NCBI GenBank assembly: GCA_964476045.1
Contig: CAYYYJ010000001.1
Span: 50,733-114,732 of the forward strand
Length of the DNA stretch: 64,000 nt
Direction: 5' to 3'
DNA from: an uncultured archaeon
GTDB taxonomy: Archaea > Aenigmatarchaeota > Aenigmatarchaeia > QMZP01 > JACQNV01
Shown: piece after piece, positions 1-64,000 of the stretch
Position numbering within the stretch: position 1 is the stretch's first letter
Layout of the letters: each line of letters opens with the position of its first letter
Made by a program: the position numbers and the translations under genes
The notes under the pieces: model-generated
Seen by the model: the letters and a program-made list of their open reading frames with translations, nothing else
The model's database searches: none
What the model was told of the DNA's origin: nothing

Positions 1-1210
1 CAGCCAATCGCATATCCGCGAATACTTTGAAATCCCTTGTTTTCCTGATTTCATCAAAAATTGTGTAGTCTGGCCTGACTAACAAAAGTATCTCGGCTGT
101 TTTTTCCCAGTCGCCATCTAAAGGCGCATACTGGGTGACCTCTTTTCCGACCTGAAGGTCTCTTGGCTGCTCGAATGTCTTGACTATTTTGCTTTTGGAG
201 ACGAGCATGTCAGCAACTGAAGCTGCGAAAGTTGACTTGCCAGATCCCGGAGGGCCTGCTATAAGGACGCCGACAGACTGGTCTGCTAACATTTGTTCCA
301 ATTTTTGATGTAACTTATAGTCTGCGAGATTTACCTTTGCGATTGGACGCACGGCTGTGACTTCTACAGCATCTGAGAATGGCGGACGGGCTATAGAAAT
401 TCTAAAGTTCCCAAGCTGTATTATCAAAGATCCGTAAGAACTCATTTCTATAAACGCGTCTTTCTGTGTCCTTGCTTTAAGAGCTATCTGGTCTGTGAGA
501 GCGCGCATTTCCTGTTCTGTCATTGGCTCTTCTCTCAATTTTACCAATTTCATTGCCCCTGGCTTCCCTTTTTTTGCCATCGGGACAACGTCTTCCTTTA
601 GATGGACAGATTGTGTGTCTTCTGTGAAAAAATCTTCTAGCCTTAGTTTCTCTTCTCTTAGGGGGACTGGACTATATTCAACTGAGATGCCCTCGACCTC
701 TGCTATAAGGGCTTGCACGTAATCAGAAGTCATCAAGACTGCTTTCTCTTTTGCAGCTGTATCCCTTATCAAAGCGTCTATCCTGCCTTTTTTGGCTAAC
801 TGGATCTCTTCCATTGTCGGACGCCTGCCTGTGAAAACAATTGTTATGCCCTTTTCTTTTCCAAGTTCTCTTATCCTTTTTATTTCCTGGAGTCCTTCGA
901 AACCGATGTCGCGGCTTCGGCTGGCCTGGGCTTGTAGCTCATCGAGAACCATCACAGGGATCACTATTCTAGTGTCTTTGAACTTCCCTTCTTTGAGAAG
1001 CTTTGATATTTTTCCCTGTATCAAAATAGAAGTATCTGGAACTATTGATCTTGGCTTTTTATCATCTTTCCCCAGACTTTCCTCGACTATCTTTTCTATC
1101 TCTTTCATCTCTTTTTTCAATTTTTGCTGGTCTTCTTTTTTAGAAGCATCGCTTTCGTTTATTTTTATTTTACTTTCTTCTACTGTTTCAGTAGTATTTT
1201 CATTTTTCAT
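1..1210 (-). CDS. PIN-domain ATPase (PilT/PhoH-like archaeal type), 5' end complete, C-terminus runs off window start
   Basis: Reverse-strand translation starts MKNENTTE at 1210; contains PIN-like segment IVPDTSILIQG and Walker A GPPGSGKST; not in ORF track because it is truncated by the window edge. Confidence 0.6.
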   Translation of the reverse strand, partial: MKNENTTETVEESKIKINESDASKKEDQQKLKKEMKEIEKIVEESLGKDDKKPRSIVPDTSILIQGKISKLLKEGKFKDTRIVIPVMVLDELQAQASRSRDIGFEGLQEIKRIRELGKEKGITIVFTGRRPTMEEIQLAKKGRIDALIRDTAAKEKAVLMTSDYVQALIAEVEGISVEYSPVPLREEKLRLEDFFTEDTQSVHLKEDVVPMAKKGKPGAMKLVKLREEPMTEQEMRALTDQIALKARTQKDAFIEMSSYGSLIIQLGNFRISIARPPFSDAVEVTAVRPIAKVNLADYKLHQKLEQMLADQSVGVLIAGPPGSGKSTFAASVADMLVSKSKIVKTFEQPRDLQVGKEVTQYAPLDGDWEKTAEILLLVRPDYTIFDEIRKTRDFKVFADMRLA

Positions 1211-1383
1211 ATTTTTCGTTCCTTTTTTAAAATATAGAGTCTTATTACAGTAAACGAACAGAAGTAGACTGCAGTTCTAATCTGATAACCTTTACTTGAG
1301 CTAACTTGTAGCTTATTATCGATTCTATTTGCGTAGATATAGTAATAACGGATATATAAAGATTGGCTAAAAATATAACAGTG

Positions 1384-1704
1384 TTATTCAGGCAGGTGTT
1401 TTCTCCTATGGGCATCAACAACATCAGATGGGTCCAAAGAACCTATTCTTTCGTATTGTTCACGTAATCCTAGATCAGCAGCTGCATTTTCTAATTCAAA
1501 ACTGTCCAATCTTCCGTTTCTGTCTGAATCGTAGGACCTTAAAATTATCTCAGCTCTCCTTTTAGTGATGCTATTTGTGTTTATGTAGCAGACAGAACCA
1601 AGCATAGCCAAACCTATACCAAGAACAGCAGCGTAAGACCTGTAATTAGTTCGCCTATCTCGCGTAGAAAGGCCTGCCAAAGCATTTGGGTTTACCATAC
1701 ACAA
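1384..1704 (-). CDS. small membrane protein with a canonical EF-hand Ca-binding loop
   Basis: Hydrophobic segment AAVLGIGLAMLGSVCYI followed by DSDRNGRLDSFE (DxDxNGxxDxxE 12-residue EF-hand loop). Confidence 0.45.
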   Translation of the reverse strand: MCMVNPNALAGLSTRDRRTNYRSYAAVLGIGLAMLGSVCYINTNSITKRRAEIILRSYDSDRNGRLDSFELENAAADLGLREQYERIGSLDPSDVVDAHRRKHLPE

Positions 1705-1784
1705 TAAGAAAGCCGGAATTTATAAAGGTTTGTTTTAACCACTTTGAAGAAATTAATTAATGCTTGAATATAACAGTGTTATAT

Positions 1785-2546
1785 CTACTTCTCCACCAGC
1801 TGAAAACTAGCCTCCCCGCCTGACTTGCTGATCTCACCCGTGATGCTCTCTGCCTCAGCTGTCATTTTGCTTTTTAGCTCTTTGTAATTCTTCCCTGTCC
1901 CTACAAGCATGTAATTGGGAGCGGATATGTACTTTACCTCGTAACCTTTAACAGCCGAAAGTGTCTTCTTTATCACCTCGACGCCATTTTCTTTGTAAGA
2001 AATTAATTTCAAAGCCACTCTAAGTTCATGAATTTTCTGGGAAGCGTTTTTCTCGATGAAAACTAGTATTTCTGACTTCCATTTTTCAGGCAGTTCCCTT
2101 TTCCTGAAAATCTCCTGGTTTTCCTCAGCCATTTTAAAGGCTTTTGTCAGCGAACCAAACTCGTTTTGCAAAGTATAGCCTACTTCTGCATAAGCTTGGT
2201 CTAGCGTTTTATTCAAATTCTTTGCTATGAGCTCTAAAACTTTTTCAGATTTCTTTTCCCTCTTAAATTCGTTTAATTTCCTGTCGCCTTCTTCCTTGCT
2301 GAGCCTTTTTGCAGAGAGTATAATTGTATTTGTCCTTCTGTCAACATCCATTACTTTACAAACTATGTATTGCCCTTCTTTCAAGAACTCGCGGATGTCA
2401 CGAACCCACCTTTTGGCTACTTCAGATGCGTGGATGAGCCCGATTGTTTTGTATTCTATAACATCGCAGGAAGCAGAATGCTGGTCGATTTTCGTGACTC
2501 TGCAAATAACCAGATCATGCCTTTTCGGATAATTTCCATCGCTCAT
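1785..2546 (-). CDS. eif2a: translation initiation factor 2 alpha subunit (aIF2-alpha)
   Basis: N-terminal S1 domain (PKRHDLVICRVTKI...GLIHASEV...YIVCKVMDVD) and characteristic aIF2alpha helical/C-terminal domain; sits in the conserved L44e-S27e-aIF2alpha archaeal operon. Confidence 0.9.
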   Translation of the reverse strand: MSDGNYPKRHDLVICRVTKIDQHSASCDVIEYKTIGLIHASEVAKRWVRDIREFLKEGQYIVCKVMDVDRRTNTIILSAKRLSKEEGDRKLNEFKREKKSEKVLELIAKNLNKTLDQAYAEVGYTLQNEFGSLTKAFKMAEENQEIFRKRELPEKWKSEILVFIEKNASQKIHELRVALKLISYKENGVEVIKKTLSAVKGYEVKYISAPNYMLVGTGKNYKELKSKMTAEAESITGEISKSGGEASFQLVEK

Positions 2547-2595
2547 AAGTATGATTTAGAATATGCTTCTTAGTGTGAATGCCTTGATCAGTCTA

Positions 2596-2763
2596 CTAAG
2601 AAACTTTGGCAGATATAATTTCAGCTTTGATATTAGCTTTCGCTGCCCTCGGTTCTGCCAGAACTTCATTGCAAACCAAGCATTTAACAAGAGTGGATGG
2701 CCTACTAAAAATTACCTGTTCGTTCTTGCACTTGCATTTTACTTTTAGGAATTCGTTCGCCAT
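2596..2763 (-). CDS. rps27e: 30S ribosomal protein S27e
   Basis: C4 zinc-ribbon FLKVKCKCKNEQVIFSRPSTLVKCLVCNEVLAEP typical of S27e; start moved to internal MANEF of the 2596..2799 ORF to fit the S27e length. Confidence 0.85.
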   Translation of the reverse strand: MANEFLKVKCKCKNEQVIFSRPSTLVKCLVCNEVLAEPRAAKANIKAEIISAKVS

Positions 2764-2832
2764 CTTAAAACCTCCAGCGGGTTTTAAGGAATCCAGCAAC
2801 CACTGGAAACCTTCTTCTATTTTCTAAAAATC

Positions 2833-3117
2833 TTATTGCAATTCGTATTTCTTTGCTCTAAATCCTTTTCTAAGATGCTGTTTCTTGCAGACACTGCAAA
2901 GATAACTGAGATTCAATTTCTTTGTTGGCTTGCCCTCGCCTTTTGGGTTAGGCCTTGGAAAACCGCCATAACCAGCCATCTTTCTTTCGAACCTTCTTTG
3001 CGACTGGGACTCTGGACGCTTGCTGCTTCTAGCCCTTTTCTTGACTATCTTTACTGTGTGCTCTGTATGCTTCCTGCACTTAGGGCAATAGGTCCTTACT
3101 AGTTTTGGCGCTTTCAT
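2833..3117 (-). CDS. rpl44e: 50S ribosomal protein L44e (eL42)
   Basis: [22 protein letters not shown] ... SVCKK zinc-binding L44e signature, 94 aa. Confidence 0.9.
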
Positions 3118-3153
3118 AATCTGCTTATTCTATTCCCAGATTTAGAATATTAG

Positions 3154-3165
3154 GTTTAAATAAGT
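3154..3165 (-). promoter_or_regulatory. candidate TATA box (TTATTTAAA on minus strand) upstream of the L44e-S27e-aIF2alpha operon
   Basis: AT-rich TATA-like element about 45 nt upstream of the L44e start codon on the coding strand. Confidence 0.3.
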
Positions 3166-3170
3166 CTCTG

Positions 3171-3686
3171 CTACGCTTTAACTGGTTGAGTGCCCTCTAT
3201 CCTCTCAGAAATACCCTTCTTTACTAAAAGTTCAGCTATCGGTTTTGGGACAGTAGCCATATCCCCTGACTTGAACGGCCCATACTTCTTCATATTAGTG
3301 CCAACAAATTCTTCTACATCCTGGAAAAATACCAAAAATTCCTCCTTCTCTTTTATGTCCATCTGCTTCTCAACTTTTTGGCGGAAGGATTTGATGACAT
3401 TCACTAAACTGTTAAAAAGTTCCTGTTCTTCGAGAGTCAGATTATCCAGAGTAACATTAGCCTTCACTGCGTTTATTGCCGAGTTGATTATTTTCTTCTC
3501 CCTGAGGTCTATAATATCCTGCAGCCTTCTTCGCGCAGACTCCAATTTCCATTCCTCCTCTGCAACTTTTGCTTTCTTATCCAGATAATTCAAAGCTTCG
3601 ACAAAAAAATCTTCTGGAATAGCGGTTAGTCTCCCTGTCGCTTTTTCCTCGTCTAAAATTTTTCTGATAGATTCGTAAGTTAGCAT
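3171..3686 (-). CDS. putative GINS subunit (Gins51/Gins15-like)
   Basis: Helical N-terminus MLTYESIRKILDEEKATGRLTAIPEDFFVEALNYL resembles GINS A-domain openings; about 170 aa; located in the same operon as the primase gene, as gins15 is in several archaea. Confidence 0.45.
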   Translation of the reverse strand: MLTYESIRKILDEEKATGRLTAIPEDFFVEALNYLDKKAKVAEEEWKLESARRRLQDIIDLREKKIINSAINAVKANVTLDNLTLEEQELFNSLVNVIKSFRQKVEKQMDIKEKEEFLVFFQDVEEFVGTNMKKYGPFKSGDMATVPKPIAELLVKKGISERIEGTQPVKA

Positions 3687-3694
3687 ATTTTAGA

Positions 3695-4537
3695 TCACCT
3701 TAAACTGAGTAAACTATCTGGTGGGTCACTCAGACCTCTTGATGAAGCTCTCATTACTTGAGATAAAGTTAGTTGACTATCCAGTCTAAATCCGCGAGCA
3801 CTGGTTAAGACCTTCCCCATCTCCCTATCAAATTCTCTAGAACCAGGCTCGTATACTCTAGGGATACAAATTACTCTTTCCTCTGACGAGTCCACAAGAC
3901 CTTTTTTCCGTTGTACCGTCACTTTAATTAATCTACTGTCTATTCCAAAATCCATTTCCCTAGACTCATATGGATGTATTTCGTCTTGAACTGGTTCTAC
4001 GACTATCAATGATGTTGAGCAATACTGATTCGGAACTTTTCCTTTTAGGGGTGTTCGAATAAGAACTTCTACACGTCTCTTTGTTCCGCGTTCTTTTAGA
4101 ATACCGTTATAAGAAAGATCTAGATAAGTTTCCTTCCCCCCATCAGGCCGTTTAGGAGAAATCATATATCTTAAACTGAACTCTTGGCCCAACTTATCAG
4201 TAAAATCTTTTGAGACCACGCTAGTTGGATTTGTATGAGGATTGCCATCCAAATAGGATAAAAAGGCATTCAGAACAAGACCGGAATTGAGTTTTATCCC
4301 CTCTACTCCATGAGGAGCATAAATGCTATTTTCGGCGACAATAACCCCATTCACATTAGATTTTCCAAATCTTTTTCTTATTTCATCGCCATTATCTTTT
4401 CTATGCAATGTTACGTAAACAAGACCACAAGATAACGTATGCTCCCTAAAGAACAAGCGTCTTCCTTCTGAAACAAACTCAACATCCAGATTTCTCTCAG
4501 ATTTGGCTGAATAATCAATAGTTGGACGTAATGCCAT
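3695..4537 (-). CDS. hypothetical protein (no recognisable domain), between primase and GINS-like genes
   Basis: 280-aa ORF with Arg/Gly/Pro/Ser-rich composition unlike its Lys-rich neighbours; tightly packed in the priS-X-gins operon. Confidence 0.5.
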   Translation of the reverse strand: MALRPTIDYSAKSERNLDVEFVSEGRRLFFREHTLSCGLVYVTLHRKDNGDEIRKRFGKSNVNGVIVAENSIYAPHGVEGIKLNSGLVLNAFLSYLDGNPHTNPTSVVSKDFTDKLGQEFSLRYMISPKRPDGGKETYLDLSYNGILKERGTKRRVEVLIRTPLKGKVPNQYCSTSLIVVEPVQDEIHPYESREMDFGIDSRLIKVTVQRKKGLVDSSEERVICIPRVYEPGSREFDREMGKVLTSARGFRLDSQLTLSQVMRASSRGLSDPPDSLLSLR

Positions 4538-4573
4538 ATTCTTCCTGCTATTGATGTAGAAATAACCTTTAAA

Positions 4574-5923
4574 TTATAAACTTCCTCCAGAATTCCAGCT
4601 CTCTATCCTTTCAAATTTCTTTTTGCCTGGTTTTCTGGCCAATCTGGGGGCCTTGGGCTTGTATGAACTCATTATCTTTACAGGATAGTTAATTGGGTTT
4701 TTCAGAAGTATTTTCGGCTGGCCGCAGATTCTGTCAGGCTTGCAGACAGTATCATACCAGCCAACAGATTTCTCTGATGGACAGTTAGGCGGTGGAAGCG
4801 TTTTATCTTTATTCAAATGCCATCTCAGCTGGCTCCTGATATAGGATTCTGGGAGCGGGGGAGAATTTTTCTGGTTCCATTCATTTATGTATTTCTCTAC
4901 ATCTTGCTCTGTCCATTTGGCTGCTTTCAGGAAGTTTATCAGGATAAAGACCCCTCTTTTCCTTCCGTCAGCAACCCCAGCTGAGATGTTCTTTATGCAC
5001 GGAGGGAAGATATCCTGCTTTATCGAGGATGTGATCTCAACTCTCCTGCTCTCCTTTATTTTCTCTGACTTTTCTGTTTTATTATAAAAATCTAATGTCT
5101 CTCCGATAAGGAGGTCTAACTCGCCTTCTTCTCCTGTATCCAAAAACCCTACAGTAGCATCGATTTTTTCTGGCACAGCATCCTCTTGCCTGAACTCCTC
5201 TAAGTCCTCTAGATTAACAGGAAGTGAAACCCAAAATTTTTTCATGTTCAGTGAATACGGCAGCCTGAAAAGATGCCTTGCAGACAACAAGATAGGATCA
5301 ATATCTACAATTTCAAAAGGATTTACCCCATCGCGTGTCATTATTTTTCCGAGAGGCTTTGAAGCCTGCTGTGCTAGTTCCTCAGGACTGTATTTCTTCA
5401 GCAAGGCTTTTTCTAAATCATCTTTAACCCTGGTTTTGAGGAAAGAAGCAACCTTTCTCGCAAGATCTGGGAACTGGTTTACAGTGGATTTATAATCTAT
5501 TTTCTTGGGTAGAGATTTCCAACTCAGACCTAAATGGAATCCAGTTCCCCCTGTAAATTTTATTGAGAGATTATGGACGCCAAATTTTTTCAGCTCTTTA
5601 GCTATTACCAAAGCTGCAATCTTTCCGTGATCGAACAGATCGCAATCCAAATCAAGAACAATATCCCATCCAACTCTGAGATCATTATAATTCCCTTCTT
5701 TTATAGAAGATGGGTTTGACCAGTGCTCTAAAGATCCGTGAAGCTCTATCACGCCAGATTTTGCCATTGTTGTTATATCTGTGGGAAATATGAGCGTGCC
5801 CGGCCTTTTGCTGAAAGCGCCTGTTTCATAAACTCCTGCAACCTCCCTGTTTGCAGAGACCTTGAGAAGCGCCTGCTGGATGTCTGGCCTGGAATAATAA
5901 TCAAGAACCTGCTGCCTGTCCAT
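4574..5923 (-). CDS. priS: DNA primase catalytic subunit PriS fused to a PriL C-terminal-like Fe-S domain
   Basis: AEP catalytic motif GWDIVLDLDCD and FTGGTGFH; C-terminal extension with FPPC plus three further Cys (NCPS, VCKP, ICGQ) resembling the PriL-CTD 4Fe-4S domain; 449 aa versus about 330-350 for a stand-alone PriS. Confidence 0.75.
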   Translation of the reverse strand: MDRQQVLDYYSRPDIQQALLKVSANREVAGVYETGAFSKRPGTLIFPTDITTMAKSGVIELHGSLEHWSNPSSIKEGNYNDLRVGWDIVLDLDCDLFDHGKIAALVIAKELKKFGVHNLSIKFTGGTGFHLGLSWKSLPKKIDYKSTVNQFPDLARKVASFLKTRVKDDLEKALLKKYSPEELAQQASKPLGKIMTRDGVNPFEIVDIDPILLSARHLFRLPYSLNMKKFWVSLPVNLEDLEEFRQEDAVPEKIDATVGFLDTGEEGELDLLIGETLDFYNKTEKSEKIKESRRVEITSSIKQDIFPPCIKNISAGVADGRKRGVFILINFLKAAKWTEQDVEKYINEWNQKNSPPLPESYIRSQLRWHLNKDKTLPPPNCPSEKSVGWYDTVCKPDRICGQPKILLKNPINYPVKIMSSYKPKAPRLARKPGKKKFERIESWNSGGSL

Positions 5924-6045
5924 ATGTTCTCATTTACTCTTAGATTTATAAACAAGAATAAGTTATTGGATCACGTGAGTGTTTCGGCTTCCAGAAAACT
6001 GTTCTTTTTCAATGCACTTTGTTTTTCCTACACAAACTTTCATAA

Positions 6046-8544
6046 TTAGCTATACTTCTCAATTATCTTTAAGCTTCTTTCCAATTCATCTATCGATTCG
6101 AGCATGCTCTCTTTTAGGAGCAATGGCAACTTCTTATTTTTCCCTAGGAACGCTTTACATTTTTTCAAAAATCCTTCTTCAACATAAACAGACGGGAACA
6201 GGTTGTCAAAGAAGTCCTCTGCATATTTCCTGTTCTTCTTTTCGAAAATCTCCAATATTTCTTTGAAAAAAGAATCGGAAAATTTCCTGAGGCCTTCTTT
6301 CTGCTTCCTGGAAAAGAACCTTGACATCCCAGTTCTCAGATAATCCAAAGAATATCCTTCACCTTTCACAAAAAGGTTCCAGTGCTCCTTCTTCTTTTCC
6401 GCTTTTGCAACTTTAGCTGCAAAAGCCTCTTTCTGGCCTTTATCGCTGCTATCTTTTTTTAACTCATTCTCTATCAGTAAATCTGTTTTAGGGTGACCGA
6501 AAACAGCAAGCCTATTTATGGACGCCCATCTCTGCTCTTGGTTAAATGGGAAATCTTTTATTTTCAACTTATTCTCTAAAAGTTCCACTACACGTTCGGG
6601 ATTTTTGCAGCCTCCTATACAAGAAGAAAGCAGATTAAACCAAACGTCTTTTAGCTCCCTGTCCATATTTTTTTGTATATTCTCTAGTGCAAAGCTGTAG
6701 ATTTTTTCGCAGTAAGTGAAGTAGTCTTCATCCTTCAAATAAGAGCCCAGTATCCCAGAAGCTCTGTTGAAAAGGGATTCGAGGATAAAGAGATTTTTTT
6801 CTTCAGGCGCTTTTTCTATAACAAGCTGTAAATATTTTTTCGGATCAAGAAAGGCATCCCTGACGCTCTGCCAAAGCGAACCATAGACCATCTGCCTTGA
6901 AAGGTCGTCCTGTATTTTCTGTATATTTTTTAGGGCATAGTTGACAGAACCTTCGTTGAGCCTTTCCTTCACATAATCATGGTCATTGTAATTCAATAAT
7001 ACAATATCAGGCTTCTCAGTTTTAGGGTCAACTTCTGTTAATACTCCTTTGTACTCGACAGAAAGCTCCTTTTGAACCCTTCCGTCTTTCAGAAAAGCTA
7101 TCTGACACCTATGCTCCCTAAGAAGGTTGTTTTTTAGCGAAGGATTTTGGACTATCCCAAGAGACTCCACTCGATTCCCTTCTGTCCTTATCATATATTC
7201 TATTGTATTCACTCCCGTAGTCTCAAGCCACATCTTTGCCCAGTTATCAAGGGATTTGCCACTCGATTTTTCCATGCACCCAAGAAAATCTTTGAGTGAT
7301 GTATTTGACCACTGGTATTTTTTGAAGTAAATCGAAAGCCCTTTTTTGAAAGCCTCCTCGCCAATAAAAAACATCAGTTGTTTGAGCACAGCAGCGCCTT
7401 TAGAATAGCTGATCCCATCGAAATTGCTGAAAGCCACATCAGTATCAGGCGCGTCAGCTGCTATTGGATGGGTTGTGACCCATTGATCTTCCACATACGC
7501 CCATGCCTTCCTCGCATAAAAGCTCTGCCATCCTTCTTTAAACTCTGTTGCTTGAACCAAGCCCAGGTAAGACAAGAAATCTGCAAAGCTCTCGTTCAAC
7601 CAGAGATCGTCCCACCATTTCATTGTCACAAGGTCGCCAAACCACATGTGCACCATCTCATGCAAAACAACATCGGCGAGAGTCGAACGCTCTGTCCTTC
7701 TTGGCTCATATCTGAACAGAAACCTTTCAGTGAACGTCACAGCGCCTACGTTCTCCATCGCACCGTGGTTGAACTCCGGAACAAATATTTGGTCGTACTT
7801 CTCAAAAGGGTATGGGAAATCAAAAAACTTCTGGTAAAATTCAAGGCCTTGCTTCGTGAAAGTGAACATGTCCTTATCTCTCAGGTATTTCTTCATTGAT
7901 TGCCTGCAAAATAGTCTGAGAGGTATTTTGCCTGATTTGTTCTGGACAGAGTGGAATTCTCCAACACTTAAGTGAAATAGATAAGTACTGAATCTAGGAG
8001 TTTGCTTGAAAAAAGTTGTTTTAAAATCGTTTTTATTCTCTACTTTTTCTTCCAGTGTGTTGGAAATCAAAGTCCATTCTTTTGGGGCCGTGACAGTCAA
8101 TTTGTATGTGGCTTTGATATCCGGCTGGTCAAAGCATGGGAACAGCCTGTGCGCATCGTAAGGCTCAAATTGCGTGTAGATATATTCTCTCTTGTCTTCA
8201 GGGTCTGTGAAATGGTGGAACCCTGTGCCTGTTTTATCGTATTCGTTTTCGTACTCAACTTCAATTTTGTTTTCTCCCTTTTTCAGCTGAGATTTATTTA
8301 TGATTAACGCAAAGCCTTCCTGTTTAAAATCAGATTTTTTATTGTTTACCCTCAGTATTTTGACATTTCCAATAAAATCTATTTTCAAATCGTCTTTAAT
8401 ATTTTTCAAAATAAAGTTGAGCTCGCATTTGCCTGAATAGGCCTTGCTGTTCTTTTTCAGGGAGACCTGTATTTTATAACTGACATCGCTTATCGCGGAT
8501 GTCCTTTTTTCTGCAAACTTTCTTGTCAGGATGTCTTCTGCCAT
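6046..8544 (-). CDS. pepN: aminopeptidase N (M1 family gluzincin)
   Basis: HEMVHMWFGDLVT (HExxH) followed by WLNESFA glutamate motif; 832 aa. Confidence 0.9.
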   Translation of the reverse strand: MAEDILTRKFAEKRTSAISDVSYKIQVSLKKNSKAYSGKCELNFILKNIKDDLKIDFIGNVKILRVNNKKSDFKQEGFALIINKSQLKKGENKIEVEYENEYDKTGTGFHHFTDPEDKREYIYTQFEPYDAHRLFPCFDQPDIKATYKLTVTAPKEWTLISNTLEEKVENKNDFKTTFFKQTPRFSTYLFHLSVGEFHSVQNKSGKIPLRLFCRQSMKKYLRDKDMFTFTKQGLEFYQKFFDFPYPFEKYDQIFVPEFNHGAMENVGAVTFTERFLFRYEPRRTERSTLADVVLHEMVHMWFGDLVTMKWWDDLWLNESFADFLSYLGLVQATEFKEGWQSFYARKAWAYVEDQWVTTHPIAADAPDTDVAFSNFDGISYSKGAAVLKQLMFFIGEEAFKKGLSIYFKKYQWSNTSLKDFLGCMEKSSGKSLDNWAKMWLETTGVNTIEYMIRTEGNRVESLGIVQNPSLKNNLLREHRCQIAFLKDGRVQKELSVEYKGVLTEVDPKTEKPDIVLLNYNDHDYVKERLNEGSVNYALKNIQKIQDDLSRQMVYGSLWQSVRDAFLDPKKYLQLVIEKAPEEKNLFILESLFNRASGILGSYLKDEDYFTYCEKIYSFALENIQKNMDRELKDVWFNLLSSCIGGCKNPERVVELLENKLKIKDFPFNQEQRWASINRLAVFGHPKTDLLIENELKKDSSDKGQKEAFAAKVAKAEKKKEHWNLFVKGEGYSLDYLRTGMSRFFSRKQKEGLRKFSDSFFKEILEIFEKKNRKYAEDFFDNLFPSVYVEEGFLKKCKAFLGKNKKLPLLLKESMLESIDELERSLKIIEKYS

Positions 8545-8551
8545 ATTTACT

Positions 8552-8887
8552 CTAGACCAGCTCGTGCTCCCAGATATTAAGGTTGAGCCTGTGGTTGTTA
8601 GAAATGAAGCCTTTGGTCAGCGGGGTCGAGATATAATCAACAGTAGTTTTTACAAAAATCTTTTTTCTTGCTAAAAAGTTTATCATGCCTAGCGTGTCCC
8701 TGTCAGAGAAAACATGTATCTGGCCGTGTTTTTTTATTATTTTATCTGTTTTTGTTTTTTTATCGAAAACCAAATCGAACTTTATGCCACAACAGTCATC
8801 GGCTTTCTTCAGCCTCAGCCCATAGCCTTTCCTATCAGCGAGCAACTGGGTCACCACGTGCACAGCCTTTTGAGTGAGGTCTATCAT
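8552..8887 (-). CDS. HesB/IscA-like protein (degenerate, lacks the C-terminal Cys pair)
   Basis: MIDLTQKAVHVVTQLL...GYGLRLKKADDCCGIKFDLVFD matches the IscA N-terminal fold and first Cys; no C-terminal CxC. Confidence 0.5.
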   Translation of the reverse strand: MIDLTQKAVHVVTQLLADRKGYGLRLKKADDCCGIKFDLVFDKKTKTDKIIKKHGQIHVFSDRDTLGMINFLARKKIFVKTTVDYISTPLTKGFISNNHRLNLNIWEHELV

Positions 8888-8891
8888 AATA

Positions 8892-9440
8892 TTACTTCTC
8901 CAACTGGTCTAGTATTCCTACAATTTCGTCGAATTTGCTGAACCTGATAACATTGCTTCCCTTGACATTCCTGTTCCAAGGCCTGTCTTTGAGCAGAAGT
9001 ATTTTGTTTCCGTCTAGGCTCTGATGCAAATTCGGATTATCTTCTATATAAATGTCATAATCGAGTTCATGCTTATTCGAATGTATAATAAAATTATTGT
9101 GAGGCACTGTATTTTTCAAAATCCATTTATTCAGGACTTCTGGAACAGCTGTTGCAGTTACTATATCGACAGTATAATCCTGTTTTAATTCCGCGAGAAC
9201 AGATTTTACACTGGAATCAGTAAACTGGACATTCTCCCAGTTTTCTAGCCAGAGGTTATGTACAAGGTCTATGCAAGATTTTGTATCAAGTCCGAGCTCT
9301 CGCGCTTTCCCTTCAAATCCCCATCCTGTTATATCTTCAACTGAAAACTGTGTTCCAAATTTCGCGGAGATATGATCACAGAATATGGAATGTATATCTG
9401 CAATCGTCCCGTCAACATCGACGAGTATCTTTTGCCCCAT
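8892..9440 (-). CDS. HAD-superfamily 5'(3')-deoxyribonucleotidase-like hydrolase
   Basis: N-terminal HAD motif I ILVDVDGTIAD; size and layout like the NT5C family. Confidence 0.55.
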   Translation of the reverse strand: MGQKILVDVDGTIADIHSIFCDHISAKFGTQFSVEDITGWGFEGKARELGLDTKSCIDLVHNLWLENWENVQFTDSSVKSVLAELKQDYTVDIVTATAVPEVLNKWILKNTVPHNNFIIHSNKHELDYDIYIEDNPNLHQSLDGNKILLLKDRPWNRNVKGSNVIRFSKFDEIVGILDQLEK

Positions 9441-9524
9441 AGTTATTTTTTCTTTTCAGGATATAAATTAGCAAAGTGACGTACTCCAAATGAAAAGATA
9501 TTTAAGCATACTTTAAACTAGTAT

Positions 9525-10064
9525 TTGGATATGGCAACCGAAAGCTCGAGACTAGTTTTATTGGGCCAGAAAGATGGCATAAGGGAGCTTGTAGATCGAA
9601 GTCCTCCATACAGGCTACCAAGAGGCGCTGCTTCACTACGCGAAGTATTAGAAAGAAAAGATAGGCCTTATATGTCAGGGAGGCTTCTACTGGTAACAGA
9701 CGATTTTTACGGAAAATCAAGCCGTTTTTGGTACGAGCATCCAGCAGGGTTAATCGAAAGTGGTGTTATAGCTGATAGTGACACAGAGACTCACCGAGAT
9801 ATTCGAAATCCTTTTGATTATGTTCAAGCATTGTTGCTGAAGGCTGAAATAGAAGCTGATATAGAAATTAGAAATGAGGGAAAAGATGTCGTAGGTGTAT
9901 ATCTCTTGAGAAGCAATCCAAAAGACAAACTAACAATAGGTCTTGGTAGAATTATCAGGCCTCAACCCTCAGAAGGCCCGCCAGTTGGTATTGGCTATGT
10001 TCATTTAGAAAGGCCGGCTCCTGTAAAAGCAGGGGGAACACAAGGCGGTTGGGATCTGGATTGA
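9525..10064 (+). CDS. hypothetical protein (orphan ORF in a 660-bp gap)
   Basis: 179-aa ORF with Arg/Gly/Pro-rich composition; only sizeable ORF in the gap between two minus-strand housekeeping genes. Confidence 0.4.
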   Translation: MDMATESSRLVLLGQKDGIRELVDRSPPYRLPRGAASLREVLERKDRPYMSGRLLLVTDDFYGKSSRFWYEHPAGLIESGVIADSDTETHRDIRNPFDYVQALLLKAEIEADIEIRNEGKDVVGVYLLRSNPKDKLTIGLGRIIRPQPSEGPPVGIGYVHLERPAPVKAGGTQGGWDLD

Positions 10065-10104
10065 TTTATAATTTCGTTGTATTTTCTTCTTTAAAAAAAG
10101 GCTA

Positions 10105-10854
10105 TCACTCATCAGACAACGGCGCGAGAATAAAATTTAAATTCACTTTGTCTATTTCCTTGAAAGAAAGCCTGAGCGGATAATCATTCCCAAACTCTAT
10201 AGTCACCTGCTTTGAGATCTTGCATGCCTTTGCCATTTTCTTTAGGTATTCAAGCTGATATCTTGACTTAAGGTTTTCTTTGATATCAAGGCTTAGTAGA
10301 CCTTGCTCACCTTTCTGCATAGTCAATTCCCATAGCGAGGTGTCGCTTTTTGATGAGATTTTAAAGTTATTTGGATCAGCCTCGAAAATAGCAGAGTCGC
10401 CTATTATATTGGCATCCTCTATACTGTCTTCCAGAACAGAAGATTCCAGGTCTATCTTTCCAGGGAAAGCCAGCTGTTCTATAGGAGGCTTATCCCTCTT
10501 AATATCTAAAATAGGGATTTCAAATTTCCTTTTCCCAGACCCCTCTACAAGCATTTCCAACTTATTTTTCGGCATGCTCAAAGTTATTTTCTCGTTTGCT
10601 TTGACTCTCTTAAGTATACTAACTAGATTAGGCAAGTTCAGTCCTATCTTCACCTCTGTATCAACTTTATACTCCTCAAAAGCGGCGGACAATAATCTAA
10701 AATCAACAACAGCGACCATGTTCCTGTCAGGCGAGAGCAAGCTCATCCCGTTAGCATCGAAAGTGAAAACAGCCTCGTCTATGATCTCTGAAATTATTCC
10801 TATAGAATTTTTGAGGACGTCAGCATTGGCAAGTATAACTTTCATAAGAAACAC
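10105..10854 (-). CDS. pcn: DNA polymerase sliding clamp PCNA
   Basis: 249 aa; N-terminus MFLMKVILANADVLKNSIGIISEIIDEAVFTFDANGMSLLSPDRNMVAVVDF typical of archaeal PCNA. Confidence 0.9.
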   Translation of the reverse strand: MFLMKVILANADVLKNSIGIISEIIDEAVFTFDANGMSLLSPDRNMVAVVDFRLLSAAFEEYKVDTEVKIGLNLPNLVSILKRVKANEKITLSMPKNKLEMLVEGSGKRKFEIPILDIKRDKPPIEQLAFPGKIDLESSVLEDSIEDANIIGDSAIFEADPNNFKISSKSDTSLWELTMQKGEQGLLSLDIKENLKSRYQLEYLKKMAKACKISKQVTIEFGNDYPLRLSFKEIDKVNLNFILAPLSDE

Positions 10855-10857
10855 TAA

Positions 10858-11199
10858 TTACTTTATGGACTGAAGCTTTTTAAAAACATCGAGATCCAAT
10901 TTATCCATATTTTGCAAAACTTCTCCCCGAATTTCTATTCCATGCTGAGCTATATCTCCAGAGATAGGCAAATTCCCTTCAGCAGGCATGACTCGCCCTA
11001 TTATTCTAACCAATTTCTGCGGACTAGTATTGATTGGCATCTCAAAAGTAGCTTTTAGTTTTCCTGTACCGTCGTCTAGGATTATAGACTGATCTTGCAC
11101 TTCCAGCACAGTTCCGATAACCCGGATTCTTATATCAGAGTCTTTGATTTCAGAGATTTTCTTCTCGGTTGAGGGATATTTTTTAAATTCTTGTGGCAT
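10858..11199 (-). CDS. single OB-fold nucleic-acid-binding protein (RPA/SSB-like)
   Basis: IRVIGTVLEV...IILDDGTGKLKATF pattern of tRNA_anti-like OB folds; immediately downstream of PCNA. Confidence 0.45.
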   Translation of the reverse strand: MPQEFKKYPSTEKKISEIKDSDIRIRVIGTVLEVQDQSIILDDGTGKLKATFEMPINTSPQKLVRIIGRVMPAEGNLPISGDIAQHGIEIRGEVLQNMDKLDLDVFKKLQSIK

Positions 11200-11515
11200 A
11201 AGAATTCTTGATTTTTATAACGTAGATTATTGTTGTGATTAGGATTATTATAGGGATGTAGAAATCTATTGCAGCTGATATTACAAAAGCCAGAATAAAG
11301 CCTAACCCAAGACCAACTAACGCCAACATTGGATAATCGTTTATTTCCTTGGAAGGCAAAAGATCGTCAAGGATCACGAGAAAACCGTAGATGAGAACAA
11401 CAACTTTTATAATAAGCGATGACTGTAGGATAAAAAAGCCTGCGAAGAGGCTACCTGAAAGAAATCCCTTGAATAGGGCATCCTTATTGACAAGGGGTTT
11501 ATCAGACAAATACAT
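11183..11515 (-). CDS. small integral membrane protein
   Basis: 110 aa, three predicted hydrophobic helices. Confidence 0.4.
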   Translation of the reverse strand: MYLSDKPLVNKDALFKGFLSGSLFAGFFILQSSLIIKVVVLIYGFLVILDDLLPSKEINDYPMLALVGLGLGFILAFVISAAIDFYIPIIILITTIIYVIKIKNSYATRI

Positions 11516-11650
11516 AAGATCACGTTACCATACACACTAGGATTAGAACTGACTGGTATAAATGCTAAGCTGACTCGTATAAGATTTGCAGGAAAGGCAA
11601 ATACACGACTTTATCGGTTTTTCTGGTTGCGAATAACTGTTAAAATTAAT

Positions 11651-11956
11651 TTAGCCTATAACCTCTGGTATCACGCTCTGAATCCCTTTCAAAAACAGGA
11701 AGAACCCGACTAGCACCGGTATCATGTAGTGGATATAAATCCCGCCAGAAGACAGCAGTATTATTATCGCAGCTAAGATGTCTACTATACCGCCGAAAAG
11801 TGATTTCTCGTGTGGAGCGATGCTTATCAGGAATTTTATAATCAATATTATTGATAAGAAAACGCCTATCCCTGACAGTGCTGTTATTTTTCCGATAGAT
11901 AGGAAAACTATAATCGCGCTTATTATGTCGATAATACCGAGAAGAACTATAAACAT
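11651..11956 (-). CDS. small integral membrane protein
   Basis: 101 aa, almost entirely hydrophobic helices. Confidence 0.4.
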   Translation of the reverse strand: MFIVLLGIIDIISAIIVFLSIGKITALSGIGVFLSIILIIKFLISIAPHEKSLFGGIVDILAAIIILLSSGGIYIHYMIPVLVGFFLFLKGIQSVIPEVIG

Positions 11957-11985
11957 ATTTCTTTTAATTAAACCTTTTCCGCAGG

Positions 11986-12228
11986 CTATTCTATTAGTTT
12001 TGAGTGCAAAGCTGTCTCATAGATCCCATAAGCATACACAACAGCTTCAAACGATCTTACAAAATCCGATCTTTTGTAAAAGTGTTTGCAGTCACTGATG
12101 TAAGCTTTGATGTTCTCTATTGCCCACATACCCTTATCGTCAATAAGTTTTATATCCTTTGTTCTTTCCTCTATTTTTCCCAGCCATTTCTCTGTTTCTG
12201 ATTTTAGAATATTTTCTGCTGCGTTCAT
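11986..12228 (-). CDS. hypothetical small cytosolic protein
   Basis: 80-aa ORF in the same-strand gene run; no motif recognised. Confidence 0.3.
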   Translation of the reverse strand: MNAAENILKSETEKWLGKIEERTKDIKLIDDKGMWAIENIKAYISDCKHFYKRSDFVRSFEAVVYAYGIYETALHSKLIE

Positions 12229-12229
12229 A

Positions 12230-12523
12230 TCACTCTATAAGGATCGGCAGGATAGTTGAAATTGAGATAACAAACATCAGGAAGCCTACAGGGATTGAGA
12301 TGTAAACTGGCGTTGTTACCTGGAAAACTGCAAGCAAAAGTATTGCTCCAGTCCCCCCTTGTATTATTGCCCGAATTTTTTTCTGTGAAGCAAAATAAGC
12401 TGTGACTATAAGTATTGCTACCCCAAAGGTCCCTGCGAGCCAGGAGGCTAAGGCAATTTTTACACTGATTAGAACTAGCAGAGCCGACACAAATTCCACA
12501 AAACCTTTGATTAAATTAAACAT
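12230..12523 (-). CDS. small integral membrane protein
   Basis: 97 aa, three hydrophobic helices. Confidence 0.4.
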   Translation of the reverse strand: MFNLIKGFVEFVSALLVLISVKIALASWLAGTFGVAILIVTAYFASQKKIRAIIQGGTGAILLLAVFQVTTPVYISIPVGFLMFVISISTILPILIE

Positions 12524-12534
12524 AATTCCTTTAA

Positions 12535-13623
12535 CTATATCTCCCTTTCAATTAAATAATCTGCAAACGCCTTTAGTTTATTTTTTGCTTCCGATTCTTT
12601 TAAAGCACTGTTGACTTCTTTCCAAGAACCCTTCACTATTTCCTTTGCTCTCACCTTACAATATTCTATTGCCTTGTATTTCCTGAGTATTTCCAAAGCT
12701 TCTGCTATCTTCTTGTGATCTTTTGTATGGCTGTTTAAAATTGAAATCAGTTTTCCCCTGTCTTGCTTGTTTGCTTTTTTTAAAGTTTGTATGACAATCA
12801 AAGTTCTTTTCCCCTCTGTTATATCATCTCCGTATCCTTTCTTCTCCTGGAACTCTTTTCCATTTGCACTGAGGATGTCGTCCTGTATCTGGAAAGCTAT
12901 ACCGATAGATTCTGCAAATTTTCCCATTATTTTTTCTAATTCTTCAGAACCGCCTGAGAGTATCACAGCCAACCTTGCTGAGAGCCTTGCCAAAGTCCCT
13001 GTCTTGTATGCGCACATCTGGAGATATTGGTCTTCAGACACATCATCTGCATTTGCTTTCCCATTGTGCCAAACAATATCCATTCCCTGGCCACAGCTAA
13101 TGTTGATCATTTCCTGGGCATAGGCTTCCCAAGCTCTTACAAGAAGTTTTTCTGAAAACATCTTTTTATTTTTCATTAAAGATAAAAGCGGCAAAAAGTA
13201 TATGAAATTTCCTGCATTTATTCCCACATCAACTCCATATTTAACGTGAACACAAGGCTCCCCTCTCCGCATTTCAGACCTGTCCTCGACGTCATCGACT
13301 ATGAGAGACCCATTATGCACGAGCTCAGAAATCACAACAAAGTCCTTTAGTTTTCCCTTATCCCCGCCGACAGCTTCTGCAATAAGAAGAAGCAACGCAG
13401 GCCTCCATCTTTTGCCTCCCCTTTTCAAGAGATCCCAGACAGGGTCGACAAGAGATCTCTGTATAGCCTCCAGATCGTATGCGTAATTAGGCTTCCCAAA
13501 AATCCACTCCAGTTTCTCTTTATCCAACTTTTCCGGCAAATACTTCTTGATCACTTCATCTATTGTTTTTTTGTTTTGTTCAAGGTGTTTGATGATATCT
13601 TGGTTCATAACAAGAATTGTCAA
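12535..13623 (-). CDS. idsA: geranylgeranyl diphosphate synthase (trans-polyprenyl synthetase)
   Basis: First Asp-rich motif LIVDDVEDRSEMRRG and second FQIQDDILS. Confidence 0.85.
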   Translation of the reverse strand: MTILVMNQDIIKHLEQNKKTIDEVIKKYLPEKLDKEKLEWIFGKPNYAYDLEAIQRSLVDPVWDLLKRGGKRWRPALLLLIAEAVGGDKGKLKDFVVISELVHNGSLIVDDVEDRSEMRRGEPCVHVKYGVDVGINAGNFIYFLPLLSLMKNKKMFSEKLLVRAWEAYAQEMINISCGQGMDIVWHNGKANADDVSEDQYLQMCAYKTGTLARLSARLAVILSGGSEELEKIMGKFAESIGIAFQIQDDILSANGKEFQEKKGYGDDITEGKRTLIVIQTLKKANKQDRGKLISILNSHTKDHKKIAEALEILRKYKAIEYCKVRAKEIVKGSWKEVNSALKESEAKNKLKAFADYLIEREI

Positions 13624-13659
13624 TAAAGCCTTAAATAATTCGTTAATGCCATATATCTT

Positions 13660-14340
13660 ATGCTAAAAATAACCACGCCTCGCCTTCCCGAAGAAAAAAA
13701 ATTTATTTTTACAGCAGGGATAGATTATTTTCAGAGCGGGCGGGATTCCATTTGGGGTGCGGAAGACAAAGACACGTTGCACCTGCTAAAGAAGACGGAG
13801 ATGCGAGGCAGGTGGCTGAACCTTGCTGCTGGAGACGGGAGATATAACCTGGCTCTATTAAAAAAAGTTGATTCGCTTACAGTGGCTGATATCGATGAGA
13901 GCGCTTTAAGCAAATTGTGGCATACAACACCGGTGGAGTATAGATCGAAGTTAGGGATTAATATTTTTGATTTAACTAAAAAATTCCCGTTTGAGAGCAG
14001 TTCCTTCGACGGGATTTTTTCTACAGGGATTCTGCATCTTTTTCCGAAGGAGATTTTCAAAAAAATATTCAAGGAGATTGACAGGATATTGAAGCCCCGT
14101 GGCAGATTAATAATGGATTTTGCCACAGATATGAAGAGGACAGGCCTCGACGGCAAATCGATAACATTCGGGGATGGGCCAAACTATACATTGGAAGAAG
14201 CTGAAGTTTTTTTAAAGGAGGTTTTCAAAGATTACAAAATCAGGGTATACAAATCTGAGGTTCCTCCGCAAAGTGTAAAAGGCAACCCTTCCTATACTTT
14301 TACCTGCAAATTTATTATTTTAGTTGCTGATAAAAAATAA
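13660..14340 (+). CDS. class I SAM-dependent methyltransferase
   Basis: Motif I WLNLAAGDGRYN; post-motif LKPRGRLIMDF. Confidence 0.7.
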   Translation: MLKITTPRLPEEKKFIFTAGIDYFQSGRDSIWGAEDKDTLHLLKKTEMRGRWLNLAAGDGRYNLALLKKVDSLTVADIDESALSKLWHTTPVEYRSKLGINIFDLTKKFPFESSSFDGIFSTGILHLFPKEIFKKIFKEIDRILKPRGRLIMDFATDMKRTGLDGKSITFGDGPNYTLEEAEVFLKEVFKDYKIRVYKSEVPPQSVKGNPSYTFTCKFIILVADKK

Positions 14341-14341
14341 T

Positions 14342-14893
14342 TTAAAGGAGCTGCCTCGTTATCTCGTAAAAAGTAATGTCCCCTTCATTGTCAACTATAG
14401 CCCAGAGCATGGTAGCCCTGATGGAGTGAGCTAACCTGACAGCCCGCGAGAGCTCTTGAAAACTGCAAGAATAATCTTCTGGGACGCAATATACAATCCA
14501 TCTTGTGTGCTCTGATGGGGCTTTTGGCCCCTTCTTAACAAGAACACCTCTTTGGTAAACGCGGAAATCGCAACCGAATTTGAAGCCTGTTTTGACAACT
14601 AAACCCCTTCCTCTGAGATCCCTGTAAACTGCGTATCTCTCGTGGAATCTTTTGTCCAATTCCGAGCAATATTCAAAAAATGCCTTAAAGCTCATCTTAG
14701 TTTTGCCTTTTTTTACAGAGAGTTTTTTCTTCTCAACTAAATAAGCAGCTTCGACCAGAGCGAGCTCGAGCCTGTCATCTATCCTTTTCCCATAGCTTCT
14801 TTGCTCTAGCTCATCAAAGCCTTTTGAGATAAATAACTTGTTTTCTAAAAGGGTCGCTTCTGGAACCTTTCTGATCTCGTTTTCGGTTGCCAT
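14342..14893 (-). CDS. endA: tRNA-splicing endonuclease (short, alpha-type)
   Basis: Catalytic C-terminal domain YAVYRDLRGRGLVVKTGFKFGCDFRVY; 183 aa. Confidence 0.85.
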   Translation of the reverse strand: MATENEIRKVPEATLLENKLFISKGFDELEQRSYGKRIDDRLELALVEAAYLVEKKKLSVKKGKTKMSFKAFFEYCSELDKRFHERYAVYRDLRGRGLVVKTGFKFGCDFRVYQRGVLVKKGPKAPSEHTRWIVYCVPEDYSCSFQELSRAVRLAHSIRATMLWAIVDNEGDITFYEITRQLL

Positions 14894-14902
14894 ATTACAC
14901 TA

Positions 14903-14913
14903 TTAAATATATA
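14903..14913 (+). promoter_or_regulatory. candidate TATA box (TTAAATATATA) for the tRNA-Asn/tRNA-Phe transcription unit
   Basis: AT-rich TATA-like element 32-42 nt upstream of the tRNA-Asn 5' end. Confidence 0.35.
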
Positions 14914-14944
14914 CTATCTAATTCTATAGATAACTTGCTTAAAA

Positions 14945-15264
14945 GCCTCGGTAGCTCAGCCATATACCCTCTTTCTTTCGAGGAAGGTTGGAAGTTGATT
15001 TGAGACCAATTGGAAAACAAATCAACTTCGTCCCTTTAAGAAAGAGCCTTATAACCCAGAAAGAAAGACGTTACAAGTGGATTATAAGTATGGAGCAACA
15101 GGTAGAGCGATCGACTGTTAATCGATAGGTCGGAGGTTCGAGTGTCTAGCCTTTCTTTAGAAAAGAAAGGCTACAGTACCCAAAGAAACTAGAATTCTTT
15201 GGCACTCGTTGAGATTCCAAAACTCAGAACCCAGAACTCAAGACTGATATTCCTCCCCGAGGCG
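14945..15264 (+). tRNA. tRNA-Asn (anticodon GTT) with two large introns at non-canonical positions (D-loop about 138 nt; T-loop about 108 nt)
   Basis: Acceptor GCCTCGG pairs perfectly with CCGAGGC 313 nt downstream. D-arm: GCTC AGCC | intron | GGTAGAGC. Anticodon arm ATCGA-CTGTTAA-TCGAT is contiguous. Variable loop AGGTC. T-stem GGAGG-TTCGAGT | intron | CCTCC. Discriminator G; no encoded CCA. Confidence 0.75.
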
Positions 15265-15274
15265 CTGAAGAGTC

Positions 15275-15313
15275 GAAACTGATTTTAAAGCAATTGCATC
15301 GAAAATCAGTTTC
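15275..15313 (+). repeat. perfect 12-bp inverted repeat hairpin in the tRNA-Asn/tRNA-Phe spacer
   Basis: GAAACTGATTTT ... AAAATCAGTTTC with a 15-nt loop, between the two tRNA genes. Confidence 0.5.
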
Positions 15314-15323
15314 CGTCTTTCAT

Positions 15324-15475
15324 GGGGGTGTAGCTCAGCACCCTTTTCCTAAAAGCGTGCACGGAAAAGGATGAGCATTGGGAGAGCACACGGCTGAAGA
15401 CGCACCTTTCTTTAAAGAAAGCTGCACCAAAGAATAGACACCGTGGTGTCGGGTGTTCGATCCACCCCACCCCCA
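15324..15475 (+). tRNA. tRNA-Phe (anticodon GAA) with two introns (D-loop about 37 nt; canonical 37/38 about 39 nt)
   Basis: Acceptor GGGGGTG/CACCCCC, discriminator A. D-arm: GCTC AGC | intron | ATTGGGAGAGC. Anticodon arm CACGG-CTGAAGA | intron | CCGTG. Variable loop GTGTC. T-arm GGGTG-TTCGATC-CACCC. Confidence 0.8.
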
Positions 15476-15487
15476 CTTTTTATTTTT

Positions 15488-15775
15488 ATGAAAGAGGTTA
15501 AATCGCCTTTACCAGAAAAGCACATTTTCGTGTGCGTGAACGAACGAGATAGTTCAAAAGATCACTGCTCGAAGGTAGGCGGACTCGAGATCTTTCACAA
15601 AATAAAGGCAAATGTAATGTCGAATGGCCTCGCTTCAAGGGTCTGGGTCACCAAGACAAAATGCCTTGGCTTCTGCAATCCTGTTGGGACTACAATTGCT
15701 GTTTACCCAGAACAGAAGATTTTTACGGAAGTAGGGGTTGAGGAAGTTGATAAATTACTGGAAGATATTTTATAG
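15488..15775 (+). CDS. thioredoxin-like [2Fe-2S] ferredoxin
   Basis: Cys pattern FVCVNERDSSKDHC ... TKCLGFC typical of thioredoxin-like Fd/NuoE family; start moved to MKEVKS to avoid overlap with tRNA-Phe. Confidence 0.6.
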   Translation: MKEVKSPLPEKHIFVCVNERDSSKDHCSKVGGLEIFHKIKANVMSNGLASRVWVTKTKCLGFCNPVGTTIAVYPEQKIFTEVGVEEVDKLLEDIL

Positions 15776-15780
15776 CATTT

Positions 15781-16503
15781 ATGAAATTGATTTCTCTGAA
15801 CATCTGGGGAGGCAAGGTTTTTGGTCCACTGGCTTCTTTCTTGAAAGAACAGGCGTCAACAACAGATATTTTTTGTTTTCAGGAAGTTTTTCAAGAAGCA
15901 AATAAAGCTGTCTATGAAGGCGCGAGGCTGAACATCTTTTCTGAAATAAGCCAGATCATACCAGAGTCTAAAGGATATTTTTCTCCGTGCCAGGACAATT
16001 TCGGCTTAGGTTGTTTTGTAAAAAATAGAAAAGCTGAAGTGGAGGATGCTTTTGTTTATGGAGAGTTGAATAGTATGGTCGAGGGCAATACTAGCACTCT
16101 TCCAAGAAATATCCAAAGTATAAGGATACCGGGTCTCGACAAAAAATTTACTGTTTTTAATTACCATGGTATCTGGAGGCCAGGATCAAAAGACGATGAC
16201 GCTGATAGGATAGCAACTTCAGAAAAAATAAAAAGTATCATGAAGAAAAGTTCCGGGGAGAAAATCCTGTGCGGCGACTTTAATTTGCTGCCAGATACAA
16301 AGAGTTTAGGAATTCTCGAAGACGGGATGACGAATTTAATTAAACAATTCAATATAAAATCTACAAGAAGCACGCTCTATACAAAGGAGCACAAATTTGC
16401 AGATTACATGATTGTTTCAAAAGGCGTCAAGGTTAAGGATTACAAGGTTCCGGAAATAACAGTTTCAGACCACTTGCCGATGATATTGGAGTTTGAGTTA
16501 TGA
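15781..16503 (+). CDS. endonuclease/exonuclease/phosphatase (EEP) family protein
   Basis: N-terminal LNIWGG, internal CGDFNLLPD, C-terminal SDHLPMILEF conserved EEP motifs. Confidence 0.7.
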   Translation: MKLISLNIWGGKVFGPLASFLKEQASTTDIFCFQEVFQEANKAVYEGARLNIFSEISQIIPESKGYFSPCQDNFGLGCFVKNRKAEVEDAFVYGELNSMVEGNTSTLPRNIQSIRIPGLDKKFTVFNYHGIWRPGSKDDDADRIATSEKIKSIMKKSSGEKILCGDFNLLPDTKSLGILEDGMTNLIKQFNIKSTRSTLYTKEHKFADYMIVSKGVKVKDYKVPEITVSDHLPMILEFEL

Positions 16504-17012
16504 AAATCGTCCTGTACATGGCAACAACAGTGAATGGGTTTATAGCTAGAGAGAACGATGATACTCCGTGGGCCCAGGAAATATGGGATAGCTATTATAA
16601 GATTGCGAAAAAGTTCAACGCTCTTATTTTAGGCAGAAGGACTTACGAGATAATGAAGGATGCCAATGAGTTCGATAAGATAGGAACTCCTTTTACAATC
16701 GTGATAACAAAACAGAAAAAGAAAAATGATGCAAATTTTGTTTTTGTAAAATCGCCTAAAGAGGCTATAGATTTGTTAAACGGCAAAGGATTTGATGAAG
16801 CCTTGCTTGGGGGAGGCGGGACTACTAATTCTTCTTTTATGAAAGATAATTTAGTTGACGAATTAATTTTAGATATTGAACCCATGATTTTAAGCAGTGG
16901 AATAAAGCTGTTCGAAGGAAATAATTTCGAAGCCAAGCTTTCATTATTAAGAACAGATAAGATTTCTAAAAATGTTGTACAGTTGAGGTATAAGGTTTTG
17001 AGTAAAGTATGA
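16500..17012 (+). CDS. dihydrofolate reductase-like (RibD C-terminal domain) protein
   Basis: MKIVLYMATTVNGFIA ... ILGRRTYE ... LDIEPMILSSGIKLFEG pattern of the RibD_C/DHFR-like family. Confidence 0.7.
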   Translation: MKIVLYMATTVNGFIARENDDTPWAQEIWDSYYKIAKKFNALILGRRTYEIMKDANEFDKIGTPFTIVITKQKKKNDANFVFVKSPKEAIDLLNGKGFDEALLGGGGTTNSSFMKDNLVDELILDIEPMILSSGIKLFEGNNFEAKLSLLRTDKISKNVVQLRYKVLSKV

Positions 17013-17527
17013 AAATCGCAATCGGCTCCAAAAACCCTGTGAAAATCGCGGCAGTGAGAGACGGCCTAATCGAAGCGTTCCCTTACGCTGAATTCGTTGC
17101 AGTCGAAGCCTCGTCTGGAGTCTCAGACCAGCCTATCGGGGATGGAGAGACAACTAAAGGCGCGATTAACAGGGCACAAAATGCGTTGAAAGAATTAAAT
17201 GCGGATCTGGGAGTTGGACTCGAAGGCGGGGTTAAAGAGACAGAACACGGAATGATGGGAACTGTCTGGTGCGCGATTGTTGATAAATATGGTAAAGTAA
17301 GTTTAGGCGGAGGTTTAAATTACCACATACCTTGGGAAGTTGAGCGAATGATCAAGAATGGAATTGAATTAGGGAAAGCAATGGACATTCTGAGCAAACA
17401 AGAAAACACAAAACATAAAGAAGGCTCGATTGGGATACTTACAAAGGGTCTCATAGACAGGAAGAAGGGATATGAAAGTTTGGTGAGATTAGCTGCTGCC
17501 AAGCATGTTAGCCCAGAATTCTATTAG
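17009..17527 (+). CDS. inosine/xanthosine triphosphatase (YjjX/DUF84 family NTPase)
   Basis: MKIAIGSKNPVKIAAVRDGL ... SGVSDQPIGDGETTKGAINRA ... GVGLEGG matches the YjjX family. Confidence 0.75.
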   Translation: MKIAIGSKNPVKIAAVRDGLIEAFPYAEFVAVEASSGVSDQPIGDGETTKGAINRAQNALKELNADLGVGLEGGVKETEHGMMGTVWCAIVDKYGKVSLGGGLNYHIPWEVERMIKNGIELGKAMDILSKQENTKHKEGSIGILTKGLIDRKKGYESLVRLAAAKHVSPEFY

Positions 17528-17606
17528 CAGCTTATAAATATTGCTTATAATATATACAAGAGTCGAAGGGGGGGAACCGGAACAGGTTCGCACCGCAGGT
17601 TTCCAT

Positions 17607-17807
17607 ATGGGCACAGTTAAAACAGCCGCAGTAAAGCATCTTGCAGAAGACCTTATTAGGGAATATGGGGATAGGTTTGGGACAGATTTTGAATCAAACA
17701 AGCAGACTTTAAACGAAATCAAACCAATTAAATCCAAGAAGATAAGAAATTCTTTGGCAGGTTATATAGCTTCTAAAATGCAGCAGATCAAGAAAAGCGG
17801 GATTTAG
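17607..17807 (+). CDS. rps17e: 30S ribosomal protein S17e
   Basis: MGTVKTAAVKHLAEDLIREYGDRFGTDFESNKQTL...SKKIRNSLAGYI matches eS17; start set at the internal in-frame ATG of the 17541..17807 ORF. Confidence 0.8.
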   Translation: MGTVKTAAVKHLAEDLIREYGDRFGTDFESNKQTLNEIKPIKSKKIRNSLAGYIASKMQQIKKSGI

Positions 17808-17861
17808 ATAAAATTAATTCTGGACTCAACTTTATAGCCCAATACTTCCATAGATTATTGT

Positions 17862-19013
17862 ATGGCTCTCATAGACGTCGCTGAAAACCCTCTTGTTTTT
17901 GATGTAAATGACAGGCTGTCCAAAGTCATATCTAAGCTTCAGGAAGAGAAAAAATACGAAGCTTTTGTTTTCAATAGAAAGAATTTTATTGGTATAATTT
18001 CTGCGAAAGACATAGACAGCAAAGGGCTAACAGATCCGGAGACTGTAAAACTAGGCAGTTTAAGCAATCTTATCAGAAATGTAAAAGTGCTGGAATCAGA
18101 TACAGATTTGAAAGAGCTTGTGAACAAGTTTGTGATCAATAATTATAGGTGCGTCCCTATAGATGTTGATGGCGAGATAATGTGCATAACTAAGCTGGGT
18201 TTGCTCAAACTAATATCAACAGACAACTTCAAAGACAGGACAGCTTCTGATGTGATGTTTTTCCCTGAATGCGTGAGCCCTGAAGATCCGGTTTCTGTAG
18301 TAAAATCCTTGTTCAGGAATTGCAACGCTTACAGGATAGCTGTCTTGTCTGAGGGGAATAAGGTCGAGGGCATTGTAGACGAGCTGAATTTGCTGAAAAC
18401 ATTTGTTGAGCACAAAAAAACTTCCAGGGGAGGCAGGTCTGGGGAGAAGATCCATGAAAATAATGTCCCTATAGCTTCGCATTTGTTGATGGAGGAAAAT
18501 AATCCAGTTGTTTATCCAGACACAGAACTAAAATATGTTGTCCAGAAAATGCTGGAAAAGAATAACGATACTGTTCTAGTGAAAGAGGATGAGAAGCTTG
18601 TGGGGATTATAACTCCGAGAGAGCTTCTAAAGCTTGTTGGGTACGATATAGCTGGTATTTATGTAAATCTCTCAGGGATACAGGAGGAGGACACGTTTTT
18701 GCAGAATCTTGTTAATGCTGAAATCAGGAGCTCAATCCGAAAGCTAGCGAAGATAATCCATATCCATTACATGTCATTCAATGTGAAAAGAAGGGTGAAT
18801 CCGACAGAGGGCGCAAAGACCAGAGGCCGTGTAAGCTATAACGTGAAGGGGAAGCTTGTTTCTAACAAAGGCGCTTTTTTTGCAGACGATACATCATGGG
18901 ACCTGACTAAATCGACTCAGTCTATCCTGAAGAAGCTCGAAAGGGAAGCGATGAAGAAAGTCAGTAAAGAAAGGGATCGAAGGACTGAAGTTGTGATGGA
19001 AGAGGATGAATAA
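17862..19013 (+). CDS. CBS-domain protein (tandem CBS pairs) with basic C-terminal tail
   Basis: Repeated CBS-like segments (IGIISAKDI, RIAVLSEGNKVEGIV, LVGIITPRELL); C-terminal Lys/Arg-rich region. Confidence 0.65.
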   Translation: MALIDVAENPLVFDVNDRLSKVISKLQEEKKYEAFVFNRKNFIGIISAKDIDSKGLTDPETVKLGSLSNLIRNVKVLESDTDLKELVNKFVINNYRCVPIDVDGEIMCITKLGLLKLISTDNFKDRTASDVMFFPECVSPEDPVSVVKSLFRNCNAYRIAVLSEGNKVEGIVDELNLLKTFVEHKKTSRGGRSGEKIHENNVPIASHLLMEENNPVVYPDTELKYVVQKMLEKNNDTVLVKEDEKLVGIITPRELLKLVGYDIAGIYVNLSGIQEEDTFLQNLVNAEIRSSIRKLAKIIHIHYMSFNVKRRVNPTEGAKTRGRVSYNVKGKLVSNKGAFFADDTSWDLTKSTQSILKKLEREAMKKVSKERDRRTEVVMEEDE

Positions 19014-19018
19014 AAGAA

Positions 19019-20035
19019 CTATTCCAATTTATCCATCAGCCCATAATAGAACATTTCTTCTGCTAACCATCTAGCCGGTACCTCTGTAAGAAGTCTAAAA
19101 TGGTTTTGATTAAAGGTGTCTAATTTTCTGCCACTAGCCAATCTTTCTGCTCTCTGTATGCGATATTTCCTGATAGCATCTGCAAAAGTCGACGGCACTT
19201 CGGTCAGAACATTGATATCTAAGCTAATTGCTTCTCCTATAACTATTCTCGTTTTTTCAGTGTCTTGACCCAACCTTCTGCCAACTATCATCTCTCTCCC
19301 TGGAAGCTCGTAAACACACATTTGCCCATCGCTGTGGTCTTCTCCACTTATATCGGTTAAAGGTATTTGAGGCTGTCTATCCTTCTCAAATCTCCCAGTT
19401 GCTAAAAGTTCTTCTTGTACAGGCGACTCATAAATTATATTGTTGTTAAATATTTTAGCAGACAAGACCACTTTACCCACATTATCTCTATTTGGTTCTT
19501 GCTCAAAATACATCATGATAAGCTCTTCCCTGGTCATCGGTCTATTCGCGACGCCTATGCTGGAGACATGAACTACGACTTCACCAGTCTGTCTATCTAA
19601 TCTCGCAGTGGCTTGTATATTCTGTGGTCTAGGAGGAAATCTCTGCACATTGATCAGCAACTTAGCTTTTTTATCAGGACCAGAATCTGCTATATAATCT
19701 CCCACATATGTTACACCTTCTGTTGTTTTAACCATTATTGCGTTTTTAATCCCCCGTCTGTATTCTATACGCCTTGGTTTGCACTTTAAAGTAACACTGT
19801 CATTAGATCTAGATTCTTCATACTCAACACAAGCATTGGCCCCCAATTTATACTTGAGCTCTGCTCTTAGTTTTTCTTGAGGAGGTAGACCACCGTTAGG
19901 ATCTGCGGCGTAGCATCTTATAACTACAGGATCCTTAGGATCAATTGGGCCTAAAGAAATAATTCGGTTGCCGTGCATTCTCCTTAGATCTTCATCTGTT
20001 CCGGTTAGACATAAAAATCCTTTATATCTTGGCAT
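19019..20035 (-). CDS. hypothetical protein (no recognisable domain)
   Basis: 338-aa ORF, Arg/Gly/Pro-rich and Lys-poor compared with neighbours; convergent with the CBS gene. Confidence 0.5.
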   Translation of the reverse strand: MPRYKGFLCLTGTDEDLRRMHGNRIISLGPIDPKDPVVIRCYAADPNGGLPPQEKLRAELKYKLGANACVEYEESRSNDSVTLKCKPRRIEYRRGIKNAIMVKTTEGVTYVGDYIADSGPDKKAKLLINVQRFPPRPQNIQATARLDRQTGEVVVHVSSIGVANRPMTREELIMMYFEQEPNRDNVGKVVLSAKIFNNNIIYESPVQEELLATGRFEKDRQPQIPLTDISGEDHSDGQMCVYELPGREMIVGRRLGQDTEKTRIVIGEAISLDINVLTEVPSTFADAIRKYRIQRAERLASGRKLDTFNQNHFRLLTEVPARWLAEEMFYYGLMDKLE

Positions 20036-20082
20036 AAATAATCCTAAATGTTTTATAATTCCAAGTTTTAAAAATAGAACTA

Positions 20083-21579
20083 TTAAACTTTCTCGAGCTC
20101 AACGCCTCGTAAAAATTTCCTCAGGACTTGCGGCAGATCCTTTATCTTCACGCGGATTTGTTTCATTGAGTCCCTGTCTCTTAATGTGACATCATCTTGC
20201 TTTAGCGAGTCGTAATCTATTGTTATCCCTACCGCCACTCCGATCTCGTCTATTCTCCTGTAACGTCTTCCTATTGCGCCACCCTCATCATAAAATACAA
20301 TGAAGCCATGCTCTTCCAGAAGTTTCTGGATTTCCCTTGCTTTTTCTTGCAACCCATCTTTGTTCATCAAAGGGAAAATGCCTGCATCGAAAGGTGAAAG
20401 CAATCGCGGGAATTTTAGAACAGTCCTTTCTTTCTCTTCTGTGTAAGCAAGTTCGAGCAACGAATAAAGGTTCCTGTCCACACCTAAAGACAATTCCAAG
20501 ACATGTGGTATGAATTTTTTCCCGTTAATACTAATTTCCATCGATTGGCTGGAAACTTTCTGGTGGCCAGAGAGGTCGTGGTCCGTACGGTAGTGCACAC
20601 CGCCCACCTCCTTGAAGCCGCCTAAACTTTCCAGATCCAATTCTATGTCCCAGTGGTATTTATTGTAGAAAGCTTTCTCCTCGTCTGAGAGTTGTTTGAA
20701 CCTGAATTTTTCTTTTGGAAGCTTCAGGAGATCCAGATAAAACTGCTGGACTTTTGCAAGGTGGTAGACATAGAACTTTGGGATTTTTAATTTTTCAGCT
20801 GTTTCTTTGCAAGTCAGCTCTTCGATTTTACCGGATTTTCTATTAGCTACTGGGAATAGTCTTAGTTTGATATTCTCGACGTCTTTAAAATTAGGATGTT
20901 CATTAATCGTGTCCTGGTCAAAGAATATTTGGAGCTCTGCTTGCGTCAGCTCCCTCATCCTGATCAGCGCGTTCCTCGGCGCAATCTCATTTCTGAAAGC
21001 TTTTCCAATTACTGCAATACCTAAAGGCAGTTGCTTCCTACAAACTTCAAACATCTGCTTGAAATTTACATAGGCGCCTTGTGCTGTTTCTCCTGTAAGA
21101 TAGCCTGTTTTTTCCTGTTTGCCAACACCCAGCTTTAAAGGAAACATCATATTAAATTGGTTAACTTCTTTTATCTCGCCTTTACATTTGTCACATTTTA
21201 TTCCATGTTTTTTTATGAGTTTGAAGAGATCATCTGGAGACAGCCCCTCGAAAGCCTCTTTTAAGTGAGCTTCAACAATATGGTCAGCCCGCTCGGCGTT
21301 GCCGCATTTTCCGCATTTGGCAAGGGGGTCTGCAAAAGAAGCTAGGTGGCCTGAAGCTTTGAAAACATTTTCATGCATGATCAGGGATGGCTGGATCTCG
21401 TAATAATTTTCGTCCAGGCCCAGGAAATATTTTCTCCACAAGTTTTCCCATCGCCTTTTCAGGAATACTCCGAGATGGGCGTAATCGTAGAAGCCTGCAA
21501 GCCCTCCATAAATCGCGGAACCTTGCCAGAAGAAACCACGACGTTTTGCAATTTCGATCAGTTGGTCAGAGTTTACCAT
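20083..21579 (-). CDS. glyS: glycyl-tRNA synthetase (archaeal/eukaryotic alpha2 type)
   Basis: N-terminus LIEIAKRRGFFWQGSAIYGGLAGFYDYAHLG and class II motifs; 498 aa. Confidence 0.9.
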   Translation of the reverse strand: MVNSDQLIEIAKRRGFFWQGSAIYGGLAGFYDYAHLGVFLKRRWENLWRKYFLGLDENYYEIQPSLIMHENVFKASGHLASFADPLAKCGKCGNAERADHIVEAHLKEAFEGLSPDDLFKLIKKHGIKCDKCKGEIKEVNQFNMMFPLKLGVGKQEKTGYLTGETAQGAYVNFKQMFEVCRKQLPLGIAVIGKAFRNEIAPRNALIRMRELTQAELQIFFDQDTINEHPNFKDVENIKLRLFPVANRKSGKIEELTCKETAEKLKIPKFYVYHLAKVQQFYLDLLKLPKEKFRFKQLSDEEKAFYNKYHWDIELDLESLGGFKEVGGVHYRTDHDLSGHQKVSSQSMEISINGKKFIPHVLELSLGVDRNLYSLLELAYTEEKERTVLKFPRLLSPFDAGIFPLMNKDGLQEKAREIQKLLEEHGFIVFYDEGGAIGRRYRRIDEIGVAVGITIDYDSLKQDDVTLRDRDSMKQIRVKIKDLPQVLRKFLRGVELEKV

Positions 21580-21679
21580 CTATAGAATTAGGAAGCGGAG
21601 ATAAAAATACCACAAAAATAACATTGTTATACATTTTAACTCATATAAGCCCCGGAAATAATTATACTAAAAGATTGCT

Positions 21680-22270
21680 ATGAATTTTCTTGACAAAATA
21701 ATTTCGTCTTTTAATTCTTTCACAATGTTCAGGGAAGGGTTTACTGCTTTAAATTCTAGGGCGAGGGGGCTCAGTCTAATTGAAAACATGATTGAGAAAA
21801 GGAAAAAAATCCTCGAGGTTGGATGCGGCCTTGGATTGAATTGTGAGTATTTCAAAAAAAAAGGCTACTTTGTATATGGGATTGATAACGACAAGGAACT
21901 CGTTGAGCGGACAAGGAGATACTCTTCTGCCAATTTGCGCCCAGGCAGCGCTTTAGACATCCCTTTCCCAGATTCAACTTTCGATGTTGTAATTTACATG
22001 TTTGTTCTTCATCACATAAACCCTAAATACCACAAACAAGTTTTGAACCAAACTTCAAGAGTCCTAAAGAAAGATGGGGTCATGATCTTAATCGAGCCGA
22101 AAATAAATTCGAGAAAGGACCTTCTTTTTGACAGGATCTTTTTCTCAAAATCTTTCTATGGCTATTTTTCAGTTAACGGAAAATATGAACAGGGGATGAA
22201 GGGATCGAGCAGGTTTTTCAAAATAAAAAAGGGTGATATAAGATCATTGAAATTTGAATATAGGAAATGA
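21680..22270 (+). CDS. class I SAM-dependent methyltransferase
   Basis: ILEVGCGLGLN motif I; LKKDGVMILIEP. Confidence 0.7.
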   Translation: MNFLDKIISSFNSFTMFREGFTALNSRARGLSLIENMIEKRKKILEVGCGLGLNCEYFKKKGYFVYGIDNDKELVERTRRYSSANLRPGSALDIPFPDSTFDVVIYMFVLHHINPKYHKQVLNQTSRVLKKDGVMILIEPKINSRKDLLFDRIFFSKSFYGYFSVNGKYEQGMKGSSRFFKIKKGDIRSLKFEYRK

Positions 22271-22393
22271 CATTATTTGGAATAAAATAACCGCGAAACA
22301 GCGACTATAGAAATCAGGGATGTGCTCCACGAGGAAAAATATGCAACATTTCCTGTGATGATGCTTTAAAAACCCCTTGGATACAAATATCGT

Positions 22394-23560
22394 ATGCAAC
22401 TAGAATTAGTTTTCATTTTCCTGAGCGCCTTTGTGACAGCCATGTTCTTGGGCCTTTCTTATAGGGTAGACAGAAAACTGTCCAAGGTGGGCCTCCAAAA
22501 AATAACTGCCTATCCAAAAGTATCAGTAATAATTCCTGTGCACAATAGGGCAACTCTTATCAAAGAGGTTTTGGTTTCTGTAAAGAATTCGGTCTACAAA
22601 AATAAGGATATTATTGTTGTAAACGACTTCTCTACAGATGGGACAGGAGAAATCCTAAATGGGATAAAGGGTATCAAGGTCTTTACGAATAAAAAAAGGC
22701 TGGGAAAAGCCGCCTCCCTTAACGAAGCAGCTAAAAAATGTTCAGGCGACATTATGCTTTTTTTGGATGCAGACACAAAGATTGAAAAAGACACAATCGA
22801 AAGGCTTGTTTCTTCTTACCTGTTTTATCAAAAAAATGGTGAGAAAATTGGTTTTATTGCGCCCAGATACAAGCTTATAAACAAGCGCAGCTTTCTTGCA
22901 AAGATGGTGTATATTGAGCAAACAATCCACCAATTTTTAATAAAAATCCAGATGAGTTTTGGTTCCATCCTTTCCATCAGGGGTTGCTGCCTTCTTGTCG
23001 GCAAGGAAGCATTCTTTAAGTCTGGCGGATTCTCCAACCATATTTTAGAGGATGGCGACTTTTCTGCAAAAATGGCCAAAGCTGGCTACAAAATAAAGTA
23101 TGAGCCTAGGGCAACAGTGGATACAGAAGAACCAGAAACAGTTGAGGATTTCTTCAGGTCAAGAAAACGGTATGGGAAAGGCAGCCTTTTCTGTGTCATA
23201 GACCACACAAAACACTTCTTATTTTCTAAACAAGCCTCGCTGGCTTTTTATCCGTATTTTATCATCTCTGTGGCATTCATTGGTTTTTATTTTTCAGCTC
23301 TCTTTTCACTTAATATCGTTTATCTTTTCTCTCTTGCATCTTCCCTCGCCCTGATTGGCCTCTCCTCAACAATAGGGATGTTTCTCTGCGGGGCAACAAC
23401 AGCAAAAGACAGTTTAGAGAAAACAACAATAGTAGCGTTGTTCCTGCCTTACATTTTCTTGTACATACCTTTTGCAGGAATTGGTTACCTTATAGGGGCT
23501 TTGTCTGGGGTGAAAGATAGGTGGAGAGATCATGGGAAACTGAAGCTGAAGGAGTGGTGA
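22394..23560 (+). CDS. family 2 glycosyltransferase with C-terminal membrane domain
   Basis: VSVIIPVHNRA, VVNDFSTDGT and LFLDADT (DxD) motifs; four or more C-terminal TM helices. Confidence 0.75.
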   Translation: MQLELVFIFLSAFVTAMFLGLSYRVDRKLSKVGLQKITAYPKVSVIIPVHNRATLIKEVLVSVKNSVYKNKDIIVVNDFSTDGTGEILNGIKGIKVFTNKKRLGKAASLNEAAKKCSGDIMLFLDADTKIEKDTIERLVSSYLFYQKNGEKIGFIAPRYKLINKRSFLAKMVYIEQTIHQFLIKIQMSFGSILSIRGCCLLVGKEAFFKSGGFSNHILEDGDFSAKMAKAGYKIKYEPRATVDTEEPETVEDFFRSRKRYGKGSLFCVIDHTKHFLFSKQASLAFYPYFIISVAFIGFYFSALFSLNIVYLFSLASSLALIGLSSTIGMFLCGATTAKDSLEKTTIVALFLPYIFLYIPFAGIGYLIGALSGVKDRWRDHGKLKLKEW

Positions 23561-23657
23561 GTTAATTATCATAATACACAAAGGATCTTCTATCAGTCAT
23601 GCCCATAGTATCGCACTCATCAATATCAAGCTCTAACTCCAACATCAAACCCTATAC

Positions 23658-24272
23658 CTACCCAAGCCTGCTCGCATAGATCATCTTCACTGTTATTTTA
23701 TTTGATTTGAAAACATCTATTACCTTTGCTGCAGAATCCAGATCTACAAATAAAGTGTTTGGTCCGAGCTTAATCGATCCTGTTGTCTCCAGAAGTCCTT
23801 TGTACACGGCTTTTTTTGTCCTGTAACCATAAAGTTTCTTGCTTATAAGGACCCTTTTTGATTCTGGCACTATTTTGTCCCAGTAGAGTATAACAAATTG
23901 CTGGCCTTCTGACTTTTCCTTATATTTTGAGTATAATACTATTCCATCAGAAATTATTGAAATTTTGAGGTCTTTCCATTTTTGTAGATTATCAGTTATG
24001 CAGGAAATAATATTCTGGATTCCGGCCAGCTTCCAGTTTCTGAATGCGGCTGTTTTATAGAAATCCTCTATTATTTTTCCCACTCTTTTTTCTATACTGC
24101 CTGGATGGTAGACATTTACAAATATGTCGACATCGCTGTCTTTTCTGGCATCTCCGCGGGCAACAGAGCCGTATAGTATTATCTCTTTTACATTTCCTCT
24201 TTCCTGCTCCCCTAGTTCTGACATTAAAAAAGATGCAAACGACATTGCATAAGGCACCAAAATCCTGCTCAT
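23658..24272 (-). CDS. nucleotidyltransferase-domain protein (MNT/Pol-beta superfamily)
   Basis: LYGSVARGDARKDSDVDIFV (GS...DxD) signature. Confidence 0.65.
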   Translation of the reverse strand: MSRILVPYAMSFASFLMSELGEQERGNVKEIILYGSVARGDARKDSDVDIFVNVYHPGSIEKRVGKIIEDFYKTAAFRNWKLAGIQNIISCITDNLQKWKDLKISIISDGIVLYSKYKEKSEGQQFVILYWDKIVPESKRVLISKKLYGYRTKKAVYKGLLETTGSIKLGPNTLFVDLDSAAKVIDVFKSNKITVKMIYASRLG

Positions 24273-24766
24273 TCCACTTTGACCCCCATTTTCTCCATTT
24301 TATCTTTTAACCTGTTGAAAATTTCTAAGTACTCTTCCAAGATTTCCCTTGCCTGCTGCCTCCCATAGCACAAAATATTCCTTTTCTTTTCTATTTCTAC
24401 CATAAGTTTGGTTACCTCTGCCTTATTTCTAAATTCAAAATTTAATTTTTCAGAAGCCATGCTTTCTGAGCCAAAATCATTGTGCTTAAGCTGAAATCCC
24501 GGGCTTACTAGGTTTTTTGAGTGCAAATATATTTCGACCATGTCAACAGAAGCAGATGAGCAATGAAAGCCTATTGTTTTCTGCTTGTTTTCGATGCCTC
24601 TTGCTATAGCTGACCTTATCTCTTCAATGCTTTCTTTCAGCCCTTTAAGATGCGATTCTATCCTCATGCTGCCTTTTATAGATACTACTGTGTCTAATAA
24701 TTTTCTACAATTGTATATATAATTAGATACAATTGTATATAAACTAATGGTCGCATTGACACCCAA
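24269..24766 (-). CDS. putative HEPN-domain protein paired with the downstream nucleotidyltransferase
   Basis: All-helical 165-aa ORF overlapping the MNT gene by 4 nt; no clear Rx4-6H motif, so the assignment is by context only. Confidence 0.35.
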   Translation of the reverse strand: MGVNATISLYTIVSNYIYNCRKLLDTVVSIKGSMRIESHLKGLKESIEEIRSAIARGIENKQKTIGFHCSSASVDMVEIYLHSKNLVSPGFQLKHNDFGSESMASEKLNFEFRNKAEVTKLMVEIEKKRNILCYGRQQAREILEEYLEIFNRLKDKMEKMGVKVE

Positions 24767-24775
24767 TGAGGCCCC

Positions 24776-25927
24776 TCACATCAATTTTTTATAAATCCAC
24801 TCTAGCTTAACCGCCACGCTTTCAATTGAATGCTCTTTCACAGAACCGGGACAATTCTTGCTTAATTTTTTCCTCAGGTTTTCGTCTTTTAATAAATTCT
24901 CCGCAAGATCAGCTGCCTTTTCTGGTTTTTCCGGATCAAACAGAAATCCATTTTTCCCGTCCTTTATTGCTTCTGGTATTGCTTCTGCATTTGCGCCTAC
25001 TACAGGGAGGCCGGAAGCTAGGGATTCTAGCAAAACAATCCCTTGTGTTTCAACAGTGGACGCAGTCAAAAAAATGTCGGCAGAGGCGTAATACTCTGGG
25101 AGCTTTTCTTGCGGCATATAACCTCCTGGCATTATTATTTTATCTTGAAGACCGAGCTGTCTAACAATACTTCTTAAATTAATTAAATCAGGCCCATCAC
25201 CTAGAATAAGCAATTTAAATTTTATTTTCTTCTCGAGAATTTTCGTAATCTTAAGCAATTCATAAACCCTTTTCTCTTTCGTAACTCTGCCCACATAAAG
25301 GATAAGCTTTTCTCCGTTAGGACAGATTTTTTTCTTTAAATCAGGATTTGTTTTCTTAGGGTTGTATTTTTCTGTATCTATACCATTGCTCACAACTTGT
25401 ATATTGTCTTTGAAACCCCATTTTAACATTTTCTGCTTTGTTGTTTCAGAAGGGGCTGTAACAGCATCGCACCAACCATAATACTTTTCCATCCATTTTC
25501 TTGCTGCTCCCTCAATAAAATATTTTGTTGGCCAAAGTGAACCAAACAGAGGTATGTAATGGACGTAATCTGTTATTGGAGTATCAAATGTCCCTACAAT
25601 CGGTTTTTCTATTCTCTGCGCAAGCCTTTTTGCAACAACACCTAAAGGCGCAGGTGTTCTTGAATGTATTATATCAAGGCTCTTGCTTTTCATCACATTC
25701 CATGCATAATGATCAGGAAGCATGAACATATATTCCGGGTATGGCTTGAATGGGCGTGCCTTAAACCTGTAAACACTGTAACCATCCATTTTCTCATCGC
25801 CCTTCCCTGTTGTAAACACATTGATTTCGTGCCCTCTTTTCAAGAGAGCTTTGTTTATGTTGCACTGGGAAACAACAACCCCGTTCACCTGCGGCAAGAA
25901 GGTTTCAGTAAAGATTCCTATGTTCAT
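24776..25927 (-). CDS. family 4 glycosyltransferase (GT-B)
   Basis: C-terminal IFLTASTVETQGIVLLESLASGLPVVG (E-x7-E) motif. Confidence 0.8.
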   Translation of the reverse strand: MNIGIFTETFLPQVNGVVVSQCNINKALLKRGHEINVFTTGKGDEKMDGYSVYRFKARPFKPYPEYMFMLPDHYAWNVMKSKSLDIIHSRTPAPLGVVAKRLAQRIEKPIVGTFDTPITDYVHYIPLFGSLWPTKYFIEGAARKWMEKYYGWCDAVTAPSETTKQKMLKWGFKDNIQVVSNGIDTEKYNPKKTNPDLKKKICPNGEKLILYVGRVTKEKRVYELLKITKILEKKIKFKLLILGDGPDLINLRSIVRQLGLQDKIIMPGGYMPQEKLPEYYASADIFLTASTVETQGIVLLESLASGLPVVGANAEAIPEAIKDGKNGFLFDPEKPEKAADLAENLLKDENLRKKLSKNCPGSVKEHSIESVAVKLEWIYKKLM

Positions 25928-25992
25928 ATGACCCTTATTTTACCCAAGCATTTAATAGCTTTATACTAATATATGAATACTTCCAGGATGAT

Positions 25993-27249
25993 ATGTCTAA
26001 ATTAAAACTCACCGAAGAAGGTAAAAAATACCTGAAAGAGGGGCTACCTGAGAAAAAGCTGGCTGAGCTTCTAGAAAAAGGCTCCTTATCAATGGCAGAA
26101 GCCCAAAAGAAAATTGAAAACCTTAGCGTAGCTCTCCAATGGGGAAAGAAAAACAGGTGGGTTGATATTGAGGATGGCAAGCTTGTTCTTGTTAAAAAAC
26201 CTGTAGAAACAGTTGAAAAATATTTAGAAAAAATTGAAAAAAAAGAGCCTATTCCAGAAAACATATTAAAAATTTTATTTCAAAGAAAACTTGCAGTTGA
26301 GGAAAGGGAAAATGAAAGGAAAAAAGCAGAAGCTTTTGTTGGAAAAGAAATTGACAAACTAACCCCCGAATTAATAAAAACAGGCCTGTGGAAGGAAACA
26401 AAATTAAAGCCTTACAATGTGGAGTTTATTGGCAAGAGAATTTATTCTGGAAAAAGGCAGCCTTATAATATATTTCTGGATTCTGTCAGAAGGAAGTTAA
26501 TAGAGCTGGGCTTCATAGAGTGCAGAGGGCAGGCTATAGTCCAGGAATTCTGGAATTTCGACGCGCTCTATCAGCCTCAGGGGCATCCGGCAAGGGACTG
26601 GACAGATGTCTACACTTTAAAATATCCAAAGAAAGGTTCTCTGCCAGATCCAAAATTAGTTGAGCGGGTAAAAGAAACCCATGAAAACGGATGGAAAACA
26701 GGCTCAACTGGCTGGGGTTATGCGTGGAGCCCTGAAAAAGCAGCGCATCTCATGCCGATTGCGCACGATACAGCTGTTTCACCTAAAATTCTTGCTTCTA
26801 AAGATCTTAAAATACCTGGAAAGTACTTCCAGATTGTAAGGTGTTACAGGCCGGATATTTTGGATGCGACCCATTTGATAGAATTTAATCAGGTTGGAGG
26901 GTTTATTGTAGGAGAAGATCTGAATTTCAGGAATTTGCTTGGGGTCTTGAAAATGTTTGCCCATGAAGTTGCTGGTGCTGAGCAAGCCAAGTTCACGGCA
27001 GGATACTTCCCATTCACAGAACCTAGCTGCGAAATCTCAGCTAAACACCCAGAACTCGGATGGATAGAAATAGGCGGCGCAGGGATCTTTAGAGAAGAGT
27101 TAACAAAACCTTTAGGCGTAGATTATCCTGTAATTGCATGGGGGATTGGGATAGATAGGCTGGCCATGTTTAAATTAGGATTAAAGGACGCGAGAAGCCT
27201 GTTTACAAGCGATCTTAAGCTTTTGAGAGAACAAAAAGTATTAATTTAG
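25993..27249 (+). CDS. pheS: phenylalanyl-tRNA synthetase alpha subunit (archaeal type)
   Basis: Class II motifs FNFDALYQPQGHPARD, RCYRPD and GAGIFREELT...GIGIDRLAM. Confidence 0.9.
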   Translation: MSKLKLTEEGKKYLKEGLPEKKLAELLEKGSLSMAEAQKKIENLSVALQWGKKNRWVDIEDGKLVLVKKPVETVEKYLEKIEKKEPIPENILKILFQRKLAVEERENERKKAEAFVGKEIDKLTPELIKTGLWKETKLKPYNVEFIGKRIYSGKRQPYNIFLDSVRRKLIELGFIECRGQAIVQEFWNFDALYQPQGHPARDWTDVYTLKYPKKGSLPDPKLVERVKETHENGWKTGSTGWGYAWSPEKAAHLMPIAHDTAVSPKILASKDLKIPGKYFQIVRCYRPDILDATHLIEFNQVGGFIVGEDLNFRNLLGVLKMFAHEVAGAEQAKFTAGYFPFTEPSCEISAKHPELGWIEIGGAGIFREELTKPLGVDYPVIAWGIGIDRLAMFKLGLKDARSLFTSDLKLLREQKVLI

Positions 27250-27347
27250 TAATTATTTCTGATAAACTTACAGAAAGTTCAAAACCTTAAGACTCACTCA
27301 AGTACAGCCTTATAAACCTAAGTTTACAAGTATAAACTAAAGTAGTT

Positions 27348-27887
27348 ATGTACAAACTAAAGTTTACACGATTGCAGAATGAAATATTCAGGCTATTGTG
27401 CATAAGGTCAGGAGAAAAGAGCAGCCAGAGGCAGATAGCGAACTGCCTGAAAGTATCCCCAACCGCAGTTGGAAAGGCCATAATCCTCATGAAAAAAGAG
27501 GGGGTGATAAAGGTCCATAAAGACAAAATAATGAATTTGAACCTGATAGAACTGAACAGAGATAATACAAAAACCCTCGAAATGAAGAGGGTAGAGAATC
27601 TAAAGCTGATTTTGGAATCCGGATTGTCAGATTTACTAGAAGAAAAATTTCCGGGTTGCACAATAATACTCTTTGGAAGCTATTCGAGAGGCGAGGATAC
27701 AACAAAATCAGATATCGATATAGCTGTTATCGGATCTGAACCAAAAGAGATAGACTTATCTCATATGGAAAAAGGCCTTGGGAGAGAAATAAGAATCCAA
27801 TTCTATGCTTCTTTCAAAGATATTAATAAAGAACTAAAGGAGAATATACTAAATGGCATGGTTATTGCAGGAAGCGTTGAATTATGA
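27348..27887 (+). CDS. winged-HTH plus minimal nucleotidyltransferase (MNT antitoxin-like)
   Basis: N-terminal wHTH (QRQIANCLKVSPTAVGKAI) and ILFGSYSRGEDTTKSDIDIAV signature. Confidence 0.65.
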   Translation: MYKLKFTRLQNEIFRLLCIRSGEKSSQRQIANCLKVSPTAVGKAIILMKKEGVIKVHKDKIMNLNLIELNRDNTKTLEMKRVENLKLILESGLSDLLEEKFPGCTIILFGSYSRGEDTTKSDIDIAVIGSEPKEIDLSHMEKGLGREIRIQFYASFKDINKELKENILNGMVIAGSVEL

Positions 27888-28333
27888 AACCTCTAAGGTT
27901 TTTTAGCGAGTATATTGCTGATGGCATAGTTAAGAAGCAATCTCCAGATATTCCAAGATCAGAATCATTAGTGAAGGAAGCTGAAATCTCATATTCTGTT
28001 TTGATGGAACATGTGGAAAAACTTGGGATATCAGACAGAAATGCAAACCATATAGTTAAAAATTCGTATGACATAATAATGGAATCGGTAAGATCGAAGA
28101 TGTTACTGAATGGGTTTGGTTCTGCAGGAACAGGAGCCCATGAAGCAGAGGTTGCCTATCTGCGAGAACTGGGATTCAATCAAGCAGACATCGAATTTAC
28201 AAATCAACTTAGATATTTTAGAAACGGTATAACATACTATGGCAAATCTTTCGATGCAGAGTATGCGAAGAAAGTGGTGGAGTTTTTAAAAAGGATGTAT
28301 ACGCTTTTGAGGGAGCAAAAAATGGTGTTTTAG
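27884..28333 (+). CDS. putative HEPN-domain protein (partner of the upstream MNT)
   Basis: Start overlaps the MNT stop (ATGA); helical 149 aa with an R...YYG stretch in the usual HEPN motif position. Confidence 0.5.
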   Translation: MKPLRFFSEYIADGIVKKQSPDIPRSESLVKEAEISYSVLMEHVEKLGISDRNANHIVKNSYDIIMESVRSKMLLNGFGSAGTGAHEAEVAYLRELGFNQADIEFTNQLRYFRNGITYYGKSFDAEYAKKVVEFLKRMYTLLREQKMVF

Positions 28334-28334
28334 T

Positions 28335-28742
28335 ATGCCGAAGTCTGGAACAATAAAATCTGATCTGAAGGCGCAAATACCTGAAGAGACCAGAAGAGCA
28401 GCAAAAGAGATATCAGGATTGCCTGGTGTTTTGGCTGTCTATCTTTTTGGCAGCTATGCAAAGGGTACACAGAGGCCTTACTCTGATGTGGATTTGTGTA
28501 TTATGGCTGAAAATCTCGATGCTAAAACAGTTGGCGATATACTCATGCACTCTAGCAAAAGAATAGAAACGCACATTCTGGATGCACTACCGCTGAACAT
28601 CCAGTTCAGGGTCTTTAGCGAAGGCAAACCGCTTTTTGTAAACTCAGGAGAAAAAATATTGGAAAAAAGGCTTGCTGTCATGAGATTGTATCAGGATTTC
28701 AGGCCAAGGCTGGAAAGGTATTGGAGGAATATATTGTCATGA
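28335..28742 (+). CDS. minimal nucleotidyltransferase (MntA-like antitoxin)
   Basis: LFGSYAKGTQRPYSDVDLCI signature. Confidence 0.7.
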   Translation: MPKSGTIKSDLKAQIPEETRRAAKEISGLPGVLAVYLFGSYAKGTQRPYSDVDLCIMAENLDAKTVGDILMHSSKRIETHILDALPLNIQFRVFSEGKPLFVNSGEKILEKRLAVMRLYQDFRPRLERYWRNILS

Positions 28743-29146
28743 CAGATACAGAACGTGTTGCAGGGCTAATGGTGGATATAAAAAAATATACAACTGAGCT
28801 TGAAAGCTATAAAATAAAGTCTGTGGAAGACCTGAAGGACAGCAAGACGTTTTTTGCAAGCTCTATGGTCGCTTTCCGGCTGATAAACAGGGTCTTTGAT
28901 TTGTGCGATGATATCATAAACTCCAGAAATATGGGTGTGCCTGCCATATACAAGGACATTTTCTGGCTTCTGGAAAAAGGGAAAGTAATAGACAAATCAG
29001 CCAGAGAGAAGGTGTGGCCTGTGATGAAGTATAGAAACCTGCTGGCCCACGAATATGGAGAAATTTCAGGCGAAGACATTTTGTTTATAATAAATAATCT
29101 CGAACAAATAAAATGGTTTGTAAAAAAGTTGTCTGGAGGCTCTTAA
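28721..29146 (+). CDS. HEPN/DUF86 toxin-like protein (HepT-like)
   Basis: C-terminal YRNLLAHEY = Rx4HxY HEPN catalytic motif; overlaps the MntA-like gene. Confidence 0.7.
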   Translation: MEEYIVMTDTERVAGLMVDIKKYTTELESYKIKSVEDLKDSKTFFASSMVAFRLINRVFDLCDDIINSRNMGVPAIYKDIFWLLEKGKVIDKSAREKVWPVMKYRNLLAHEYGEISGEDILFIINNLEQIKWFVKKLSGGS

Positions 29147-29147
29147 T

Positions 29148-30854
29148 ATGCCAAAATTTGAAATAAGCAAATCTGATCTGGAGAAGCTGGTTGGAAAAAA
29201 GTTCACAGCAAAAGAATTAGAGGATGCGCTCTTGTTCGCAAAGACAGAATTGGATGGGCAAAACGGCGACACGCTCAAAGTTGATGTGAAGGATACTAAC
29301 AGGCCTGACCTATGGAGCGTAGAAGGTATTGCGCGAGAGCTCAAAGGCCACTTTAGGATAGAAGAAGGCCTCCCGAAATATAATGTGAAAAAATCTGGCC
29401 TGCAGATTTTTGTTGAAGCAGAGGAATATCACGTACATGCAGTCGGAGTTGTTGTAAAAAATTTAAAAATCGATGATAACGTGCTTTCCCAAATGATACA
29501 ACTACAGGAAAAGGTTGCAGGGACTTTTGGAAGGAACAGGAAAGCACTTTCTATTGGAGCATATGATTTGGGGAAAGTAAAGTTCCCTGTCAAATACGTT
29601 GCAAAAAAACCGCAGGATATAAGGTTCGCTCCTCTCGGTTTTAATAAGGAGATGACTGCGAAAGAGATTTTAGCAAACCACGAAAAAGGTAAACAGTACG
29701 GAGAAATCATAAAAAACGCCAAAACATATAATGTCTGGGAAGACGCTAACAAAAAAATACTTGCTTTCGAGCCAATAATTAATTCCAATGGGGCAGGGAA
29801 TGTGACTACACAAGCTAAAGACATATTTTTAGAGTGCACAGGAGATGACCTGAAACAAATTCAGATAGCAATAAATGTTGTCGCAACAGCACTAGCTGAG
29901 CGAGGCGGGCAAATAGAGTCAATCGAAGTTGTCCACAAAAATAGAAAAACAGCCAGTCCAGATTTGACTCCAAAAAAATCTCACTTGGACCCAGAATATT
30001 GCAGAAAGATTTTAGGTTTGGAGATTTCAGATACTGAAATGGTAAAATTATTGAAAGAGGCTAGGCATGATGCAAAACTAGACAAGAAAAAAATCGGCCA
30101 AGGGACGAAACCGGTCAGCGGACCGATTTCAACCATTTCTGTTGAATATCCTGCTTACAGGAATGACATAATGCACCAGCGCGACCTTGTAGAAGACGTT
30201 GCAATCAGTTTTGGTTATAATGATATAGAGCCAGAGACACCGAAAATTGCTACGATAGGGGCTTCTCACAAACTCGAAGACTTCTCAAATATTATAAGAG
30301 AAATATGCGTTGGTTTGGGTTTGCAGGAAGTCCTGACTTTTACTTTGACAAACAAAGACAATATGTTCAAAAAAATGAATCTGTCGGAAAAGGATCTTGT
30401 TGAAATAGAAAATCCAATGAGCTCGAATTGGTCTGCTTTTAGGGATAAAATAATGCCTAACTCGCTTGACTTCCTAGCTTCTAACAAAAACCAGGATTAT
30501 CCACAGGGAATTTTTGAAGTAGGCGACGTCACGCTTTTAGATCCTTCAAATAAAGATACTGGGGTGACTAATCGCAGGAAGTTTTCTGTAGTTCTCACGA
30601 ATACGCAAATAGGTTATGAAGATGCGTCTTCGCTGCTTTCAGCACTAGTGTCCAGTTTAGGCAAAAAACTGGTTTTAAAGAGAAAAGAGATCTCCTCATT
30701 CATCGCTGGAAGGGCGGCAGAGATTTTTCTGGACAACAAATCAATCGGGATAATAGGCGAGATCCATCCTCAGGTCCTAAATAATTGGAATTTGGAGAAG
30801 CCTGTTGTGGGCTTTGAGATAGATATCGAGTCTCTGCTTGAATTGATACAATAG
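29148..30854 (+). CDS. pheT: phenylalanyl-tRNA synthetase beta subunit (archaeal type)
   Basis: N-terminal B3/B4-like domain (LKVDVKDTNRPDLWSVEGIARE) and catalytic-like C-terminal domain, 568 aa. Confidence 0.9.
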   Translation: MPKFEISKSDLEKLVGKKFTAKELEDALLFAKTELDGQNGDTLKVDVKDTNRPDLWSVEGIARELKGHFRIEEGLPKYNVKKSGLQIFVEAEEYHVHAVGVVVKNLKIDDNVLSQMIQLQEKVAGTFGRNRKALSIGAYDLGKVKFPVKYVAKKPQDIRFAPLGFNKEMTAKEILANHEKGKQYGEIIKNAKTYNVWEDANKKILAFEPIINSNGAGNVTTQAKDIFLECTGDDLKQIQIAINVVATALAERGGQIESIEVVHKNRKTASPDLTPKKSHLDPEYCRKILGLEISDTEMVKLLKEARHDAKLDKKKIGQGTKPVSGPISTISVEYPAYRNDIMHQRDLVEDVAISFGYNDIEPETPKIATIGASHKLEDFSNIIREICVGLGLQEVLTFTLTNKDNMFKKMNLSEKDLVEIENPMSSNWSAFRDKIMPNSLDFLASNKNQDYPQGIFEVGDVTLLDPSNKDTGVTNRRKFSVVLTNTQIGYEDASSLLSALVSSLGKKLVLKRKEISSFIAGRAAEIFLDNKSIGIIGEIHPQVLNNWNLEKPVVGFEIDIESLLELIQ

Positions 30855-30855
30855 A

Positions 30856-32091
30856 TTACACGTTCACAGGTATTGCAATTTTTAATTTCTCGACCATATC
30901 TAATTTCTCCCAGCTAAAACTATCTCTTCCGAAATGGCCGTATTTCGCAGTTTCTGCATACACTGGTTTTCCAGGACCTATCAACTTTAGCTTTTCTATT
31001 ATCCTGCCTGGTCTCCATGGGAAAACTTCTTTGACTTTCTCTGCTATCTCATGATCGGGGATCTGTCCTGTTCCAAAAGTATCAACTCTTATAGACAACG
31101 GATCTGGCTTCCCTATAACATAAGAAACCTGTATTTCGCACCTATCGGACAGACCGGAAGCTACAATATTTTTTGCAGCCCATCTGCATGCATAGGTTGC
31201 TGACCTGTCGACTTTTGACGGATCTTTTCCTGAAAAGGCGCCACCGCCATGCCTTCCCATTCCGCCGTATGTGTCCACGATTATTTTTCTTCCAGTTACG
31301 CCACTATCGCCTACTGGACCCCCTATAACAAATCTCCCTGTCCCGTTTATATGAAATTTTGTATCTTTATCCAACATCTCGTGCGGTATAACTTTCCTTA
31401 TAATTTCATCCTCTATCCCTTGTCTAATCTCTGAGTCTGTTGCGGACTCTAGGTGCTGCGCAGCTAAGACGACATGAATCACTTTTATAGGCTTGTTGTT
31501 TTCGTAGAGAACTGTAACTTGGGATTTTGCGTCAGGCCTAAGCCATGGAAGTATGCCATTTTTCCTGCACTGATCCAATTGCATAATAAGTTTGTGGGAT
31601 AAGTCAATCGGCAACGGCATCAAAGACGTTGTCTCATTTGTTGCATATCCGAACATCAGGCCTTGGTCTCCGGCGCCTTGCAAATCAAGGTCGGCTTTAT
31701 TTACGCCTTGCGCAATATCAACTGATTGTTTTCCCAATAGAGACAATACAAAGCAATTGGGGTCAAAACCGTCTCCATCCACATAGCCGATATCTTTTAT
31801 TGTTCTTCTGACTAAGTCTTCTGGATCAAATTCCGCATTAGTGGTGATCTCTCCCAATAAAACAATGGCCCCGTGCTTTTCAATGTGTTTCGCGTTCTCA
31901 ACTCCGAATAGTTTTACCAATGGCGCATATTTTTTATTATCAAAAATGCCTGCTTTAACGCCTGTCTCAACTGCAACTCTTGAATTCACATCGCCTAACA
32001 GGGCTGCATCCACTATTGAATCTGAGACCTGATCACAGACTTTATCTGGGTGTCCAGGAGAAACAGCCTCGGAAGTAAAATATGATTTCAT
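30856..32091 (-). CDS. metK: S-adenosylmethionine synthetase, bacterial/eukaryotic MetK type
   Basis: FTSEAVSPGHPDKVCDQVSDSIVDA and GGGAFSGKDPSKVDRSATYACRWAAKNIVASGL match MetK motifs, not the archaeal MAT family. Confidence 0.85.
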   Translation of the reverse strand: MKSYFTSEAVSPGHPDKVCDQVSDSIVDAALLGDVNSRVAVETGVKAGIFDNKKYAPLVKLFGVENAKHIEKHGAIVLLGEITTNAEFDPEDLVRRTIKDIGYVDGDGFDPNCFVLSLLGKQSVDIAQGVNKADLDLQGAGDQGLMFGYATNETTSLMPLPIDLSHKLIMQLDQCRKNGILPWLRPDAKSQVTVLYENNKPIKVIHVVLAAQHLESATDSEIRQGIEDEIIRKVIPHEMLDKDTKFHINGTGRFVIGGPVGDSGVTGRKIIVDTYGGMGRHGGGAFSGKDPSKVDRSATYACRWAAKNIVASGLSDRCEIQVSYVIGKPDPLSIRVDTFGTGQIPDHEIAEKVKEVFPWRPGRIIEKLKLIGPGKPVYAETAKYGHFGRDSFSWEKLDMVEKLKIAIPVNV

Positions 32092-32185
32092 AGAAAACCA
32101 CCTTCAAAATTAATTGACATTAGATAACTTGTTTGTTGGGTAGTTTTTATTCTTTTCCCCACATTGAGATTAAACAAGTAACAAT

Positions 32186-32944
32186 CTATCTTTTGAGCCA
32201 ACTCAACATATAGACAAATCTCGCCTGGTTTCTTGGCTTTGTTCCTGTTAAAGCAGCTGCAACATTCCTGAATCCAATAGAAGCTTTTGAGCCTGGCTTA
32301 TAGGAGACTAACGGTTTTTTGGCTATCATAGCTTTTCTGAACTCTTTGTCTTCTGGTATAGTGCCTAAGATCTCCATTCCCAAAAACTCTCTAACCTCTT
32401 GAGGATGGATTTCATGCCTATCATTTCTCACCCTATTCAAGACTACACCCAAATTGGTTGTTTCTAGCTTTTCTGTAATTTTCGCGAGTTTCAGAGCATC
32501 TACCATTGCTGGCATCTCTGGGTTTGTAATTGTAATAAGCTCGTCAGCAGCTTCTATTGCTGTGACAGCTTCTTTGCCTAGCCCAGCTGCAGAATCAACT
32601 AGGACAAAATCAAACCCATCTGCTAATTTGTAGAGCACATTGACCAGCTCGCTGGCAGTTGTTTTCGAGAGCCTTGTTATAGACATGTCTGCTGGAAGGA
32701 TTTTTATCCCAGATCTGTCAGCGTAAAGAGCTTCTTTTAGCTTTGCTTCGCCTGATAACACATCCTGAAGAGTTACAGGGTAAAGAGGTATTCCCAGATG
32801 GACCCCGAGATTGGGTGTTGTCAGATTGGCATCAACAGCCACAACTTCCTTTCCTTGCTTTGCAAGGGCAGTTGCGAGGTTGCATACAAAAGTTGTTTTC
32901 CCTGCACCGCCTTTACCAGAAGCAACAGCAATAATTCTTCCCAT
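32186..32944 (-). CDS. minD: MinD/ParA-family P-loop ATPase
   Basis: Deviant Walker A VASGKGGAGKTT; 252 aa. Confidence 0.8.
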   Translation of the reverse strand: MGRIIAVASGKGGAGKTTFVCNLATALAKQGKEVVAVDANLTTPNLGVHLGIPLYPVTLQDVLSGEAKLKEALYADRSGIKILPADMSITRLSKTTASELVNVLYKLADGFDFVLVDSAAGLGKEAVTAIEAADELITITNPEMPAMVDALKLAKITEKLETTNLGVVLNRVRNDRHEIHPQEVREFLGMEILGTIPEDKEFRKAMIAKKPLVSYKPGSKASIGFRNVAAALTGTKPRNQARFVYMLSWLKR

Positions 32945-33136
32945 AAGCCTTTCTTTCTGAAAACTCTGCCCAAAGAAATCCTCAAAGGGACGAAACCGAT
33001 CTTATCCAATTGTTTAGGATCGGTTTCCAACCTTCCCTGGAAAGAAAACATGCAGTGGGTTCCAGATTCACATAATCTAACTATTTCTCCAAGCGGGTTT
33101 ATTAATGTTTGTAAATTTCTATAAAAAAATAAATAA

Positions 33137-33404
33137 CGGACCCGAAGGGATTTCCAGCTAGCCTTCTTTTTTCTAGTGCAGGTCTTTGCATCAGCAAAGA
33201 AGTGCCTTTTCTAAAGAAAAGGCTAGAATTTGAACCCTCGACCTTCAATCCAAAGTTTTCTTCCTTAGGACGGTGCTGCTCTGTCCAAAATGCTCAATTC
33301 TTTCTGGTGCAGCTCTTTCTTTTAAGGGACGAAGCTGATCTTTCAGTGATTGGTCAGGATCAACTTCCTTTCTTCCTCAGAAAGAGGTGCTGAGCTACGG
33401 GCCC
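33137..33404 (-). tRNA. tRNA-Ala-like gene with multiple introns; anticodon arm not resolved by eye (possibly a third intron or a pseudogene)
   Basis: Minus strand: acceptor GGGCCCG-TA-GCTC-AGC at the 5' end pairs with CGGGTCC plus G at the 3' end, including a G3:U70 pair (Ala identity). T-arm GAGGG-TTCAAAT | intron | CCCTT. D-loop and T-loop insertions share modules with the tRNA-Asn introns. Confidence 0.45.
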
Positions 33405-33414
33405 GTAGTGGATG

Positions 33415-33438
33415 GACACTTATCTTCAGATAAGTGTC
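33415..33438 (-). repeat. perfect 9-bp stem hairpin immediately 5' of the tRNA-Ala-like gene
   Basis: GACACTTAT cttcag ATAAGTGTC, 10 nt upstream of the tRNA 5' end on the minus strand. Confidence 0.45.
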
Positions 33439-33476
33439 GACCATACTATTTTTAACTCCTCTTTTTAAATGCTAGT

Positions 33477-34331
33477 ATGCTCAAACTTGCCAGCTTAGGC
33501 GTTCTATTTTTAATCCTCGCAGTTGGGATAAGCATAGGCTACATAACCTCAATTTCTTTGATGAGCGGAAATTCAATATTGGTTCAAAAAGATAGGATAG
33601 ATCCTCAAGAGACTGTTTTATACGAGCGTGTGAAAGAAGCCGAGGTACCAGAATCCAATACCACACCTTCTAAAGAATATGATTGTAAAAATATTTCTTG
33701 TGAAAATTCCAGCACTATTTGCCAAGACGGGGTAAAAAAAGAATGTAAAAACATATGTTCAAAGGGGAAATGCTCGGAGTGTAAACCTGACTGCACAGAA
33801 GAGGGAATTTCTCCTTCACAATCAACGAAAAATATAACTCTTGGAACACCAGGTTCTGATAAAGCCAACTGCGTTTCTAGCTGGTCTTGTACAGATTGGT
33901 CTCTTTGTTCTGGCAATACACAAAATAGAATCTGCACCGATTCAAATAACTGCGGAACTTCACAAAACAGACCATCTGAAATACAAGCATGTTCTGCTGC
34001 TTCAGGGGACAAAACTTTATCGCTATCTATTTCCACCAACAACCAAACCTTAGTCAGGGGCAACGAAGTTATTATAACCTCTAAAGTATCTGATGGGGGA
34101 AAACAGATTGAGAATTCCGGAGTAGAAATCACGCTAACCTATGCAAGCGGTACAGAGCACATAGCATCGGGATTTACAGATTCTTCTGGAACATTCATAT
34201 GGACAAAATTAATTGGAGGGAACTCGAAAGCCGGAACATTCAAAATCCAGGCGAAAGCCAATAAGACAGGTTACTTGGGTGCGTCGAGCACCATATCATT
34301 CGAGGTTATAGCTAAACCAACTAGCAGTTAA
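33477..34331 (+). CDS. secreted/membrane-anchored Cys-rich protein with C-terminal Ig-like (Big/PKD-like) domain
   Basis: N-terminal hydrophobic anchor; about 20 Cys in CxxC-rich repeats (CKNISCENSSTICQDGVKKECKNICSKGKCSECKPDC); C-terminal beta-rich segment reminiscent of bacterial Ig-like domains. Confidence 0.5.
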   Translation: MLKLASLGVLFLILAVGISIGYITSISLMSGNSILVQKDRIDPQETVLYERVKEAEVPESNTTPSKEYDCKNISCENSSTICQDGVKKECKNICSKGKCSECKPDCTEEGISPSQSTKNITLGTPGSDKANCVSSWSCTDWSLCSGNTQNRICTDSNNCGTSQNRPSEIQACSAASGDKTLSLSISTNNQTLVRGNEVIITSKVSDGGKQIENSGVEITLTYASGTEHIASGFTDSSGTFIWTKLIGGNSKAGTFKIQAKANKTGYLGASSTISFEVIAKPTSS

Positions 34332-34405
34332 TTTCTTAGCTATTCGAATAGTTGTAATATTTAAACTATAAAATCAAGTACCCAAAAAAAGAAAACATTT
34401 ACTCT

Positions 34406-34732
34406 ATGAAGATAAATCCAAAGATGCTGGAAAAGGCAATGAAGCAGATGGGGATCAAGTCAGAGGAAATTCTAGCTGAAGAAGTCATAATAAAAACTGG
34501 CGACAAGGAGCTGGTCATACTAAACCCCCAAGTAACCAAAGTAAATATGGGCGGCCAGGAATCCCTGCAAATAACAGGCGAAATAACAGAGCGCTCAAAA
34601 TCCAAATTCTCGGACGAGGATTTGAAAATAATAATGGAACAAACAGGCGTAACAAAAGAACAGGCTGCGAAAGCGCTGGAAGAGGCAGGTGACATCGCGG
34701 AGGCTATTTTGAAACTGAAAGGCGTCACTTAG
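34406..34732 (+). CDS. nac: nascent polypeptide-associated complex alpha subunit
   Basis: NAC domain (VIIKTGDKELVILNPQVTKVNMGGQESLQITGE) and C-terminal UBA (TKEQAAKALEEAGDIAEAIL). Confidence 0.85.
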   Translation: MKINPKMLEKAMKQMGIKSEEILAEEVIIKTGDKELVILNPQVTKVNMGGQESLQITGEITERSKSKFSDEDLKIIMEQTGVTKEQAAKALEEAGDIAEAILKLKGVT

Positions 34733-34745
34733 CCTTAATCCGAAT

Positions 34746-34949
34746 TTGTTGATTAGATCAGTATGCCGAAAATACGAATTGCCGGAGGGATACCCGAAAT
34801 GCCCTTATTGTCAGGATGAACTCGAGGTGATAGAAATTTTATCTGCATTCTTGGAAAATCACGTAATATACCTCTGCCCTAATTGCAAGAAATTGCTTGG
34901 CATAGAGCAGGCCAAAAAGCAAGAACCGGTTGAAAAGACACTATCCTGA
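34746..34949 (+). CDS. small zinc-ribbon protein
   Basis: CPYC ... CPNC pair in a 67-aa ORF. Confidence 0.35.
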   Translation: MLIRSVCRKYELPEGYPKCPYCQDELEVIEILSAFLENHVIYLCPNCKKLLGIEQAKKQEPVEKTLS

Positions 34950-35000
34950 TAAACCAGGATCTAGGTAAATATTTATATTGAAACGAATCAATAAGCAGGA

Positions 35001-36023
35001 ATGGCATATATCTATATTTTAGTATTCCTGGCTGCCTTTGTGACAGCCTTGGTTTTCTATAAATCAATTTCAAAATTCTTGTTCAGAGTGGGGATAAGAG
35101 CTATTGACCAGCAGAAATCGGATAAGCCGCTGATACCCACATCTGCAGGGATAATTGTTTTAATTGGCACTTTGGCTGGAATTTTTTTGTTTATAGGGGT
35201 GGACACGTTCATACTGCAAACAAGCGTTAATCTTTCCTATATTCTTGCTGCAGCCTTCTCTATTTTTATAATAACTTTCATCGGCTTCTTCGACGACATG
35301 AATGTTTCGCCTATTCTGAAAAAGGATAAGGGTTTGGCTGATTACAGGATAGGGCTAAAACAGTGGCAGAAACCGCTCTTAGTCCTGCCTGCTGCAATAC
35401 CTTTGATGGCTGTAAGGGCAGGGGTTACGGAGATGGCGTTGCCTATAATAGGCGCCGTGAATTTCGGCATACTTTATCCTCTTGTTCTCATACCACTCGC
35501 AGTTGTGTTTGTTACCAATGCAACAAACATGTTAGCTGGAATGAATGGGTTGGAAGCCGGCCTGGGCTTTGTAGCAACCTTGTCGATAGGGCTTTACGCA
35601 TTTTTTGTCGGAAGGCCTGAAGCTGCAATAATAGCCTTGTCAGCAGCTGGTGCCCTTGGCGCGATATTGCTTTTCAACTGGTATCCTGCAAAGATTTTGC
35701 CGGGAGACACATTAACATATTTAATAGGGGCTTCGATAATAACCTCTGTGGTTATAGGGAACATAGAAAAATTCGGGATAATAATCTTCTCTCCGTGGAT
35801 AATCGAATTCTTCTTGAAACTGAGATCTAAATTAAATGCCAGAAGTCTAGGGGAACTTCAGAAAGACGGGACCCTGAGATCATCTTATAAAAAGGTCTAC
35901 TCTCTAACTCATGTGTTCATGAGAACAGGAAAAGCAAAGGAACGGAAAATAGCAGTTTCATTGATTTTGTTGGAGATATTAATCTGTTTGGTTGGGTTCT
36001 TCGTTGTGATAAATTATCCTTGA
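35001..36023 (+). CDS. aglH: UDP-GlcNAc:dolichyl-phosphate GlcNAc-1-phosphotransferase (MraY/WecA family; AglH-like)
   Basis: Polytopic membrane protein with GFFDDMN (Asp-rich) and NATNMLAGMNGLEAGLG motifs of the polyprenyl-phosphate sugar-1-P transferase family. Confidence 0.7.
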   Translation: MAYIYILVFLAAFVTALVFYKSISKFLFRVGIRAIDQQKSDKPLIPTSAGIIVLIGTLAGIFLFIGVDTFILQTSVNLSYILAAAFSIFIITFIGFFDDMNVSPILKKDKGLADYRIGLKQWQKPLLVLPAAIPLMAVRAGVTEMALPIIGAVNFGILYPLVLIPLAVVFVTNATNMLAGMNGLEAGLGFVATLSIGLYAFFVGRPEAAIIALSAAGALGAILLFNWYPAKILPGDTLTYLIGASIITSVVIGNIEKFGIIIFSPWIIEFFLKLRSKLNARSLGELQKDGTLRSSYKKVYSLTHVFMRTGKAKERKIAVSLILLEILICLVGFFVVINYP

Positions 36024-36508
36024 TTAGGATTTCTCCTCTCAAGTTCAGTTATTATGGATTTCAAATCACCTGATATCAGAATTAAATTATCGCTTGGAAT
36101 AAGCCCTAAAGATTTGTACCAGGCCAAAGGAAACTTGTGGTTGTTATATGTCACACAATCATAACGAGTAACATTGTATTTATCCAATGCCTTTTTGAAT
36201 AAAGTTTTTGATAATTCAGTTCCAATACCTTTTTTTTGAAAACTAGGGTCCACAAATATTTCACCATCAACTAAATGATTTCCATCCCACCAAGGTTTTA
36301 TGCCAGCAACAAACCCACCAGCAATTTTGCCATTATACTCAGCAACAAAAAACAAGTCCGACTGTTTAGTCAGCCAATAGGCTAGTAATTTTTTTGCAGC
36401 TTCCTTGGTCCAAATCTCATCAATATCGACTTTTGTGTATGCTTTCACATAAATTTCTGAAAGTGTGTCGAGATCAGATTTTTTTGCCTTCCTAATATTT
36501 ATGAGCAT
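36014..36508 (-). CDS. GNAT family N-acetyltransferase
   Basis: Motif A FQKKGIGTEL. Confidence 0.75.
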   Translation of the reverse strand: MLINIRKAKKSDLDTLSEIYVKAYTKVDIDEIWTKEAAKKLLAYWLTKQSDLFFVAEYNGKIAGGFVAGIKPWWDGNHLVDGEIFVDPSFQKKGIGTELSKTLFKKALDKYNVTRYDCVTYNNHKFPLAWYKSLGLIPSDNLILISGDLKSIITELERRNPNQG

Positions 36509-36515
36509 ATGATCT

Positions 36516-36728
36516 TTATTCGCCCTTCAAATCCTTTGCCAGATAAAGCAAAACTAAGATAATAGTAAATACAAAAACGAGGAAGCCGCCATAGATTGCA
36601 ATGACAGACAGGCCGGGACTGAGAGCTGATATTCCCAATCCAGCAGCGAACATGAGTGCGCCTAATAAAATCGCCTTGAAACAAAACCCTTCATACTTCT
36701 TGAATTTGTTTTCATCTAGAGATGCCAT
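36516..36728 (-). CDS. small two-TM membrane protein
   Basis: 70 aa with two hydrophobic helices. Confidence 0.35.
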   Translation of the reverse strand: MASLDENKFKKYEGFCFKAILLGALMFAAGLGISALSPGLSVIAIYGGFLVFVFTIILVLLYLAKDLKGE

Positions 36729-36729
36729 A

Positions 36730-38790
36730 TTATGCTACCAAGTTGCTGACTTTAAAGATCTTGACCTCAGAGTTGTCAAAGACTAGCTTGAAGTTGTTTA
36801 AACCGACCCCATTGAAGAAGAACATCCTTGTAAATACGCTATCCCTTATTGACGGTTCCATGAATATTACGCTTGAAAAGTTTGGGTCAACCCATAGAAG
36901 TCCGTCAACAAATTCTGTATTAGTGGAATTTGCAGCGAAGTTAAGCAATTGGCCCTGGCCATTTTGGAACACTAGCATATTTTTAACTACAGCACTTCTC
37001 CCGTTCTGTGTTACAATGGGGATTAGACGTCCGTCTTTGTTTGAGATTACAATACTGCCGCCTGCATATACCAGTTCATTATTCTGCTGTTTTTCTAAAT
37101 TAAATGTTGCATAATTCTTGCCCTGGCCTGTGCCGAAGAAACTAAGCCAATAATATTTTCCGATGAGATCCGAGCTCGCGATTATATAAAAATCTGAGAC
37201 TGGCTTGCATGCATCTGGCGGAACAATATCCCCGAATGCTGCTCTGACTCGGCTGCATTGGGCAGGTGTGAGTTCCTTATATTTTTTCAGGATATCGAGG
37301 GCTTCAGTCTCGCTGGAAGTCACAAACATCTTGCCTGCATCCTTTATCCTTATGTTATGATTGTAGGGTATGCAATCGGCTGGAGAGCAATGCGCACCAT
37401 CCGCCTGAACTTTCAAACCAGTATATCCCGTGATGATGTGGCCTGGATCCCACCAGGTTGTTACTAAAGAATCTTTATCTGCATTTGTTTTTAGCCAGTC
37501 AAGTGCACTATACCAGTTCTGGCTTATCTGCAAACCGCTGTTTTGGTAGCCTGTGAGGATTGCATCTGAAACGAAAAACAATGAAATCAGGACAATCACA
37601 CCGTACAAGAAAACCTGGTAAGCAATCTGCTGCCTTTTTCTCATAAATGCAATGAGATTTGCCATCACGTAACCTGCTGCAACTGCCGTAGCGATCGAGA
37701 AGAGCAAAGAGAACCTAACGCCCCTTAATATCAAAATATAGCTAATTATCCACCAAGACAATAAGAAAACTTCCACAAAATTGGTTTTTATTTTCTTTTT
37801 TAACTTGTATAATATTATTGCAGGGACACCCAACAAAGAGAAAAGCATGGGGCCGATGCCAACTCTACCGGCTATCGATAAGAAACCTTCTTTTGTCAAA
37901 ATATTTACTGGCTGCAGTTCTGCAACAGAAACATTGACTATAAGCCCTTCGCCGAAAACAAACCCTAGGCTAACCAACATAGAAGCCAGCGGATTGCTCA
38001 ATCCGAAAACTTCCCCGAGGACGCTCGAAACAGCCAAGATTATAACAAGCGGTTTAACTATGTTTTTGAATTCTGGTTTTAGTTCTGCAAAACTCGGCAT
38101 TTTTCTGCTGTGGGCAGTATTTTCTATGAACCTGAAAATTAAAAAGCCTGGAATAAATAGAGTGAAAAGTATGAGCGGGAACCAGCCCCCATTCCAGCTA
38201 AACGCGAAGAAGAGGTTTGCGATTATAGAGAACGCATAATTAGGGACAGTGGGTTTTTTGAGAGTTCTTATTATCAGATAAATTGTTGTGAAAAACAGGA
38301 AGTTGACAGGGGCGTCGGAATCTGCGTAACCCCCCATCGAAACGCCTATGAGGGTTGGGGTCAGAACTGCGAACAGCGCCACCAGGAGACCGGCCCATTT
38401 ATTTTTGATGAGCCTGCCCAAGAGGAATGCAGGGATTATCGCTAGAATGACCATCAGTATCGGAGCGAATTTTACTACATCAGTTAAACTGTAATTCCCA
38501 AATAAGCCGGAGAGTTTGTAGAATACGGCCATTGTGTATGGCCATCCCTGACGAACATCATTTGGCCTTCCAGGAGGATAATAACTGAGTGTGTCCCATT
38601 TCAAAGGCTGGAAATCATTGTTTACAATCTCCTGTGTATGCCTAAAAAACCACCAAGGATCATAATCTAGAACAGTAGGCGAACTCAGCGTACCTGCCCG
38701 CACAAAATAAGCCAGATAGGCGATGAAGATTAGGCCTAAAATTACTGCGACCCTTTCGATCTGCTTTTTATCTTTACTCATCTTAAACAT
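36730..38790 (-). CDS. aglB: archaeal oligosaccharyltransferase AglB (STT3 family)
   Basis: 13 or more TM helices N-terminally, then catalytic WWDPGH (WWDYG-type motif) in TTWWDPGHIITGY; 686 aa. Confidence 0.85.
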   Translation of the reverse strand: MFKMSKDKKQIERVAVILGLIFIAYLAYFVRAGTLSSPTVLDYDPWWFFRHTQEIVNNDFQPLKWDTLSYYPPGRPNDVRQGWPYTMAVFYKLSGLFGNYSLTDVVKFAPILMVILAIIPAFLLGRLIKNKWAGLLVALFAVLTPTLIGVSMGGYADSDAPVNFLFFTTIYLIIRTLKKPTVPNYAFSIIANLFFAFSWNGGWFPLILFTLFIPGFLIFRFIENTAHSRKMPSFAELKPEFKNIVKPLVIILAVSSVLGEVFGLSNPLASMLVSLGFVFGEGLIVNVSVAELQPVNILTKEGFLSIAGRVGIGPMLFSLLGVPAIILYKLKKKIKTNFVEVFLLSWWIISYILILRGVRFSLLFSIATAVAAGYVMANLIAFMRKRQQIAYQVFLYGVIVLISLFFVSDAILTGYQNSGLQISQNWYSALDWLKTNADKDSLVTTWWDPGHIITGYTGLKVQADGAHCSPADCIPYNHNIRIKDAGKMFVTSSETEALDILKKYKELTPAQCSRVRAAFGDIVPPDACKPVSDFYIIASSDLIGKYYWLSFFGTGQGKNYATFNLEKQQNNELVYAGGSIVISNKDGRLIPIVTQNGRSAVVKNMLVFQNGQGQLLNFAANSTNTEFVDGLLWVDPNFSSVIFMEPSIRDSVFTRMFFFNGVGLNNFKLVFDNSEVKIFKVSNLVA

Positions 38791-38914
38791 AATAGTCTAA
38801 TAAGAACCGCGGTTTAATAAATACAGGTTTCAAGTAAATAAGAATTAGTGCCGTTTATAAAGATTCTCCTATATACCCTTTTCTTTTATAACCCAAAAAG
38901 AAGGAGTTACTAAC

Positions 38915-40492
38915 ATGAAACTGAAAATAGACAACTTTGTTATAGCTTTTTTGATAATTTTAATTTTAAATGTCTCTTTACATTTGTACGAATTGGGAAA
39001 ACAGATAACATGGGTCGACGAGCCAATATATGTTGTTGGCGGGGCAAAACTCCTTTTACAGAAGGGCGCGTACGATCCGCTTCTCTGGAATTTTGAGCAT
39101 CCGCCAGCAGGAAAATATCTTATAGGGTTGGCGACTTTGCTTTCTCCAGCTAATTTGAAACCCCTGATAGACTTATCTCCCAATAATTATCTGGGCCTTG
39201 GATATCCTGCAGTAGCGAAAGCCATAGACGAGTCTCTTCCATTTTCTCGTTTATCGCCGGCGCTTTTCGGAATCCTCTTATCAATAATTATCTGCCTATT
39301 TGCAAAAGACCTTTACGGAAAAAAGGCAGGATTGTTAGCTTTCCTTATTTCTACCATATCAATAGATTTGCTCACTTGGAGCAGGCTGGCTTACCTTGAC
39401 ATTTTCCTTGCATTTTTCTTTACAGTGTCATCCTATATTTTCTACAAATTAGTGGCTTTGAGCGATGACGCAACACAAAAAACAAAAAACAGGAAAATAG
39501 CCTATTCTATCTTATTAGGCGTTTTTGTTGGATTGACATTTACAGCAAAAAGCACGCAACCAATGCCCCTCATCGTATCGCTTTTTATCCTTTCACTTTT
39601 CTACAGGAAAAAGGTCTATACAAAAAATACCCTGCCGTTTATAGCGATCCCGCTAGCCATTTCGATTTTCTCGACTATAGGGAACCTCGAACTGTTTTCC
39701 AAAGCAACCTTTGATTATTTTGGCGCAACCAGCAGGCAACTTTCCTTTAACCCGGTGAATAACGCTGTTAGGGTATTTGAAAGGGTCCAACTGCCACTCC
39801 TGGGGCTTTTCTTTGTATCTGTTTACTTTTTGTGGAAAAAGAAAGCGCTTCTGAAAAATAAAATAATACTGATACCTATTTTAATTGCATTCCTTAGCTT
39901 CATATTTTCAGTGAACACCAGCCACAGATATTTCCTGCCAATGATACCATTTTTGATAATACTCAGTTCGTCTATCAACCTTGAAAACAAGAACCTGAAA
40001 TTTTTGTGTTTCATAGCCTTAATACTAGCAACGTATCCTGTAATTGAATCGTTCCCCGAATACACCCTATATACAAACACCTTAGATAAGGCAACAGGCA
40101 ACAACTACTTCTGGGAAGAAGCTGGATTTGCTGGCCTTGACGAAGCAGCGAAATATGTGTCATCGAATACATCACAAAACGGCATAATTTTCATTACACA
40201 GGATGCAATAAGGTACAGAGTGTTCAATAGACCGATTTTAGCATACGAAGGCGGCCAAACCTTGCTCTACTTGCCTGATGGGCAAGTGGGCCAAACAAGC
40301 AACATATTCTGCGATGGCCTTTCAAAATTCCGGGAAAACAATATAACAACATTAATAATACAAAATCCGATGATGCTAGACAAAAGCTATTGTGAAGGGA
40401 TACGACAATTATACAATACAGAAAAGCCAACACAAGTCATAACTAAAAACGGGATGGACGTGATAAAAATATTCTCAATAGAACGGAGTTGA
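38915..40492 (+). CDS. GT-C fold membrane glycosyltransferase (family 39/83-like, PMT/ArnT-type)
   Basis: Polytopic membrane protein with the loop-1 acidic motif VDEPIY near the N-terminus, as in PMT/ArnT-like enzymes. Confidence 0.55.
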   Translation: MKLKIDNFVIAFLIILILNVSLHLYELGKQITWVDEPIYVVGGAKLLLQKGAYDPLLWNFEHPPAGKYLIGLATLLSPANLKPLIDLSPNNYLGLGYPAVAKAIDESLPFSRLSPALFGILLSIIICLFAKDLYGKKAGLLAFLISTISIDLLTWSRLAYLDIFLAFFFTVSSYIFYKLVALSDDATQKTKNRKIAYSILLGVFVGLTFTAKSTQPMPLIVSLFILSLFYRKKVYTKNTLPFIAIPLAISIFSTIGNLELFSKATFDYFGATSRQLSFNPVNNAVRVFERVQLPLLGLFFVSVYFLWKKKALLKNKIILIPILIAFLSFIFSVNTSHRYFLPMIPFLIILSSSINLENKNLKFLCFIALILATYPVIESFPEYTLYTNTLDKATGNNYFWEEAGFAGLDEAAKYVSSNTSQNGIIFITQDAIRYRVFNRPILAYEGGQTLLYLPDGQVGQTSNIFCDGLSKFRENNITTLIIQNPMMLDKSYCEGIRQLYNTEKPTQVITKNGMDVIKIFSIERS

Positions 40493-40508
40493 GTTCTTTA
40501 AACAATTT

Positions 40509-41024
40509 ATGGGATTGATTTCAGGCTTTAGGAGAAGGGGGATAATAAACCTGCTTAAGAAATACGTCAAGCAGGGAGATTATGTTTTAGATTTAGGTTC
40601 TGGGAAAGGCACAATACTAAAATCGCTTGGAGTAAAAGGTGTTGGTGTAGATAAGTTCATAAAGCCTCAGGATACCGATAAAATAAAATTCCTGCAATCT
40701 GACATAACAGCCAAACTCCCCCTCAAAGAAAACACTTTTGACGTCTGCATAATGTCCGCTGTTTTGGAGCACCTTACAGATGCAAAAGTTTTGGAAGAGG
40801 CTAGGCGTGTGCTGAAGCCGAAAGGGAAACTTATTATTCTTACACCAAAACCTTCTGCAGATATACTTCTGTTGGTCATGTGGAAATTGGGTTTGCTCGA
40901 CGAGTTTGAACATTATGTGTATTATACATCGAGAGGTCTAGAGACCATTGCAAAAAATTATGGTTTCAGGGTCCTGGAAAACAGGTCTTTCGGAGTAGTC
41001 AATTTATGCGTCTGCCATAAGTAA
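40509..41024 (+). CDS. class I SAM-dependent methyltransferase
   Basis: VLDLGSGKGT motif I; LKPKGKLIILTP. Confidence 0.7.
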   Translation: MGLISGFRRRGIINLLKKYVKQGDYVLDLGSGKGTILKSLGVKGVGVDKFIKPQDTDKIKFLQSDITAKLPLKENTFDVCIMSAVLEHLTDAKVLEEARRVLKPKGKLIILTPKPSADILLLVMWKLGLLDEFEHYVYYTSRGLETIAKNYGFRVLENRSFGVVNLCVCHK

Positions 41025-41044
41025 AGGTCCAAAAGCATTTTCCT

Positions 41045-42823
41045 ATGATCAATGCGATAAAAAACGAATTAAAGCAAAAACAGTTTAGGGCATTCATAAT
41101 AATCCTGATTGCAGTAACAGCCTTATTCTGGGCAACAAGAACCCATGTGCTAAGCTATGATGAGTACAGGGACCTTTACCTGTCAAAAGCTTTGCTTAAT
41201 GGGGAATATAGCTACTATGGCGATGCATATTACAAACATCCTCCCCTATACATGATCCTGCTGTCTGTCTCGTCCAGAGTTTTCGGTTACGGCGAAGATG
41301 CAGGTTATGTTTTGTCAATAGTTTTCGGCATACTCACAGCTGTTTTAACATATCTTTTTGTCTCAAAATTCGTGGATAAAAAGCTTGCAATACCATCTTG
41401 CTTTATCCTTATACTCAACCCATGGTTTTCAAAATTTGCTAGAGACCTGAGATTTGAAATAGCAACAATGTTTTTCCTATTCCTGACAGTTTACTTTTTC
41501 TATAGCTATATAGAAAACAAAAGAAAAAGGTCGCTTGCCCTAACTGGAGTCTCTTTAGGGCTGGGTTTGCTTACCAAGACATTTGTGTTCCTGATAATCC
41601 CGTCTCTTGCGATATTTTTGCTGTGGCTGGTTTACAAGAAAAAAATGCCTTTCCCAGAAGCTGCTAAATCTTTCATTTCTATAATAATTGTAGCGGGACT
41701 GATCTACTCGCCTTGGCTGATCTATACCCAAATCAATGGGGGCCCTTCCCAGTTTATTGCCCAAAGCGAAGAGTTCACAGGGCAAGTGAGATGGAACCCC
41801 GATTACGTGTCGCCGCCAATTTACTTTTATTTGGCAGAGCTTCAAAATCTCCTTACAATACCGATCTTAATATTATCTGTAATAGGGCTTCTGCTTGTAA
41901 ATAAAAAGGGCCATATGTTCTATCTTATATCAGCTTGGATAATTTTCCACATAGCTTTCGTATCCATAATGGGCTACAAAGAAACCAGGTTCATAATGTA
42001 TCTGGTGCCCATATTTTCAATAGCAGCTGCTGTTGGAGCGAAAAAAATACTTGGAAAACTCAATTTGAATAAAACAGTTTTACTTTATCTGCTTGTTATA
42101 ATCCTAATGATTCCAGGCATAGCTTTGGCGGAAAACCCTGTATGGAAAGAATACCCAACGCCAAAAGACTGGGATTTGTGGGGCCATCTTAAACAAAATA
42201 TCGATAGGAATGAATATGTTTTAGCCGATGACTATGGGATGGTTGAACTCTATTCGAACCCATCTGATGTTGTAATCGGCGACTGGCAGGCAGATGCTGG
42301 AAGGTATCTAACATACGATTCAAAATACGTGCTGCTAGAACCTAAAGTGGCTTATGTAAATGATGTGGATAAACAGGCAATCTTTTCAAAAGTAAAAGAT
42401 TTCTATTACGGCGGGCCTGACAGGAAAATAAACCTAACACTTTACAAGGTGGACACGCAAAAACTGGCTTCAATGCTTTATGGGAACAGCTCAATACAAA
42501 TTAAAGGGAAGCTCACTAACACAATGAATGCCAATCCTATAAACAAGGGGAAAATCCTCGTAGCAACCACAGTTGGCCAGATTATAAACATCTTCTACAC
42601 AAAACCGAATGGAGAATTCGCATTGTATCTGCCAGCGGCAGGGCAGTATTTAGTTAACCCAAAGGCTTTCGGATACGAAGAGAAGACGCTGATTCTCCAG
42701 ACTGATGGAAGCCAGGCGCTAATCTGCGCAAATCCAAACAACTGCTTCCAGAAAAGCAGTGTGGACATCAGCCTCGAATTTAAAGGATTCTTTAACCATG
42801 GATACAAGGATGCGAGATTCTAG
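41045..42823 (+). CDS. GT-C fold membrane glycosyltransferase with C-terminal carboxypeptidase-regulatory-like beta domain
   Basis: N-terminal 10 or more TM helices (YYKHPPLYMILL loop); C-terminal KILVATTVGQIINIFYTKPNGEFALYLPAAGQYLV resembles CarboxypepD_reg-like domains. Confidence 0.5.
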   Translation: MINAIKNELKQKQFRAFIIILIAVTALFWATRTHVLSYDEYRDLYLSKALLNGEYSYYGDAYYKHPPLYMILLSVSSRVFGYGEDAGYVLSIVFGILTAVLTYLFVSKFVDKKLAIPSCFILILNPWFSKFARDLRFEIATMFFLFLTVYFFYSYIENKRKRSLALTGVSLGLGLLTKTFVFLIIPSLAIFLLWLVYKKKMPFPEAAKSFISIIIVAGLIYSPWLIYTQINGGPSQFIAQSEEFTGQVRWNPDYVSPPIYFYLAELQNLLTIPILILSVIGLLLVNKKGHMFYLISAWIIFHIAFVSIMGYKETRFIMYLVPIFSIAAAVGAKKILGKLNLNKTVLLYLLVIILMIPGIALAENPVWKEYPTPKDWDLWGHLKQNIDRNEYVLADDYGMVELYSNPSDVVIGDWQADAGRYLTYDSKYVLLEPKVAYVNDVDKQAIFSKVKDFYYGGPDRKINLTLYKVDTQKLASMLYGNSSIQIKGKLTNTMNANPINKGKILVATTVGQIINIFYTKPNGEFALYLPAAGQYLVNPKAFGYEEKTLILQTDGSQALICANPNNCFQKSSVDISLEFKGFFNHGYKDARF

Positions 42824-42824
42824 T

Positions 42825-44012
42825 TCATGAACTGATTTTCTCTTCAATTAACCTCTCATAAACCTCAATATACTTATTCGCAAGATTCTTCCACAAATAT
42901 TTTTCAACTTCTTTTTTCTGCGATTCTATCATCGTCGCCCTCACGCTCTTGTCTGAAAGGGCAATATTTATTTTTTCTGCGAGATCTTTTGGGTCGCCTG
43001 GATTTGCAAGCAAACCAGAGCCATTCTTTACTATTTCAGGTATCCCGCCCACATTTGTAGAAACAAGGGGCGTCCCGGAAACAAAGCAGTCCAGCAATGC
43101 AACAGGAAAAGGCTCGTATAGGCTTGGCAGGACGTACACATCTGATGCTCTTATATAACTCTGTATTTTTGTATGTTCTATTTTTCCGGCAAACTTCACC
43201 CTGTTTTCCAGGTTAAATTTTTTCGCTATTGATCTCAACTGCGGTTCAAATGGCCCGTTTCCGGCTATAGAGAGCTTCACATCGTTGTCAACATAGCTAA
43301 GGGCTTCAATCAAATATTGCAGCCCTTTCCATGGGACTAATCTGCACGCAGCTGTAATTGTGCGATTTCCTCCAAAACCTTTCTTAAAATCCTCAACATC
43401 ATTTTGATTGACAAGGTTGTCAATCCCGTTATTTAGCAACACCAACTGATCTTTCTTTATCCTTGTTATATCCTCAAGCCATTTCATCTGGTATTCGCTA
43501 TTAGGAGCAATTAGCCCATATCTCTTTCCTATATGCCTTTGCAAGCTTTCAAAGAAGTTTATTCTAAAAGAATTTTTCTTAAAGAGTTTTTCCGGGCTTT
43601 CGTGGCCCCATTTTATGTGCGAAACATATTCCCATGCAAGGTCGCCGCCAAACTGGCAAATGCTGGGCAAATTGAACTTCCTGTTTACCAAGGCCCCTGC
43701 CAAACCTGAGATATTCATGTCACGCGAGTGTAAAACCGAAATTTTATATTTTCTTACTATCTGCGTGCCCAAAAGGCCCATTAAAAGTATTTTCCTTAGA
43801 ACAGAAATCGGGGATTTAAAACCGCTAATATGGCTTGTCCTGTGGACGTAAACATCTTCATCTATTTGCAATGCAGAGGAGCCTTTATATCCTTGTGTAA
43901 GGACATGGACTTCGATCCCTTTTTTAACAAGGTTTTTCGAGAGCTGGGGCACACTGGACGCAGGGCCTCCTAATAGGGGAGGATAATTAGCTGAGACTAT
44001 CAAAATTTTCAT
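42825..44012 (-). CDS. family 4 glycosyltransferase (GT-B)
   Basis: YEPFPVALLDCFVSGTPLVSTNVGGIPE (E-x7-E). Confidence 0.8.
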   Translation of the reverse strand: MKILIVSANYPPLLGGPASSVPQLSKNLVKKGIEVHVLTQGYKGSSALQIDEDVYVHRTSHISGFKSPISVLRKILLMGLLGTQIVRKYKISVLHSRDMNISGLAGALVNRKFNLPSICQFGGDLAWEYVSHIKWGHESPEKLFKKNSFRINFFESLQRHIGKRYGLIAPNSEYQMKWLEDITRIKKDQLVLLNNGIDNLVNQNDVEDFKKGFGGNRTITAACRLVPWKGLQYLIEALSYVDNDVKLSIAGNGPFEPQLRSIAKKFNLENRVKFAGKIEHTKIQSYIRASDVYVLPSLYEPFPVALLDCFVSGTPLVSTNVGGIPEIVKNGSGLLANPGDPKDLAEKINIALSDKSVRATMIESQKKEVEKYLWKNLANKYIEVYERLIEEKISS

Positions 44013-44050
44013 GTTATTTATTTAAGGCATTCATATATTAGACTATTCCT

Positions 44051-45436
44051 ATGTCATTGAACAAACCTGATTATATTGAACAATCTAGAAGGATTTTCGA
44101 TTTCCTTATTTCAATTAAAAAAGACGAATTCTGGAAAGAGCTGGTGGATTTGGATAGCAATCAAAATTATGGCCAAACAATGATAGATGACCTCGGGGAT
44201 ACCATGCCTTTCATGGCTTTCTTCGGTAAAACATCAGGGAAAAAATATCTAGCTGAAGCTGACACAATATCAAAATCCTCTATATTAAAATTCCGGAAAA
44301 ATGGGCTGTTCATAACAACAAACAAAACAGCGCTGAAGTCGCTTTCGTTCTTTGACTCAAACAAAATGTCAGACCTTATACTCGGGATAAATTTGCTTTA
44401 CATGCTGACGAAAGACGAGTTCTATCTCAATGCTTCTAAAGCTTTCTTTGACTCCATGGGTAAGCGCATGATTTCTAAAAAAGGGTTTGTGAACTTCATG
44501 TACATAAACGGGATTAAATTAAAATTCACATCAGGCAGTTTCTCAGGCCTTTACATGGAGGAGCTTTGCAGCTTGTACGAATTCACAAAAGAGAAGAAGT
44601 ATCTGGAGCAGGCTGATAATATTGCAAAATATTGGATAAATTCAGATCACTTCAAAAAAAATAACTTATTCTCTTTTGGGCTGGACCATAATTTTGTAAC
44701 CGGCAAATTCATGAGAAAACTGTTTAAGAAAACAATAGGCTGCGATATAGACAGCGTGATGACAAGCAAAGCTAATACAAATCTTCTTTTCGGGTTATGC
44801 GAATTATATAAACTGACAAAAGATCTTGAAGTTAGAAAATCAATTTTACTATGGAAAACTGCTTTAGTAAAAAAACTCAGATCAGATAAAGGATATTTTT
44901 ACTCACTTCTTGCAGAAAAGGAGAAGAAATACATCTCGCTAGCATATGACCATGCTGTAATAGATGTTTTTCTGGAAATTTACAGAGTCACTGGAGATAA
45001 AGAGAGCCTAGAGCTAGCCAAATCTACAGCAGACAGCTGGATCTCATTACAGGGTAAATCTGGATTGGTTCCTGAGACAATTGAGGGGGAGCAAACCTCA
45101 TTTGTGAAAGAACACAAAGATCTAAGTCACAATGTTTCGCGATTGGACTCTCAGACAGATTTTTCTGTAGTCCTGATGAAGCTTTACGAATTAACTCAGG
45201 ACAAAAAATATATTGTTTCAGCTGACAAAATACTCCGCGGAATAATGGATTATCACAGATACAAAAAAGGGTTTGTAGATATCCTGGACCTGTCTACACT
45301 AAAGCCTCTATCAGGCATCATAGAAGCCAAGTTTTTATTTTTACTGACAAAAACTTTCCTTTTGAGAGCTTATATCTCGACTGGGGGAAAGGTTTATAAA
45401 ACCGATCTAGTAAGAAGTCTTGTGAGGGACAGGTGA
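44051..45436 (+). CDS. hypothetical protein in glycosylation island (possibly helical-repeat/toroid fold)
   Basis: 461-aa soluble ORF with repeated aromatic-rich helical segments; no catalytic motif recognised. Confidence 0.4.
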   Translation: MSLNKPDYIEQSRRIFDFLISIKKDEFWKELVDLDSNQNYGQTMIDDLGDTMPFMAFFGKTSGKKYLAEADTISKSSILKFRKNGLFITTNKTALKSLSFFDSNKMSDLILGINLLYMLTKDEFYLNASKAFFDSMGKRMISKKGFVNFMYINGIKLKFTSGSFSGLYMEELCSLYEFTKEKKYLEQADNIAKYWINSDHFKKNNLFSFGLDHNFVTGKFMRKLFKKTIGCDIDSVMTSKANTNLLFGLCELYKLTKDLEVRKSILLWKTALVKKLRSDKGYFYSLLAEKEKKYISLAYDHAVIDVFLEIYRVTGDKESLELAKSTADSWISLQGKSGLVPETIEGEQTSFVKEHKDLSHNVSRLDSQTDFSVVLMKLYELTQDKKYIVSADKILRGIMDYHRYKKGFVDILDLSTLKPLSGIIEAKFLFLLTKTFLLRAYISTGGKVYKTDLVRSLVRDR

Positions 45437-45445
45437 GCGGATTAC

Positions 45446-46747
45446 TTGTATTTTATGGATGTCTATCATTGTATCAAAACCAGGCGAAGTATAAGAAAAT
45501 ACAAAAATAAAAAAATACCAGAAAACCTTCTAAAAGAAGTTCTCCAGGTAGCTACTTGTGCACCATCTTCTTGCAACCAGCAGATGTACTATTTTATCAA
45601 CGTGGAGGATGAAAAGATAAGAGAGCGGTTAGAGAAGGAGGCTGGCTTTTGGCTGAACAAAAGAATTCCGCATGCAGTATTTGTGATAGCTGACAAAAGG
45701 TTCGGCTCAGAGCTGTTTGCAAATATACAGAGCGCTGCAGCTGGAATAGAAAATATTCTTTTATATGCACATTCAATTGGCTTAGGCGGCTTGTGGATGT
45801 GCGGAGTAGGAGACCGCGGCGTGATTAAAAAAATACTAAACGTCTCTGATAAATATCATTTGGTCGGCTGCATAGGCCTAGGATATCCTGATGAAATACC
45901 TCTAACACCAACTAAAAGGCAAATACAGGAGATATACTTCAAGAATAGCTTCGCAGAACCGAATTCTAGAAAATCCGATCCAGACTATTGGGACTACAGC
46001 CAGATAAATGGCCTGGCTGAGCGCGCTATATTTGCTCATTCTCCTGATGTCGGGTACAAACACCTCTTTAAAATACAATTCCAGAATGAGCTTGAATACA
46101 TATCCAAGCGCCTCGGAAAAGAGAATTTGAGTGTTTACGAGATATCGGGGACTTATTTGTTTGAACTGGCTTTAAGAAATCCAGATAAAAAATTTTACAG
46201 CATTTCCCAGTCAGATCGTGTAGCTGAGTGGTTGGCTCTGAGAGCCAAGTTCTTGGGCCTGGAAAATGTGACCTGCCTAAAAGGCGCCCTGAATCAGATA
46301 AAAAACAGGTCGTTTGATTCTGTCCTTCTTCTCGAGCTTGTCAATAGGATACCGGAGAAGGAGAGGATGAATATACTTAACTCTAGTAAAAATCTCATTA
46401 AATCAGACGGGAAGATAATCCTCTCTATGCTAAACAAAATCTCGCTGTATGGATTTCTTTTCAGGAAAGGGGTAAGCAGGAGATTTGGCCCGGAGATATC
46501 GACTAGCCATCTAGAAATTAAAAAACTTCTGGACAGGTCTAACCTGAAAATAAGGCAGAGGGTCGGCTTCAATCTCATCCCATCCGCTAAAATATTTTTC
46601 AAGATAGGCGTCCCAGGCAAATATACTTTTTTGAACACCTGCTTCAGGAGATTTGCAAAAACAAACATGTTGGAAAATTCAATAAGCTACAGTTTCCTAA
46701 AAAACTTCAGTTCATCAAACATCTACGTAGTGCAAAAATATGGATAA
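45446..46747 (+). CDS. nitroreductase-domain protein fused to a methyltransferase-like C-terminal domain
   Basis: N-terminus YHCIKTRRSIRKYKNKKIPENLLKEVLQVATCAPSSCNQQ (nitroreductase fold) plus C-terminal Rossmann-like segment (SFDSVLLLELVNRIP...IKSDGKIILSM). Confidence 0.55.
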   Translation: MYFMDVYHCIKTRRSIRKYKNKKIPENLLKEVLQVATCAPSSCNQQMYYFINVEDEKIRERLEKEAGFWLNKRIPHAVFVIADKRFGSELFANIQSAAAGIENILLYAHSIGLGGLWMCGVGDRGVIKKILNVSDKYHLVGCIGLGYPDEIPLTPTKRQIQEIYFKNSFAEPNSRKSDPDYWDYSQINGLAERAIFAHSPDVGYKHLFKIQFQNELEYISKRLGKENLSVYEISGTYLFELALRNPDKKFYSISQSDRVAEWLALRAKFLGLENVTCLKGALNQIKNRSFDSVLLLELVNRIPEKERMNILNSSKNLIKSDGKIILSMLNKISLYGFLFRKGVSRRFGPEISTSHLEIKKLLDRSNLKIRQRVGFNLIPSAKIFFKIGVPGKYTFLNTCFRRFAKTNMLENSISYSFLKNFSSSNIYVVQKYG

Positions 46748-47732
46748 GCTAAAGATAGGCATAATGGGGACAGGCAAAAGAGCAGAGAACTTTATTAAAA
46801 TATATTCAAGATTGCCCGATGTCCAGATCTCCGGTATCTTTGGCAGATCAGAAAATAGGGTGAGGGAGATTTCCAAAAAGTATGGGATAGAAGGTTCTAC
46901 ACAGATTCACAAATTTTTCTCTTTGCGTTCAGACAGTGTTTGTATAGCAACACTGCCAGAATTTCATCCAGAATATTCTATAAAGTCGCTTCGAAAAGGT
47001 TTAAATGTACTATGCGAAAAACCAATAGCTTTAGGCCTTTCAAGTGCCAAGAATGTGTTGGATGCCGCCAAAAAGTCAAAAAAAGTTTTTATGGTCGGTT
47101 TTACGCATAGATACCTGGAAAAATTCGTCAAAGCAAAAGAACTTGTTTCTTCGGGGAAATTAGGCAAAATAAAATCCATTTGGTTCAAAGATGGGACCTA
47201 TTATCCTGACAGAAAATGGATGCTCGATGATAAAACAAGCGGCGGAGTAACACTCGAATTTTCAATAAATAAGATAGATCTTATGAGATGGATTGTGGAA
47301 TCTGAAGCCCAATCTGTCTACTGCCAAACAATAAGAGATATATACACTCCAGAAGGGGATCATACAGATATAGGCATAATCAAATTTGAAAATGGGAGCA
47401 TCGGGCAATTTGGAAGTTCTCTCTCGCTGGCAATGCCTAATTATTCTGATTTTGGCATAATCGGTTCTGAAAAATCGTTGGTAATAATGAATGGGAGAAT
47501 TTTCTCCCAAGACCATTATACAAAGCCAACAAAAATTAAAATACTGTCATCCCAACTCCCAAAAATAAGCACAAGTAAAAATAACGCCCTGGAAAACCAG
47601 TTAAAAGCTTTTGTTCTGGCAGCTAAAGGCGAAAACATCGATATGCCTACAATTTATGACTGTTATAAGGCTCTGGAAATATCTGTAGCATGCTTGAAAT
47701 CGGCAAGGCAAAATAAAGTGATAAACGTCTAA
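46740..47732 (+). CDS. Gfo/Idh/MocA-family NAD(P)-dependent sugar oxidoreductase
   Basis: IGIMGTGKRAENF Rossmann motif; CEKPIAL consensus. Confidence 0.75.
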   Translation: MDKLKIGIMGTGKRAENFIKIYSRLPDVQISGIFGRSENRVREISKKYGIEGSTQIHKFFSLRSDSVCIATLPEFHPEYSIKSLRKGLNVLCEKPIALGLSSAKNVLDAAKKSKKVFMVGFTHRYLEKFVKAKELVSSGKLGKIKSIWFKDGTYYPDRKWMLDDKTSGGVTLEFSINKIDLMRWIVESEAQSVYCQTIRDIYTPEGDHTDIGIIKFENGSIGQFGSSLSLAMPNYSDFGIIGSEKSLVIMNGRIFSQDHYTKPTKIKILSSQLPKISTSKNNALENQLKAFVLAAKGENIDMPTIYDCYKALEISVACLKSARQNKVINV

Positions 47733-49201
47733 TTCTCTTTCTTCTTGGCGAACCTTTTTCCGAAGGGCGTTATGCTAATTACATAAGATACGTCATATCT
47801 GGTTAGAACTTTGAGGCCAAACAGAAGTCCAAAATAAATAAATGTTACAGCTATCATAGAAATGAACAAATAAGGATAAGGCGATAGGGGCAAGAAAGCG
47901 AATAGGCCAAAAATAAAAGACGCGCATAATATCTTCAAGGTCATTTTTATAGGGAACTTTATGTCAACTAGTTTTATGCCTTTATAGAAAAGCAATGAAT
48001 ATCCGATACCAATCGCTGTTATATATGATATGGCAGCTCCGCTTGGCCCATAAGTTGGTATAAGCAAAAAGCTTAGTATAGCTAATATGCAAAAGACCAG
48101 AATTTCTGTTTTCATAAAAAGCCTGAATTTACTTTTACTTACAAGAACAGGCGTGACAAGCTTGTAAAATATCAGGAATATGAGGCCAAGATTGAGTATA
48201 GTTAGTATTCCGCTGGCAGCTATGAACTCTGGACCATACACAAGCTTGACAAATTTCTCCATTAGAAAAGGGGTGGAGATTATTATTGGTATGATCAGGA
48301 CGAATGTGTACTTCAAAACACTGTTGAATCCTGACTGAACCCCTTTTTTATTTTTTGTGTTTGTGTATTGGACTAATGTTGGTATCGAGGCTTCTGGTAT
48401 TGAAGTGGCCATTGTGTTAATGACGAAAAGTATACCAACTGCAAGGCTATAGAAACCAACAGCAGCTATACCGAATAAAAATGTGAAATACGTCAACATG
48501 AAAATCGAGGTTTTTTCAGTTGCTGTAGAAAATATTTTTGAAATTCCGTAAGGTGTGCTGATCGAAAGCAATTTTCTATAACCTACTCCAGAATCAAGCT
48601 TTTTAATATTTCTGTAATTTCTGAAGTAAAGATATAACAAAAGAATTAATGTAAAAAAAGTGGCAATAGTATAAGAGAAAATAGCTCCTATTACCCCGAG
48701 AAGCGTAATTAGCGGTATCACTAAAACGACCTGAAATATTTTGGTGGAAAAATACTCAACAGCAAAAACATAAAGCTTTTTTGATGAGTAGAAAAGCATC
48801 GCTATATTAAATGAAATAACTCCGACTAAAATAAACGGTAAACTGATTAAAATTAGATTGGTTTCAGGTATAAAAAATGATATAGGTATAACCAACGCAA
48901 TAGAAGCAAGAGAACCAAATAAACTTATTTTAATTACTTTCCAGAAAAGGTGCTTTATTTTCCCAGTTTCCCCGTTTTTTATAAACTCTGGAACAAACTT
49001 CAAAAGACCGACATTCACTGTGTTATTAAGAATGGAGATCACGAATAGCGGTATACTTATTGCATAAGAGAATATCCCATACGAATCTGGCCCCAACATC
49101 CTGGTCATCAATATAGTAATAAAAAAAGCGGCTATTATTCCGACAAATCTTCCTGCAGCTAAATTTATACCGCCTCTACCTACCAGATGCGACTCGCTCA
49201 T
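47729..49201 (-). CDS. polysaccharide/oligosaccharide flippase (MOP/Wzx-like)
   Basis: 490-aa protein of about 14 TM helices typical of Wzx/MATE-like exporters in glycan clusters. Confidence 0.6.
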   Translation of the reverse strand: MSESHLVGRGGINLAAGRFVGIIAAFFITILMTRMLGPDSYGIFSYAISIPLFVISILNNTVNVGLLKFVPEFIKNGETGKIKHLFWKVIKISLFGSLASIALVIPISFFIPETNLILISLPFILVGVISFNIAMLFYSSKKLYVFAVEYFSTKIFQVVLVIPLITLLGVIGAIFSYTIATFFTLILLLYLYFRNYRNIKKLDSGVGYRKLLSISTPYGISKIFSTATEKTSIFMLTYFTFLFGIAAVGFYSLAVGILFVINTMATSIPEASIPTLVQYTNTKNKKGVQSGFNSVLKYTFVLIIPIIISTPFLMEKFVKLVYGPEFIAASGILTILNLGLIFLIFYKLVTPVLVSKSKFRLFMKTEILVFCILAILSFLLIPTYGPSGAAISYITAIGIGYSLLFYKGIKLVDIKFPIKMTLKILCASFIFGLFAFLPLSPYPYLFISMIAVTFIYFGLLFGLKVLTRYDVSYVISITPFGKRFAKKKEN

Positions 49202-49251
49202 AATATAATCTTTACCCTAGCTGAATTATATAATCTCGGAATAAGGTAGAA

Positions 49252-50796
49252 TTAAGTTTGCGGCCTTAATGCAGAAATTTTTGATGCCTGCCTTAATTTT
49301 GTATATAGAGTTCTCTCGTATCTAAACTTGAAAAAACCTGTTTGCCACCTGAATTTCTGGATTGCTGCATATATTTTTTTGGCTACATTCCTCTGCTCAC
49401 CTAAAGTATAGAATAAAAATGCAGCATTTTGGTTCAGGAAAGATAAAATCTCCTTATCCTCTATCCATGGGAGATTATCAACCGGTGCGAACCCTGTTTC
49501 ATCAAATACATCGAGATCAATCCAGTCCCTTAGCTTTTGGGGTTCCACGAACCCCATCTGTTTTGCTAGTTGATATAATTCAGCTCCTGGATAAGGCCTG
49601 TAGATAAAGGGTCCGTAAAACTTTGAGCTTTTATTTATCTTTTTCAGTTGACCCATCATCGATAATGTTTGCTGCAAATCTTCCCTTGTTTCTGTAGGGA
49701 TCCCTATTATCAGGGAAAATGCCGGCACAATATCATATTTCTTACACACCTCAGCGGCCTTTATAGTCTCTGCAGTTGTTATGCCTTTTTTAATCAGCTC
49801 CAAAATCCTATTTGAACCGCTTTCAGCACCTATGTCCACAAAACTAAATCCTGCTTTTCTTATAGTGTCCATCTGGTCAGGTTGTATGTTTCTTGCAAGA
49901 TATTCAGCTCTGCATGTACTGCCCCACTTTATGTCTATTTTTTCCTTCATTAAAAGCTCTGCTATTTTTTTAACCCTACCAATGTTAGTAAAGCAGTTTT
50001 CATCTCTAAATTCCAGATGCTCTATATTGTATGTGTCTACCAATCTCCTAATTTCACTAACGACTTTTTCAGGGCTTTTTGCCCTCCAGCTTCTATAAAC
50101 TTCTAAAGCAGGGTCTATGCAGAAAGTGCAGTGATAAGGGCACCCTCTCGAAGTTTGTAAAACAGCTGATCGGAAAACCTCATCAAAGTGGGTAGGCTTG
50201 CCCCTCAAATAATACTTATGGATATCCAGTAAATGGTATGCAGGAAAAGGCATCTGATCGAGGTTAACGAAAGGCTGTGGAGGATTTATTCTCGCGCTGC
50301 CTTTCTCATCTTTATATGTCAATCCCTTTATATTTCCAAATTCTTTTTTCTCACCTTTGTTTATTTCCAATTGTCTAGTAAGCTCTGCTGTTGTATACTC
50401 CCCTTCCCCGGTGCATACAAAATCAACTGAAGGGTCTTCACAGGTTTGTTTTGGAAAAAATTCTGGATGCGCTCCGCCGAGAAGAACAGGAACATCTGGA
50501 TTCGCGTTTTTTATAAGAGAACTTATTTCCAATGTCTGCTTAATCGTAGCTGTCATGCAGCCTATTCCTGCAAGAAGAAGCCCATTTTTTGCTTCGTGTT
50601 CTATAACTTTTTTATAGCTTTCATCACCCTCTATAACATATGTCCTTGCATCAATAATCTTGACTTTGTATCCTTTCTCCTCGAGATGAGAAGCCATACA
50701 GACAAGCGCATAAGGTGCACCAATAAATCTGTTTTTAAAAAATCCGGGATTATAAACTTCCTCTATTCTTGGATTAATCAGCAATACATCTGCCAT
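49252..50796 (-). CDS. B12-binding radical SAM enzyme
   Basis: N-terminal cobalamin-binding-like domain, then radical SAM cluster motif SRGCPYHCTFC (CxxxCxxC). Confidence 0.75.
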   Translation of the reverse strand: MADVLLINPRIEEVYNPGFFKNRFIGAPYALVCMASHLEEKGYKVKIIDARTYVIEGDESYKKVIEHEAKNGLLLAGIGCMTATIKQTLEISSLIKNANPDVPVLLGGAHPEFFPKQTCEDPSVDFVCTGEGEYTTAELTRQLEINKGEKKEFGNIKGLTYKDEKGSARINPPQPFVNLDQMPFPAYHLLDIHKYYLRGKPTHFDEVFRSAVLQTSRGCPYHCTFCIDPALEVYRSWRAKSPEKVVSEIRRLVDTYNIEHLEFRDENCFTNIGRVKKIAELLMKEKIDIKWGSTCRAEYLARNIQPDQMDTIRKAGFSFVDIGAESGSNRILELIKKGITTAETIKAAEVCKKYDIVPAFSLIIGIPTETREDLQQTLSMMGQLKKINKSSKFYGPFIYRPYPGAELYQLAKQMGFVEPQKLRDWIDLDVFDETGFAPVDNLPWIEDKEILSFLNQNAAFLFYTLGEQRNVAKKIYAAIQKFRWQTGFFKFRYERTLYTKLRQASKISALRPQT

Positions 50797-50951
50797 ATTG
50801 ATCCCTTAATCCATTTAATATATTTAAAGCTTGCCCCAGCTTACCTGCAAAACTACAGCAGGCGAAAAACGAATTGTCAGGAGACTTGACAAGGCGGGAA
50901 AAATCGCACGCAGAATTATGTTCTAAAAACAATCAGGTTTGCTTGGCAGAA

Positions 50952-52346
50952 TTATAATACCCTATAAACCTCAATAAATGCCGTCTTGCCAATTGCTTCA
51001 ATTTTCGTGTTGTTTTCCAAATAAGGCTTCATTGGTTCAACATAAAGGTAATCTATATTTTTATTTTCTCCTAGAACTTTGTTAAACTCTTCTTCTTTAT
51101 CAGGTAGCTGCAGCCACTTCCTATGCGTATAGACCCAAATCCACGCAGGCGCATTTGTTAAAACAACAGAGGTTTCATTTGTATTATCCTTTATGTAAAG
51201 GGCAGTGTCTTTCCTTACATTATTGGCATCAAAATAACTTTTTCTTGATATGAATTCGGGGAATTTGTCAATTTCCGGTACCGGAGAAATATACTGCATT
51301 ATTGCAATATAGCCTACTAATATATTGAATATAGATAAAATAACGAATAGATTCACAAGTTTTTTCCTCCCGAAATTTAGGAAATAGGCAGATAATATGG
51401 CAAACACAGGGATCACAGGAGCTAAGTATCTTATAGACAATAGCCTATAACCAGTCACCAGGAAAAAAACCAGCAAAAAGAAAAGTAAAAATTTAATAAA
51501 TTCCCTTGAACATAGATTGTCTTGAACAGTATCCATTTTTTTTCTAAAAAATAAATAAATCCCATAAACCATAAATGGCGCTAACAGGCCTGCCGCTGGC
51601 ATAAAAAGGATAAAGTAATGGAATGGAACGAAGCTGGTTGTTCCGGCATACTCAATATTTTTTCCTAATAAGATGATCTGTGGGCTTAGGATTATTCCGA
51701 AAACCGCTAGACCTAAATAAAATTTCCTTGATTTTAAAATCTGAATAAGCAGGCTTCTTTCAAATATAACTAAATACAAAATCATCGAAACAGGGATTGC
51801 AATAAAATTAAACCTAAACATTATAGAAAATCCCAAGGCCAATGAAAGCGGAACAACATTTTTTATTTTATGAGGGCCTTTATCTTTAAGTATTCCGAGG
51901 AAAAAATATATGCTAACAGTGAGAAAGAGTGTGGAAATAATTTCTGTCATTATCCTATGGGAAAAGAAAATGAACATGTAATTTGTTGCTACGAATAGTG
52001 TCGCTAAAAGAGCTTTCTCTTTACCAAAAAGCTTTTTGAACAGGAAATATGAGATTAGTACAGTCAATGCTGAAATCAATGATATGAAAAAAGCGATGAT
52101 AGGATAATTTACTCCAAAAACAGAGAAAATGCCCCCTAATATATACACGAAATATCTTGATCTTGAAGAACAGTCAATGAGATCAAATTCCCTGCCGCCG
52201 ATTTCGCAAAATTTATCCCCTCTATACACGCCTTCGCCCATGCTAAGATAGACAGCCTCGTCCCAGCTATAGGTAGGGTTGATATTAAATGTTAAAAAAT
52301 TCACCAGAACTACAAATAAAATCAGGGATATGACTGCTTTTTCCAT
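50952..52346 (-). CDS. polytopic membrane protein, GT-C/ArnT-like candidate
   Basis: 464 aa with about 12 TM helices and a C-terminal soluble domain; weak resemblance to GT-C glycosyltransferases. Confidence 0.4.
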   Translation of the reverse strand: MEKAVISLILFVVLVNFLTFNINPTYSWDEAVYLSMGEGVYRGDKFCEIGGREFDLIDCSSRSRYFVYILGGIFSVFGVNYPIIAFFISLISALTVLISYFLFKKLFGKEKALLATLFVATNYMFIFFSHRIMTEIISTLFLTVSIYFFLGILKDKGPHKIKNVVPLSLALGFSIMFRFNFIAIPVSMILYLVIFERSLLIQILKSRKFYLGLAVFGIILSPQIILLGKNIEYAGTTSFVPFHYFILFMPAAGLLAPFMVYGIYLFFRKKMDTVQDNLCSREFIKFLLFFLLVFFLVTGYRLLSIRYLAPVIPVFAILSAYFLNFGRKKLVNLFVILSIFNILVGYIAIMQYISPVPEIDKFPEFISRKSYFDANNVRKDTALYIKDNTNETSVVLTNAPAWIWVYTHRKWLQLPDKEEEFNKVLGENKNIDYLYVEPMKPYLENNTKIEAIGKTAFIEVYRVL

Positions 52347-52349
52347 AAA

Positions 52350-52910
52350 TCAGTGGGTGTTTTTCAACTTGAAAGCATAAGCATATGCAAACCAGTTCTT
52401 AAAAACAGGGATTTTTGGCACAAGTTTTATCTGCTCGTCTAAAATTTCAAAATCATTTTCCTGCAAGAATTTTTTAAACTGCGAGTAAGACCAGTACCAA
52501 AGATGCTGTCCCATTTGATAGGCATTATGCCTAGATACATTCCCGCCAAGAATTTTTAATCTGTCTGCCAGCCAGCAGGCATTCGGGGTAGTTATAACAA
52601 TATATTTGCTTTTGCCTCTTAGGTTATTTAACAATTTAACAGGATCTATAACATGTTCAATTACATCTATACAGGTTATGTAATCAAAATTACCTCTGGG
52701 CAACTCTTCTTTTTCAACGTTGCATACAAAAGCCTCTATGCCTTGTTTTGCTTTTTTAACTAACTCAGGATCTATATCGCATCCGATAACCTGACAACCT
52801 CTCCTTTCCAATATTTTAGCAAAGTTCCCATCTCCGCAACCAACATCTAAAACTTTGCCTTTATCTACCAGTTTTTCTGCTAAAACATATCTTATAGTAT
52901 CTTCACCCAT
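52350..52910 (-). CDS. class I SAM-dependent methyltransferase
   Basis: VLDVGCGDGNFA motif I. Confidence 0.7.
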   Translation of the reverse strand: MGEDTIRYVLAEKLVDKGKVLDVGCGDGNFAKILERRGCQVIGCDIDPELVKKAKQGIEAFVCNVEKEELPRGNFDYITCIDVIEHVIDPVKLLNNLRGKSKYIVITTPNACWLADRLKILGGNVSRHNAYQMGQHLWYWSYSQFKKFLQENDFEILDEQIKLVPKIPVFKNWFAYAYAFKLKNTH

Positions 52911-52922
52911 AACATGCGAACT

Positions 52923-54749
52923 CTACCCATCCAATAGCTTCTCAGGATTCTTAGGCATAGAAACTTTCTCAGAGTCTATATAAATCTTTCTCCAAATTTC
53001 AAAAACCAGCAAACTCCAGAGTTTCTGGTTCGAAACCCGTTTATCTGATATTATTTTTTTAACCAAATCCTGATTGTAAGTTCTTTTGTCAAATATTCTT
53101 TCCAGATCAGCCTCTCTCAGCCAATCTCTTTGAGGCACATTAAACCCGTGTTTTTTCCTATTTAAAGCCTCTTTAGGCAAAATATTCTTGACTGCCCTTT
53201 TGAGTAAATATTTTTGTTCCCTCAGTTTGACAGAAACCGGTATACTAAAAGAAAATTCTACGAGGTTCTGGTCAAGATACGGGCATCGTGCTTCTATAGA
53301 ATTTGCCATACACATTTTATCAACCTTCATTAGGAAATCATCTGCAAGCTTCATTTTTGCATCGAGATAAATGATCTTATTTATAAGTCCGCTTTCTTTT
53401 TTTTGCAACCAGAAATTCGGAACTTTGGTAAGATTACTCAGATTTTCTCTCCCTCCCCATTTTATTATGCTATTTCTCTCACTCTCATTAAAAACCTCGA
53501 AATTTCTAACATAAACAAGATCAGGCCTGTTGATAACTTTCATATATTCTGATGCAAGCTTCGCTTTAGAAGAAATTTTTTTAACCCCGGGAATATTCAA
53601 AACAGATCTGAATTTACTGAGGTTCTGTAAGCCAGCAAGTTTTTTATAATACCCATATCCAGCTACAAGTTCATCTCCACCGTCTCCTGTGAGAACAACA
53701 GTAACGTACTTTTTAGTTAATTTAGATATTAGAAAAGTTGGCACAATTGCGGCATCGCCAACTGGTTCATCCATATACCAAACAACTTCTGGCAGAATTT
53801 TAATAGATTCTTTTTTAGCTGTCAGTTCCTTATGGTTTGTTCCGAAATTTTCAGCTACGTATCTAGCATACTTACTCTCATCAAGATCCCTGTCTTCAAA
53901 TCCAACTGTAAATGTGTTCACCTCTCTTTTCAATTCTTTTCTTAAAATACCGACTATGGCGCTTGAATCTATCCCGCCTGATAAATAGACGCCTAGCGGG
54001 ACTTCTGACATGAGCCTTATATCCACAGATTCCTTTAACAAATCGAAAATTTTTTTAATATAATATTCATCGGGCCTTATTTCTTCTTTCAAATCCATAT
54101 CCCAGTATTTTTTTACTGTAAATTTGCCTCTTTCAAAAATACCCATGTGTCCGGGAAGCAGTTTGTAAATTCCTTTAAACATTGTTTCTGGCCCAGGAAC
54201 GTACTTGAATGCAAGATACTGGTAAAACCCATTTTCATTCACTTCTCTTTCTATTCCACTGTACTCTAGAATTGCCTTTATCTCTGAAGAAAAAATAAAC
54301 TTGTCCCCATCCAGATAATAGTAAAGAGGTTTTTTCCCTAGCCTGTCCCTTGCAAGTATGAGCCTTTTTTTCCTTGCGTCCCAAATAGCAAGCGCAAACA
54401 TTCCGCGAAGTTTCTCAACAAATTTGTCCCCATATTTTTCATATAAATGAACAATAGCTTCTGTATCTGTATTCGTATAAAACCTGTGCCCAGATTTCTC
54501 AAGATTTTCCTTCAGCTCTTTGAAATTGTAAATTTCGCCATTGAATGTAATCCATATTGTGTTGTCTTCGTTATGCACTGGTTGGTGCCCGCCCTTGATG
54601 TCTATTATGCTCAATCTCCTGTTTCCAAGAAAAATTCCTTTGTCAGAATAAACCCCGCTATCGTTCGGGCCCCTGTGTTCTATTGCCTTGTTCATCTTTT
54701 TTATTAGGTTTGAATCATCTATATTTACATAACCGTTGATCCCGCACAT
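52923..54749 (-). CDS. asnB: asparagine synthase (glutamine-hydrolysing) family amidotransferase
   Basis: N-terminal MCGI (Cys2 nucleophile) and PP-loop SGGIDSS. Confidence 0.85.
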   Translation of the reverse strand: MCGINGYVNIDDSNLIKKMNKAIEHRGPNDSGVYSDKGIFLGNRRLSIIDIKGGHQPVHNEDNTIWITFNGEIYNFKELKENLEKSGHRFYTNTDTEAIVHLYEKYGDKFVEKLRGMFALAIWDARKKRLILARDRLGKKPLYYYLDGDKFIFSSEIKAILEYSGIEREVNENGFYQYLAFKYVPGPETMFKGIYKLLPGHMGIFERGKFTVKKYWDMDLKEEIRPDEYYIKKIFDLLKESVDIRLMSEVPLGVYLSGGIDSSAIVGILRKELKREVNTFTVGFEDRDLDESKYARYVAENFGTNHKELTAKKESIKILPEVVWYMDEPVGDAAIVPTFLISKLTKKYVTVVLTGDGGDELVAGYGYYKKLAGLQNLSKFRSVLNIPGVKKISSKAKLASEYMKVINRPDLVYVRNFEVFNESERNSIIKWGGRENLSNLTKVPNFWLQKKESGLINKIIYLDAKMKLADDFLMKVDKMCMANSIEARCPYLDQNLVEFSFSIPVSVKLREQKYLLKRAVKNILPKEALNRKKHGFNVPQRDWLREADLERIFDKRTYNQDLVKKIISDKRVSNQKLWSLLVFEIWRKIYIDSEKVSMPKNPEKLLDG

Positions 54750-54761
54750 AAAACATCTTTC

Positions 54762-55883
54762 CTATCCTTTACGTTTTAAAACTTCTTTGTAAAGATCGCT
54801 ATACATCTTTGCTGCAGATTGCCAGCTAAAGCCTTTTGCAATTTCTGTGCTTTTCTTCCCAAAGGATTCTGAAGCCCGCGGATTATCCAGAAGCCAGATT
54901 ATTTTCTCAGCAAGTTTTTTTGGATCCCCTGTTTCAACCAAAAAGCCGTTCACACCCTCTTTTACAGCATCCCTGTGGCCGTCAATGTTTGTTGCGACTA
55001 CAGGCGCTCCGCATGCCATTGCCTCGAGTAAAGTCTTAGGAAGCCCTTCAGCAAAAGATGGCTGGACATAAACAGAGCATCTTCTATAATAGTCCCTGAT
55101 CTCTTTATGGGCCACATGTCTCAATGAAACATTTTTCCCCAGCCCGAGTTCCCTAACCTCTTTTTGGATATTCTGATATTCCTCGTCGCCTTCCTTTCCG
55201 CCTAGAATTACAAGTCCGGCATCAGGATACTTCTTCACAATATCTTTCATGGCCCTCACCAAAAAAACAAGGCCTTTTTTCTTTACGAACCTGCCGGCTG
55301 TGAGGATAAGAACCGCTTTAGGCCTTTTTTCTGGAGGGTTAAAATTGCTCATATCAACCCCGCTAGGTATGTAACAGACTTTGCCTTTCAGACCAAAGCT
55401 TTTTTCTATTTCTCCTACACCGCTTGATGAGACAGAGACAGCGAAATCAGAATTTTTAGCTATCCTCTTTGAAGCCCTGAAAAATTCCCAGTAAGACTTT
55501 AAGCATTTGAATACATTTTGCCTGTAGACCCTGTAAGCCAGAACAGAGTCGTGAATAGTAAAAATAACTGGTTTCTGCAGCCTCCGTGAAAGCGGCAGTA
55601 TTGGATTGTGTATATGTATTATGTCAGGTTTTTCCTTCCGTATTATCTCAGGCAGGTTCTCCAGGATCCTTTTTCCGGTTTTCAACAGGAACGGCCTCTC
55701 CGCTTTAAATTTGTATATCCTAAAACCGTTTGCCGGAAGCTCTTCGTCTTTGTTCCCGCCGCAGATCACAGCTATTTCATTCCCCAGACTTTTTTGCGCA
55801 ACTGAGAGATTGTAAATGTGCGGTTCTAATCCGCCGCCGATGTCTTTTTCCGGAAACGATGGGCATATCCTAAGTATTTTCAT
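54762..55883 (-). CDS. family 4 glycosyltransferase (GT-B)
   Basis: FAEGLPKTLLEAMACGAPVVATNIDG (E-x7-E). Confidence 0.8.
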   Translation of the reverse strand: MKILRICPSFPEKDIGGGLEPHIYNLSVAQKSLGNEIAVICGGNKDEELPANGFRIYKFKAERPFLLKTGKRILENLPEIIRKEKPDIIHIHNPILPLSRRLQKPVIFTIHDSVLAYRVYRQNVFKCLKSYWEFFRASKRIAKNSDFAVSVSSSGVGEIEKSFGLKGKVCYIPSGVDMSNFNPPEKRPKAVLILTAGRFVKKKGLVFLVRAMKDIVKKYPDAGLVILGGKEGDEEYQNIQKEVRELGLGKNVSLRHVAHKEIRDYYRRCSVYVQPSFAEGLPKTLLEAMACGAPVVATNIDGHRDAVKEGVNGFLVETGDPKKLAEKIIWLLDNPRASESFGKKSTEIAKGFSWQSAAKMYSDLYKEVLKRKG

Positions 55884-56844
55884 AAAATCGCGAAAAAGCC
55901 TGCTGATAAAATTCTATAGTAGTTTTAATCCCGTCTTCAAACCTGAAAGATGGCTGCCAACCAAGCCCATAAAGTTTTTTCGGGTCTACAGAATACCTCC
56001 AGTCATGGCCGGGCCTGTCTTTTACAAAATCTATTAGGCCATCTTTTTTCCCCAGAAGTTTCAGTATTGTCTTGGCAACATCAATATTCTTCTTTTCTGT
56101 CTTTGCAGAAATATTATAAACCTCGCCATCTTTTCCATTCCCAATCAAAAAATCCACAGCCCTCGAGTGGTCGTTTACAAATATCCACTCCCTCATGTTT
56201 TCGCCTTTCCCGTAAACGGGGATTTTTTTATTTTTCAAAGCATTTCTGATTATTGTTGGTATGAATTTTTCTGGATTCTGGTAAGGCCCAAAATTATTGC
56301 AGCTTCTGCTTATAACCGTTTTTATTCCATAGGTATTTCTATAAGAATTCACCAGGCATTCTGCGCTTGCCTTGGTAGCTGAGTAGGGGTTTTTTGGATC
56401 AACTTTGCTTTCCTCTGTAAAAGAACCTTGTTTTATGCTACCATAGACCTCATCTGTAGAGATCTGAAAAAACATTTTTCCAGAATATTTCCTGCACGCT
56501 TCCAGTAAAGTATAAACCCCGCAAATATTGCTTCCGATAAAAGGCTTGGGGTCCTTTATAGAGTTATCGACATGCGTCTCAGCAGCAAAATTAACTATTA
56601 TGTCTGAACCTTCAACCAGAGGTTCAACAGCCTTTTTCTCAGCTATGTCACCTTTGACGAATCGATATCTGCTGTCTTTTTCAACAGCCATCAGGGCATC
56701 TTTATTTGCGGCATAAGTTATTTTGTCCAAATTTGTTACTTTTATATTTTTGTATTTGCTGAGAACAAACCTGATAAAATCAGAAGCCATGAAGCCCAAA
56801 CCGCCTGTAACAAGAACAGCCTTATTTTCCATAAAATCAAACAC
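55870..56844 (-). CDS. rfbB: dTDP-glucose 4,6-dehydratase
   Basis: VTGGLGFMASDF Rossmann motif and YSATKASAE (YxxxK); 324 aa. Confidence 0.8.
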   Translation of the reverse strand: MFDFMENKAVLVTGGLGFMASDFIRFVLSKYKNIKVTNLDKITYAANKDALMAVEKDSRYRFVKGDIAEKKAVEPLVEGSDIIVNFAAETHVDNSIKDPKPFIGSNICGVYTLLEACRKYSGKMFFQISTDEVYGSIKQGSFTEESKVDPKNPYSATKASAECLVNSYRNTYGIKTVISRSCNNFGPYQNPEKFIPTIIRNALKNKKIPVYGKGENMREWIFVNDHSRAVDFLIGNGKDGEVYNISAKTEKKNIDVAKTILKLLGKKDGLIDFVKDRPGHDWRYSVDPKKLYGLGWQPSFRFEDGIKTTIEFYQQAFSRFYENT

Positions 56845-57336
56845 TTAAGGAGCAAAATCTATTTTCCCCTCTGATGCTTTTTTCAGCCTCTCAACGGTTT
56901 TCTGGGGCGCCTCTTTTATAGCTCTTGTAGAACTCGTGGTTTCGCTAAATCCGGAATCCCCTGCCCATCTAGGGACAATATGTATGTGCAGATGTTCAAC
57001 TGTCGCGCCAGATGAAGGCCCCATATTAAACCCTACATTGAATGAGTGGACATCATAAACTTTTTCTGTCAGATCCAAAAACTTTTTCATCAGCGAGAAA
57101 AAATCTTTCAGCTCCTCTTTGGTAAGATCCCTTATATCCTTTACATGCCTTTTGGGCATCACCATAAGATGGCCATAATTGTATGGGAACTCATTCGCAA
57201 TGACAAAAGATGATTCAGTTGAGTGTATCAAAAAGCCTCCCCTGTCTTCTCTGCAAAAAATGCATGCGCCGAGCTTATCCCCTGGTTTTTTGCGGTAAGC
57301 TTCCCTGAATTCTGTATGGATATAGGATTTGAACAT
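56845..57336 (-). CDS. HIT-family nucleotide hydrolase/transferase
   Basis: Histidine triad HLHIHIVPR; CIFC zinc-like N-terminal motif. Confidence 0.7.
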   Translation of the reverse strand: MFKSYIHTEFREAYRKKPGDKLGACIFCREDRGGFLIHSTESSFVIANEFPYNYGHLMVMPKRHVKDIRDLTKEELKDFFSLMKKFLDLTEKVYDVHSFNVGFNMGPSSGATVEHLHIHIVPRWAGDSGFSETTSSTRAIKEAPQKTVERLKKASEGKIDFAP

Positions 57337-57471
57337 AATCTTCTAGGTTCTGGGTATAGGTTTATATAGATTTTCCCTATTAAAATCACAAGGGCTGGTA
57401 TCCGGGGAAGTCCACGCGAACGAAGTGATCTGGATTCTTTTGGGTGCTCGGCCCTTTTTTAAAGGGCTGAT

Positions 57472-58539
57472 ATGAGAGGGTTAATACTCGCCGGAGGTCA
57501 CGGAACCAGGTTAAGGCCGCTCACTTTTACAATAGCCAAGCAGCTGCTCCCAATAGCAAACAAACCGATTTTATTTCATGTAATAGAAGACCTCAAAAAC
57601 GCTGGGATAACAGAAATAGGGATAATTGTTGGCCATACAGAAGAGCGTGTAAAAAGCATAAAAGATGCTGTTGGCGACGGCTCCGGTTTCGGTGTAAAAA
57701 TTACATACATCTTCCAGGATGCGCCGAGAGGTTTGGCTCATGCTGTTCTAATAGCAAAAGATTTTCTAGGTTCAGGCCCTTTTGTTGTATATCTGGGAGA
57801 CAATCTGATCAGAGGCGGAATTAAAAAATATGCGGATGAGTTCAAGGCAGGCGATTATGACCTTGGTGAGTTTTTCGTCCACTATAAGAACCCGGAAAAG
57901 TATGGGGTCCCTGTCTTTGATGGAGAGAAGCTTGTCGGTGTAATAGAAAAGCCAAAAACAAAACCAGACACAGACCTTGTGCAAAGCGGGGTCTATTTTT
58001 TCCGGCCTAACGTATTTGATGTCATTAAAACGCTCAAGCCTTCCCAGAGAAATGAACTGGAGATAACAGACGCGATGGATAAGATGATCAAAGGGGGCTA
58101 TAAAGTAAAGTACTGGGTAGCTGAAAACAAGTGGTGGAAAGATACAGGGACTCCCGAAGACATTCTCGAAGCCAATCAGCTGGCACTTGGAGACATTAAA
58201 AAATCGATAACAGGTTATGTAGAAAATACAGTAAAAATAGAAGGTGAGGTCATAGTTTCTGAGGGCACAAAAATACAGGGAAACACGAAAATTATAGGCC
58301 CTGCAATTATAGGCAAAAATTGCATTATCTCAAATTCCGTGATAGGTCCTTATGTCAGCATAGGCGACAACTGTGAGGTCGAAAATTCAAAATTAGAATC
58401 GTCGATATTCATGAAAAATTCTAAAATAAACTGCAGTGAAAAAATAAGCCAAAGTATAATAGGTGAAAACGCGAGAGTTTCCGATAAAAAAGGATCCTCG
58501 AGCCTAATCATCGGTGATGGATGCCAGGTTTCAATATGA
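57472..58539 (+). CDS. sugar-1-phosphate nucleotidyltransferase (glucose-1-phosphate thymidylyltransferase-like, long form with C-terminal left-handed beta-helix)
   Basis: MRGLILAGGHGTRLRPLT...KQLLPIANKPIL signature; C-terminal hexapeptide repeats. Confidence 0.75.
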   Translation: MRGLILAGGHGTRLRPLTFTIAKQLLPIANKPILFHVIEDLKNAGITEIGIIVGHTEERVKSIKDAVGDGSGFGVKITYIFQDAPRGLAHAVLIAKDFLGSGPFVVYLGDNLIRGGIKKYADEFKAGDYDLGEFFVHYKNPEKYGVPVFDGEKLVGVIEKPKTKPDTDLVQSGVYFFRPNVFDVIKTLKPSQRNELEITDAMDKMIKGGYKVKYWVAENKWWKDTGTPEDILEANQLALGDIKKSITGYVENTVKIEGEVIVSEGTKIQGNTKIIGPAIIGKNCIISNSVIGPYVSIGDNCEVENSKLESSIFMKNSKINCSEKISQSIIGENARVSDKKGSSSLIIGDGCQVSI

Positions 58540-59379
58540 CCTGGCAAGAAGCCTTATCCCTTTTTCTAACCCAATTTTCGGGGACCAGCCAAGAACTCTT
58601 TTAGCTAAGCTGTTGTCCCCGCAGGAAAACTTCCTTTTCTCATTGTATTCAGTAAACTCTAGGGCCGCTTTTTTCTTCAAAGTGTTTTCCAATTCCTTTA
58701 CAACATCAAGAGTGGTCAACGCCTTCCCGCTGCAGAGGTTGATTATGCCAGTAACATCTTTTGTGATGGAAAGAAATATGCCTTCAATTATATCATCAAC
58801 ATAAGTCCAGTCCCTTTTTTGCTTTCCGCCGCCCCAGATGCTTAGTGGTCTGCCGTTCTTCAGAGAATCAACAAACTTCGATATCATTGCCCCTCTTGCA
58901 TCTATTTTCTGCCCGGGCCCGTATACATTGAATAACCTGTTTACGACAACAGAAAATTTTTTTGAGTAGCTGAAGCAAAGTATTTCGCCTATTAGCTTGC
59001 TTGCCGAATAAGGCGAGTTTGTAAAATCCGCTGGGTAATCTTCAGTTGCCTTATTCTCTTCGTTTGAATTTTTATAAACTTCAGAAGTGCTTACAAAATG
59101 AAATCTTTTTACCTTGTTCTGCTCAGCTGCCTTAAGCAGATTCAGGGTGCCTAGAATATTAGTCTCAAAGATCTCAGATTCGCCGCCTTTAGAAACAGAA
59201 GCCAGGTGGCTTATCGCATCGCAGCCTTTTGCCTGCTCTAGGCAGCCAGAATACTTCCTGATGTCGCCTTTGAACAAAACAGCTTGGTGCCCTTCTGACT
59301 CCAGCCTTTTTGCCAGATGTGATCCTATGAAGCCTCTAGCCCCTGTTACCAAAACTTTCATACTAAATCTCAAAAGCAA
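58531..59379 (-). CDS. NAD-dependent epimerase/dehydratase family protein (dTDP-4-dehydrorhamnose reductase-like)
   Basis: MKVLVTGARGFIGSHL and YSASKLIGE (YxxxK); 282 aa. Confidence 0.7.
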   Translation of the reverse strand: MLLRFSMKVLVTGARGFIGSHLAKRLESEGHQAVLFKGDIRKYSGCLEQAKGCDAISHLASVSKGGESEIFETNILGTLNLLKAAEQNKVKRFHFVSTSEVYKNSNEENKATEDYPADFTNSPYSASKLIGEILCFSYSKKFSVVVNRLFNVYGPGQKIDARGAMISKFVDSLKNGRPLSIWGGGKQKRDWTYVDDIIEGIFLSITKDVTGIINLCSGKALTTLDVVKELENTLKKKAALEFTEYNEKRKFSCGDNSLAKRVLGWSPKIGLEKGIRLLARSY

Positions 59380-59441
59380 AACAACTTTATAAAACTATCC
59401 CAATCTGGCTTATATCCACAAACAATAATATTATTCTTGTT

Positions 59442-60386
59442 ATGCCCCCCACGGTAATAGCCCTAATACCTGTGTATAACAGCGGGAAATTCATAGAGAA
59501 AAGCCTCAATTTTGTTCTGGGACAATACTATCCTGTGAAAGAAGTGTACGTGATAGACGATGGCGGTAAAGACGACACTGTCCAAATCTCTGAGAAAATA
59601 GCGAAATCCTCCAAGAAAATAAAAGTTCATGTCCTAAAAAAACCGCATACAGGGATGAGGGGAAACATGCTCAACGATGTGATCAAAAAAATAAGGTGCG
59701 ACTTGATATGGATTGTTGAAGCAGATGCCTATCACGACAAAGATTTCCTAAAAAACATGGTTAAAGATTTTGAAGACCCTCAAGTCGGTGGAGTGATAGG
59801 AAGGGAATACCCTATGCACGTAAACACCTTTCTTGACAAGTGCCGTGTGATAGAGTTTGAATACAAGTACAAGAATTACAATCCTTATACAGCATGGGTA
59901 ATCAGGAAAAAGGCCTTGGAAAAAGCTGGCGGATTTTCTGAAAATACGTGGCTTTTTGATGACGTTCTTTTAGGCAATGATCTGAAAAAGGCTGGCTACA
60001 AAATAAAATTCCAGGCAAAGAGCAAAAGACGCCATTTCCAGAAAACCTCGATTAAGGCACTTTTGAGGCAAAGGCGCTTCTGGGGTTATGCCTACTACCT
60101 GACCCTGAAAAACAGGAAGTACATCCCAAAGTACATACCTATATGGACAGCCGGCCTTGTTGCGCTTCCAGTAGCAGCTTTTTATTATCCAACACTAACG
60201 CTGTCAGCTATTGCAGGCCTTTTAGCCCTGCTATTCCTAAATGCCGGGATAAAACTAAAAGGCCACACAAAAAATCCGGCTGCGGTAATCTCCATTGTCC
60301 TGATAAGACTTTTCAGGCAGATAATAACAACGATTTATTTCTGGCTCGGTTTATTATTAAGGGCAGCTGGAAAAAACATCCTATGA
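59442..60386 (+). CDS. family 2 glycosyltransferase with C-terminal TM helices
   Basis: IALIPVYNSGKFI, VIDDGGKDDT and VEADAY (DxD-like) motifs. Confidence 0.75.
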   Translation: MPPTVIALIPVYNSGKFIEKSLNFVLGQYYPVKEVYVIDDGGKDDTVQISEKIAKSSKKIKVHVLKKPHTGMRGNMLNDVIKKIRCDLIWIVEADAYHDKDFLKNMVKDFEDPQVGGVIGREYPMHVNTFLDKCRVIEFEYKYKNYNPYTAWVIRKKALEKAGGFSENTWLFDDVLLGNDLKKAGYKIKFQAKSKRRHFQKTSIKALLRQRRFWGYAYYLTLKNRKYIPKYIPIWTAGLVALPVAAFYYPTLTLSAIAGLLALLFLNAGIKLKGHTKNPAAVISIVLIRLFRQIITTIYFWLGLLLRAAGKNIL

Positions 60387-61090
60387 ATTATAAACAATTC
60401 TATAACGACCTTTTTGAAAGAAGAGGGGCTTATTTCCACAAATGGGTTACCCTGAAAAACAGGACTTATCTGGAGCATGCAAGGCGAATAAACAATTTTA
60501 TTGACAAGACAGGAATTGTGTTGGATTTAGGCTGCGGCGATTGTTACATAACAAACATACTCAGCAAAAAATCAGACGTTTTAGGGACTGACATTTCCCA
60601 GAAAGCTTTGAAACTGGGAAAATCGATCTACCCTAACCTGAAGCTTCTCACAGGCTCTGCAATTGCTATTCCGTTAAAAGGCAATTCAGTTGATTTTGTC
60701 ACGACTAGCAAAATAATAGAGCACCTGACTCCAGAAGATGCAGAGACCATGTTAAAGGAAATAAGACGTGTGCTTAAGCCAGGCGGAAAGCTTGTCCTAA
60801 GCACTTCAAACCCTTTGAACATCTGGGAAAAGATCCTGCACATTTATCTGAGATTCAAATCAGAGGAAGAGGAGCACCTTAAAGAATATCTCACAGAAGA
60901 TCTCAGGCAAACAGTTAACAGGCACCTTTCCGTTGAAAAAATAATTGAAAAGGCAGACCCGCCTTTTTTCAAGCACTTTCCTGGCCTCAGCGCTTTCGTG
61001 ATGTTTTCGCAAAAACTCTTCTTGAAAATTTTCCCAGTATTTACCAAATATTTTAGGAATCAGTTATATGTGGTTGCAGTGAAGAAATAA
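60383..61090 (+). CDS. class I SAM-dependent methyltransferase
   Basis: VLDLGCGDCYITN motif I, LKPGGKLVLST; start set at MNYKQF (ATGA overlap with the GT2 stop) rather than the longer overlapping ORF. Confidence 0.7.
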   Translation: MNYKQFYNDLFERRGAYFHKWVTLKNRTYLEHARRINNFIDKTGIVLDLGCGDCYITNILSKKSDVLGTDISQKALKLGKSIYPNLKLLTGSAIAIPLKGNSVDFVTTSKIIEHLTPEDAETMLKEIRRVLKPGGKLVLSTSNPLNIWEKILHIYLRFKSEEEEHLKEYLTEDLRQTVNRHLSVEKIIEKADPPFFKHFPGLSAFVMFSQKLFLKIFPVFTKYFRNQLYVVAVKK

Positions 61091-61098
61091 TGCGGAGA

Positions 61099-62316
61099 TT
61101 ACTCATTAATTAATTTTTTGTAAATTTCTATATACTTCTCAGCGTTTTTCTCCCAAGTAAATTTTTGGGTTATTTTCTCCCTGCTGTTTTTTTCTAGGAG
61201 AGATTTCATTCTTTTATCCCTTTTTATTTTCAATAGAATGTTTCCGAGGTCGTCAAAATCCTTCGATAAAATACCGTCCTTCCAGTTCCCGATTATTTCC
61301 CTAGTCCATTCCGTGTCTGATGCGACCACAATTTTACTGGCTGCCATATATTCGAAAATCTTTATCGGGGAGAACCCGAAACTCTCAGAACCCCAGGATT
61401 CTGAATAAGGCGCCAATGCAACATCTATAGACGATAGGAATGCGGGGACCTCATCGTTATTTATTTTTCCTGCGAAAGTTATTGTTTCTTCAAGCTTATT
61501 TTTGCTCACGTAATCTTTTAATTCAGAAATATATTTCCTGTATCTTTCATCTCCGCCTGCCAGAACCAGCTTTATCTCAGGGATATCCTTTTTCGATTTT
61601 TCCGCTGACTTTATAATCTGAAGTATATTCTGTCTTGGCCCAAGTTCGCCTATGACAGCAAGAATAAAGTCGTTTTTTTTAAAGCCGAATTTTGTCCTGT
61701 AATCGTTTTTAACTGAGAACCGCTCTGGATCAGCTCCATTGGGTATAGCTTCTATCTTGTTCTGATTTAAGCCGTGTTTTATTAATGAATCCTTTATGGA
61801 ATTTGAGACAGCTCCAACATAATCAGCTGACTTTACTATTTTTTTAATCCACTGTTTTTTAATTGCCTGCAAAATCGGATATAATATCTTGTCTTTCAAA
61901 AAACTCATTTTGATCTCATAAGACAGGAAATTATAGTTTATTTCTGCTACTCTAGGTATTCCTGTCAGTTTAGAGGCAAAAAAGCCGGTTATTTGTCCTG
62001 GATCACAACGATCGTGGATAACATCTATATTGTACTCCTTGCAGATTCGGACAGATTTTCTTATACTAAATAAAGAGCCGAAAAATCGGCCTGGGGGTAT
62101 AGAAGATTTTACAGATTTATGGAAAAGAATGTTTCCTATTGATTTCTCCTCAGAGATGTCAGCAAGAATATGTATTTCAACTCCTTTCTTGCTCATTGCC
62201 TTCGAGAACTCTGTGTGGTGCGTCGCTGCTCCGCCTGTTCCAGGAAGTTTAATATGAGGGCAAATGAGCAATACCTTCAATGGCTTGGCCTTAAGCGAAT
62301 TCTGGGAAATCTTCAT
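61099..62316 (-). CDS. family 4 glycosyltransferase (GT-B)
   Basis: GT4 two-domain layout with C-terminal acidic E-x7-E-like region (FGFSPIKIFEYMAASKIVVAS). Confidence 0.75.
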   Translation of the reverse strand: MKISQNSLKAKPLKVLLICPHIKLPGTGGAATHHTEFSKAMSKKGVEIHILADISEEKSIGNILFHKSVKSSIPPGRFFGSLFSIRKSVRICKEYNIDVIHDRCDPGQITGFFASKLTGIPRVAEINYNFLSYEIKMSFLKDKILYPILQAIKKQWIKKIVKSADYVGAVSNSIKDSLIKHGLNQNKIEAIPNGADPERFSVKNDYRTKFGFKKNDFILAVIGELGPRQNILQIIKSAEKSKKDIPEIKLVLAGGDERYRKYISELKDYVSKNKLEETITFAGKINNDEVPAFLSSIDVALAPYSESWGSESFGFSPIKIFEYMAASKIVVASDTEWTREIIGNWKDGILSKDFDDLGNILLKIKRDKRMKSLLEKNSREKITQKFTWEKNAEKYIEIYKKLINE

Positions 62317-62388
62317 AAGTATGTATATCCTGACTTAGTCAATAATATAGTTACGAAAAACAACTACATATAAGCTTTTGCCGCACAT

Positions 62389-63585
62389 ATGAAAATTCTC
62401 CATTTAGGGAAGTATTATTACCCGCATTCTGGTGGTGTAGAAACGTACACACAAACAATAGCAGAATCGCTTGTTAAGAAGTCTCATGATGTTGAAGTTA
62501 TAGTTAACAATAAAGAGAGGGAATCAAAGATAGACTATGTAAACAAGGTAAAGGTAATAAGACTGTCAAGGCTAACAGATCTTTTCCATGCGCCGTTTTC
62601 AAAGTTCCCTTTCGCCTACATTAAAAAAAGCGGGTTCGATATTATACATCTCCATGTTCCAAATCCCTGGCTCGAATTAAATCTTTTAGCTTATTTTTTA
62701 TTTTTTGGGAAGAAGGAGAGGTTTGTAGTGACGTACCATGCTGACGTTCCCCATTACACAGCCTTTCACAGAATAATGGATTACTTCAGGACGTGTTTTA
62801 CATATCCCCTCTTAAAGATTTATGCAGATTCAATAATACCAACAAGCGAAAACTATATAGATGGATCGTTCTTTCTTAGAAAGCTCAGAAATAAAATAAC
62901 AGTAGCCCCCATAGGGATAGATACTAAATCGTATTTTGTTGACAAAAAAAACCTTGAACAAACCAAACGAAAATATAAAATAGGCAGCGGGAAAGAAAAA
63001 ATTATATTATTCTATGGGAGATTGGTCAAGTATAAAGGAGTTGAATACCTTCTGGAGGCATTCTCAATGTTAAATAAAAAAAACGTAAGGTTATTTATTG
63101 TTGGCGATGGCGACCTCTCCGGGAAATTACGGGCCAAAGCAAAAAATCTGGGGTTAAGCAACATCGTATTTACAGGCCACGTTAACAATGCAACAATGAA
63201 TTCGTTCAGGTTTCTGGCTGATATTTTCGTGCTACCCTCAATAAATAGGGGTGAAGCCTTCGGGATCTCTATAATCGAGGCAATGTATTTCAAAAAACCA
63301 GTGGTTACCACGAACATAAAAAACAGCGGAGTCGCATATGTAAATGACGGGTTAAAAATCAATTCTCTAAATTCTCAGAGCGTTGTTGGGTCTAAAACAG
63401 GTTTAATTGTTGAACCAAAGAATTCTAAAGAGCTTTCTGATGCAATTGACTATCTGCTATCAAATACCAAGATCGCAGAAAAACTTGGGGAAAATGGATA
63501 TAATAGGGCAATTCAAAATTTCACAGAAGAGAAATTCACAGACAGGATAAATAAAATTTACGAAAGCCTGAAAAAGCAAATATGA
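62389..63585 (+). CDS. family 4 glycosyltransferase (GT-B)
   Basis: GEAFGISIIEAMYFKKPVVTTN (E-x7-E). Confidence 0.8.
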   Translation: MKILHLGKYYYPHSGGVETYTQTIAESLVKKSHDVEVIVNNKERESKIDYVNKVKVIRLSRLTDLFHAPFSKFPFAYIKKSGFDIIHLHVPNPWLELNLLAYFLFFGKKERFVVTYHADVPHYTAFHRIMDYFRTCFTYPLLKIYADSIIPTSENYIDGSFFLRKLRNKITVAPIGIDTKSYFVDKKNLEQTKRKYKIGSGKEKIILFYGRLVKYKGVEYLLEAFSMLNKKNVRLFIVGDGDLSGKLRAKAKNLGLSNIVFTGHVNNATMNSFRFLADIFVLPSINRGEAFGISIIEAMYFKKPVVTTNIKNSGVAYVNDGLKINSLNSQSVVGSKTGLIVEPKNSKELSDAIDYLLSNTKIAEKLGENGYNRAIQNFTEEKFTDRINKIYESLKKQI

Positions 63586-64000
63586 AAATACTAATCACAT
63601 CAGATCTGGGATATCCGTACATAGGTGGCGGCGAGAGCTATGTTATTAGTCTCTCGAAAGCACTAATAGGCCTAGGCCATGAAGTCCACTGGGCAACAAG
63701 CAGGATAGGCGAAACAGCTAGAACAGAGGACTACGAAGGCATAAAAATGCACAGAATGAGGATACTCTTTCCAAAAAGCTATCTTTTCCCTGGAAGGCAT
63801 ACGTTCCCTCTAACTTCTTTTATACCGCTGGTGAGGCTTTCAAAAGAATTTGATGTCCTCCAGTTCACAACATTTTTAGCCGGTGTGATTGGCGCAAAAG
63901 TCGGCAAAGTTGCGAAAAAACCGGCGATCCTGTTTTGCCATGAATTTTTTGGCAGACTCTGGAAAACAATAGGGCAAAGCAAACTCGAAAGGAATGTCTT
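63582..64000 (+). CDS. family 4 glycosyltransferase, N-terminal part (runs off window end)
   Basis: Starts MKILITSDLGYPYIGGGESYV in ATGA overlap with the previous stop; GT4 N-domain pattern; absent from ORF track because it is open at the window end. Confidence 0.55.
   Translation, partial: MKILITSDLGYPYIGGGESYVISLSKALIGLGHEVHWATSRIGETARTEDYEGIKMHRMRILFPKSYLFPGRHTFPLTSFIPLVRLSKEFDVLQFTTFLAGVIGAKVGKVAKKPAILFCHEFFGRLWKTIGQSKLERNV

Follow-up and report, generated by a model that had tools for sequence, protein, structure and literature searches.

An orphan gene, probably accessory and foreign, within the conserved primase-gins gene string of an Aenigmatarchaeota archaeon

Introduction

Small to medium-sized proteins that assist primase or GINS in archaea include PriX, the third primase subunit of the Sulfolobales, and the GAN/RecJ/Cdc45 proteins, GAN being the GINS-associated nuclease. 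Genes that settle between others include free-standing homing endonuclease genes, which lie between conserved genes, as do seg and mob of the T4-like phages, and the strain-specific accessory genes carried by variable-cargo intergenic hot spots. In Archaea, the genes for the primase and GINS belong to the PPsG-LSIN supercluster, in which those for PCNA, PriS and Gins15/51 are followed by those for L44E, S27E, aIF-2alpha and Nop10, and whose neighbouring genes are thought to interact (Berthon et al., 2008, PMC2643942). Moreover, PriS and PriL have been described as fused into a single protein in DPANN Cluster 2 (PMC7414124; PMC3914693).

Here, we consider a 64-kb stretch of archaeal DNA (hereafter the window) in which a 280-aa open reading frame, ORFX, lies between the genes for a fused primase and Gins51. 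The original prediction had suggested that ORFX could be either a divergent replisome accessory factor, such as a PriX-like, Cdc45-like or nuclease component, or an inserted foreign gene. Our observations bear on both options and on the history of the junction that the gene occupies.

Results

The primase is a fused PriS-PriL protein of 449 aa, encoded on the minus strand (4574..5923), with PF01896, PF21686 and PF04104 on one protein; this fusion places the genome in DPANN Cluster 2. On the same strand lies gins (3171..3686), whose 171-aa product, Gins51, matches PF05916 at 5.6e-10 and PF22090 at 4e-16. We found 1249 homologs of the fused primase, and the best-named of these are from Candidatus Aenigmatarchaeota MAGs; the DPANN lineage originally guessed at was thus right, and the primase and GINS-like flanks that went with it are borne out by Pfam, with PriS-PriL upstream and Gins51 downstream. 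Further downstream of gins, Pfam identifies L44e, S27e and aIF2-alpha, and PCNA is encoded at 10105-10854, again on the minus strand. The window accordingly shares PCNA, the primase, Gins51, L44e, S27e and aIF2-alpha with the PPsG-LSIN supercluster, encoded throughout on the minus strand and following the published order. In this clade, genes for an M1 aminopeptidase and an NT5C nucleotidase, together with small ORFs, separate PCNA from the primase. ORFX is not among the described members of the supercluster: in a set of 82 non-redundant Aenigmatarchaeota loci, 81 have the string without it, and the single primase locus that carries it is that of this genome. By this comparison, ORFX is not a conserved PPsG-LSIN member.

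The coding sequence of ORFX occupies 3695..4537 on the minus strand, running from an ATG start to a TGA stop at 3695-3697. It is separated by 36 nt from the end of the primase ORF (4574) and by 8 nt from the start of the gins ORF (3686), with all three ORFs on one strand, as had been reported and as the ORF list confirms. In the other frames, 3695-4537 contains no open stretch reaching 50 aa. By our own arithmetic, about 0.001 open frames of 280 codons are expected by chance in the six frames of 64 kb at 39% GC, and a search of 1.84 billion representative proteins with phmmer recovered one other member of the family, P0122 (E 2.6e-69). This protein of 278 aa aligns with ORFX from end to end at 49% identity and 64% positives, with five gap positions in the form of small in-frame indels, and both proteins begin with MA. 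Conserved residues are distributed along the entire length and are densest at residues 21-50, 91-110 and 201-230, and 137 positions are invariant in this two-sequence alignment. Given the low chance expectation and the existence of a full-length homolog, ORFX is not a chance frame but a real protein gene.

P0122 comes from a contig of 1947 bp, on which a truncated 322-aa gene lies upstream of it. The same ENA sample (ERZ27297570) yielded at least three related primase contigs with differing junction contents. Together with P0122, these suggest that the content of the primase-gins junction varies among the co-occurring populations of that sample. Within the 64-kb window ORFX has no paralogs.

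The product of ORFX is a soluble, Arg/Ser-rich protein of approximately 32 kDa (31.6 kDa; pI 9.1; hydrophobic segment absent). The pI of P0122 is 6.8, and the basic pI is thus not conserved in the pair. AlphaFold2 gave low-confidence models both from the single sequence (pLDDT 30.9) and from the two-sequence alignment (pLDDT 32.2); the two loosely agree on beta strands at residues 105-226 and on two C-terminal helices, which suggests a mixed alpha+beta fold at the level of such models. Foldseek comparisons of these models against the PDB returned nothing at E up to 0.001, with a best query-normalised TM-score of 0.18, and the entries listed (StARkin, PUR-alpha, a phage fibre and others) were set aside as noise in view of TM-scores of at most 0.18 and models of pLDDT 31-32; with models this poor, the empty comparison carries no weight against a known fold.

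The original statement that ORFX belongs to no recognisable family holds for Pfam and NCBIfam (no match at E up to 1) and for the PDB, in which neither sequence nor profile search gave a significant match. The sensitive profile searches suggested with it, the PDB profile search included, likewise matched no known family, and homology to a well-known housekeeping family did not surface in any of the family searches. P0122 has no Pfam match at E up to 10, and no PADLOC-DB defence model matches either protein at E up to 1. A profile built from the two sequences found nothing beyond these two members among 5.8 billion proteins, and no further relative was found in the GTDB genomes, IMG/VR or the metagenome collection. 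Phage (INPHARED) and plasmid records hold no relative either, and no hit in IMG/VR or the phage genomes was confirmed by tblastn. Scans for viral motifs gave nothing except one out-of-frame match. In PHROGs there was one weak match, to phrog_28822 (function unknown; E 0.0018), over residues 75-113 of ORFX (39 residues), which P0122 does not reproduce and on which we do not rely. A scan of metagenome DNA seeded with the motif GLVYVTLH led to longer tblastn alignments with UDP-GlcNAc 2-epimerase-like genes carrying FVYVTLHRPSNVD and, in a further case, with one frame antisense to a zinc-ribbon gene; these matches were rejected as chance because P0122 gave them no support. Judged by these searches, ORFX represents a new sequence family with two known members.

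Comparison with known replication proteins was similarly negative. Profile-profile alignment with hhalign gave a probability of 0.2% both for the fused PriS-PriL primase and for a 12-sequence profile of Gins51, by which an origin of ORFX as a duplicate of either neighbour was ruled out, and no Sld5-type A or B domain was matched in Pfam. The PriX model (NCBIfam NF033412) does not match ORFX; its sole match is to the PriL-like region of the primase, at E 0.0069. The low-confidence models would also differ from the helical domain of the PriX/PriL-CTD type, in that residues 105-226 are predicted to be mostly beta strands. There is no Pfam match to DHH or DHHA1, as in GAN/RecJ/Cdc45 (ORFX at E up to 1; P0122 at E up to 10), and the PDB sequence and profile searches linked ORFX to no replisome protein. 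As for nucleases of homing elements, LAGLIDADG, GIY-YIG, HNH and PD-(D/E)xK are without a Pfam match in ORFX (E up to 1) or P0122 (E up to 10), and inspection by eye of the 137 invariant positions, which derive from two sequences only, found no invariant Asn or [DE]xK triplet.

In composition, ORFX stands apart from the other ORFs of the window in its Arg (9.3% versus a mean of 4.6%), Ser (10.0% versus 6.7%) and Lys (6.1% versus 10.0%). Its R/(R+K) ratio of 0.60 (z 2.4, rank 4 of 61) exceeds the mean of 0.31, and the corresponding value of 0.72 in P0122 makes Arg-richness a trait of the family. Gly is mildly raised, and Pro, at 5.0%, lies below the 6.5% of the primase; hence, of the Arg/Gly/Pro/Ser-rich composition first described, Arg and Ser stand, together with the low Lys, Gly does so mildly, and Pro does not. 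The codon-usage and GC3 comparison with other genes, which had been put forward as a check, finds ORFX atypical, with synonymous-codon preferences of its own. Its GC3 of 0.281 is the lowest in the window (rank 61 of 61, z -2.5), the GC at codon positions 1, 2 and 3 being 0.49, 0.40 and 0.28, and its overall GC is 0.390 versus 0.394 for the window. AGG makes up 0.15 of its Arg codons against 0.46 elsewhere in the window, AGT 0.25 of its Ser codons against 0.09 (AGC usage also deviates), and GGC 0.14 of its Gly codons against 0.30. The codon log-likelihood deviates moderately (z -1.3). These deviations are compatible with a foreign origin or with poorly adapted codons, and low expression could explain them equally well.

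The primase-gins junction of the relatives provides the context for these observations. In P0003 (loci L002-L004), with a primase 82% and a gins 87% identical to those of the window (Gins51 versus the L002 ortholog, 87%), the gap between the two genes is 39 nt. It is 55 nt in P0008 (primase 69%) and 89 nt in L005 (primase 67%), and reading of the DNA places the two genes next to each other in L208 and L207 (primase 69%). P0005 (primase 69%) has a gap of 360 nt with no gene called, and in P0009 (primase 67%) a PGM/PMM gene on the other strand follows the primase. ORFX is missing in every relative with a readable or inspected junction, including the closest, whose primase is 82% identical, and tblastn found no remnants of it in the 82 non-redundant primase loci, L207 or L208. 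Conservation of the gene neighbourhood, another check originally put forward, accordingly does not extend to ORFX: the junctions of the closest relatives are without it.

Our wider survey of the junction covered the 82 non-redundant Aenigmatarchaeota loci, in 60 of which gins comes after the primase on the same strand. The two genes are at most 150 nt apart in 42 of the 60, 151-300 nt in three and more than 300 nt in 15. The larger gaps harbour a ParE toxin accompanied by a small putative antitoxin, a PAP2 phosphatase (at two loci), an amino-acid kinase that carries an ACT domain, a hexapeptide transferase and various unrelated orphans. That ORFX might be a diverged copy of other junction cargo was examined with phmmer at maximum sensitivity and with blastp, and nothing was found at E below 1. 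Thus, the primase-gins junction in Aenigmatarchaeota is a variable site that recurrently takes up unrelated cargo.

Alignments of the junction with L002, L005, L207 and L208 delimit an extra segment of ~855 bp (approximately 3687..4545) for which the closest relatives have no counterpart at their primase-gins junction: their intergenic homology reaches to about window position 4546 and restarts at the gins ATG. A repeat search found no direct or inverted repeats beyond chance bounding this segment, and neither a target-site duplication nor terminal repeats marking an insertion were found; the locus also has no integrase or tRNA. A TTTAA(A)GGT-like string common to both junctions was considered as an insertion signature and discarded, since 24 of 500 shuffles score equally. 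A weak RNA hairpin around the ORFX start codon (4508..4560, minus strand; inverted repeat I12) has a folding energy of -9.7 kcal/mol (z -2.2), a value matched or bettered by 8 of 200 shuffles, and is possibly incidental.

Within the 36-nt spacer, 30 nt upstream of the ORFX ATG, lies a TATA-like putative promoter box, TTTAAAGGTTATTTCTAC (4556..4573, minus strand). Relatives carry its ortholog ahead of gins, the local alignment being reached by 6 of 500 shuffles for L002 and 2 of 500 for L005, and the same ATTTAAA...TTCTAA box is also present in L208, L207 and L006. From its sequence, it may be taken to act as a promoter. In L002, L006 and L207 this TATA-like box stands ~27 nt ahead of the gins ATG, and there is no Shine-Dalgarno match; such a leaderless arrangement is common to many genes of the window. 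In the window itself gins is preceded, 6 nt before its ATG, by AGGTGATC (3693..3700, minus strand), which matches the canonical Shine-Dalgarno GGAGGTGATC over 8 nt and overlaps the ORFX stop codon; among the 61 ORF starts of the window, this match is the longest. The anti-Shine-Dalgarno sequence is presumably that of archaeal 16S 3' ends in general, from which we took it in place of the host's own, the window being without rRNA.

Discussion

We propose that ORFX is a real gene of a two-member orphan family and, with fair probability, an accessory and foreign gene lodged within the conserved primase-Gins51-L44e-S27e-aIF2alpha string of one Aenigmatarchaeota lineage. Its absence from the closest relatives makes it most likely that ORFX is not needed for replication in this clade, and it would be a dispensable, strain-specific accessory rather than a core subunit of the replisome. 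Its position argues only weakly for function, because functionally unrelated genes fill the same slot elsewhere, and it would instead reflect a permissive and recurrently used insertion site. The option of an inserted foreign gene is hence the part of the original prediction that the data support, through the absence in relatives, the lowest GC3 of the window and a junction that carries cargo in about a quarter of the loci. Foreign origin by insertion is accordingly probable, albeit with a qualification: the only homolog is 49% identical, versus 82% for the primase of an ORFX-free relative, and this calls for either several losses or transfer between lineages, so that a simple recent insertion is unproven.

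The arrangement of signals around the extra segment suggests how such a gene could be expressed. With ~855 bp between the promoter box of gins and its start codon, ORFX is probably the first cistron, and would be transcribed from the conserved box of gins. In turn gins, apparently leaderless in the relatives, would have become an internal cistron read from the Shine-Dalgarno sequence that overlaps the ORFX stop. ORFX and gins are thus probably co-transcribed, and ORFX would borrow the expression of an essential operon. The co-expression with replication genes that had been anticipated from the packing gains support here from the orthology of the promoter box and the Shine-Dalgarno match of gins, both read from the sequence.

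The junction itself resembles variable-cargo hot spots in holding unrelated genes at 15 of 60 loci, the ParE toxin with its putative antitoxin among them. It differs from them in the absence of an integrase, a tRNA and flanking repeats at the ORFX locus, and in that ORFX is a single gene within an operon, not a multi-gene island. ORFX is also like the free-standing homing endonuclease genes in its patchy distribution, its place between conserved essential genes and its atypical codons, and unlike them in having neither a match to an endonuclease motif or family nor viral relatives.

Several other readings of these data must be weighed. ORFX could be a lineage-specific accessory factor of the replisome, made in a fixed ratio with Gins51 from one mRNA and binding GINS or the fused primase so as to modulate priming or helicase coupling. 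The tight packing with gins (8 nt) on the same strand and downstream of the gins promoter box, the location within the PPsG-LSIN string of presumed interacting neighbours (PMC2643942) and the basic pI of 9.1 would all agree with this. However, relatives with primases 82% and 67-69% identical do without ORFX, in other lineages the slot is taken by unrelated genes such as those for a ParE toxin, PAP2 and a kinase, the pI is not conserved (6.8 in P0122), and ORFX shows no similarity to PriX, PriL, RecJ/Cdc45/GAN, GINS or any PDB chain. We therefore consider a replisome role unlikely, and the PriX, Cdc45-like or nuclease identities first suggested find no counterpart in sequence or profile similarity, nor in the closest relatives, which lack the gene. 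Much the same absences count against an old, vertically inherited and fast-evolving gene of a genus-level clade that was lost several times and is neither foreign nor recently inserted. A second member at merely 49% identity implies a long history, the gins Shine-Dalgarno overlapping the ORFX stop suggests long residence, the overall GC equals that of the genome (0.390 versus 0.394), and the 360-nt gap of P0005 with no called gene is a candidate remnant. This history nonetheless demands independent losses in the lineages of L002, L005, P0008, L207 and L208, is at odds with a GC3 and synonymous-codon preferences unlike those of the genome, and left no remnant detectable by tblastn in the 82 non-redundant primase loci, L207 or L208; we hold it to be improbable.

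Patchy presence among close relatives can also be read in terms of a selfish, homing-type gene that targets the conserved primase-gins junction and spreads among related populations: alleles without ORFX would be cut, and repair would then copy the gene into them. Its place between two highly conserved essential genes, its atypical codon usage, the second copy in ERZ27297570 alongside related populations with differing junctions, and the two assemblies that end at the primase-gins junction are all in line with such behaviour. Yet Pfam matches to LAGLIDADG, GIY-YIG, HNH or PD-(D/E)xK are lacking, the two-sequence alignment examined by eye has no invariant Asn or [DE]xK, and the viral, phage and plasmid collections hold no relatives, which leaves this reading very unlikely. 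Taken together as the more novel outcomes, a new family acting at the archaeal replication fork as a Gins51-coupled adaptor or regulator, or a new class of selfish genes homing to the primase-gins boundary, is in our estimate quite unlikely. Least probable is a spurious or very recently born frame without a functional protein. The absence of domain matches, the AlphaFold2 pLDDT of 31-32 and the unusual GC by codon position (0.49, 0.40, 0.28) might hint at one, but it is effectively refuted by P0122, with its near-equal length, 49% identity, common start, small in-frame indels and conservation throughout, and it also runs against the chance expectation of ~0.001 per window for 280 codons.

Returning to the accessory and probably foreign gene that we favour, ORFX is in kind an ordinary strain-specific orphan of DPANN archaea; such genes are very common in DPANN genomes, and its finding is ordinary to that extent. 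Were it a modulator of the replisome or a homing-type element, it would be a new player in DPANN replication biology, although no finding points there; were it a selfish gene targeting the junction, the high variability of this junction in Aenigmatarchaeota would reflect a genetic conflict still under way at an essential operon. The locus carries a caution of more general import: tight packing, even in a famous string of replication and translation genes, is here no evidence of a replication function, because the slot recurrently takes up unrelated cargo in the phylum and the nearest relatives lack ORFX. At the same time, it offers a clean example of an inserted gene located downstream of an essential gene's promoter box, with gins apparently having switched from leaderless to Shine-Dalgarno-led translation.

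Organization of the primase-PCNA interval

In the classical archaeal PPsG supercluster (PCNA, PriS, Gins15/51), PCNA adjoins the primase, whereas in the window the two are set apart by the genes at 6046-10064, which encode an M1 aminopeptidase (832 aa), a 111-aa ORF, an NT5C-type 5'-nucleotidase, and an orphan of 179 aa. The placement of the aminopeptidase beside the primase recurs in the relatives examined (primase loci L005/L007, L006 and L207, and the locus of the primase relative P0009); in the close relatives L002-L004, an FAD-dependent oxidoreductase intervenes between the two. The 179-aa orphan (9525-10064, + strand) adjoins PCNA on the opposite strand. With a GC3 of 0.296 it ranks second from the bottom in the window, and a Pfam search gave no match for it. 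An unannotated ORF stands at its position in L002 and L005, the likeness being one of place and similar size.

At the other end of the cluster, a 106-aa ORF (1384-1704, - strand) follows aIF2-alpha, in the slot that Nop10 would be expected to fill in an LSIN cluster. Its N-terminus carries a hydrophobic stretch, its GC3 is 0.32, and its match to the EF-hand profile PF13405 is sub-threshold (E 0.0025). Across the whole 64-kb window (1-64000), searches found neither a tRNA gene nor any Rfam family that reached its gathering threshold.

Composition of the orphan ORF and the start of gins

The 280-aa orphan between the fused primase gene and gins (ORFX; 3695-4537, - strand) has GC fractions of 0.49, 0.40, and 0.28 at the three codon positions, against native values of about 0.45, 0.34, and 0.40. 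Its high GC2 and low GC3 arise because an Arg/Ser/Gly-rich protein is written in A/T-ending codons.

An 8-nt Shine-Dalgarno match precedes gins (3693-3700, - strand). When this region was compared with its counterparts in L002 (6354-6392), L006 (6971-7050), and L207 (4333-4371), all three relatives were seen to have a TATA-like box about 27 nt upstream of the gins ATG and to be devoid of the Shine-Dalgarno motif. Judged by these signals, gins appears to have passed from a leaderless gene in the relatives to an internal cistron led by the 8-nt Shine-Dalgarno in the window genome.

The 5' leader of gins in L005 contains a strong hairpin with a 12-bp perfect stem (L005 6383-6436; the region is the same in L007). 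Its folding energy is -18 kcal/mol (z -4.85), and none of 200 shuffles folded equally well. The hairpin is absent from L002, a nearer relative than L005 (67% primase identity). It could serve in regulation, or it could be a scar left by an earlier insertion or excision.

The primase-gins junction as a cargo site

Within a single ENA sample (ERZ27297570), at least three related primase contigs, those of P0005, P0008, and P0009, differ in their junction contents; the sole full-length ORFX homolog, P0122, comes from this same sample. Two contigs, L207 and the one that carries P0122, stop no more than about 50 nt from the primase-gins junction, a pattern suggesting that the assembly broke there because the population is heterogeneous.

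Across Aenigmatarchaeota, unrelated content exceeding 300 nt lies at this junction in 15 of the 60 loci with primase followed by gins on one strand (L006, L008, L012, L031, L042, L043, L047, L048, L051, L054, L056, L060, L061, L077, and L086). The cargo includes a ParE toxin pair (L012), PAP2 (L047 and L061), an amino-acid kinase with an ACT domain (L043), a hexapeptide transferase (L006), and an acidic orphan of 434 aa (L008). The primase-gins junction is thus a recurrent cargo site in Aenigmatarchaeota.

Follow-up and report, generated by a model that had tools for sequence, protein, structure and literature searches.

A very probable single-chain PriS-PriL replicative primase encoded by a DPANN-like archaeon

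The gene at positions 4574 to 5923 of a 64-kb stretch of DNA from an uncultured archaeon (hereafter the window) very probably encodes a replicative primase of the monomeric, fused PriS-PriL kind found in DPANN archaea and typified by NEQ395 of Nanoarchaeum equitans. This reading draws on observed motifs and their conservation, on two recognisable folds, on the distribution of the family and on gene context. Fused primases are already known, and the window gene is one more orthologue in a phylum reported to have the fusion, as is to be expected of an Aenigmatarchaeota-like genome. According to the account in PMC3914693, fused PriS/PriL was first noted by Iyer et al. in 2005. A short primase in which PriS and PriL are fused was described by Raymann et al. 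(2014; PMC3914693) from Nanoarchaeota, Parvarchaeota and Nanohaloarchaea. The fusion is documented as a synapomorphy uniting Undinarchaeota with DPANN Cluster 2, Aenigmarchaeota included, and is present in all Cluster 2 genomes surveyed in the literature (PMC7414124). Dombrowski et al. regard it as a synapomorphy, and so does a 2026 preprint whose primase phylogeny covers Aenigmarchaea; the same preprint proposes that the clade's ancestor obtained the whole fused family from a mobile element. The preliminary description of this DNA had pointed to Nanoarchaeum for the single-chain form, a correct precedent but too narrow a one, the fusion being a clade-wide synapomorphy and not confined to Nanoarchaeum (PMC7414124, PMC3914693).

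The gene and the element preceding it are as follows.

4574..5923, minus strand: primase gene, single-chain PriS-PriL (ORF list, homologues, AlphaFold2 model)
5945..5952, minus strand: TTTATAAA, TATA-box-like element 22-29 nt upstream of the primase ATG (sequence reading)

The ORF starts with ATG, encodes 449 aa and ends with TAA. It carries GWDIVLDLDCD at residue 85, FTGGTGFH at residue 123 and FPPC at residue 306, and its cysteines are at positions 94, 309, 381, 394 and 400. The AEP motifs, the FPPC and the three further cysteines announced in the preliminary description were all found, these cysteines lying within the last ~140 residues, and the quoted motifs were invariant in a 119-sequence alignment. 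With 1249 relatives and invariant motifs, the feature is far above chance. We take TTTATAAA, on general knowledge of archaeal promoters, to be a possible promoter that would give a leaderless or short-leader primase mRNA. Scanning for bacterial sigma-70 promoters and terminators was uninformative, the host being an archaeon.

The catalytic half comprises the following elements.

5138..5923, minus strand: N-terminal AEP/PriS-type catalytic domain, residues 1 to ~262 (Pfam, Foldseek, cysteine positions)
5645..5659, minus strand: AEP motif I (hhhDhD), VLDLD, with D91 and D93 predicted to bind metal
5534..5542, minus strand: AEP motif II (sxH), GFH, with H130 (translation)
5297..5308, minus strand: AEP motif III (hD), VDID, with D209 (translation)
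5264..5275, minus strand: HLFR, with H217 and R220 as predicted contacts of the elongating nucleotide

All three AEP motifs are intact. Conservation was counted over 82 complete primase sequences spanning a 35-82% identity range. D91, D93, H130, R216, H217, R220, K322 and R323 were invariant in this set, and H62, D209, C309 and C381 were kept in 79-81 sequences (D209 in 79, C309 and C381 in 81 each). Pfam profiles for DNA_primase_S (20.3 bits) and LigD_Prim-Pol (19.9 bits) matched residues 49-237, both under their cut-offs. The invariant motifs, together with Foldseek matches at E 4e-8 to 1e-5, supported the earlier assignment of this half as a PriS catalytic domain. Canonical PriS structures have a zinc-binding cysteine motif. 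Since C94 is the sole cysteine in residues 1-308, and hence of the catalytic domain, the window primase is without the PriS zinc motif. C94 itself (window 5642-5644, minus strand) directly follows the catalytic DxD (DLDC) and is kept in 70 of the 82 family members.

The remainder of the chain is made up of a helix, a helical domain and a tail.

5048..5116, minus strand: long linker helix, residues 270-292 (DSSP on the AlphaFold2 model)
4661..5038, minus strand: PriL-CTD-like helical domain, residues 296-421
4997..5008, minus strand: FPPC, with the first predicted 4Fe-4S ligand, C309
4946..4963, minus strand: RKRGVF, with R321, R323 and F326 as predicted contacts of the initiating nucleotide, the template and the primer's 5' end
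4724..4783, minus strand: remaining predicted 4Fe-4S ligands, C381, C394 and C400 (translation)
4577..4660, minus strand: basic C-terminal tail, residues 422-449, low-confidence (pLDDT 55 falling to 37)

Residues 276-382 matched the Pfam DNA_primase_lrg (PriL) profile with 28.3 bits against a cut-off of 22.4. The match to this profile (PF04104) covered only positions 78-189 of 266, indicating that the PriL N-terminal domain is absent; in the model, the linker helix of ~23 residues stands in for it. Weak PriL and PriX matches were obtained from NCBIfam over residues 280-420. When PDB sequences were searched, the single primase sequence matched Pyrococcus abyssi PriL (9f26_B) with FPPC aligned to FPPC, and with the profile of the 119-sequence family the E-value was 4e-5 for P. 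abyssi PriL and ~6e-3 for human PriS. The predicted functional residues of this half were well kept among the 82 sequences: R or K at 321 in all, F326 in 75, C394 in 76, C400 in 79, and all four C-terminal cysteines together in 76. These positions suggest that a 4Fe-4S cluster is most likely carried by C309, C381, C394 and C400. The tail is rich in lysine and arginine and varies in length across the family.

Some relatives depart from this ligand set. The primase of one Aenigmatarchaeota MAG (L044; 6001-7299, JACQNZ010000009.1) has FPPS in place of the family's FPPC and PPNF in place of PPNC; two of the four canonical Fe-S ligands are thereby missing, and it is probably without a cluster. In two others (L060 and L064), the third cysteine is shifted and a histidine occupies the fourth position. 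These variants are in agreement with the finding that the 4Fe-4S cluster of NEQ395 is dispensable in vitro (PMC10250227).

The preliminary description had proposed profile searches for PriS and PriL and a structure prediction for the C-terminal domain. In the profile searches PriL scored over its cut-off and the AEP profiles below theirs. The AlphaFold2 model, computed with the family alignment as input, reached a mean pLDDT of 91.2 and displayed a mixed alpha/beta N-terminal domain, the helix at 270-292, a helical C-terminal domain matching a PriL-CTD-like fold, and disorder from residue 433. Foldseek with the whole model returned Prim-PolC, human Pri1, LigD PolDom and the PriS of P. abyssi and P. 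furiosus, all within the E-value range given above, and fold matches were obtained for both the AEP and the PriL-CTD parts.

The biochemistry of NEQ395, the monomeric PriS-PriL primase of N. equitans, was established by Schneider, Bergsch and Lipps in 2023 (PMC10250227). NEQ395 is an active primase and the sole primase of its genome; it is monomeric and synthesises RNA primers de novo. Its D87/D89 double mutant is inactive, H202 and R205 are both essential, and R301/R303/F306 are needed in priming and not in elongation. Its linker helix spans residues 251-280, and the length of this helix sets primer length (all PMC10250227). By spacing, not by direct alignment, all 15 mutagenised NEQ395 positions map onto the window primase, 13 of them with the same residue. 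The offsets are consistent within blocks (+4, +5, +15, +20 and +16 to +18), and the correspondence, NEQ395 residue first, is as follows.

Catalytic half: H58 to H62, D87/D89 to D91/D93, S119 to T124, K122 to T127, H125 to H130, D194 to D209, H202 to H217, R205 to R220
C-terminal half: C289 to C309, R301 to R321, R303 to R323, F306 to F326, C364 to C381, C376 to C394, C384 to C400

Position 124 is T or S across the family, and K122, replaced by T127 in the window primase, is weakly conserved; with the exception of T127, mapped positions are kept in 75-82 of the 82 primases. R321, R323 and F326 lie at +12, +14 and +17 from the first cysteine, exactly as in NEQ395, and the cysteine spacings are 72/13/6 as against 75/12/8. 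Both proteins join an AEP domain, a long linker helix and a four-cysteine PriL-CTD-like domain in one chain, and both lack the PriL N-terminal domain and the PriS zinc motif. The window primase differs in being longer (449 aa versus 393 aa), the extra length lying mainly before the linker helix and in the 28-residue basic C-terminal tail, and in coming from another phylum, Aenigmatarchaeota-like, with ~40% GC.

For the window protein, Fe-S binding, activity as a primase, existence as a monomer, primer length and sequence specificity, if any, are inferences. In the catalytic domain, which also carries H130, D91, D93 and D209 would bind metal and H62, T124, H217 and R220 would bind the elongating NTP; this domain would polymerise NTPs. 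By analogy with NEQ395, R321, R323 and F326 would give the C-terminal domain its contacts with the initiating nucleotide and with the 5' end of the primer; working in cis, this domain and the catalytic domain would together produce the first dinucleotide. On the same analogy, the length of the rigid linker helix would limit the RNA primer to ~9 nt, and the 4Fe-4S cluster would be present but non-essential in vitro.

Comparison with the other primase types placed the window protein more precisely. It resembles the canonical PriS-PriL enzymes (P. abyssi 9f26/9f28, human PRIM1/PRIM2) in catalytic fold and motifs I-III, and it shares the FPPC signature of the canonical PriL C-terminal Fe-S helical domain, with a role in initiation predicted to be alike. 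It differs from them in that both functions are covalently joined, the PriS-binding N-terminal domain of PriL is absent, and so are the zinc-binding and accessory subdomains of PriS; identity in structural alignments is 11-17%. As for a canonical heterodimer, no separate PriL subunit is encoded in the 64-kb window, which agrees with the preliminary description, where no separate priL had been seen nearby. A second priS or priL was found neither by a Pfam scan of all window ORFs of at least 150 aa nor among 657 six-frame window segments of at least 40 aa searched with family HMMs for the N-terminal and the C-terminal half. Identity with PriX of Sulfolobus (5of3_C, 4wyh), the crenarchaeal paralogue of the PriL-CTD, was rejected: the window primase keeps four cysteine ligands and is fused, whereas PriX lacks a 4Fe-4S cluster and forms a subunit of its own in a heterotrimer (PMC10250227). 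PolpTN2 of the Thermococcus nautilus plasmid pTN2 and ORF904 of pRN1 are also single chains, with an AEP domain at the N terminus and a PriL/PriX-like helix bundle at the C terminus. Bacterial LigD PolDom and Prim-PolC have the same AEP catalytic fold and were the top Foldseek matches (target-normalised TM-score 0.48-0.59), but they have no PriL-CTD-like domain and act in NHEJ or excision repair.

The 1249 relatives in the protein database were counted at E<=1e-3. Among the 120 matches listed, query coverage is at least 91% and lengths are mostly 414-466 aa; where named, these proteins are called hypothetical protein or "DNA primase catalytic subunit", and they come mostly from Aenigmarchaeota MAGs. 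When one genome per species was scanned, full-length relatives turned up in at least 571 species-representative genomes. Aenigmatarchaeota head the best 80 loci, with identities of up to 67%; MAGs with a Woese- or Nanoarchaeota label come next, at 35-40%. That full-length homologues are 35-67% identical across Aenigmat-, Woese- and Nanoarchaeota MAGs indicates single-origin relatedness across Cluster 2 phyla. No relatives were detected in viral contigs. The DPANN-like affiliation suggested earlier was upheld, the nearest relatives among the matches listed being Aenigmatarchaeota MAGs, and the source organism most likely belongs to the Aenigmatarchaeota, within the clade that carries the primase fusion (DPANN Cluster 2 and Undinarchaeota).

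The genes around the primase are those of a known archaeal cluster.

3695..4537, minus strand: 280-aa ORF between primase and GINS, 36-bp gap to the primase
3171..3686, minus strand: Gins51/Gins15-type GINS subunit (Pfam Gins51_C 59 bits, Sld5 39.8 bits), 8-bp gap
2833-3117, minus strand: L44e (Pfam, synteny)
2596-2799, minus strand: S27e (Pfam, synteny)
1785-2546, minus strand: aIF2-alpha (Pfam, synteny)
10105..10854, minus strand: PCNA (Pfam PCNA_N, PCNA_C)

Berthon et al. (2008) described an archaeal cluster that combines a replication half, PCNA-PriS-Gins15, with a translation half, L44E-S27E-aIF2alpha-Nop10 (PMC2643942), and the window primase occupies its PriS slot. In 38 of 81 loci GINS comes next after the primase, and many of these have the GINS, L44e, S27e, aIF2alpha series. 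Four loci (L063, L057, L044 and L026) have PCNA immediately upstream of their primase, and one of the four (L063) has the full series of PCNA, primase, GINS, L44e, S27e and aIF2alpha. In the window, PCNA and primase are separated by four genes: an opposite-strand 179-aa ORF, NT5C, a 111-aa ORF and an M1 peptidase. This placement in the PriS slot fits a housekeeping primase role with GINS and PCNA. Adjoining PCNA is a 113-aa ORF (10858-11199, minus strand) that scored 23.2 bits with Pfam Rep_fac-A_3 (RPA3-like OB fold) against a cut-off of 23.5; it may encode a small single-strand-binding or RPA-like subunit of the replication cluster.

The preliminary description had also placed the primase in an operon with the 280-aa ORF and the GINS-like gene. 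GINS is indeed a conserved neighbour, but the 280-aa ORF is a recent insertion. In the closest relative, whose primase is 82% identical (L082-L084), GINS begins 39 bp after the primase and the 280-aa ORF is absent, and the primase-GINS gap is similarly short in most other loci. A word-based search of 5.8 billion proteins retrieved only the 280-aa protein itself. HMMER against 1.84 billion representatives yielded one homologue (P0122, 278 aa, 49% identical over its full length), whose gene follows a truncated 322-aa gene on a contig of 1.9 kb. Scored in its own frame, the window ORF is rated as coding, and its GC3 is 0.28 compared with 0.35-0.54 in its neighbours. It had no match in Pfam, NCBIfam, PHROG, PADLOC or PDB, no viral-contig relative and no convincing flanking repeats. 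That it might be a diverged primase domain was rejected by hhalign against the primase family (0.3% probability), and that it might be a conserved primase partner by its absence from relatives. The sequence evidence points to a real, recently acquired gene of a narrow clade; a lineage-specific replisome accessory is a less likely reading of its product.

Other lineages have unrelated material at the same place. One junction (L003) holds a 434-aa acidic ORF (7414-8718) unrelated to the 280-aa ORF; a second (L007, 7639-8142) holds two small opposite-strand ORFs, by appearance a candidate RelE/ParE-type toxin-antitoxin pair; and a third (L075, 7664-8644) holds a 326-aa opposite-strand ORF. Since these inserts are unrelated, the primase-GINS junction is a variable spot, and it appears to be a recurrent insertion spot in an otherwise conserved cluster.

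Could the gene belong to a virus or an integrated mobile element and encode a primase-polymerase comparable to PolpTN2 of pTN2 or ORF904 of pRN1, and not the replicative primase of the host? Archaeal plasmids do encode fused proteins of the PriS-PriL-like kind (PMC3973330), the primase gave a weak PHROG primase match (E 2e-4), a foreign-looking 280-aa ORF lies immediately downstream, and the 2026 preprint derives the whole family from a mobile element. However, the primase sits in conserved housekeeping synteny, the 64-kb window has no mobile-element genes and viral contigs have no relatives, so that we give this explanation very little credence. We consider it just as improbable that the protein is a repair enzyme, whether an NHEJ LigD-type polymerase or a PrimPol-like translesion primase. 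The Pfam LigD_Prim-Pol match, the presence of mycobacterial Prim-PolC and LigD PolDom among the top Foldseek matches, and one homologue (P0113) named LigD by NCBI speak for such a role. The LigD profile score is nevertheless under the cut-off of 27.4, and the fold matches do not discriminate because the AEP fold is common to LigD and Prim-PolC. The conserved gene context, a window free of mobile-element genes and the lack of viral-contig relatives argue against a repair role as well. No Ku or ligase gene is nearby in the window, a PriL-CTD with initiation residues is a hallmark of replicative primases, and the N. equitans orthologue is active and the only primase of its genome.

An error of assembly or gene calling that merged an adjacent short priS and short priL into one chain is exceedingly improbable. 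A case for it can be drawn from the nanohaloarchaeon Nanosalina J07AB43, where two adjacent genes align to the fused primase (Raymann et al., PMC3914693). Yet the window ORF is uninterrupted, an identical ORF is present in an independent Logan assembly (L001), and 81 complete single ORFs of 370-487 aa come from other genomes; the AlphaFold2 model, moreover, predicts a continuous helix across the junction. A fused replicative primase of the NEQ395 type is by far the favoured reading.

How the fusion arose is a separate matter. Because the primase is in the ancestral PriS slot, this positional orthology allows the idea that the monomeric primase arose in place, a resident priS having captured a PriL-CTD; we offer this tentatively and think it rather unlikely. 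The 2026 preprint, by contrast, favours wholesale replacement by a mobile-element primase, and a foreign gene could also have displaced the resident priS in place.

Elsewhere in the window, a large glycosylation or cell-surface island extends over positions ~22400-63600, with many GT1, GT2 and GT4 glycosyltransferases, an STT3/AglB oligosaccharyltransferase (36730-38790), three PMT_2-type mannosyltransferases, a B12-binding radical SAM enzyme, an asparagine synthase, sugar epimerases/dehydratases and a polysaccharide flippase. Most archaea have a distinct archaeal-type SAM synthetase. The SAM synthetase of the window (30856-32091, minus strand) matches the bacterial/eukaryotic MetK domains PF00438, PF02772 and PF02773, and may have been acquired horizontally. 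Three ORFs, of 338 aa (19019-20035), 284 aa (33477-34331) and 179 aa (9525-10064), had no Pfam match, and neither a tRNA gene nor an Rfam match at gathering score was found in the 64-kb window.

These results settle the annotation of a previously unnamed ORF as a replicative primase. The position of the gene beside Gins51 and PCNA bears on the origin of the fusion, and the primase-GINS junction repeatedly takes unrelated, lineage-specific inserts. The fused class to which the gene belongs is a minimal, tractable model of the eukaryote-type primase, a case already made with NEQ395.

Follow-up and report, generated by a model that had tools for sequence, protein, structure and literature searches.

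A compact L3-bearing tRNA-splicing endonuclease beside tRNA genes with relaxed-motif introns in an Aenigmatarchaeota genome

The EndA gene and the disrupted tRNA genes beside it

The stretch of DNA analyzed here, 64 kb in length and referred to as the window, carries a gene for the alpha unit of an archaeal tRNA-splicing endonuclease (EndA) of Aenigmatarchaeota, a DPANN lineage (Table 1). The protein, in which TGFKFGCDFRVY represents residues 102-113, matched both the tRNA_int_endo_N (PF02778) and the tRNA_int_endo (PF01974) families of Pfam, and scored 116.9 bits against the NCBIfam endA model TIGR00324, well above its cut-off of 59.6 bits. The AF2 monomer model (pLDDT 82.8) found its top PDB match in the alpha4 enzyme of M. 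jannaschii (1a79_A; TM 0.84, rmsd 2.2, 38% identity), and the relatives of the protein are named Aenigmarchaeota or Aenigmatarchaeota. The open reading frame, Pfam and TIGR00324 thus bear out the 183-residue EndA with its catalytic motif described in the initial annotation, although the term 'single-domain' used there was loose, since one alpha unit comprises two Pfam domains.

The presumed D-loop, T-loop and 37/38 substrates of EndA, located in a tRNA-Asn and a tRNA-Phe gene, lie within about 600 bp of its gene. No tRNA was reported in the 64-kb window by ARAGORN, with or without its intron option, or by Rfam (gathering threshold and E<=1), and scanning the tRNA region for strict BHBs, with a 4/4 central helix and both flanking helices of at least 2 bp demanded, gave no match at a sensible splice site; the exons were therefore defined by orthologue comparison. 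The Asn and Phe orthologues of three related genomes agree in their mature sequences although their introns are placed differently, and ARAGORN called both tRNAs of the window after in-silico splicing.

All four Asn and Phe introns depart from the strict hBHBh' motif. It had been claimed that EndA adjoins tRNAs in need of relaxed recognition, and that strict introns would speak to the contrary; the former is indeed the case, and none of the four introns is strict. The 15/16 introns of both genes are of the relaxed HBh' type, with no outer helix, the inner helix of the Phe intron consisting of 1 + 8 bp that flank one mismatch. The Asn 59/60 intron has three of the four central-helix (H) pairs, with a U.U mismatch, and the Phe 37/38 intron is a relaxed hBH, having no adjacent inner helix. 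Over the conserved Asn/Phe locus, the 4-bp central BHB helix was fully paired in 11 of 20 introns, against 3% of displaced controls, and had at least three of its four pairs in 18 of the 20; strict introns numbered four out of 20 in this conserved locus, and zero out of seven in the three tRNA genes of the window.

The third of these genes is tentatively read as a tRNA-Arg(CCU) with introns at 15/16, 40/41 and 59/60, and is linked to the Asn/Phe locus by the inverted repeats I1 and I2. Of its junctions, that in the anticodon arm is the least secure; brute-force removal of one middle-exon segment gave many ARAGORN 'solutions', among which Arg(CCU) was preferred for the 4/4 central helix at its splice site. 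All three tRNA genes found in the window are disrupted, with two to three introns each. As a separate matter, the CTTTCTTT...AAAGAAAG hairpin of several introns was tried as a shared motif and rejected, the regular expression giving one clean match, barely above shuffled sequences; a longer element shared among introns was preferred over it.

Table 1. Coordinates of the EndA gene, its elements and the tRNA genes in the window.
Feature	Position	Strand	Details and basis
EndA (tRNA-intron lyase) alpha unit	14342..14893	-	183 aa; ORF, Pfam, TIGR00324, AF2
N-terminal domain, residues 13-73	14675..14857	-	Pfam PF02778, E 6.5e-15; collinear with M. jannaschii
Catalytic C-terminal domain, residues 83-175	14369..14647	-	PF01974, E 1.1e-28
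Catalytic Tyr113	14555..14557	-	aligned to Mj Y115; invariant in 175/175 relatives
L3 insertion, residues 114-128, QRGVLVKKGPKAPSE, between Tyr113 and His129	14510..14554	-	alignments
Lys124 in L3, candidate substitute for the catalytic Lys (inferred)	14522..14524	-	invariant in 175/175
Catalytic His129	14507..14509	-	aligned to Mj H125; invariant in 175/175 relatives
Ala160 at the canonical catalytic Lys position	14414..14416	-	alignments to PDB sequences
L10-type acidic assembly loop V167-D-N-E-G-D-I173, then C-terminal beta strand	14375..14395	-	aligned to Mj AIVDADGDIVYY
tRNA-Asn(GTT), exons 14945-14959, 15099-15142, 15251-15264	14945..15264	+	by hand, orthologue-checked; ARAGORN on spliced sequence
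Asn intron 15/16 (D-loop), 139 nt	14960..15098	+	H GCUC/GAGC 4/4; inner helix 5 bp
Asn intron 59/60 (T-loop), 108 nt	15143..15250	+	T stem as outer helix, 5 bp; inner helix 4 bp
tRNA-Phe(GAA), exons 15324-15338, 15379-15399, 15440-15475	15324..15475	+	orthologues; ARAGORN on spliced sequence
Phe intron 15/16 (D-loop), 40 nt	15339..15378	+	H GCUC/GAGC 4/4
Phe intron 37/38, 40 nt	15400..15439	+	anticodon stem as outer helix; H 3/4 (A.A)
tRNA-Arg(CCU), tentative, exons 33404-33390, 33289-33263, 33247-33229, 33150-33137	33137..33404	-	read from sequence; ARAGORN on spliced construct

Loops and active site of the EndA unit

The M. jannaschii enzyme (1A79, alpha4) is likewise built of one alpha unit of ~180 amino acids with an N-terminal and a catalytic domain, and it shares with the window EndA the active-site Tyr and His, the L10 signature AIVD-x-x-GD-I-x-[YF]Y and, at the C-terminus, an Arg in place of Trp; the two are collinear in their N-terminal domains. 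The window enzyme differs in its basic L3 of six residues, in the Ala that replaces K156, and in W132 and W164. Its L3 loop, on which the catalytic His is carried, is six residues longer than that of M. jannaschii, such that the Tyr-to-His spacing is 16 as opposed to 10, and the basic core of the loop, V-K-K-G-P-K, comprises residues 119-124. L1 (CSL) and L2 (ASL) insertions were absent from the N-terminal domain, phmmer comparison with 1a79 leaving one 1-residue gap only. Modelling of the structure and inspection of the loop, as proposed in the initial annotation, gave a model nearest 1a79_A and an alignment that shows L3 and neither L1 nor L2. The L10 signature of the window EndA, AIVDNEGDITFY, matches M. 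jannaschii and other structural units, being found in the MKA beta unit, the ARMAN-2 betaC and the AF N-terminal repeat, while the N. equitans alpha is without it; L10 takes part in tetramer assembly (PMC6379350).

In position, length and KKG core, the L3 of the window EndA matches the N. equitans-specific loop, of which K93, K94, K96 and R97 were put forward as the source of broad specificity, and for which a role in keeping imperfect bulges close to the active site was proposed. The window sequence VKKGPKAPSEH aligned with PKKGKRSEREH of N. equitans, and each residue of L3 had a counterpart in N. equitans YDIGVIPKKGKRSEREH. The N. equitans enzyme (NEQ205 + NEQ261, 3IEY) has the same Tyr-to-His spacing of 16, and in both proteins a basic residue at Tyr+11 is followed by EH-x-[KR]-W; both hosts are DPANN archaea whose tRNA genes are heavily disrupted and in which non-canonical BHB cleavage is documented or expected. 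They differ in that NEQ205 is without L10 and requires the beta subunit NEQ261, whereas the window alpha has L10; moreover, NEQ205 retains the canonical Lys (RKK) and has Arg at Tyr+11, where the window EndA has Ala160 and Lys, respectively, and a Trp of NEQ205 takes the position of the window Arg180. Within L3, G122, P123 and K124 are invariant and K120 nearly so, the GPK being present in 175 of 175 alpha relatives.

The third residue of the Tyr-His-Lys triad was sought in the window EndA by alignment, and was not at its canonical position. In five alignments to PDB sequences, Ala160 was found opposite K156 of Mj, K334 of MKA, K282 of ARMAN-2 and K287 of AF, and the same position is Ala in all 175 alpha relatives; among the matches listed, a few more distant alphas have Ser or Thr there, and no residue other than these or Ala was seen at this position in the clade. 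In representative clusters, Lys124 goes together with loss of the canonical Lys, a co-variation that probably stands for one evolutionary event and not many. The invariance of Lys124, together with that of Ala160, suggests that the catalytic lysine may have moved into the L3 loop. Since the canonical Lys is absent and its replacement in the ARMAN-2 EndA (K282A) results in a dead enzyme, activity of the lone window enzyme depends on this putative compensation. Arg153 and Arg180 are the presumed RNA-clamping residues. No earlier description of catalytic-Lys loss in EndA was found, and the consulted sections of Kaneta et al. 2018 are silent on it.

Subunit composition

A single polypeptide carries the catalytic elements, namely Tyr113, His129, Arg153 and Arg180, and the same polypeptide carries the assembly elements, i.e., the acidic L10 (D168-N-E-G-D172) and the C-terminal strand; with both sets on one chain, an alpha4 homotetramer like that of M. 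jannaschii is the most likely assembly of the window EndA. The explanation that we prefer, and hold to be probably correct, is a lone alpha4 homotetramer that is the sole EndA subunit needed and in which specificity is broadened by L3. The initial annotation had offered a choice between a hidden beta subunit and a small EndA of broadened specificity; the dichotomy was sound, and the results favor the latter branch and disfavor the former.

The hidden subunit would be a structural beta encoded outside the 64-kb window and part of an (alpha-beta)2 heterotetramer, as in N. equitans and Crenarchaeota, which we consider rather unlikely. A search for a second EndA or beta, as the initial annotation had advised, found none in the window: three HMMs, one specific to the clade, one of alpha+beta and one broad (252 units), all retrieved the gene at 14342-14893 only. 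It is to be noted that this search covered 64 kb of a ~1-Mb genome, or about 6% of a DPANN-sized genome, which counts in favor of a beta elsewhere, as do the coexistence of L3 and a beta subunit in N. equitans and the reality of a beta-like paralogue family in Aenigmatarchaeota. Members of this family have no His and no L3 but keep L10, align to the structural half of a two-unit NCBIfam model, and were present at 14 species-representative loci among the matches listed.

The genomic distribution of this family, however, argues against such a partner for the window EndA. In a profile scan of a genome collection (at least 600 stretches), beta-like genes were scarce, amounting to ~15 of 455 relatives among the matches listed. 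Where there was enough flank, the beta-like gene lay directly upstream of a spacing-17 alpha (13 of 13 loci among the matches listed), and it adjoined its alpha partner upstream also at loci L009-L014. The spacing-16 alphas, which are of the window type, were lone in 53 out of 53 non-redundant cases among the matches listed, including that of the closed 1.05-Mb chromosome CP070801.1. A beta-like neighbor was absent from the window, from three close relatives (L003, L005 and L007) and, among the matches listed, from about 50 more spacing-16 alpha loci; nor was there among these matches a genome prefix with a lone alpha and, at another locus, a beta. An NJ tree placed the window EndA in the lone-alpha clade, with beta branching alongside the other clade. 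These results document that, among the matches listed, the beta-like family is restricted to a sister lineage, where it stands in tandem with alphas of spacing 17, in a clade-level survey that is blind to a very divergent beta, e.g., a NEQ261-like one. The window alpha, furthermore, keeps the L10 that is lost in the alphas of N. equitans-type heterotetramers, and subunit type contributes least to EndA specificity according to Kaneta et al. 2018 (PMC5829648), who, in the text consulted, mention no beta-like paralogue in Aenigmatarchaeota. Lastly, as the His-less paralogue is also without L3, this loop appears to be tied to active-site function and not to assembly.

L3 and the recognition of relaxed introns

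The premise of the initial annotation that an enzyme of alpha4 size is necessarily strict has become outdated, since L3-bearing alpha4-type EndAs have been reported from several DPANN lineages (PMC5829648). This class, recorded from DPANN and Hadesarchaea, is that of the window EndA, i.e., a single alpha gene with L3 and without L1 or L2; the class is a bioinformatic one, its hosts are rich in disrupted tRNA genes, and its DPANN members accompany increased tRNA gene disruption (PMC5829648). The paradox of a small EndA with relaxed introns was thus largely anticipated by Kaneta et al. 2018. L3 is inferred to be the element that relaxes the specificity of the window EndA: its six residues 119-124 would enable the cleavage of relaxed BHBs, whether in the D-loop, the T-loop or the anticodon loop, and its Lys124 might also provide the active-site lysine lacking at Ala160.

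The M. jannaschii EndA is strict, whereas the presumed substrates of the window EndA are relaxed and non-canonically placed, which speaks against a narrow specificity of the latter. The ARMAN-2 epsilon2 EndA (4FZ2, 9W2K) is also from a DPANN archaeon, has broad specificity and contains additional residues (240-247) where L3 is inserted, but its protomer consists of three units (alphaN-alpha-betaC) and ~390 amino acids as opposed to one unit and 183, and only the catalytic unit of 4fz2 aligned with the window EndA. In addition, its specificity needs Lys161 of the ASL (L2), which is absent in the window EndA, while Lys282 is essential and the L3 lysines are dispensable, the mutants K241A and K244A having behaved as wild type. 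The crenarchaeal (alpha-beta)2 EndAs of A. pernix, P. aerophilum and S. tokodaii cut multiple introns in the D-arm, T-arm and elsewhere (PMC5829648 and PMC6379350). Their specificity is determined by a basic residue beside the active site, on a loop peculiar to the lineage, a feature that the L3 of the window EndA would share; however, this residue (Lys44) is located on the L1/CSL of the N-terminal domain and a beta is required, whereas the window EndA has no CSL and, within 64 kb, no beta.

The absence of a phenotype in the ARMAN-2 L3 lysine mutants also lends itself to another explanation, namely that the window EndA is an ordinary strict alpha4 to which L3 is irrelevant, and that the tRNA body, an ordered removal of introns, or a chaperone or other protein gives a near-canonical BHB in vivo. 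In agreement with this, every intron keeps the 4-nt central helix and the 3-nt bulge positions, the H pairing of the 20 introns is as good as described above, T-loop introns own both flanking helices with only one mismatch, and an HBh' intron in the D-arm is removed, albeit inefficiently, by the enzyme of M. kandleri, which has no such loop (PMC5829648). Nonetheless, we regard it as unlikely. An outer helix is impossible for the D-loop introns at position 15/16, and the characterized alpha4 and alpha'2 enzymes leave HBh'-type motifs uncut. Moreover, L3 is present in 175 of 175 catalytic relatives and is deleted precisely in the paralogue without catalysis, a pattern with which a neutral loop is hard to square. 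That the tRNA genes with several introns are pseudogenes in decay, for which relaxed recognition is unneeded, as could be thought from their being missed by standard tools, is highly improbable, given that the mature Asn and Phe tRNAs are identical or differ little (paired stem changes included) over four genomes with differing intron positions, that an acceptor-stem change is compensatory (G2-C71 versus A2-U71), that the spliced sequences fold to canonical tRNAs, that the syntenic slot of CP070801.1 holds an intron-less tRNA-Asn, and that the BHB signal at the splice sites is strong.

The L3-broadened homotetramer may be extended to a more tentative proposal, possible but short of probable, in which the active site of the whole clade has been rewired: the canonical alpha5 Lys was lost, Lys124 replaced it, L3 became both catalytic and bulge-adapting, and a homotetramer encoded by one gene became broad, with the N. 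equitans-type L3 as an intermediate. The flexible L3 loop would then complete the catalytic center and at the same time fit imperfect bulges, and a minimal homotetramer would acquire the breadth otherwise known from heteromeric or three-unit enzymes. The N. equitans-type L3, with Arg at the equivalent position and the canonical Lys kept, would represent the intermediate stage.

The prevailing teaching holds homotetrameric EndAs to be strict and reserves breadth for (alpha-beta)2 or epsilon2 enzymes that possess CSL or ASL, and an L3 that does the job of CSL or ASL in a plain alpha4 has so far been a matter of genomic correlation alone. The locus described here offers a compact and testable case, consisting of one 183-residue protein with its own presumed substrates nearby, for which the sister lineage, with its duplicated, catalytically dead copy without L3, serves as a natural control. 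Considering that all three tRNA genes of the window escape both ARAGORN and Rfam, the tRNA complements of DPANN genomes like this one are under-called. If the lone EndA cuts the Asn and Phe introns, subunit architecture would be uncoupled from specificity; and if Lys124 replaces the canonical Lys, a catalytic residue would have migrated onto a specificity loop in a family that is shared with the eukaryotic TSEN.

Architecture of the EndA protein and the question of a partner

The initial annotation described a short, alpha-type EndA of 183 amino acids, and this was borne out by the open reading frame, by both Pfam domains of EndA (tRNA_int_endo_N, residues 13-73; catalytic tRNA_int_endo, residues 83-175) and by a score exceeding the NCBIfam endA equivalog cut-off. 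By sequence, the top matches among solved structures were the M. kandleri fused enzyme, the M. jannaschii homotetrameric (alpha4) enzyme and the N. equitans alpha subunit. Structure modelling, which the annotation had proposed, yielded an EndA fold (AlphaFold2, pLDDT 82.8) that was best superposed on 1a79_A, a subunit of the M. jannaschii homotetramer (TM 0.84, rmsd 2.2 A). The nearest homologues (60-100% identity) belong to metagenome-assembled genomes of the DPANN phylum Aenigmarchaeota / Aenigmatarchaeota, and an identical protein is on record in NCBI, on a 137.5-kb contig.

The window EndA retains the acidic L10 loop and the strand that follows it (AIVDNEGDITFY), an element on which tetramer formation relies (PMC6379350). 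Alignment recovered this element from M. jannaschii as well as from the structural unit of each of three other enzymes (M. kandleri, A. fulgidus and ARMAN-2), but not from the alpha subunit of N. equitans. With the catalytic Tyr and His and L10 all kept, a single chain has what is needed of catalytic and structural units alike. The 64-kb window has 657 stop-to-stop ORFs of 40 or more amino acids; three profiles (clade, alpha plus beta, and a broad set of 252 catalytic and structural units) run on all of them gave no second EndA-like ORF. Among the matches listed, all 53 non-redundant loci with alphas of the window's type, in which catalytic Tyr and His are 16 residues apart, were lone within 2.5 kb, including those of CP070801.1 (a closed 1.05-Mb chromosome) and of a 918-kb contig (L057). 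A further 17 alphas with a spacing of 17 were likewise lone, and among these matches no genome prefix with a lone alpha also had a beta locus elsewhere.

Searching 1.84 billion representative proteins, and following up the results, did retrieve close relatives without the catalytic His; they form an Aenigmatarchaeota family of at least 62 proteins (161-176 amino acids). These beta-like proteins keep the Tyr and L10, are variable at the His position, lack the longer Tyr-His loop (spacing 10-11) and carry 'GFK-G' in place of GFKFG; on the two-unit NCBIfam model they aligned with the structural half, and the window protein with the catalytic half. In every sufficiently flanked locus (L009-L014 and 13 of the 13 species-representative loci listed), the beta-like gene is immediately followed downstream by a spacing-17 alpha. 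A neighbour-joining tree, which carries no support values, placed the beta-like proteins as sister to the spacing-17 alphas, and the window protein within a separate spacing-16 clade with CP070801.1. It looks as if an (alpha-beta)2-type enzyme had arisen separately within DPANN, by tandem duplication. A beta subunit encoded elsewhere in the genome would account for relaxed specificity in the window's lineage as well, but it is unlikely, considering that the window holds no second EndA-like ORF and that, among the matches listed, the beta-like paralogue was seen only in another lineage, in tandem with a spacing-17 alpha.

Disrupted tRNA genes and their introns

No tRNA or other RNA gene was detected in the 64 kb by ARAGORN or by Rfam, whether at the gathering threshold or at E<=1. 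Reading by hand of the 549-nt gap upstream of EndA, however, revealed two plus-strand tRNA genes, divergent from EndA, and the spliced sequences were called tRNA-Asn(gtt) and tRNA-Phe(gaa) by ARAGORN. The same arrangement was found in three relatives (L003, L005 and L007; EndA 75-83% identical), where the introns lie elsewhere than in the window, at 22/23, 27/28, 30/31, 37/38, 42-45 and 53/54. Introns turn over fast between close relatives: the 20 introns occupy some 10 different positions, and tRNA-Phe has up to four.

Coordinates of EndA, disrupted tRNA genes and related features
Feature	Position	Strand	Remarks
EndA alpha unit	14342-14893	(-)	183-aa ORF
tRNA-Asn(GTT)	14945-15264	(+)	introns 14960-15098 (15/16), 15143-15250 (59/60)
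tRNA-Phe(GAA)	15324-15475	(+)	introns 15339-15378 (15/16), 15400-15439 (37/38)
Candidate tRNA-Arg(CCU)	33137-33404	(-)	introns 15/16 (100 nt), 40/41 (15 nt), 59/60 (78 nt)
Hairpin element	14975-15050	(+)	
Hairpin element	33310-33385	(-)	
Hairpin element	32960-33075	(-)	
Hairpin element, weaker match	near 30087-30116		
EndA-tRNA gene order	window 14894-15475; L003 2435-2850; L005 2680-2950; L007 2670-2950; L091 1994-2451		L091 is CP070801.1
Beta-like/alpha tandem	L009 2501-3564; L012 2501-3566; L015-L038		L015-L038, at least 14 loci

From the splice sites, a bulge-helix-bulge geometry was derived and scored for each of the 20 introns of the Asn/Phe locus, with the 3' side displaced as control. 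The 4-bp central helix was fully paired in 11 of the 20 introns, as against 3% of the controls, and at least three of its pairs formed in 18 of 20 (24% of the controls). A perfect central helix with both flanking helices was found in only 4 of the 20, and in none of the four window introns. In both D-loop introns the outer helix is missing (HBh'). The other two have a mismatched central helix: A.A at Phe 37/38, where an adjacent inner helix is missing too, and U.U in the T loop of tRNA-Asn. Strict hBHBh' motifs, which the initial annotation had named as evidence to the contrary, are therefore absent from these four introns, and its statement that the tRNAs beside EndA require relaxed recognition is correct. 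That the tRNA body, the order of splicing or other factors present a near-canonical geometry to the enzyme seems quite improbable. After intron removal, the Asn and Phe sequences of the window and the three relatives are identical or differ at few positions, including paired changes in stems, such as the compensatory G2-C71 versus A2-U71 in the acceptor stem; that the disrupted genes are pseudogenes is extremely improbable.

The EndA / tRNA-Asn / tRNA-Phe order is conserved in Aenigmatarchaeota, divergent in the window's clade and co-directional in CP070801.1, and the enzyme gene thus adjoins some of its own presumed substrates. In distant Aenigmatarchaeota, tRNA-Asn and/or tRNA-Phe adjoin EndA with or without introns. 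Directly beside the intron-rich tRNA-Phe, one relative (L005 1991-2710 and L006 145-876) carries an ORF of 239-243 amino acids with a weak Pfam match to the homing-endonuclease-like LAGLIDADG_3; the window has no such gene at the corresponding position. For the gene downstream of tRNA-Phe, the longest-ORF call (15443-15775, plus strand) starts at a GTG within the 3' end of tRNA-Phe (15443-15475), and the true start is probably an ATG a few bases past the tRNA.

A third disrupted gene, also undetected by ARAGORN and Rfam, is tentatively tRNA-Arg(CCU), the anticodon-arm splice being the least certain. With Asn, Phe and this putative Arg, all three window tRNA genes are thus disrupted, by two to three introns each. 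The T-loop introns of tRNA-Asn and putative tRNA-Arg share the starting sequence TCTAGCCTTTCTTTAGAAAAG, and both D-loop introns contain a hairpin element some 75 nt long, GGAAGTTGAT...loop...ATCAACTTCGTCCCTT between CTTTCT and AGAAAG, for which Rfam gave no match. The third copy, a short way upstream of the ORF that starts at 32942 (-), is not part of any recognisable tRNA. These shared elements suggest that the introns form a related and possibly mobile family, or that a small structured RNA is involved. Given that neither ARAGORN nor Rfam reported any of the at least three tRNA genes of the window, tRNA numbers obtained automatically from genomes of this lineage will be far too low.

The L3 loop and the catalytic triad

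The N-terminal domain of the window EndA is collinear with that of M. jannaschii, so that the CSL (L1) and ASL (L2) insertions are absent. Its Tyr-His loop (YQRGVLVKKGPKAPSEH) is six residues longer than that of M. jannaschii (YERGANIDKEH), and the inserted stretch pairs residue by residue with YDIGVIPKKGKRSEREH, the alpha loop of N. equitans. The N. equitans loop (residues 90-98, with K93, K94, K96 and R97) adjoins the catalytic triad and is expected to confer broad specificity (Hirata et al. 2012, PMC3488258); Kaneta et al. 2018 (PMC5829648) rename it L3, report alpha4-type EndAs that bear it from several DPANN lineages, in association with disrupted tRNA genes, and conclude that substrate recognition owes least to subunit type. 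The conflict between a small enzyme and relaxed substrates raised in the initial annotation is real, but had thus already been noticed, as a genomic correlation, and L3 on a lone alpha4-type enzyme is its best explanation. The literature searched contained no biochemical assay of an alpha4 enzyme with L3. In the beta-like paralogue, L3 is gone together with the catalytic His, yet L10 is kept, which ties L3 to active-site function and not to assembly.

The most economical reading, which we consider probable, is a one-gene, putative alpha4 enzyme with relaxed cleavage through L3. The loop would provide extra basic contacts beside the active site, and these may permit cleavage of bulges without one flanking helix. 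The role of L3 in specificity is unproven, and the wild-type behaviour of ARMAN-2 K241A and K244A, in the equivalent loop, weighs against it (PMC3488258). Overall, of the two options in the initial annotation, a hidden beta subunit or a broadened small EndA, the latter is favoured by L3, L10 and the lack of a partner in the window.

The classical catalytic triad of EndA is Tyr-His-Lys. Its Lys, a defining feature of the catalytic units (Mj K156, M. kandleri K334, ARMAN-2 K282, A. fulgidus K287; motif AHS-V-R-K), was found to be missing from the window EndA, where Ala160 (14414-14416) of the motif AHSIRAT lies opposite, in a gap-free part of the alignment where posterior probability is high. 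Ala occupies this position in all 175 alpha-type relatives (90% clusters), and Ser or Thr in a few more distant alphas; Tyr113, His129, Arg153, Arg159 and the G-P-K of L3, including Lys124 (14522-14524), are invariant among the alpha-type relatives. Nearly every catalytic unit among 150 representative clusters (<=50% identity) keeps the Lys. It is lost where L3 carries G-[PQE]-K (window, P0122, P0123, P0125, P0128, P0136, P0216, P0196, P0121, P0238) and kept with an N. equitans-like L3 having Arg at Tyr+11 (NEQ205, P0157, P0207, P0269); P0146, P0217 and P0249, with Thr and no L3, are exceptions. This co-variation probably reflects a single evolutionary event. Since K282A inactivates the ARMAN-2 EndA (PMC3488258), the clade-wide loss calls for compensation, for which Lys124, five residues before the catalytic His, would be the obvious candidate. 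No mention of the loss was found in the EndA literature searched.

The best match in the 1.84-billion-protein search, P0121 (360 amino acids), is a two-unit, alpha'2-like EndA; its C-terminal unit has the L3 loop VKLKRGQKSPDEH and Ser at the canonical Lys position, so that the combination also occurs in a fused architecture. Tyr and His are retained in the N-terminal unit of P0121 too.

In comparison with known systems, the window EndA resembles M. jannaschii in fold, size, L10 loop and C-terminal Arg, and N. equitans in L3 and 'EH-x-[KR]-W'. The epsilon2 type was ruled out by the single unit without ASL, and the crenarchaeal (alpha-beta)2 type is contradicted by the lack of CSL, no beta having been found in the 64-kb window either. 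Judged from its sequence, the protein belongs with, and would work most like, the L3-bearing alpha4-type EndAs inferred by Kaneta et al. for DPANN. It differs from EndA catalytic units generally in the triad Lys, and is therefore a variant, not a plain member, of the known class. The invariant loss of this Lys, coupled to an invariant loop Lys, raises the interest of the locus, as does the beta-alpha tandem duplication of the sister lineage, and together they make it a good experimental target.

Follow-up and report, generated by a model that had tools for sequence, protein, structure and literature searches.

The question raised by this locus is whether the scattered pieces of tRNA-Asn and tRNA-Phe that lie beside the endA gene of an uncultured member of the Aenigmatarchaeota are working genes or the remains of genes broken by insertions. 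From the sequence of the whole 64,000-nucleotide stretch that was analyzed, here called the window, we conclude that both loci are very probably functional archaeal tRNA genes, each giving a precursor with two protein-spliced introns that the adjacent EndA would cut out.

Two interrupted tRNA genes beside endA

Standard tools overlook both genes. ARAGORN, run with and without its intron option, reports no tRNA in the 64-kb window, and Rfam at the gathering score also reports none there and misses both split genes, the only trace of a tRNA being a partial match of 20 bits on the middle tRNA-Asn exon. Lowering the ARAGORN score threshold and allowing long introns was of no use as a detector, giving 134 calls over the window, all noise. 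A scan of both strands for canonical T-arms gives a single match, which is the tRNA-Phe gene and is accompanied by a matching acceptor stem. Once the exons are joined, ARAGORN recognizes a tRNA-Asn(gtt) of 73 nt and a tRNA-Phe(gaa) of 72 nt, both within the mature size of under 80 nt given in an earlier note on this DNA, and the joined tRNA-Asn matches the intron-less Asn genes that adjoin endA in relatives, including the D-loop AGCAGGTA. The single T-arm match and this agreement with the relatives together rule out chance. The features are as follows.

14342..14893, minus strand: endA, tRNA-splicing endonuclease, 183 amino acids, Pfam PF02778 and PF01974
14894..14944, unstranded: endA/tRNA-Asn intergenic region, A+T-rich, with motifs TTAAATATATA and TATAGATAA
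14945..15264, plus strand: tRNA-Asn(GUU) gene, 320 nt, introns at 15/16 and 59/60
14945..14959, plus strand: tRNA-Asn exon 1, positions 1-15
14960..15098, plus strand: tRNA-Asn intron 1, 139 nt, D-loop 15/16, relaxed bulge-helix-bulge (BHB) motif
15099..15142, plus strand: tRNA-Asn exon 2, positions 16-59
15143..15250, plus strand: tRNA-Asn intron 2, 108 nt, T-loop 59/60, near-strict hBHBh' motif
15251..15264, plus strand: tRNA-Asn exon 3, positions 60-73
15265..15323, plus strand: spacer between tRNA-Asn and tRNA-Phe, with a 12-bp hairpin GAAACUGAUUUU/AAAAUCAGUUUC
15324..15475, plus strand: tRNA-Phe(GAA) gene, 152 nt, introns at 15/16 and 37/38
15324..15338, plus strand: tRNA-Phe exon 1, positions 1-15
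15339..15378, plus strand: tRNA-Phe intron 1, 40 nt, D-loop 15/16, relaxed BHB motif
15379..15399, plus strand: tRNA-Phe exon 2, positions 16-37
15400..15439, plus strand: tRNA-Phe intron 2, 40 nt, canonical 37/38, relaxed motif
15440..15475, plus strand: tRNA-Phe exon 3, positions 38-73
15476..15487, plus strand: T-rich stretch CTTTTTATTTTT, directly 3' of tRNA-Phe, read from the sequence

The exon pieces named in the earlier note were found where it had placed them, its gene lengths of 320 and 152 nt stand, and its intron sizes of about 138, 108, 37, and 39 nt come within 3 nt of ours; in the case of the tRNA-Phe D-loop intron, its existence is upheld and its size is corrected from about 37 nt to 40 nt at 15/16. 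A boundary from spliced alignment that would make this same intron 38 nt was rejected, as the BHB rule and the intron-less orthologues both give 40 nt, and with the intron removed the tRNA-Phe D-loop is 7 nt, AGUGGGA. The exons of each gene are collinear, on one strand and within 320 and 152 nt, which rules out split or permuted tRNA genes. Exon 3 of tRNA-Asn ends in the discriminator G73 with no encoded CCA, and tRNA-Phe carries the identity elements A73 (discriminator) and G20. Three of the four introns sit at unusual, noncanonical positions, the exception being the canonical 37/38 intron of tRNA-Phe.

The location beside endA, also pointed out earlier, is confirmed by Pfam matches to the N- and C-terminal tRNA_int_endo domains (PF02778, E 1e-28; PF01974, E 6e-15), but it is not peculiar to this locus, as the Asn-Phe-endA linkage is conserved across the phylum. 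In the window endA and tRNA-Asn are divergent, and the region between them is presumed to be a bidirectional archaeal promoter region; the sequence 5' of tRNA-Asn is nearly unchanged in relatives L083, L003, and L084. The T-rich stretch after tRNA-Phe is presumed to end transcription of the Asn-Phe unit as an archaeal terminator. The spacer between the two genes is present in L083, L004, and L092 and has shrunk to 2-4 nt in L003 and L085.

The intron boundaries form bulge-helix-bulge motifs

All four junctions were set independently of folding, each site having intron-less orthologues at the syntenic locus. For Asn 15/16 the evidence is intron-less D-loops in L012, L083, L084, L085, and L091; for Asn 59/60, intact T-loops in L004, L084, L085, and L091; for Phe 15/16, the intron-less D-loop AGTGGGA in L003, L004, L083, and L085; and for Phe 37/38, an intact anticodon loop in L092 and L091. 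The junctions obtained from the BHB rule are the same, and the proposal of two introns per gene, with D-loop and T-loop introns among them, agrees with these orthologues.

A strict hBHBh' motif has a 4-bp helix with a 3-nt bulge on either side, and HBh', hBH, and BHL are its accepted relaxed forms. Foldable motifs were found at all four junctions, and none is strict: of the predicted BHB motifs in the window, the one at Asn 59/60 is near-strict and the remaining three are relaxed, much as the earlier note had anticipated from the unusual positions, and the BHB scan and folding agree on this. At Asn 15/16 the D-stem strand GCUC (positions 10-13) pairs with an intronic GAGC to give a complete central helix (4/4), with no outer helix and an inner helix of 5 bp. 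The same GCUC:GAGC pairing gives the 4/4 central helix at Phe 15/16, where the outer helix is again 0 bp and the inner part consists of 1 bp, a mismatch, and then an 8-bp hairpin, CCUUUUCC/GGAAAAGG. The Asn 59/60 motif has the 5-bp T-stem as its outer helix, 3 of 4 central pairs, and an inner helix of 4 bp (GUCU/AGAC). At Phe 37/38, where the central helix also has 3 of 4 pairs, the outer helix is 5 bp and the inner is 0; at its 3' site a bulge of 3 nt separates the anticodon stem from a 3-bp helix, and its 5' site lies inside a larger loop beside a hairpin. One flanking helix is therefore missing in three of the four motifs.

At the four sites, folding into a BHB-compatible form costs 1.4-4.6 kcal/mol relative to the MFE (1.4 at Asn 15/16), and the unconstrained MFE of pre-tRNA-Asn favors a competing helix in the T-loop intron. 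Of 80 introns in relatives, 71% have BHB-like motifs, compared with 6% of length-matched random sites, and 29% have strict ones, compared with 0.1% of such sites. The pairs of the T-loop motif are also kept through sequence change, G57:U becoming G57:C elsewhere and an inner G:C becoming A:U in L003, and in every Phe gene of the relatives A57 stands opposite U.

The neighboring EndA has a Nanoarchaeum-type loop and lacks the triad lysine

Since three of the four motifs are relaxed, the enzyme that splices these precursors must be broad in specificity. Residues of the window EndA were placed by alignment to the solved EndAs 1A79, 3IEY, 4FZ2, and 5X89. A basic loop, K120-K121-G122-P123-K124, lies just N-terminal of the catalytic His129 and is of the Nanoarchaeum type, a specific loop defined in PMC3488258; it aligns with K93 K94 G K96 R97 of Nanoarchaeum equitans, with the same insertion before the catalytic histidine (PKKGKRSEREH in N. 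equitans, VKKGPKAPSEH in the window), and is absent from M. jannaschii 1A79. We infer that KKGPK is the L3 loop of Kaneta 2018. A basic loop of this type, which includes the catalytic histidine, has been linked in the literature to relaxed-motif, broad-specificity cleavage.

The catalytic triad Tyr-His-Lys is incomplete in the window EndA: Tyr113 and His129 are present, and the position of the lysine (K156 in MJ, K334 in MKA) is Ala160. This position is alanine in 34 of 34 members of this EndA family, and alanine or threonine in all Aenigmatarchaeota-type EndAs examined (about 65 loci), whereas N. equitans and ARMAN-2 have kept the triad lysine. With this residue missing, the catalytic activity of the neighboring EndA is not assured, suggesting an alternative in which the introns are real and the adjacent EndA is not catalytic or does not act alone, being a partly degenerate subunit that works in a heteromer with a canonical paralogue encoded elsewhere. 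This we judge unlikely, even though the substitution holds in all the Aenigmatarchaeota-type EndAs examined, N. equitans with the same loop uses an alpha-beta heterotetramer (PMC5829648), and two endA loci, L050 and L063, come from one MAG. Tyr113, His129, and the full motif set of the catalytic domain are invariant in the family, unlike in structural beta subunits; a search of the 64-kb window found no second EndA; all genomes but one have one locus each among the 80 loci kept, a count in which divergent paralogues would escape the patterns; and L050 and L063, both of one family, may stem from a mixed bin.

The joined exons are under purifying selection

The earlier note had allowed that the genes might be pseudogenes. 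On that account the loci would be decayed copies broken by small mobile hairpin elements, with working intron-less Asn and Phe genes elsewhere in the genome, and the occurrence of the intron families outside tRNA genes as well (in L083, L003, and L091) is indeed mobile-element behavior. We nevertheless consider it very improbable, as the exons are under strong purifying selection across genomes with differing insertions. L003, L083, and L085 share one and the same mature tRNA-Phe despite their differing intron sets, and that of the window departs from it only in a compensatory 2:71 pair. Spliced alignments were accepted with introns of 11-220 nt, a score of at least 62, at most 4 introns, and an ARAGORN call. 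With this profile-guided procedure of our own, which may favor tRNA-like exons and in which base-pairing information is not used, pairing is 97.4% in 20 intron-bearing Asn genes spliced in silico, where 11 of the 21 pairs show compensatory changes, and 100% in 20 intron-bearing Phe genes, where 12 of 21 do; slid controls of the spliced products reach 30-54% pairing. The joined exons thus hold the cloverleaf through many compensatory changes, which argues that the loci are not pseudogenes. Moreover, the insertions end exactly where BHB geometry predicts, the genes stand at the syntenic Asn-Phe-endA locus that the phylum conserves, and no other tRNAs were found in the 64-kb window.

It is most unlikely that the interruptions arose in assembly or that they are self-splicing introns of group I or II: two Logan contigs of the same organism do end within the Asn D-loop intron, at window position 14992, but they confirm Asn exon 1 and the first 33 nt of intron 1, orthologues of the three other introns are found in independent assemblies, with 96-100% identity over the stretches that match, and the introns, at 40-139 nt against the hundreds of nucleotides of self-splicing introns, have no group I or II match in Rfam even at E<=10 (the search for a ribozyme core, at E<=1 in the window and E<=10 in 14900-15520, returned only miRNA noise).

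Intron families turn over among close relatives

Functional genes with protein-spliced introns remain the reading that we follow here, and very probably, within it, the introns are members of small hairpin-rich sequence families that shift from one position or gene to another, with quick turnover among close relatives. Genomes whose mature tRNAs are almost the same carry different sets of introns, and the number of introns per gene among relatives runs from none (L091) up to four, with four-intron tRNA-Phe genes present. The Asn 59/60 intron is 96% identical to an L083 intron at the same site and is related to the Asn D-loop intron of L092 and to the spacer of L091. The Phe 15/16 intron is orthologous to an intron of L088 and shares homology with the introns at Asn 15/16 in L003 and L004; the Phe 37/38 intron is also orthologous to an L088 intron. 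Two intron families thus occur at differing positions and outside tRNAs too, with copies beside endA in L083 and L003 and as the Asn-Phe spacer of L091. The related genomes show introns that, by these comparisons, appear to have been gained, lost, and moved unusually fast.

For the 139-nt Asn D-loop intron no relative of its sequence was found: about 230 of 2000 shuffles score as high against the introns of L003 and L004, a likeness without significance, and 14 of 2000 do so for the weak similarity to an L092 intron. No exact copy of the middle Asn exon of the window turned up in JGI metagenomes, and a degenerate pattern gave 7 loci, one of which (L093) was set aside as an unrelated, bacterial-looking tRNA-Asn. 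A LAGLIDADG ORF that had seemed to lie within a tRNA intron of L085 is actually downstream of tRNA-Phe on the other strand.

The tRNA-Trp intron of Haloferax volcanii, an example cited in PMC3488258, carries a C/D-box guide RNA and, like the longer introns of the window, exceeds 100 nt and is removed through a BHB. Unlike it, the window introns show no C or D boxes on inspection and match no Rfam family; with neither a C box nor an Rfam match, the idea that the long introns hold a C/D-box guide RNA was rejected. Nothing points to a function for the excised introns.

Comparison with known systems

Multi-intron archaeal tRNAs are a known kind, apparently not yet described for Aenigmatarchaeota. 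In the Thermoproteales, multiple-intron tRNA genes were reportedly described by Sugahara in 2008 and Fujishima in 2010 and are reviewed in PMC4033280. The earlier view that they are confined to a few lineages no longer holds, as they are now reported for Thermoproteales, ARMAN, other DPANN, and Asgard archaea (PMC4033280, PMC5829648, PMC11291895). Thermoproteales and the window share protein-spliced introns with BHB or relaxed BHB motifs, at canonical and noncanonical positions and several per gene, and both clades have like intron sequences in different tRNAs and positions, as in intron transposition, and a link to an EndA of broad specificity. The window host differs in being a DPANN rather than a TACK archaeon, and its EndA has the Nanoarchaeum-type loop in place of their Crenarchaea-specific loop. 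Thermoproteales introns are shorter than 100 nt with at most three per gene (PMC4033280), whereas two window introns are 139 and 108 nt, relatives of the window reach four introns in tRNA-Phe, and the clade's intron families have copies outside tRNA genes.

Within the DPANN, EndAs include the alpha-beta heterotetramer of N. equitans, the epsilon2 enzyme of ARMAN-2, and alpha4 enzymes with an L3 loop, and loop-bearing EndAs accompany more disrupted tRNA genes; Aenigmatarchaeota are not among the lineages analyzed in these studies (PMC5829648, PMC3488258, PMC3239211). The window belongs to the same superphylum, and in both cases standard tools miss full tRNA sets, but its genes are collinear and not split into halves. 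In the Asgard Atabeyarchaeia and Freyarchaeia most tRNA genes are interrupted, often at noncanonical positions and by several introns (PMC11291895), a resemblance to the window in gene structure; these archaea belong to another superphylum, and the loop found in Asgard EndAs is L1, of the Crenarchaea type (PMC5829648).

Proposed splicing mechanism

The Asn and Phe genes probably form one transcription unit that begins in the A+T-rich region 14894-14944 and ends at the T-run following position 15475. Within its precursor, each intron would pair with a neighboring exon to form a bulge-helix-bulge or bulge-helix-loop motif. At both D-loop sites the intronic GAGC would mimic the 3' strand of the D-stem in pairing with GCUC, at the T-loop site the 3' end of the intron would pair with U55-G57 and stack on the T-stem, and at the 37/38 site it would pair with positions 32-34 and stack on the anticodon stem. 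The EndA made from the gene next door would then cleave within the bulges, 3' of the second nucleotide of each. Archaeal tRNA splicing is completed by an RtcB-type ligase that joins the exons and circularizes the introns, and from this general knowledge the same steps are predicted here.

A more tentative proposal, and one that we hold to be doubtful as a whole, is that mobile hairpin introns, a rebuilt EndA active site, and co-expression of endA with the tRNAs make up an intron-proliferation system of the Aenigmatarchaeota's own. The small hairpin elements would be mobile tRNA introns, up to four per tRNA, hopping between 15/16 and 59/60, between Asn and Phe, and into non-tRNA sites beside endA. 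They would be tolerated because the EndA active site of the lineage has been rebuilt, with K124 of the loop or the invariant Arg159 possibly substituting for the lost triad lysine and also loosening substrate choice. Finally, in most of the phylum, where the endA start codon would lie 1-2 nt 3' of the end of tRNA-Phe, endA would be on one transcript with both of its intron-laden substrates, and if true, the shared transcript would tie the supply of the enzyme to the processing of the precursors.

Genomes of this phylum will seem to be without tRNA-Asn and tRNA-Phe unless BHB-aware tools are applied, and such missed genes bear on completeness estimates of DPANN genomes. The EndA, standing off the textbook Tyr-His-Lys triad, deserves a biochemical test. 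Above all, the locus is a natural experiment on the origin of archaeal tRNA introns: the mature tRNAs are the same or nearly so across a dozen related genomes while the intron sets vary, and the old question of intron gain by transposition as against descent is testable here by comparison.

An interrupted tRNA pair beside endA

The window is archaeal and encodes ribosomal protein S17e, and the closest named homologues of its EndA (tRNA-splicing endonuclease) belong to Candidatus Aenigmarchaeota/Aenigmatarchaeota, a DPANN phylum. The earlier note had proposed that tRNA-Asn and tRNA-Phe genes, each split by two introns, lie beside endA. The exon pieces that it named are present at exactly the coordinates it gave; this confirms the observation, and the interpretation is supported, as the joined exons form tRNAs and the junctions match intron-less relatives.

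Features of the endA/tRNA locus (window coordinates)
14342-14893, minus strand: endA, tRNA-intron endonuclease, both Pfam domains
14945-14959, 15099-15142, 15251-15264: tRNA-Asn(GUU) exons
14960-15098: tRNA-Asn(GUU) intron 1, 139 nt, position 15/16 (tRNA numbering)
15143-15250: tRNA-Asn(GUU) intron 2, 108 nt, position 59/60
15324-15338, 15379-15399, 15440-15475: tRNA-Phe(GAA) exons
15339-15378: tRNA-Phe(GAA) intron 1, 40 nt, position 15/16
15400-15439: tRNA-Phe(GAA) intron 2, 40 nt, position 37/38

Standard searches did not call these genes: ARAGORN found no tRNA in the 64 kb whether or not its intron option was set, Rfam found none in the window at gathering score and had no match at E<=1 across the entire window, and Rfam on the 621-nt region alone gave just a 20-bit partial tRNA match at 15091-15154. 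Searching the two strands of the window for canonical T-arm hairpins gave a single match, the tRNA-Phe gene, with a perfect acceptor stem upstream, so that chance is not an issue. ARAGORN, Rfam and the T-arm scan, which tRNAs with an interrupted T-arm would escape, detected no other tRNA in the window. When the exons are joined, a tRNA caller recognizes tRNA-Asn(gtt) of 73 nt and tRNA-Phe(gaa) of 72 nt with regular cloverleaves, the expected discriminators (G73 in Asn, A73 in Phe) and, in Phe, a retained G20; CCA is unencoded in both. The pair probably forms one transcription unit, judging from a conserved A+T-rich region (14894-14944) before tRNA-Asn and a T-run (15476-15487) 3' of tRNA-Phe.

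Among the homologous endA/tRNA loci fetched from other genomes, assemblies and metagenomes (L001-L092), the 59-nt Asn-Phe spacer (15265-15323), which contains a 12-bp hairpin, is present in L083, L004 and L092, but in L003 and L085 just 2-4 nt separate the two genes; the spacer has the look of a third insertion family. None of the fetched loci holds a detectable relative of the 139-nt Asn D-loop intron. The same organism is represented by two independent Logan assemblies (ERR4904390 and ERR4904391; L001 and L002), both of which stop at 14992, 33 nt inside this intron, possibly owing to a repeat, strain variation or low coverage.

Relatives fix the junctions and reveal selection on the spliced product

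An EndA-alignment scan of GTDB genomes yielded 80 loci, mainly from Aenigmatarchaeota, in most of which tRNA-Asn(GTT) and tRNA-Phe(GAA) adjoin endA; L083-L086 were added through the closest EndA homologues (80-86% identity), and L087-L092 came from JGI metagenomes matched with a degenerate pattern of the exons. The Asn D-loop GCTCAGCAGGTAGAGC is uninterrupted in L012, L024, L083, L084, L085 and L091, the Asn T-loop GGTTCGAGTCCTC in L004, L084, L085 and L091, the Phe D-loop GCTCAGTGGGAGAGC in L003, L004, L083 and L085, and the Phe anticodon loop in L092 and L091, the last of which carries both tRNA genes without any intron. The junctions read from these relatives are those chosen by the bulge-helix-bulge (BHB) rule, and joining leaves a short Phe D-loop of 7 nt, AGUGGGA. 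One locus, L017 (JADFIX010000162.1), places an Aenigmatarchaeota-type endA (66% identity) on a contig of a Planctomycetota-labelled MAG, probably because the public record was misbinned.

Spliced genes were aligned by a sequence-profile dynamic programme that made no use of pairing information, leaving out the noise floor (scores of about 60 or below, with many false introns). The 20 intron-bearing Asn genes have 97.4% standard cloverleaf pairs, and 11 of 21 pairs show compensatory changes; the 20 Phe genes have 100%, with such changes at 12 of 21. In controls, sliding the 3' partner by 1-3 columns brought pairing down to 30-54%. Spliced in silico, tRNA-Phe is the same in L003, L083 and L085, and the window copy differs only at pair 2:71 (A-U to G-C), so that near-identical products arise from differently interrupted genes, with introns at 15/16 and 37/38 in the window, three introns in L003 and four in L083, L004 and L085. 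Selection thus acts on the spliced product, and the pairing and compensatory changes lead us to reject the reading of these loci as pseudogenes.

Splice motifs at the four junctions

Foldable BHB motifs, on which the earlier proposal depended, are present at all four junctions, one near-strict and three relaxed. In the standard geometry used here, a central helix (H) of 4 bp lies between bulges of 3 nt, each cut after its second nucleotide, with an outer (h) and an inner (h2) helix beyond them.

BHB motifs in the window
Asn 59/60: H 3/4; h 5 bp (T-stem); h2 4 bp; near-strict
Asn 15/16: H 4/4 (D-stem strand GCUC with intronic GAGC); h none; h2 5 bp; relaxed
Phe 15/16: H 4/4 (GCUC/GAGC, as in Asn 15/16); h none; h2 1 bp, mismatch, 8 bp; relaxed
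Phe 37/38: H 3/4; h 5 bp (anticodon stem); h2 none; relaxed

Folds constrained to these motifs lie just 1.4-4.6 kcal/mol above the unconstrained minimum. Pre-tRNA-Phe shows the D-loop motif even when folded without constraint. Pre-tRNA-Asn folded in this way favours a competing helix of 6 bp within the T-loop intron, a helix that a substitution disrupts in the L083 intron, which is 96% identical. Among 80 introns of relatives, 29% have a strict hBHBh' motif, 9% a near-strict and 34% a relaxed one, compared with 0.1%, 0.5% and 5.7% of 16,000 length-matched random sites. The pairs also survive sequence change: at 59/60, G57 lies opposite U in the window and opposite C in L003 and L026, A57 lies opposite U in all Phe genes carrying that intron, and the first inner pair goes from G:C in the window to A:U in L003, while the inner helix at the D-loop sites differs in sequence but is kept, as CCUUUUCC/GGAAAAGG in the window and UUCUUUC/GAAAGAG in L092.

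Intron turnover and mobile families

Intron sets in the window and relatives
Asn, window: 15/16, 59/60
Asn, L088: 15/16, 23/24, 59/60
Asn, L083: 23/24, 30/31, 59/60
Asn, L084: 23/24, 30/31
Asn, L085: 30/31
Asn, L004 and L092: 15/16
Asn, L091: none
Phe, window and L088: 15/16, 37/38
Phe, L092: 15/16
Phe, L003: three introns
Phe, L083, L004, L085 and L089: four introns
Phe, L091: none

Across the phylum, introns interrupt about half of the credible genes, at a dozen positions. In the four-intron tRNA-Phe genes (L083 at about 1000-1180, minus strand; L004, L085, L089) they lie at about 28-30, 37/38, 42-45 and 53/54, and the spliced product is identical or nearly so to the window tRNA-Phe. A 2014 review gave tRNA introns as shorter than 100 nt with a maximum of three per gene (PMC4033280), limits exceeded here by the window introns of 139 and 108 nt and by the four per gene in relatives.

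Two intron families can be traced. In family A, the window Phe 15/16 intron has homologues at Asn 15/16 in L004 (0 of 2000 shuffles reach the score) and L003 (1 of 2000), and L083 has a 39-nt copy with 92% identity (1458-1496) that separates endA from the promoter region. Family B comprises the window Asn 59/60 intron and two homologues, the L092 Asn 15/16 intron (0 of 2000 shuffles) and the L091 Asn-Phe spacer (1 of 2000). With copies outside introns or at other positions, these families behave like small mobile hairpin elements. The pattern is that of the intron transposition described for Thermoproteales (PMC4033280); here copies also occur outside tRNAs. An intron-family copy is also found near the endA start in L003, at about 2400-2500. 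L085 (491-1210) and L086 (145-876) carry an ORF of 239-243 aa with a weak LAGLIDADG_3 match, outside introns, between tRNA-Phe and a ferredoxin-like gene on the strand opposite the tRNAs.

Linkage to endA and an altered EndA active site

Of the 43 loci in which the Phe gene is credible (within L005-L063), 42 have it immediately 5' of endA and in the same orientation, for example L024 (at 2402-2503), L008, L010, L011 and L023. In several loci the endA ATG falls 1-2 nt past the tRNA 3' end, which suggests that tRNA and mRNA are co-transcribed and that tRNA 3' processing yields a leaderless endA mRNA. In the window's clade the tRNA pair is divergent from endA.

The window EndA can be aligned from end to end with EndAs of solved structure and carries an insertion, VKKGPKAPSEH, directly before the catalytic His, as do the N. 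equitans alpha subunit (PKKGKRSEREH) and ARMAN-2, while the M. jannaschii enzyme lacks it. In N. equitans EndA the specific loop (residues 90-98, with K93, K94, K96 and R97) contains the catalytic His and is expected to confer broad specificity (Hirata et al. 2012, PMC3488258). Kaneta et al. 2018 (PMC5829648) named the loop of Nanoarchaea and ARMAN-2 L3, found that alpha4-type EndAs with L3 in several DPANN lineages accompany more disrupted tRNA genes, and linked incomplete DPANN tRNA sets to undetected disrupted genes; Aenigmatarchaeota were outside the scope of that analysis. From the alignment, we infer that the window loop corresponds to L3.

The Lys of the canonical triad (K156 in M. jannaschii, K334 in M. 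kandleri; motif AHSVRK) is Ala160 in the window EndA (AHSIRAT). All 34 aligned family members have Ala here, and every fetched Aenigmatarchaeota-type EndA has Ala or Thr, always with an extended KKGPK loop; loop-less EndAs all keep the Lys. When 1.84 billion 50%-identity representatives were searched, loop and Lys occurred together in N. equitans-like proteins, and in a nested GPK-loop set the Lys is gone. Both the loop residue K124, five residues before the His, and Arg159 are invariant, and either may stand in for the missing Lys.

Following established archaeal tRNA splicing, EndA would cut the precursors within the bulges, an RtcB-type ligase would join the exons, and the introns would be released, probably as circles. 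Our literature search found no paper on tRNA introns in Aenigmatarchaeota. Multi-intron tRNA genes with non-canonical BHB introns are already known in Thermoproteales, ARMAN, other DPANN and Asgard archaea, and their presence in a DPANN genome would not surprise a specialist. With its rapid turnover, its two intron families that can be traced and its altered EndA active site, the locus is a good system for studying the spread of archaeal tRNA introns.
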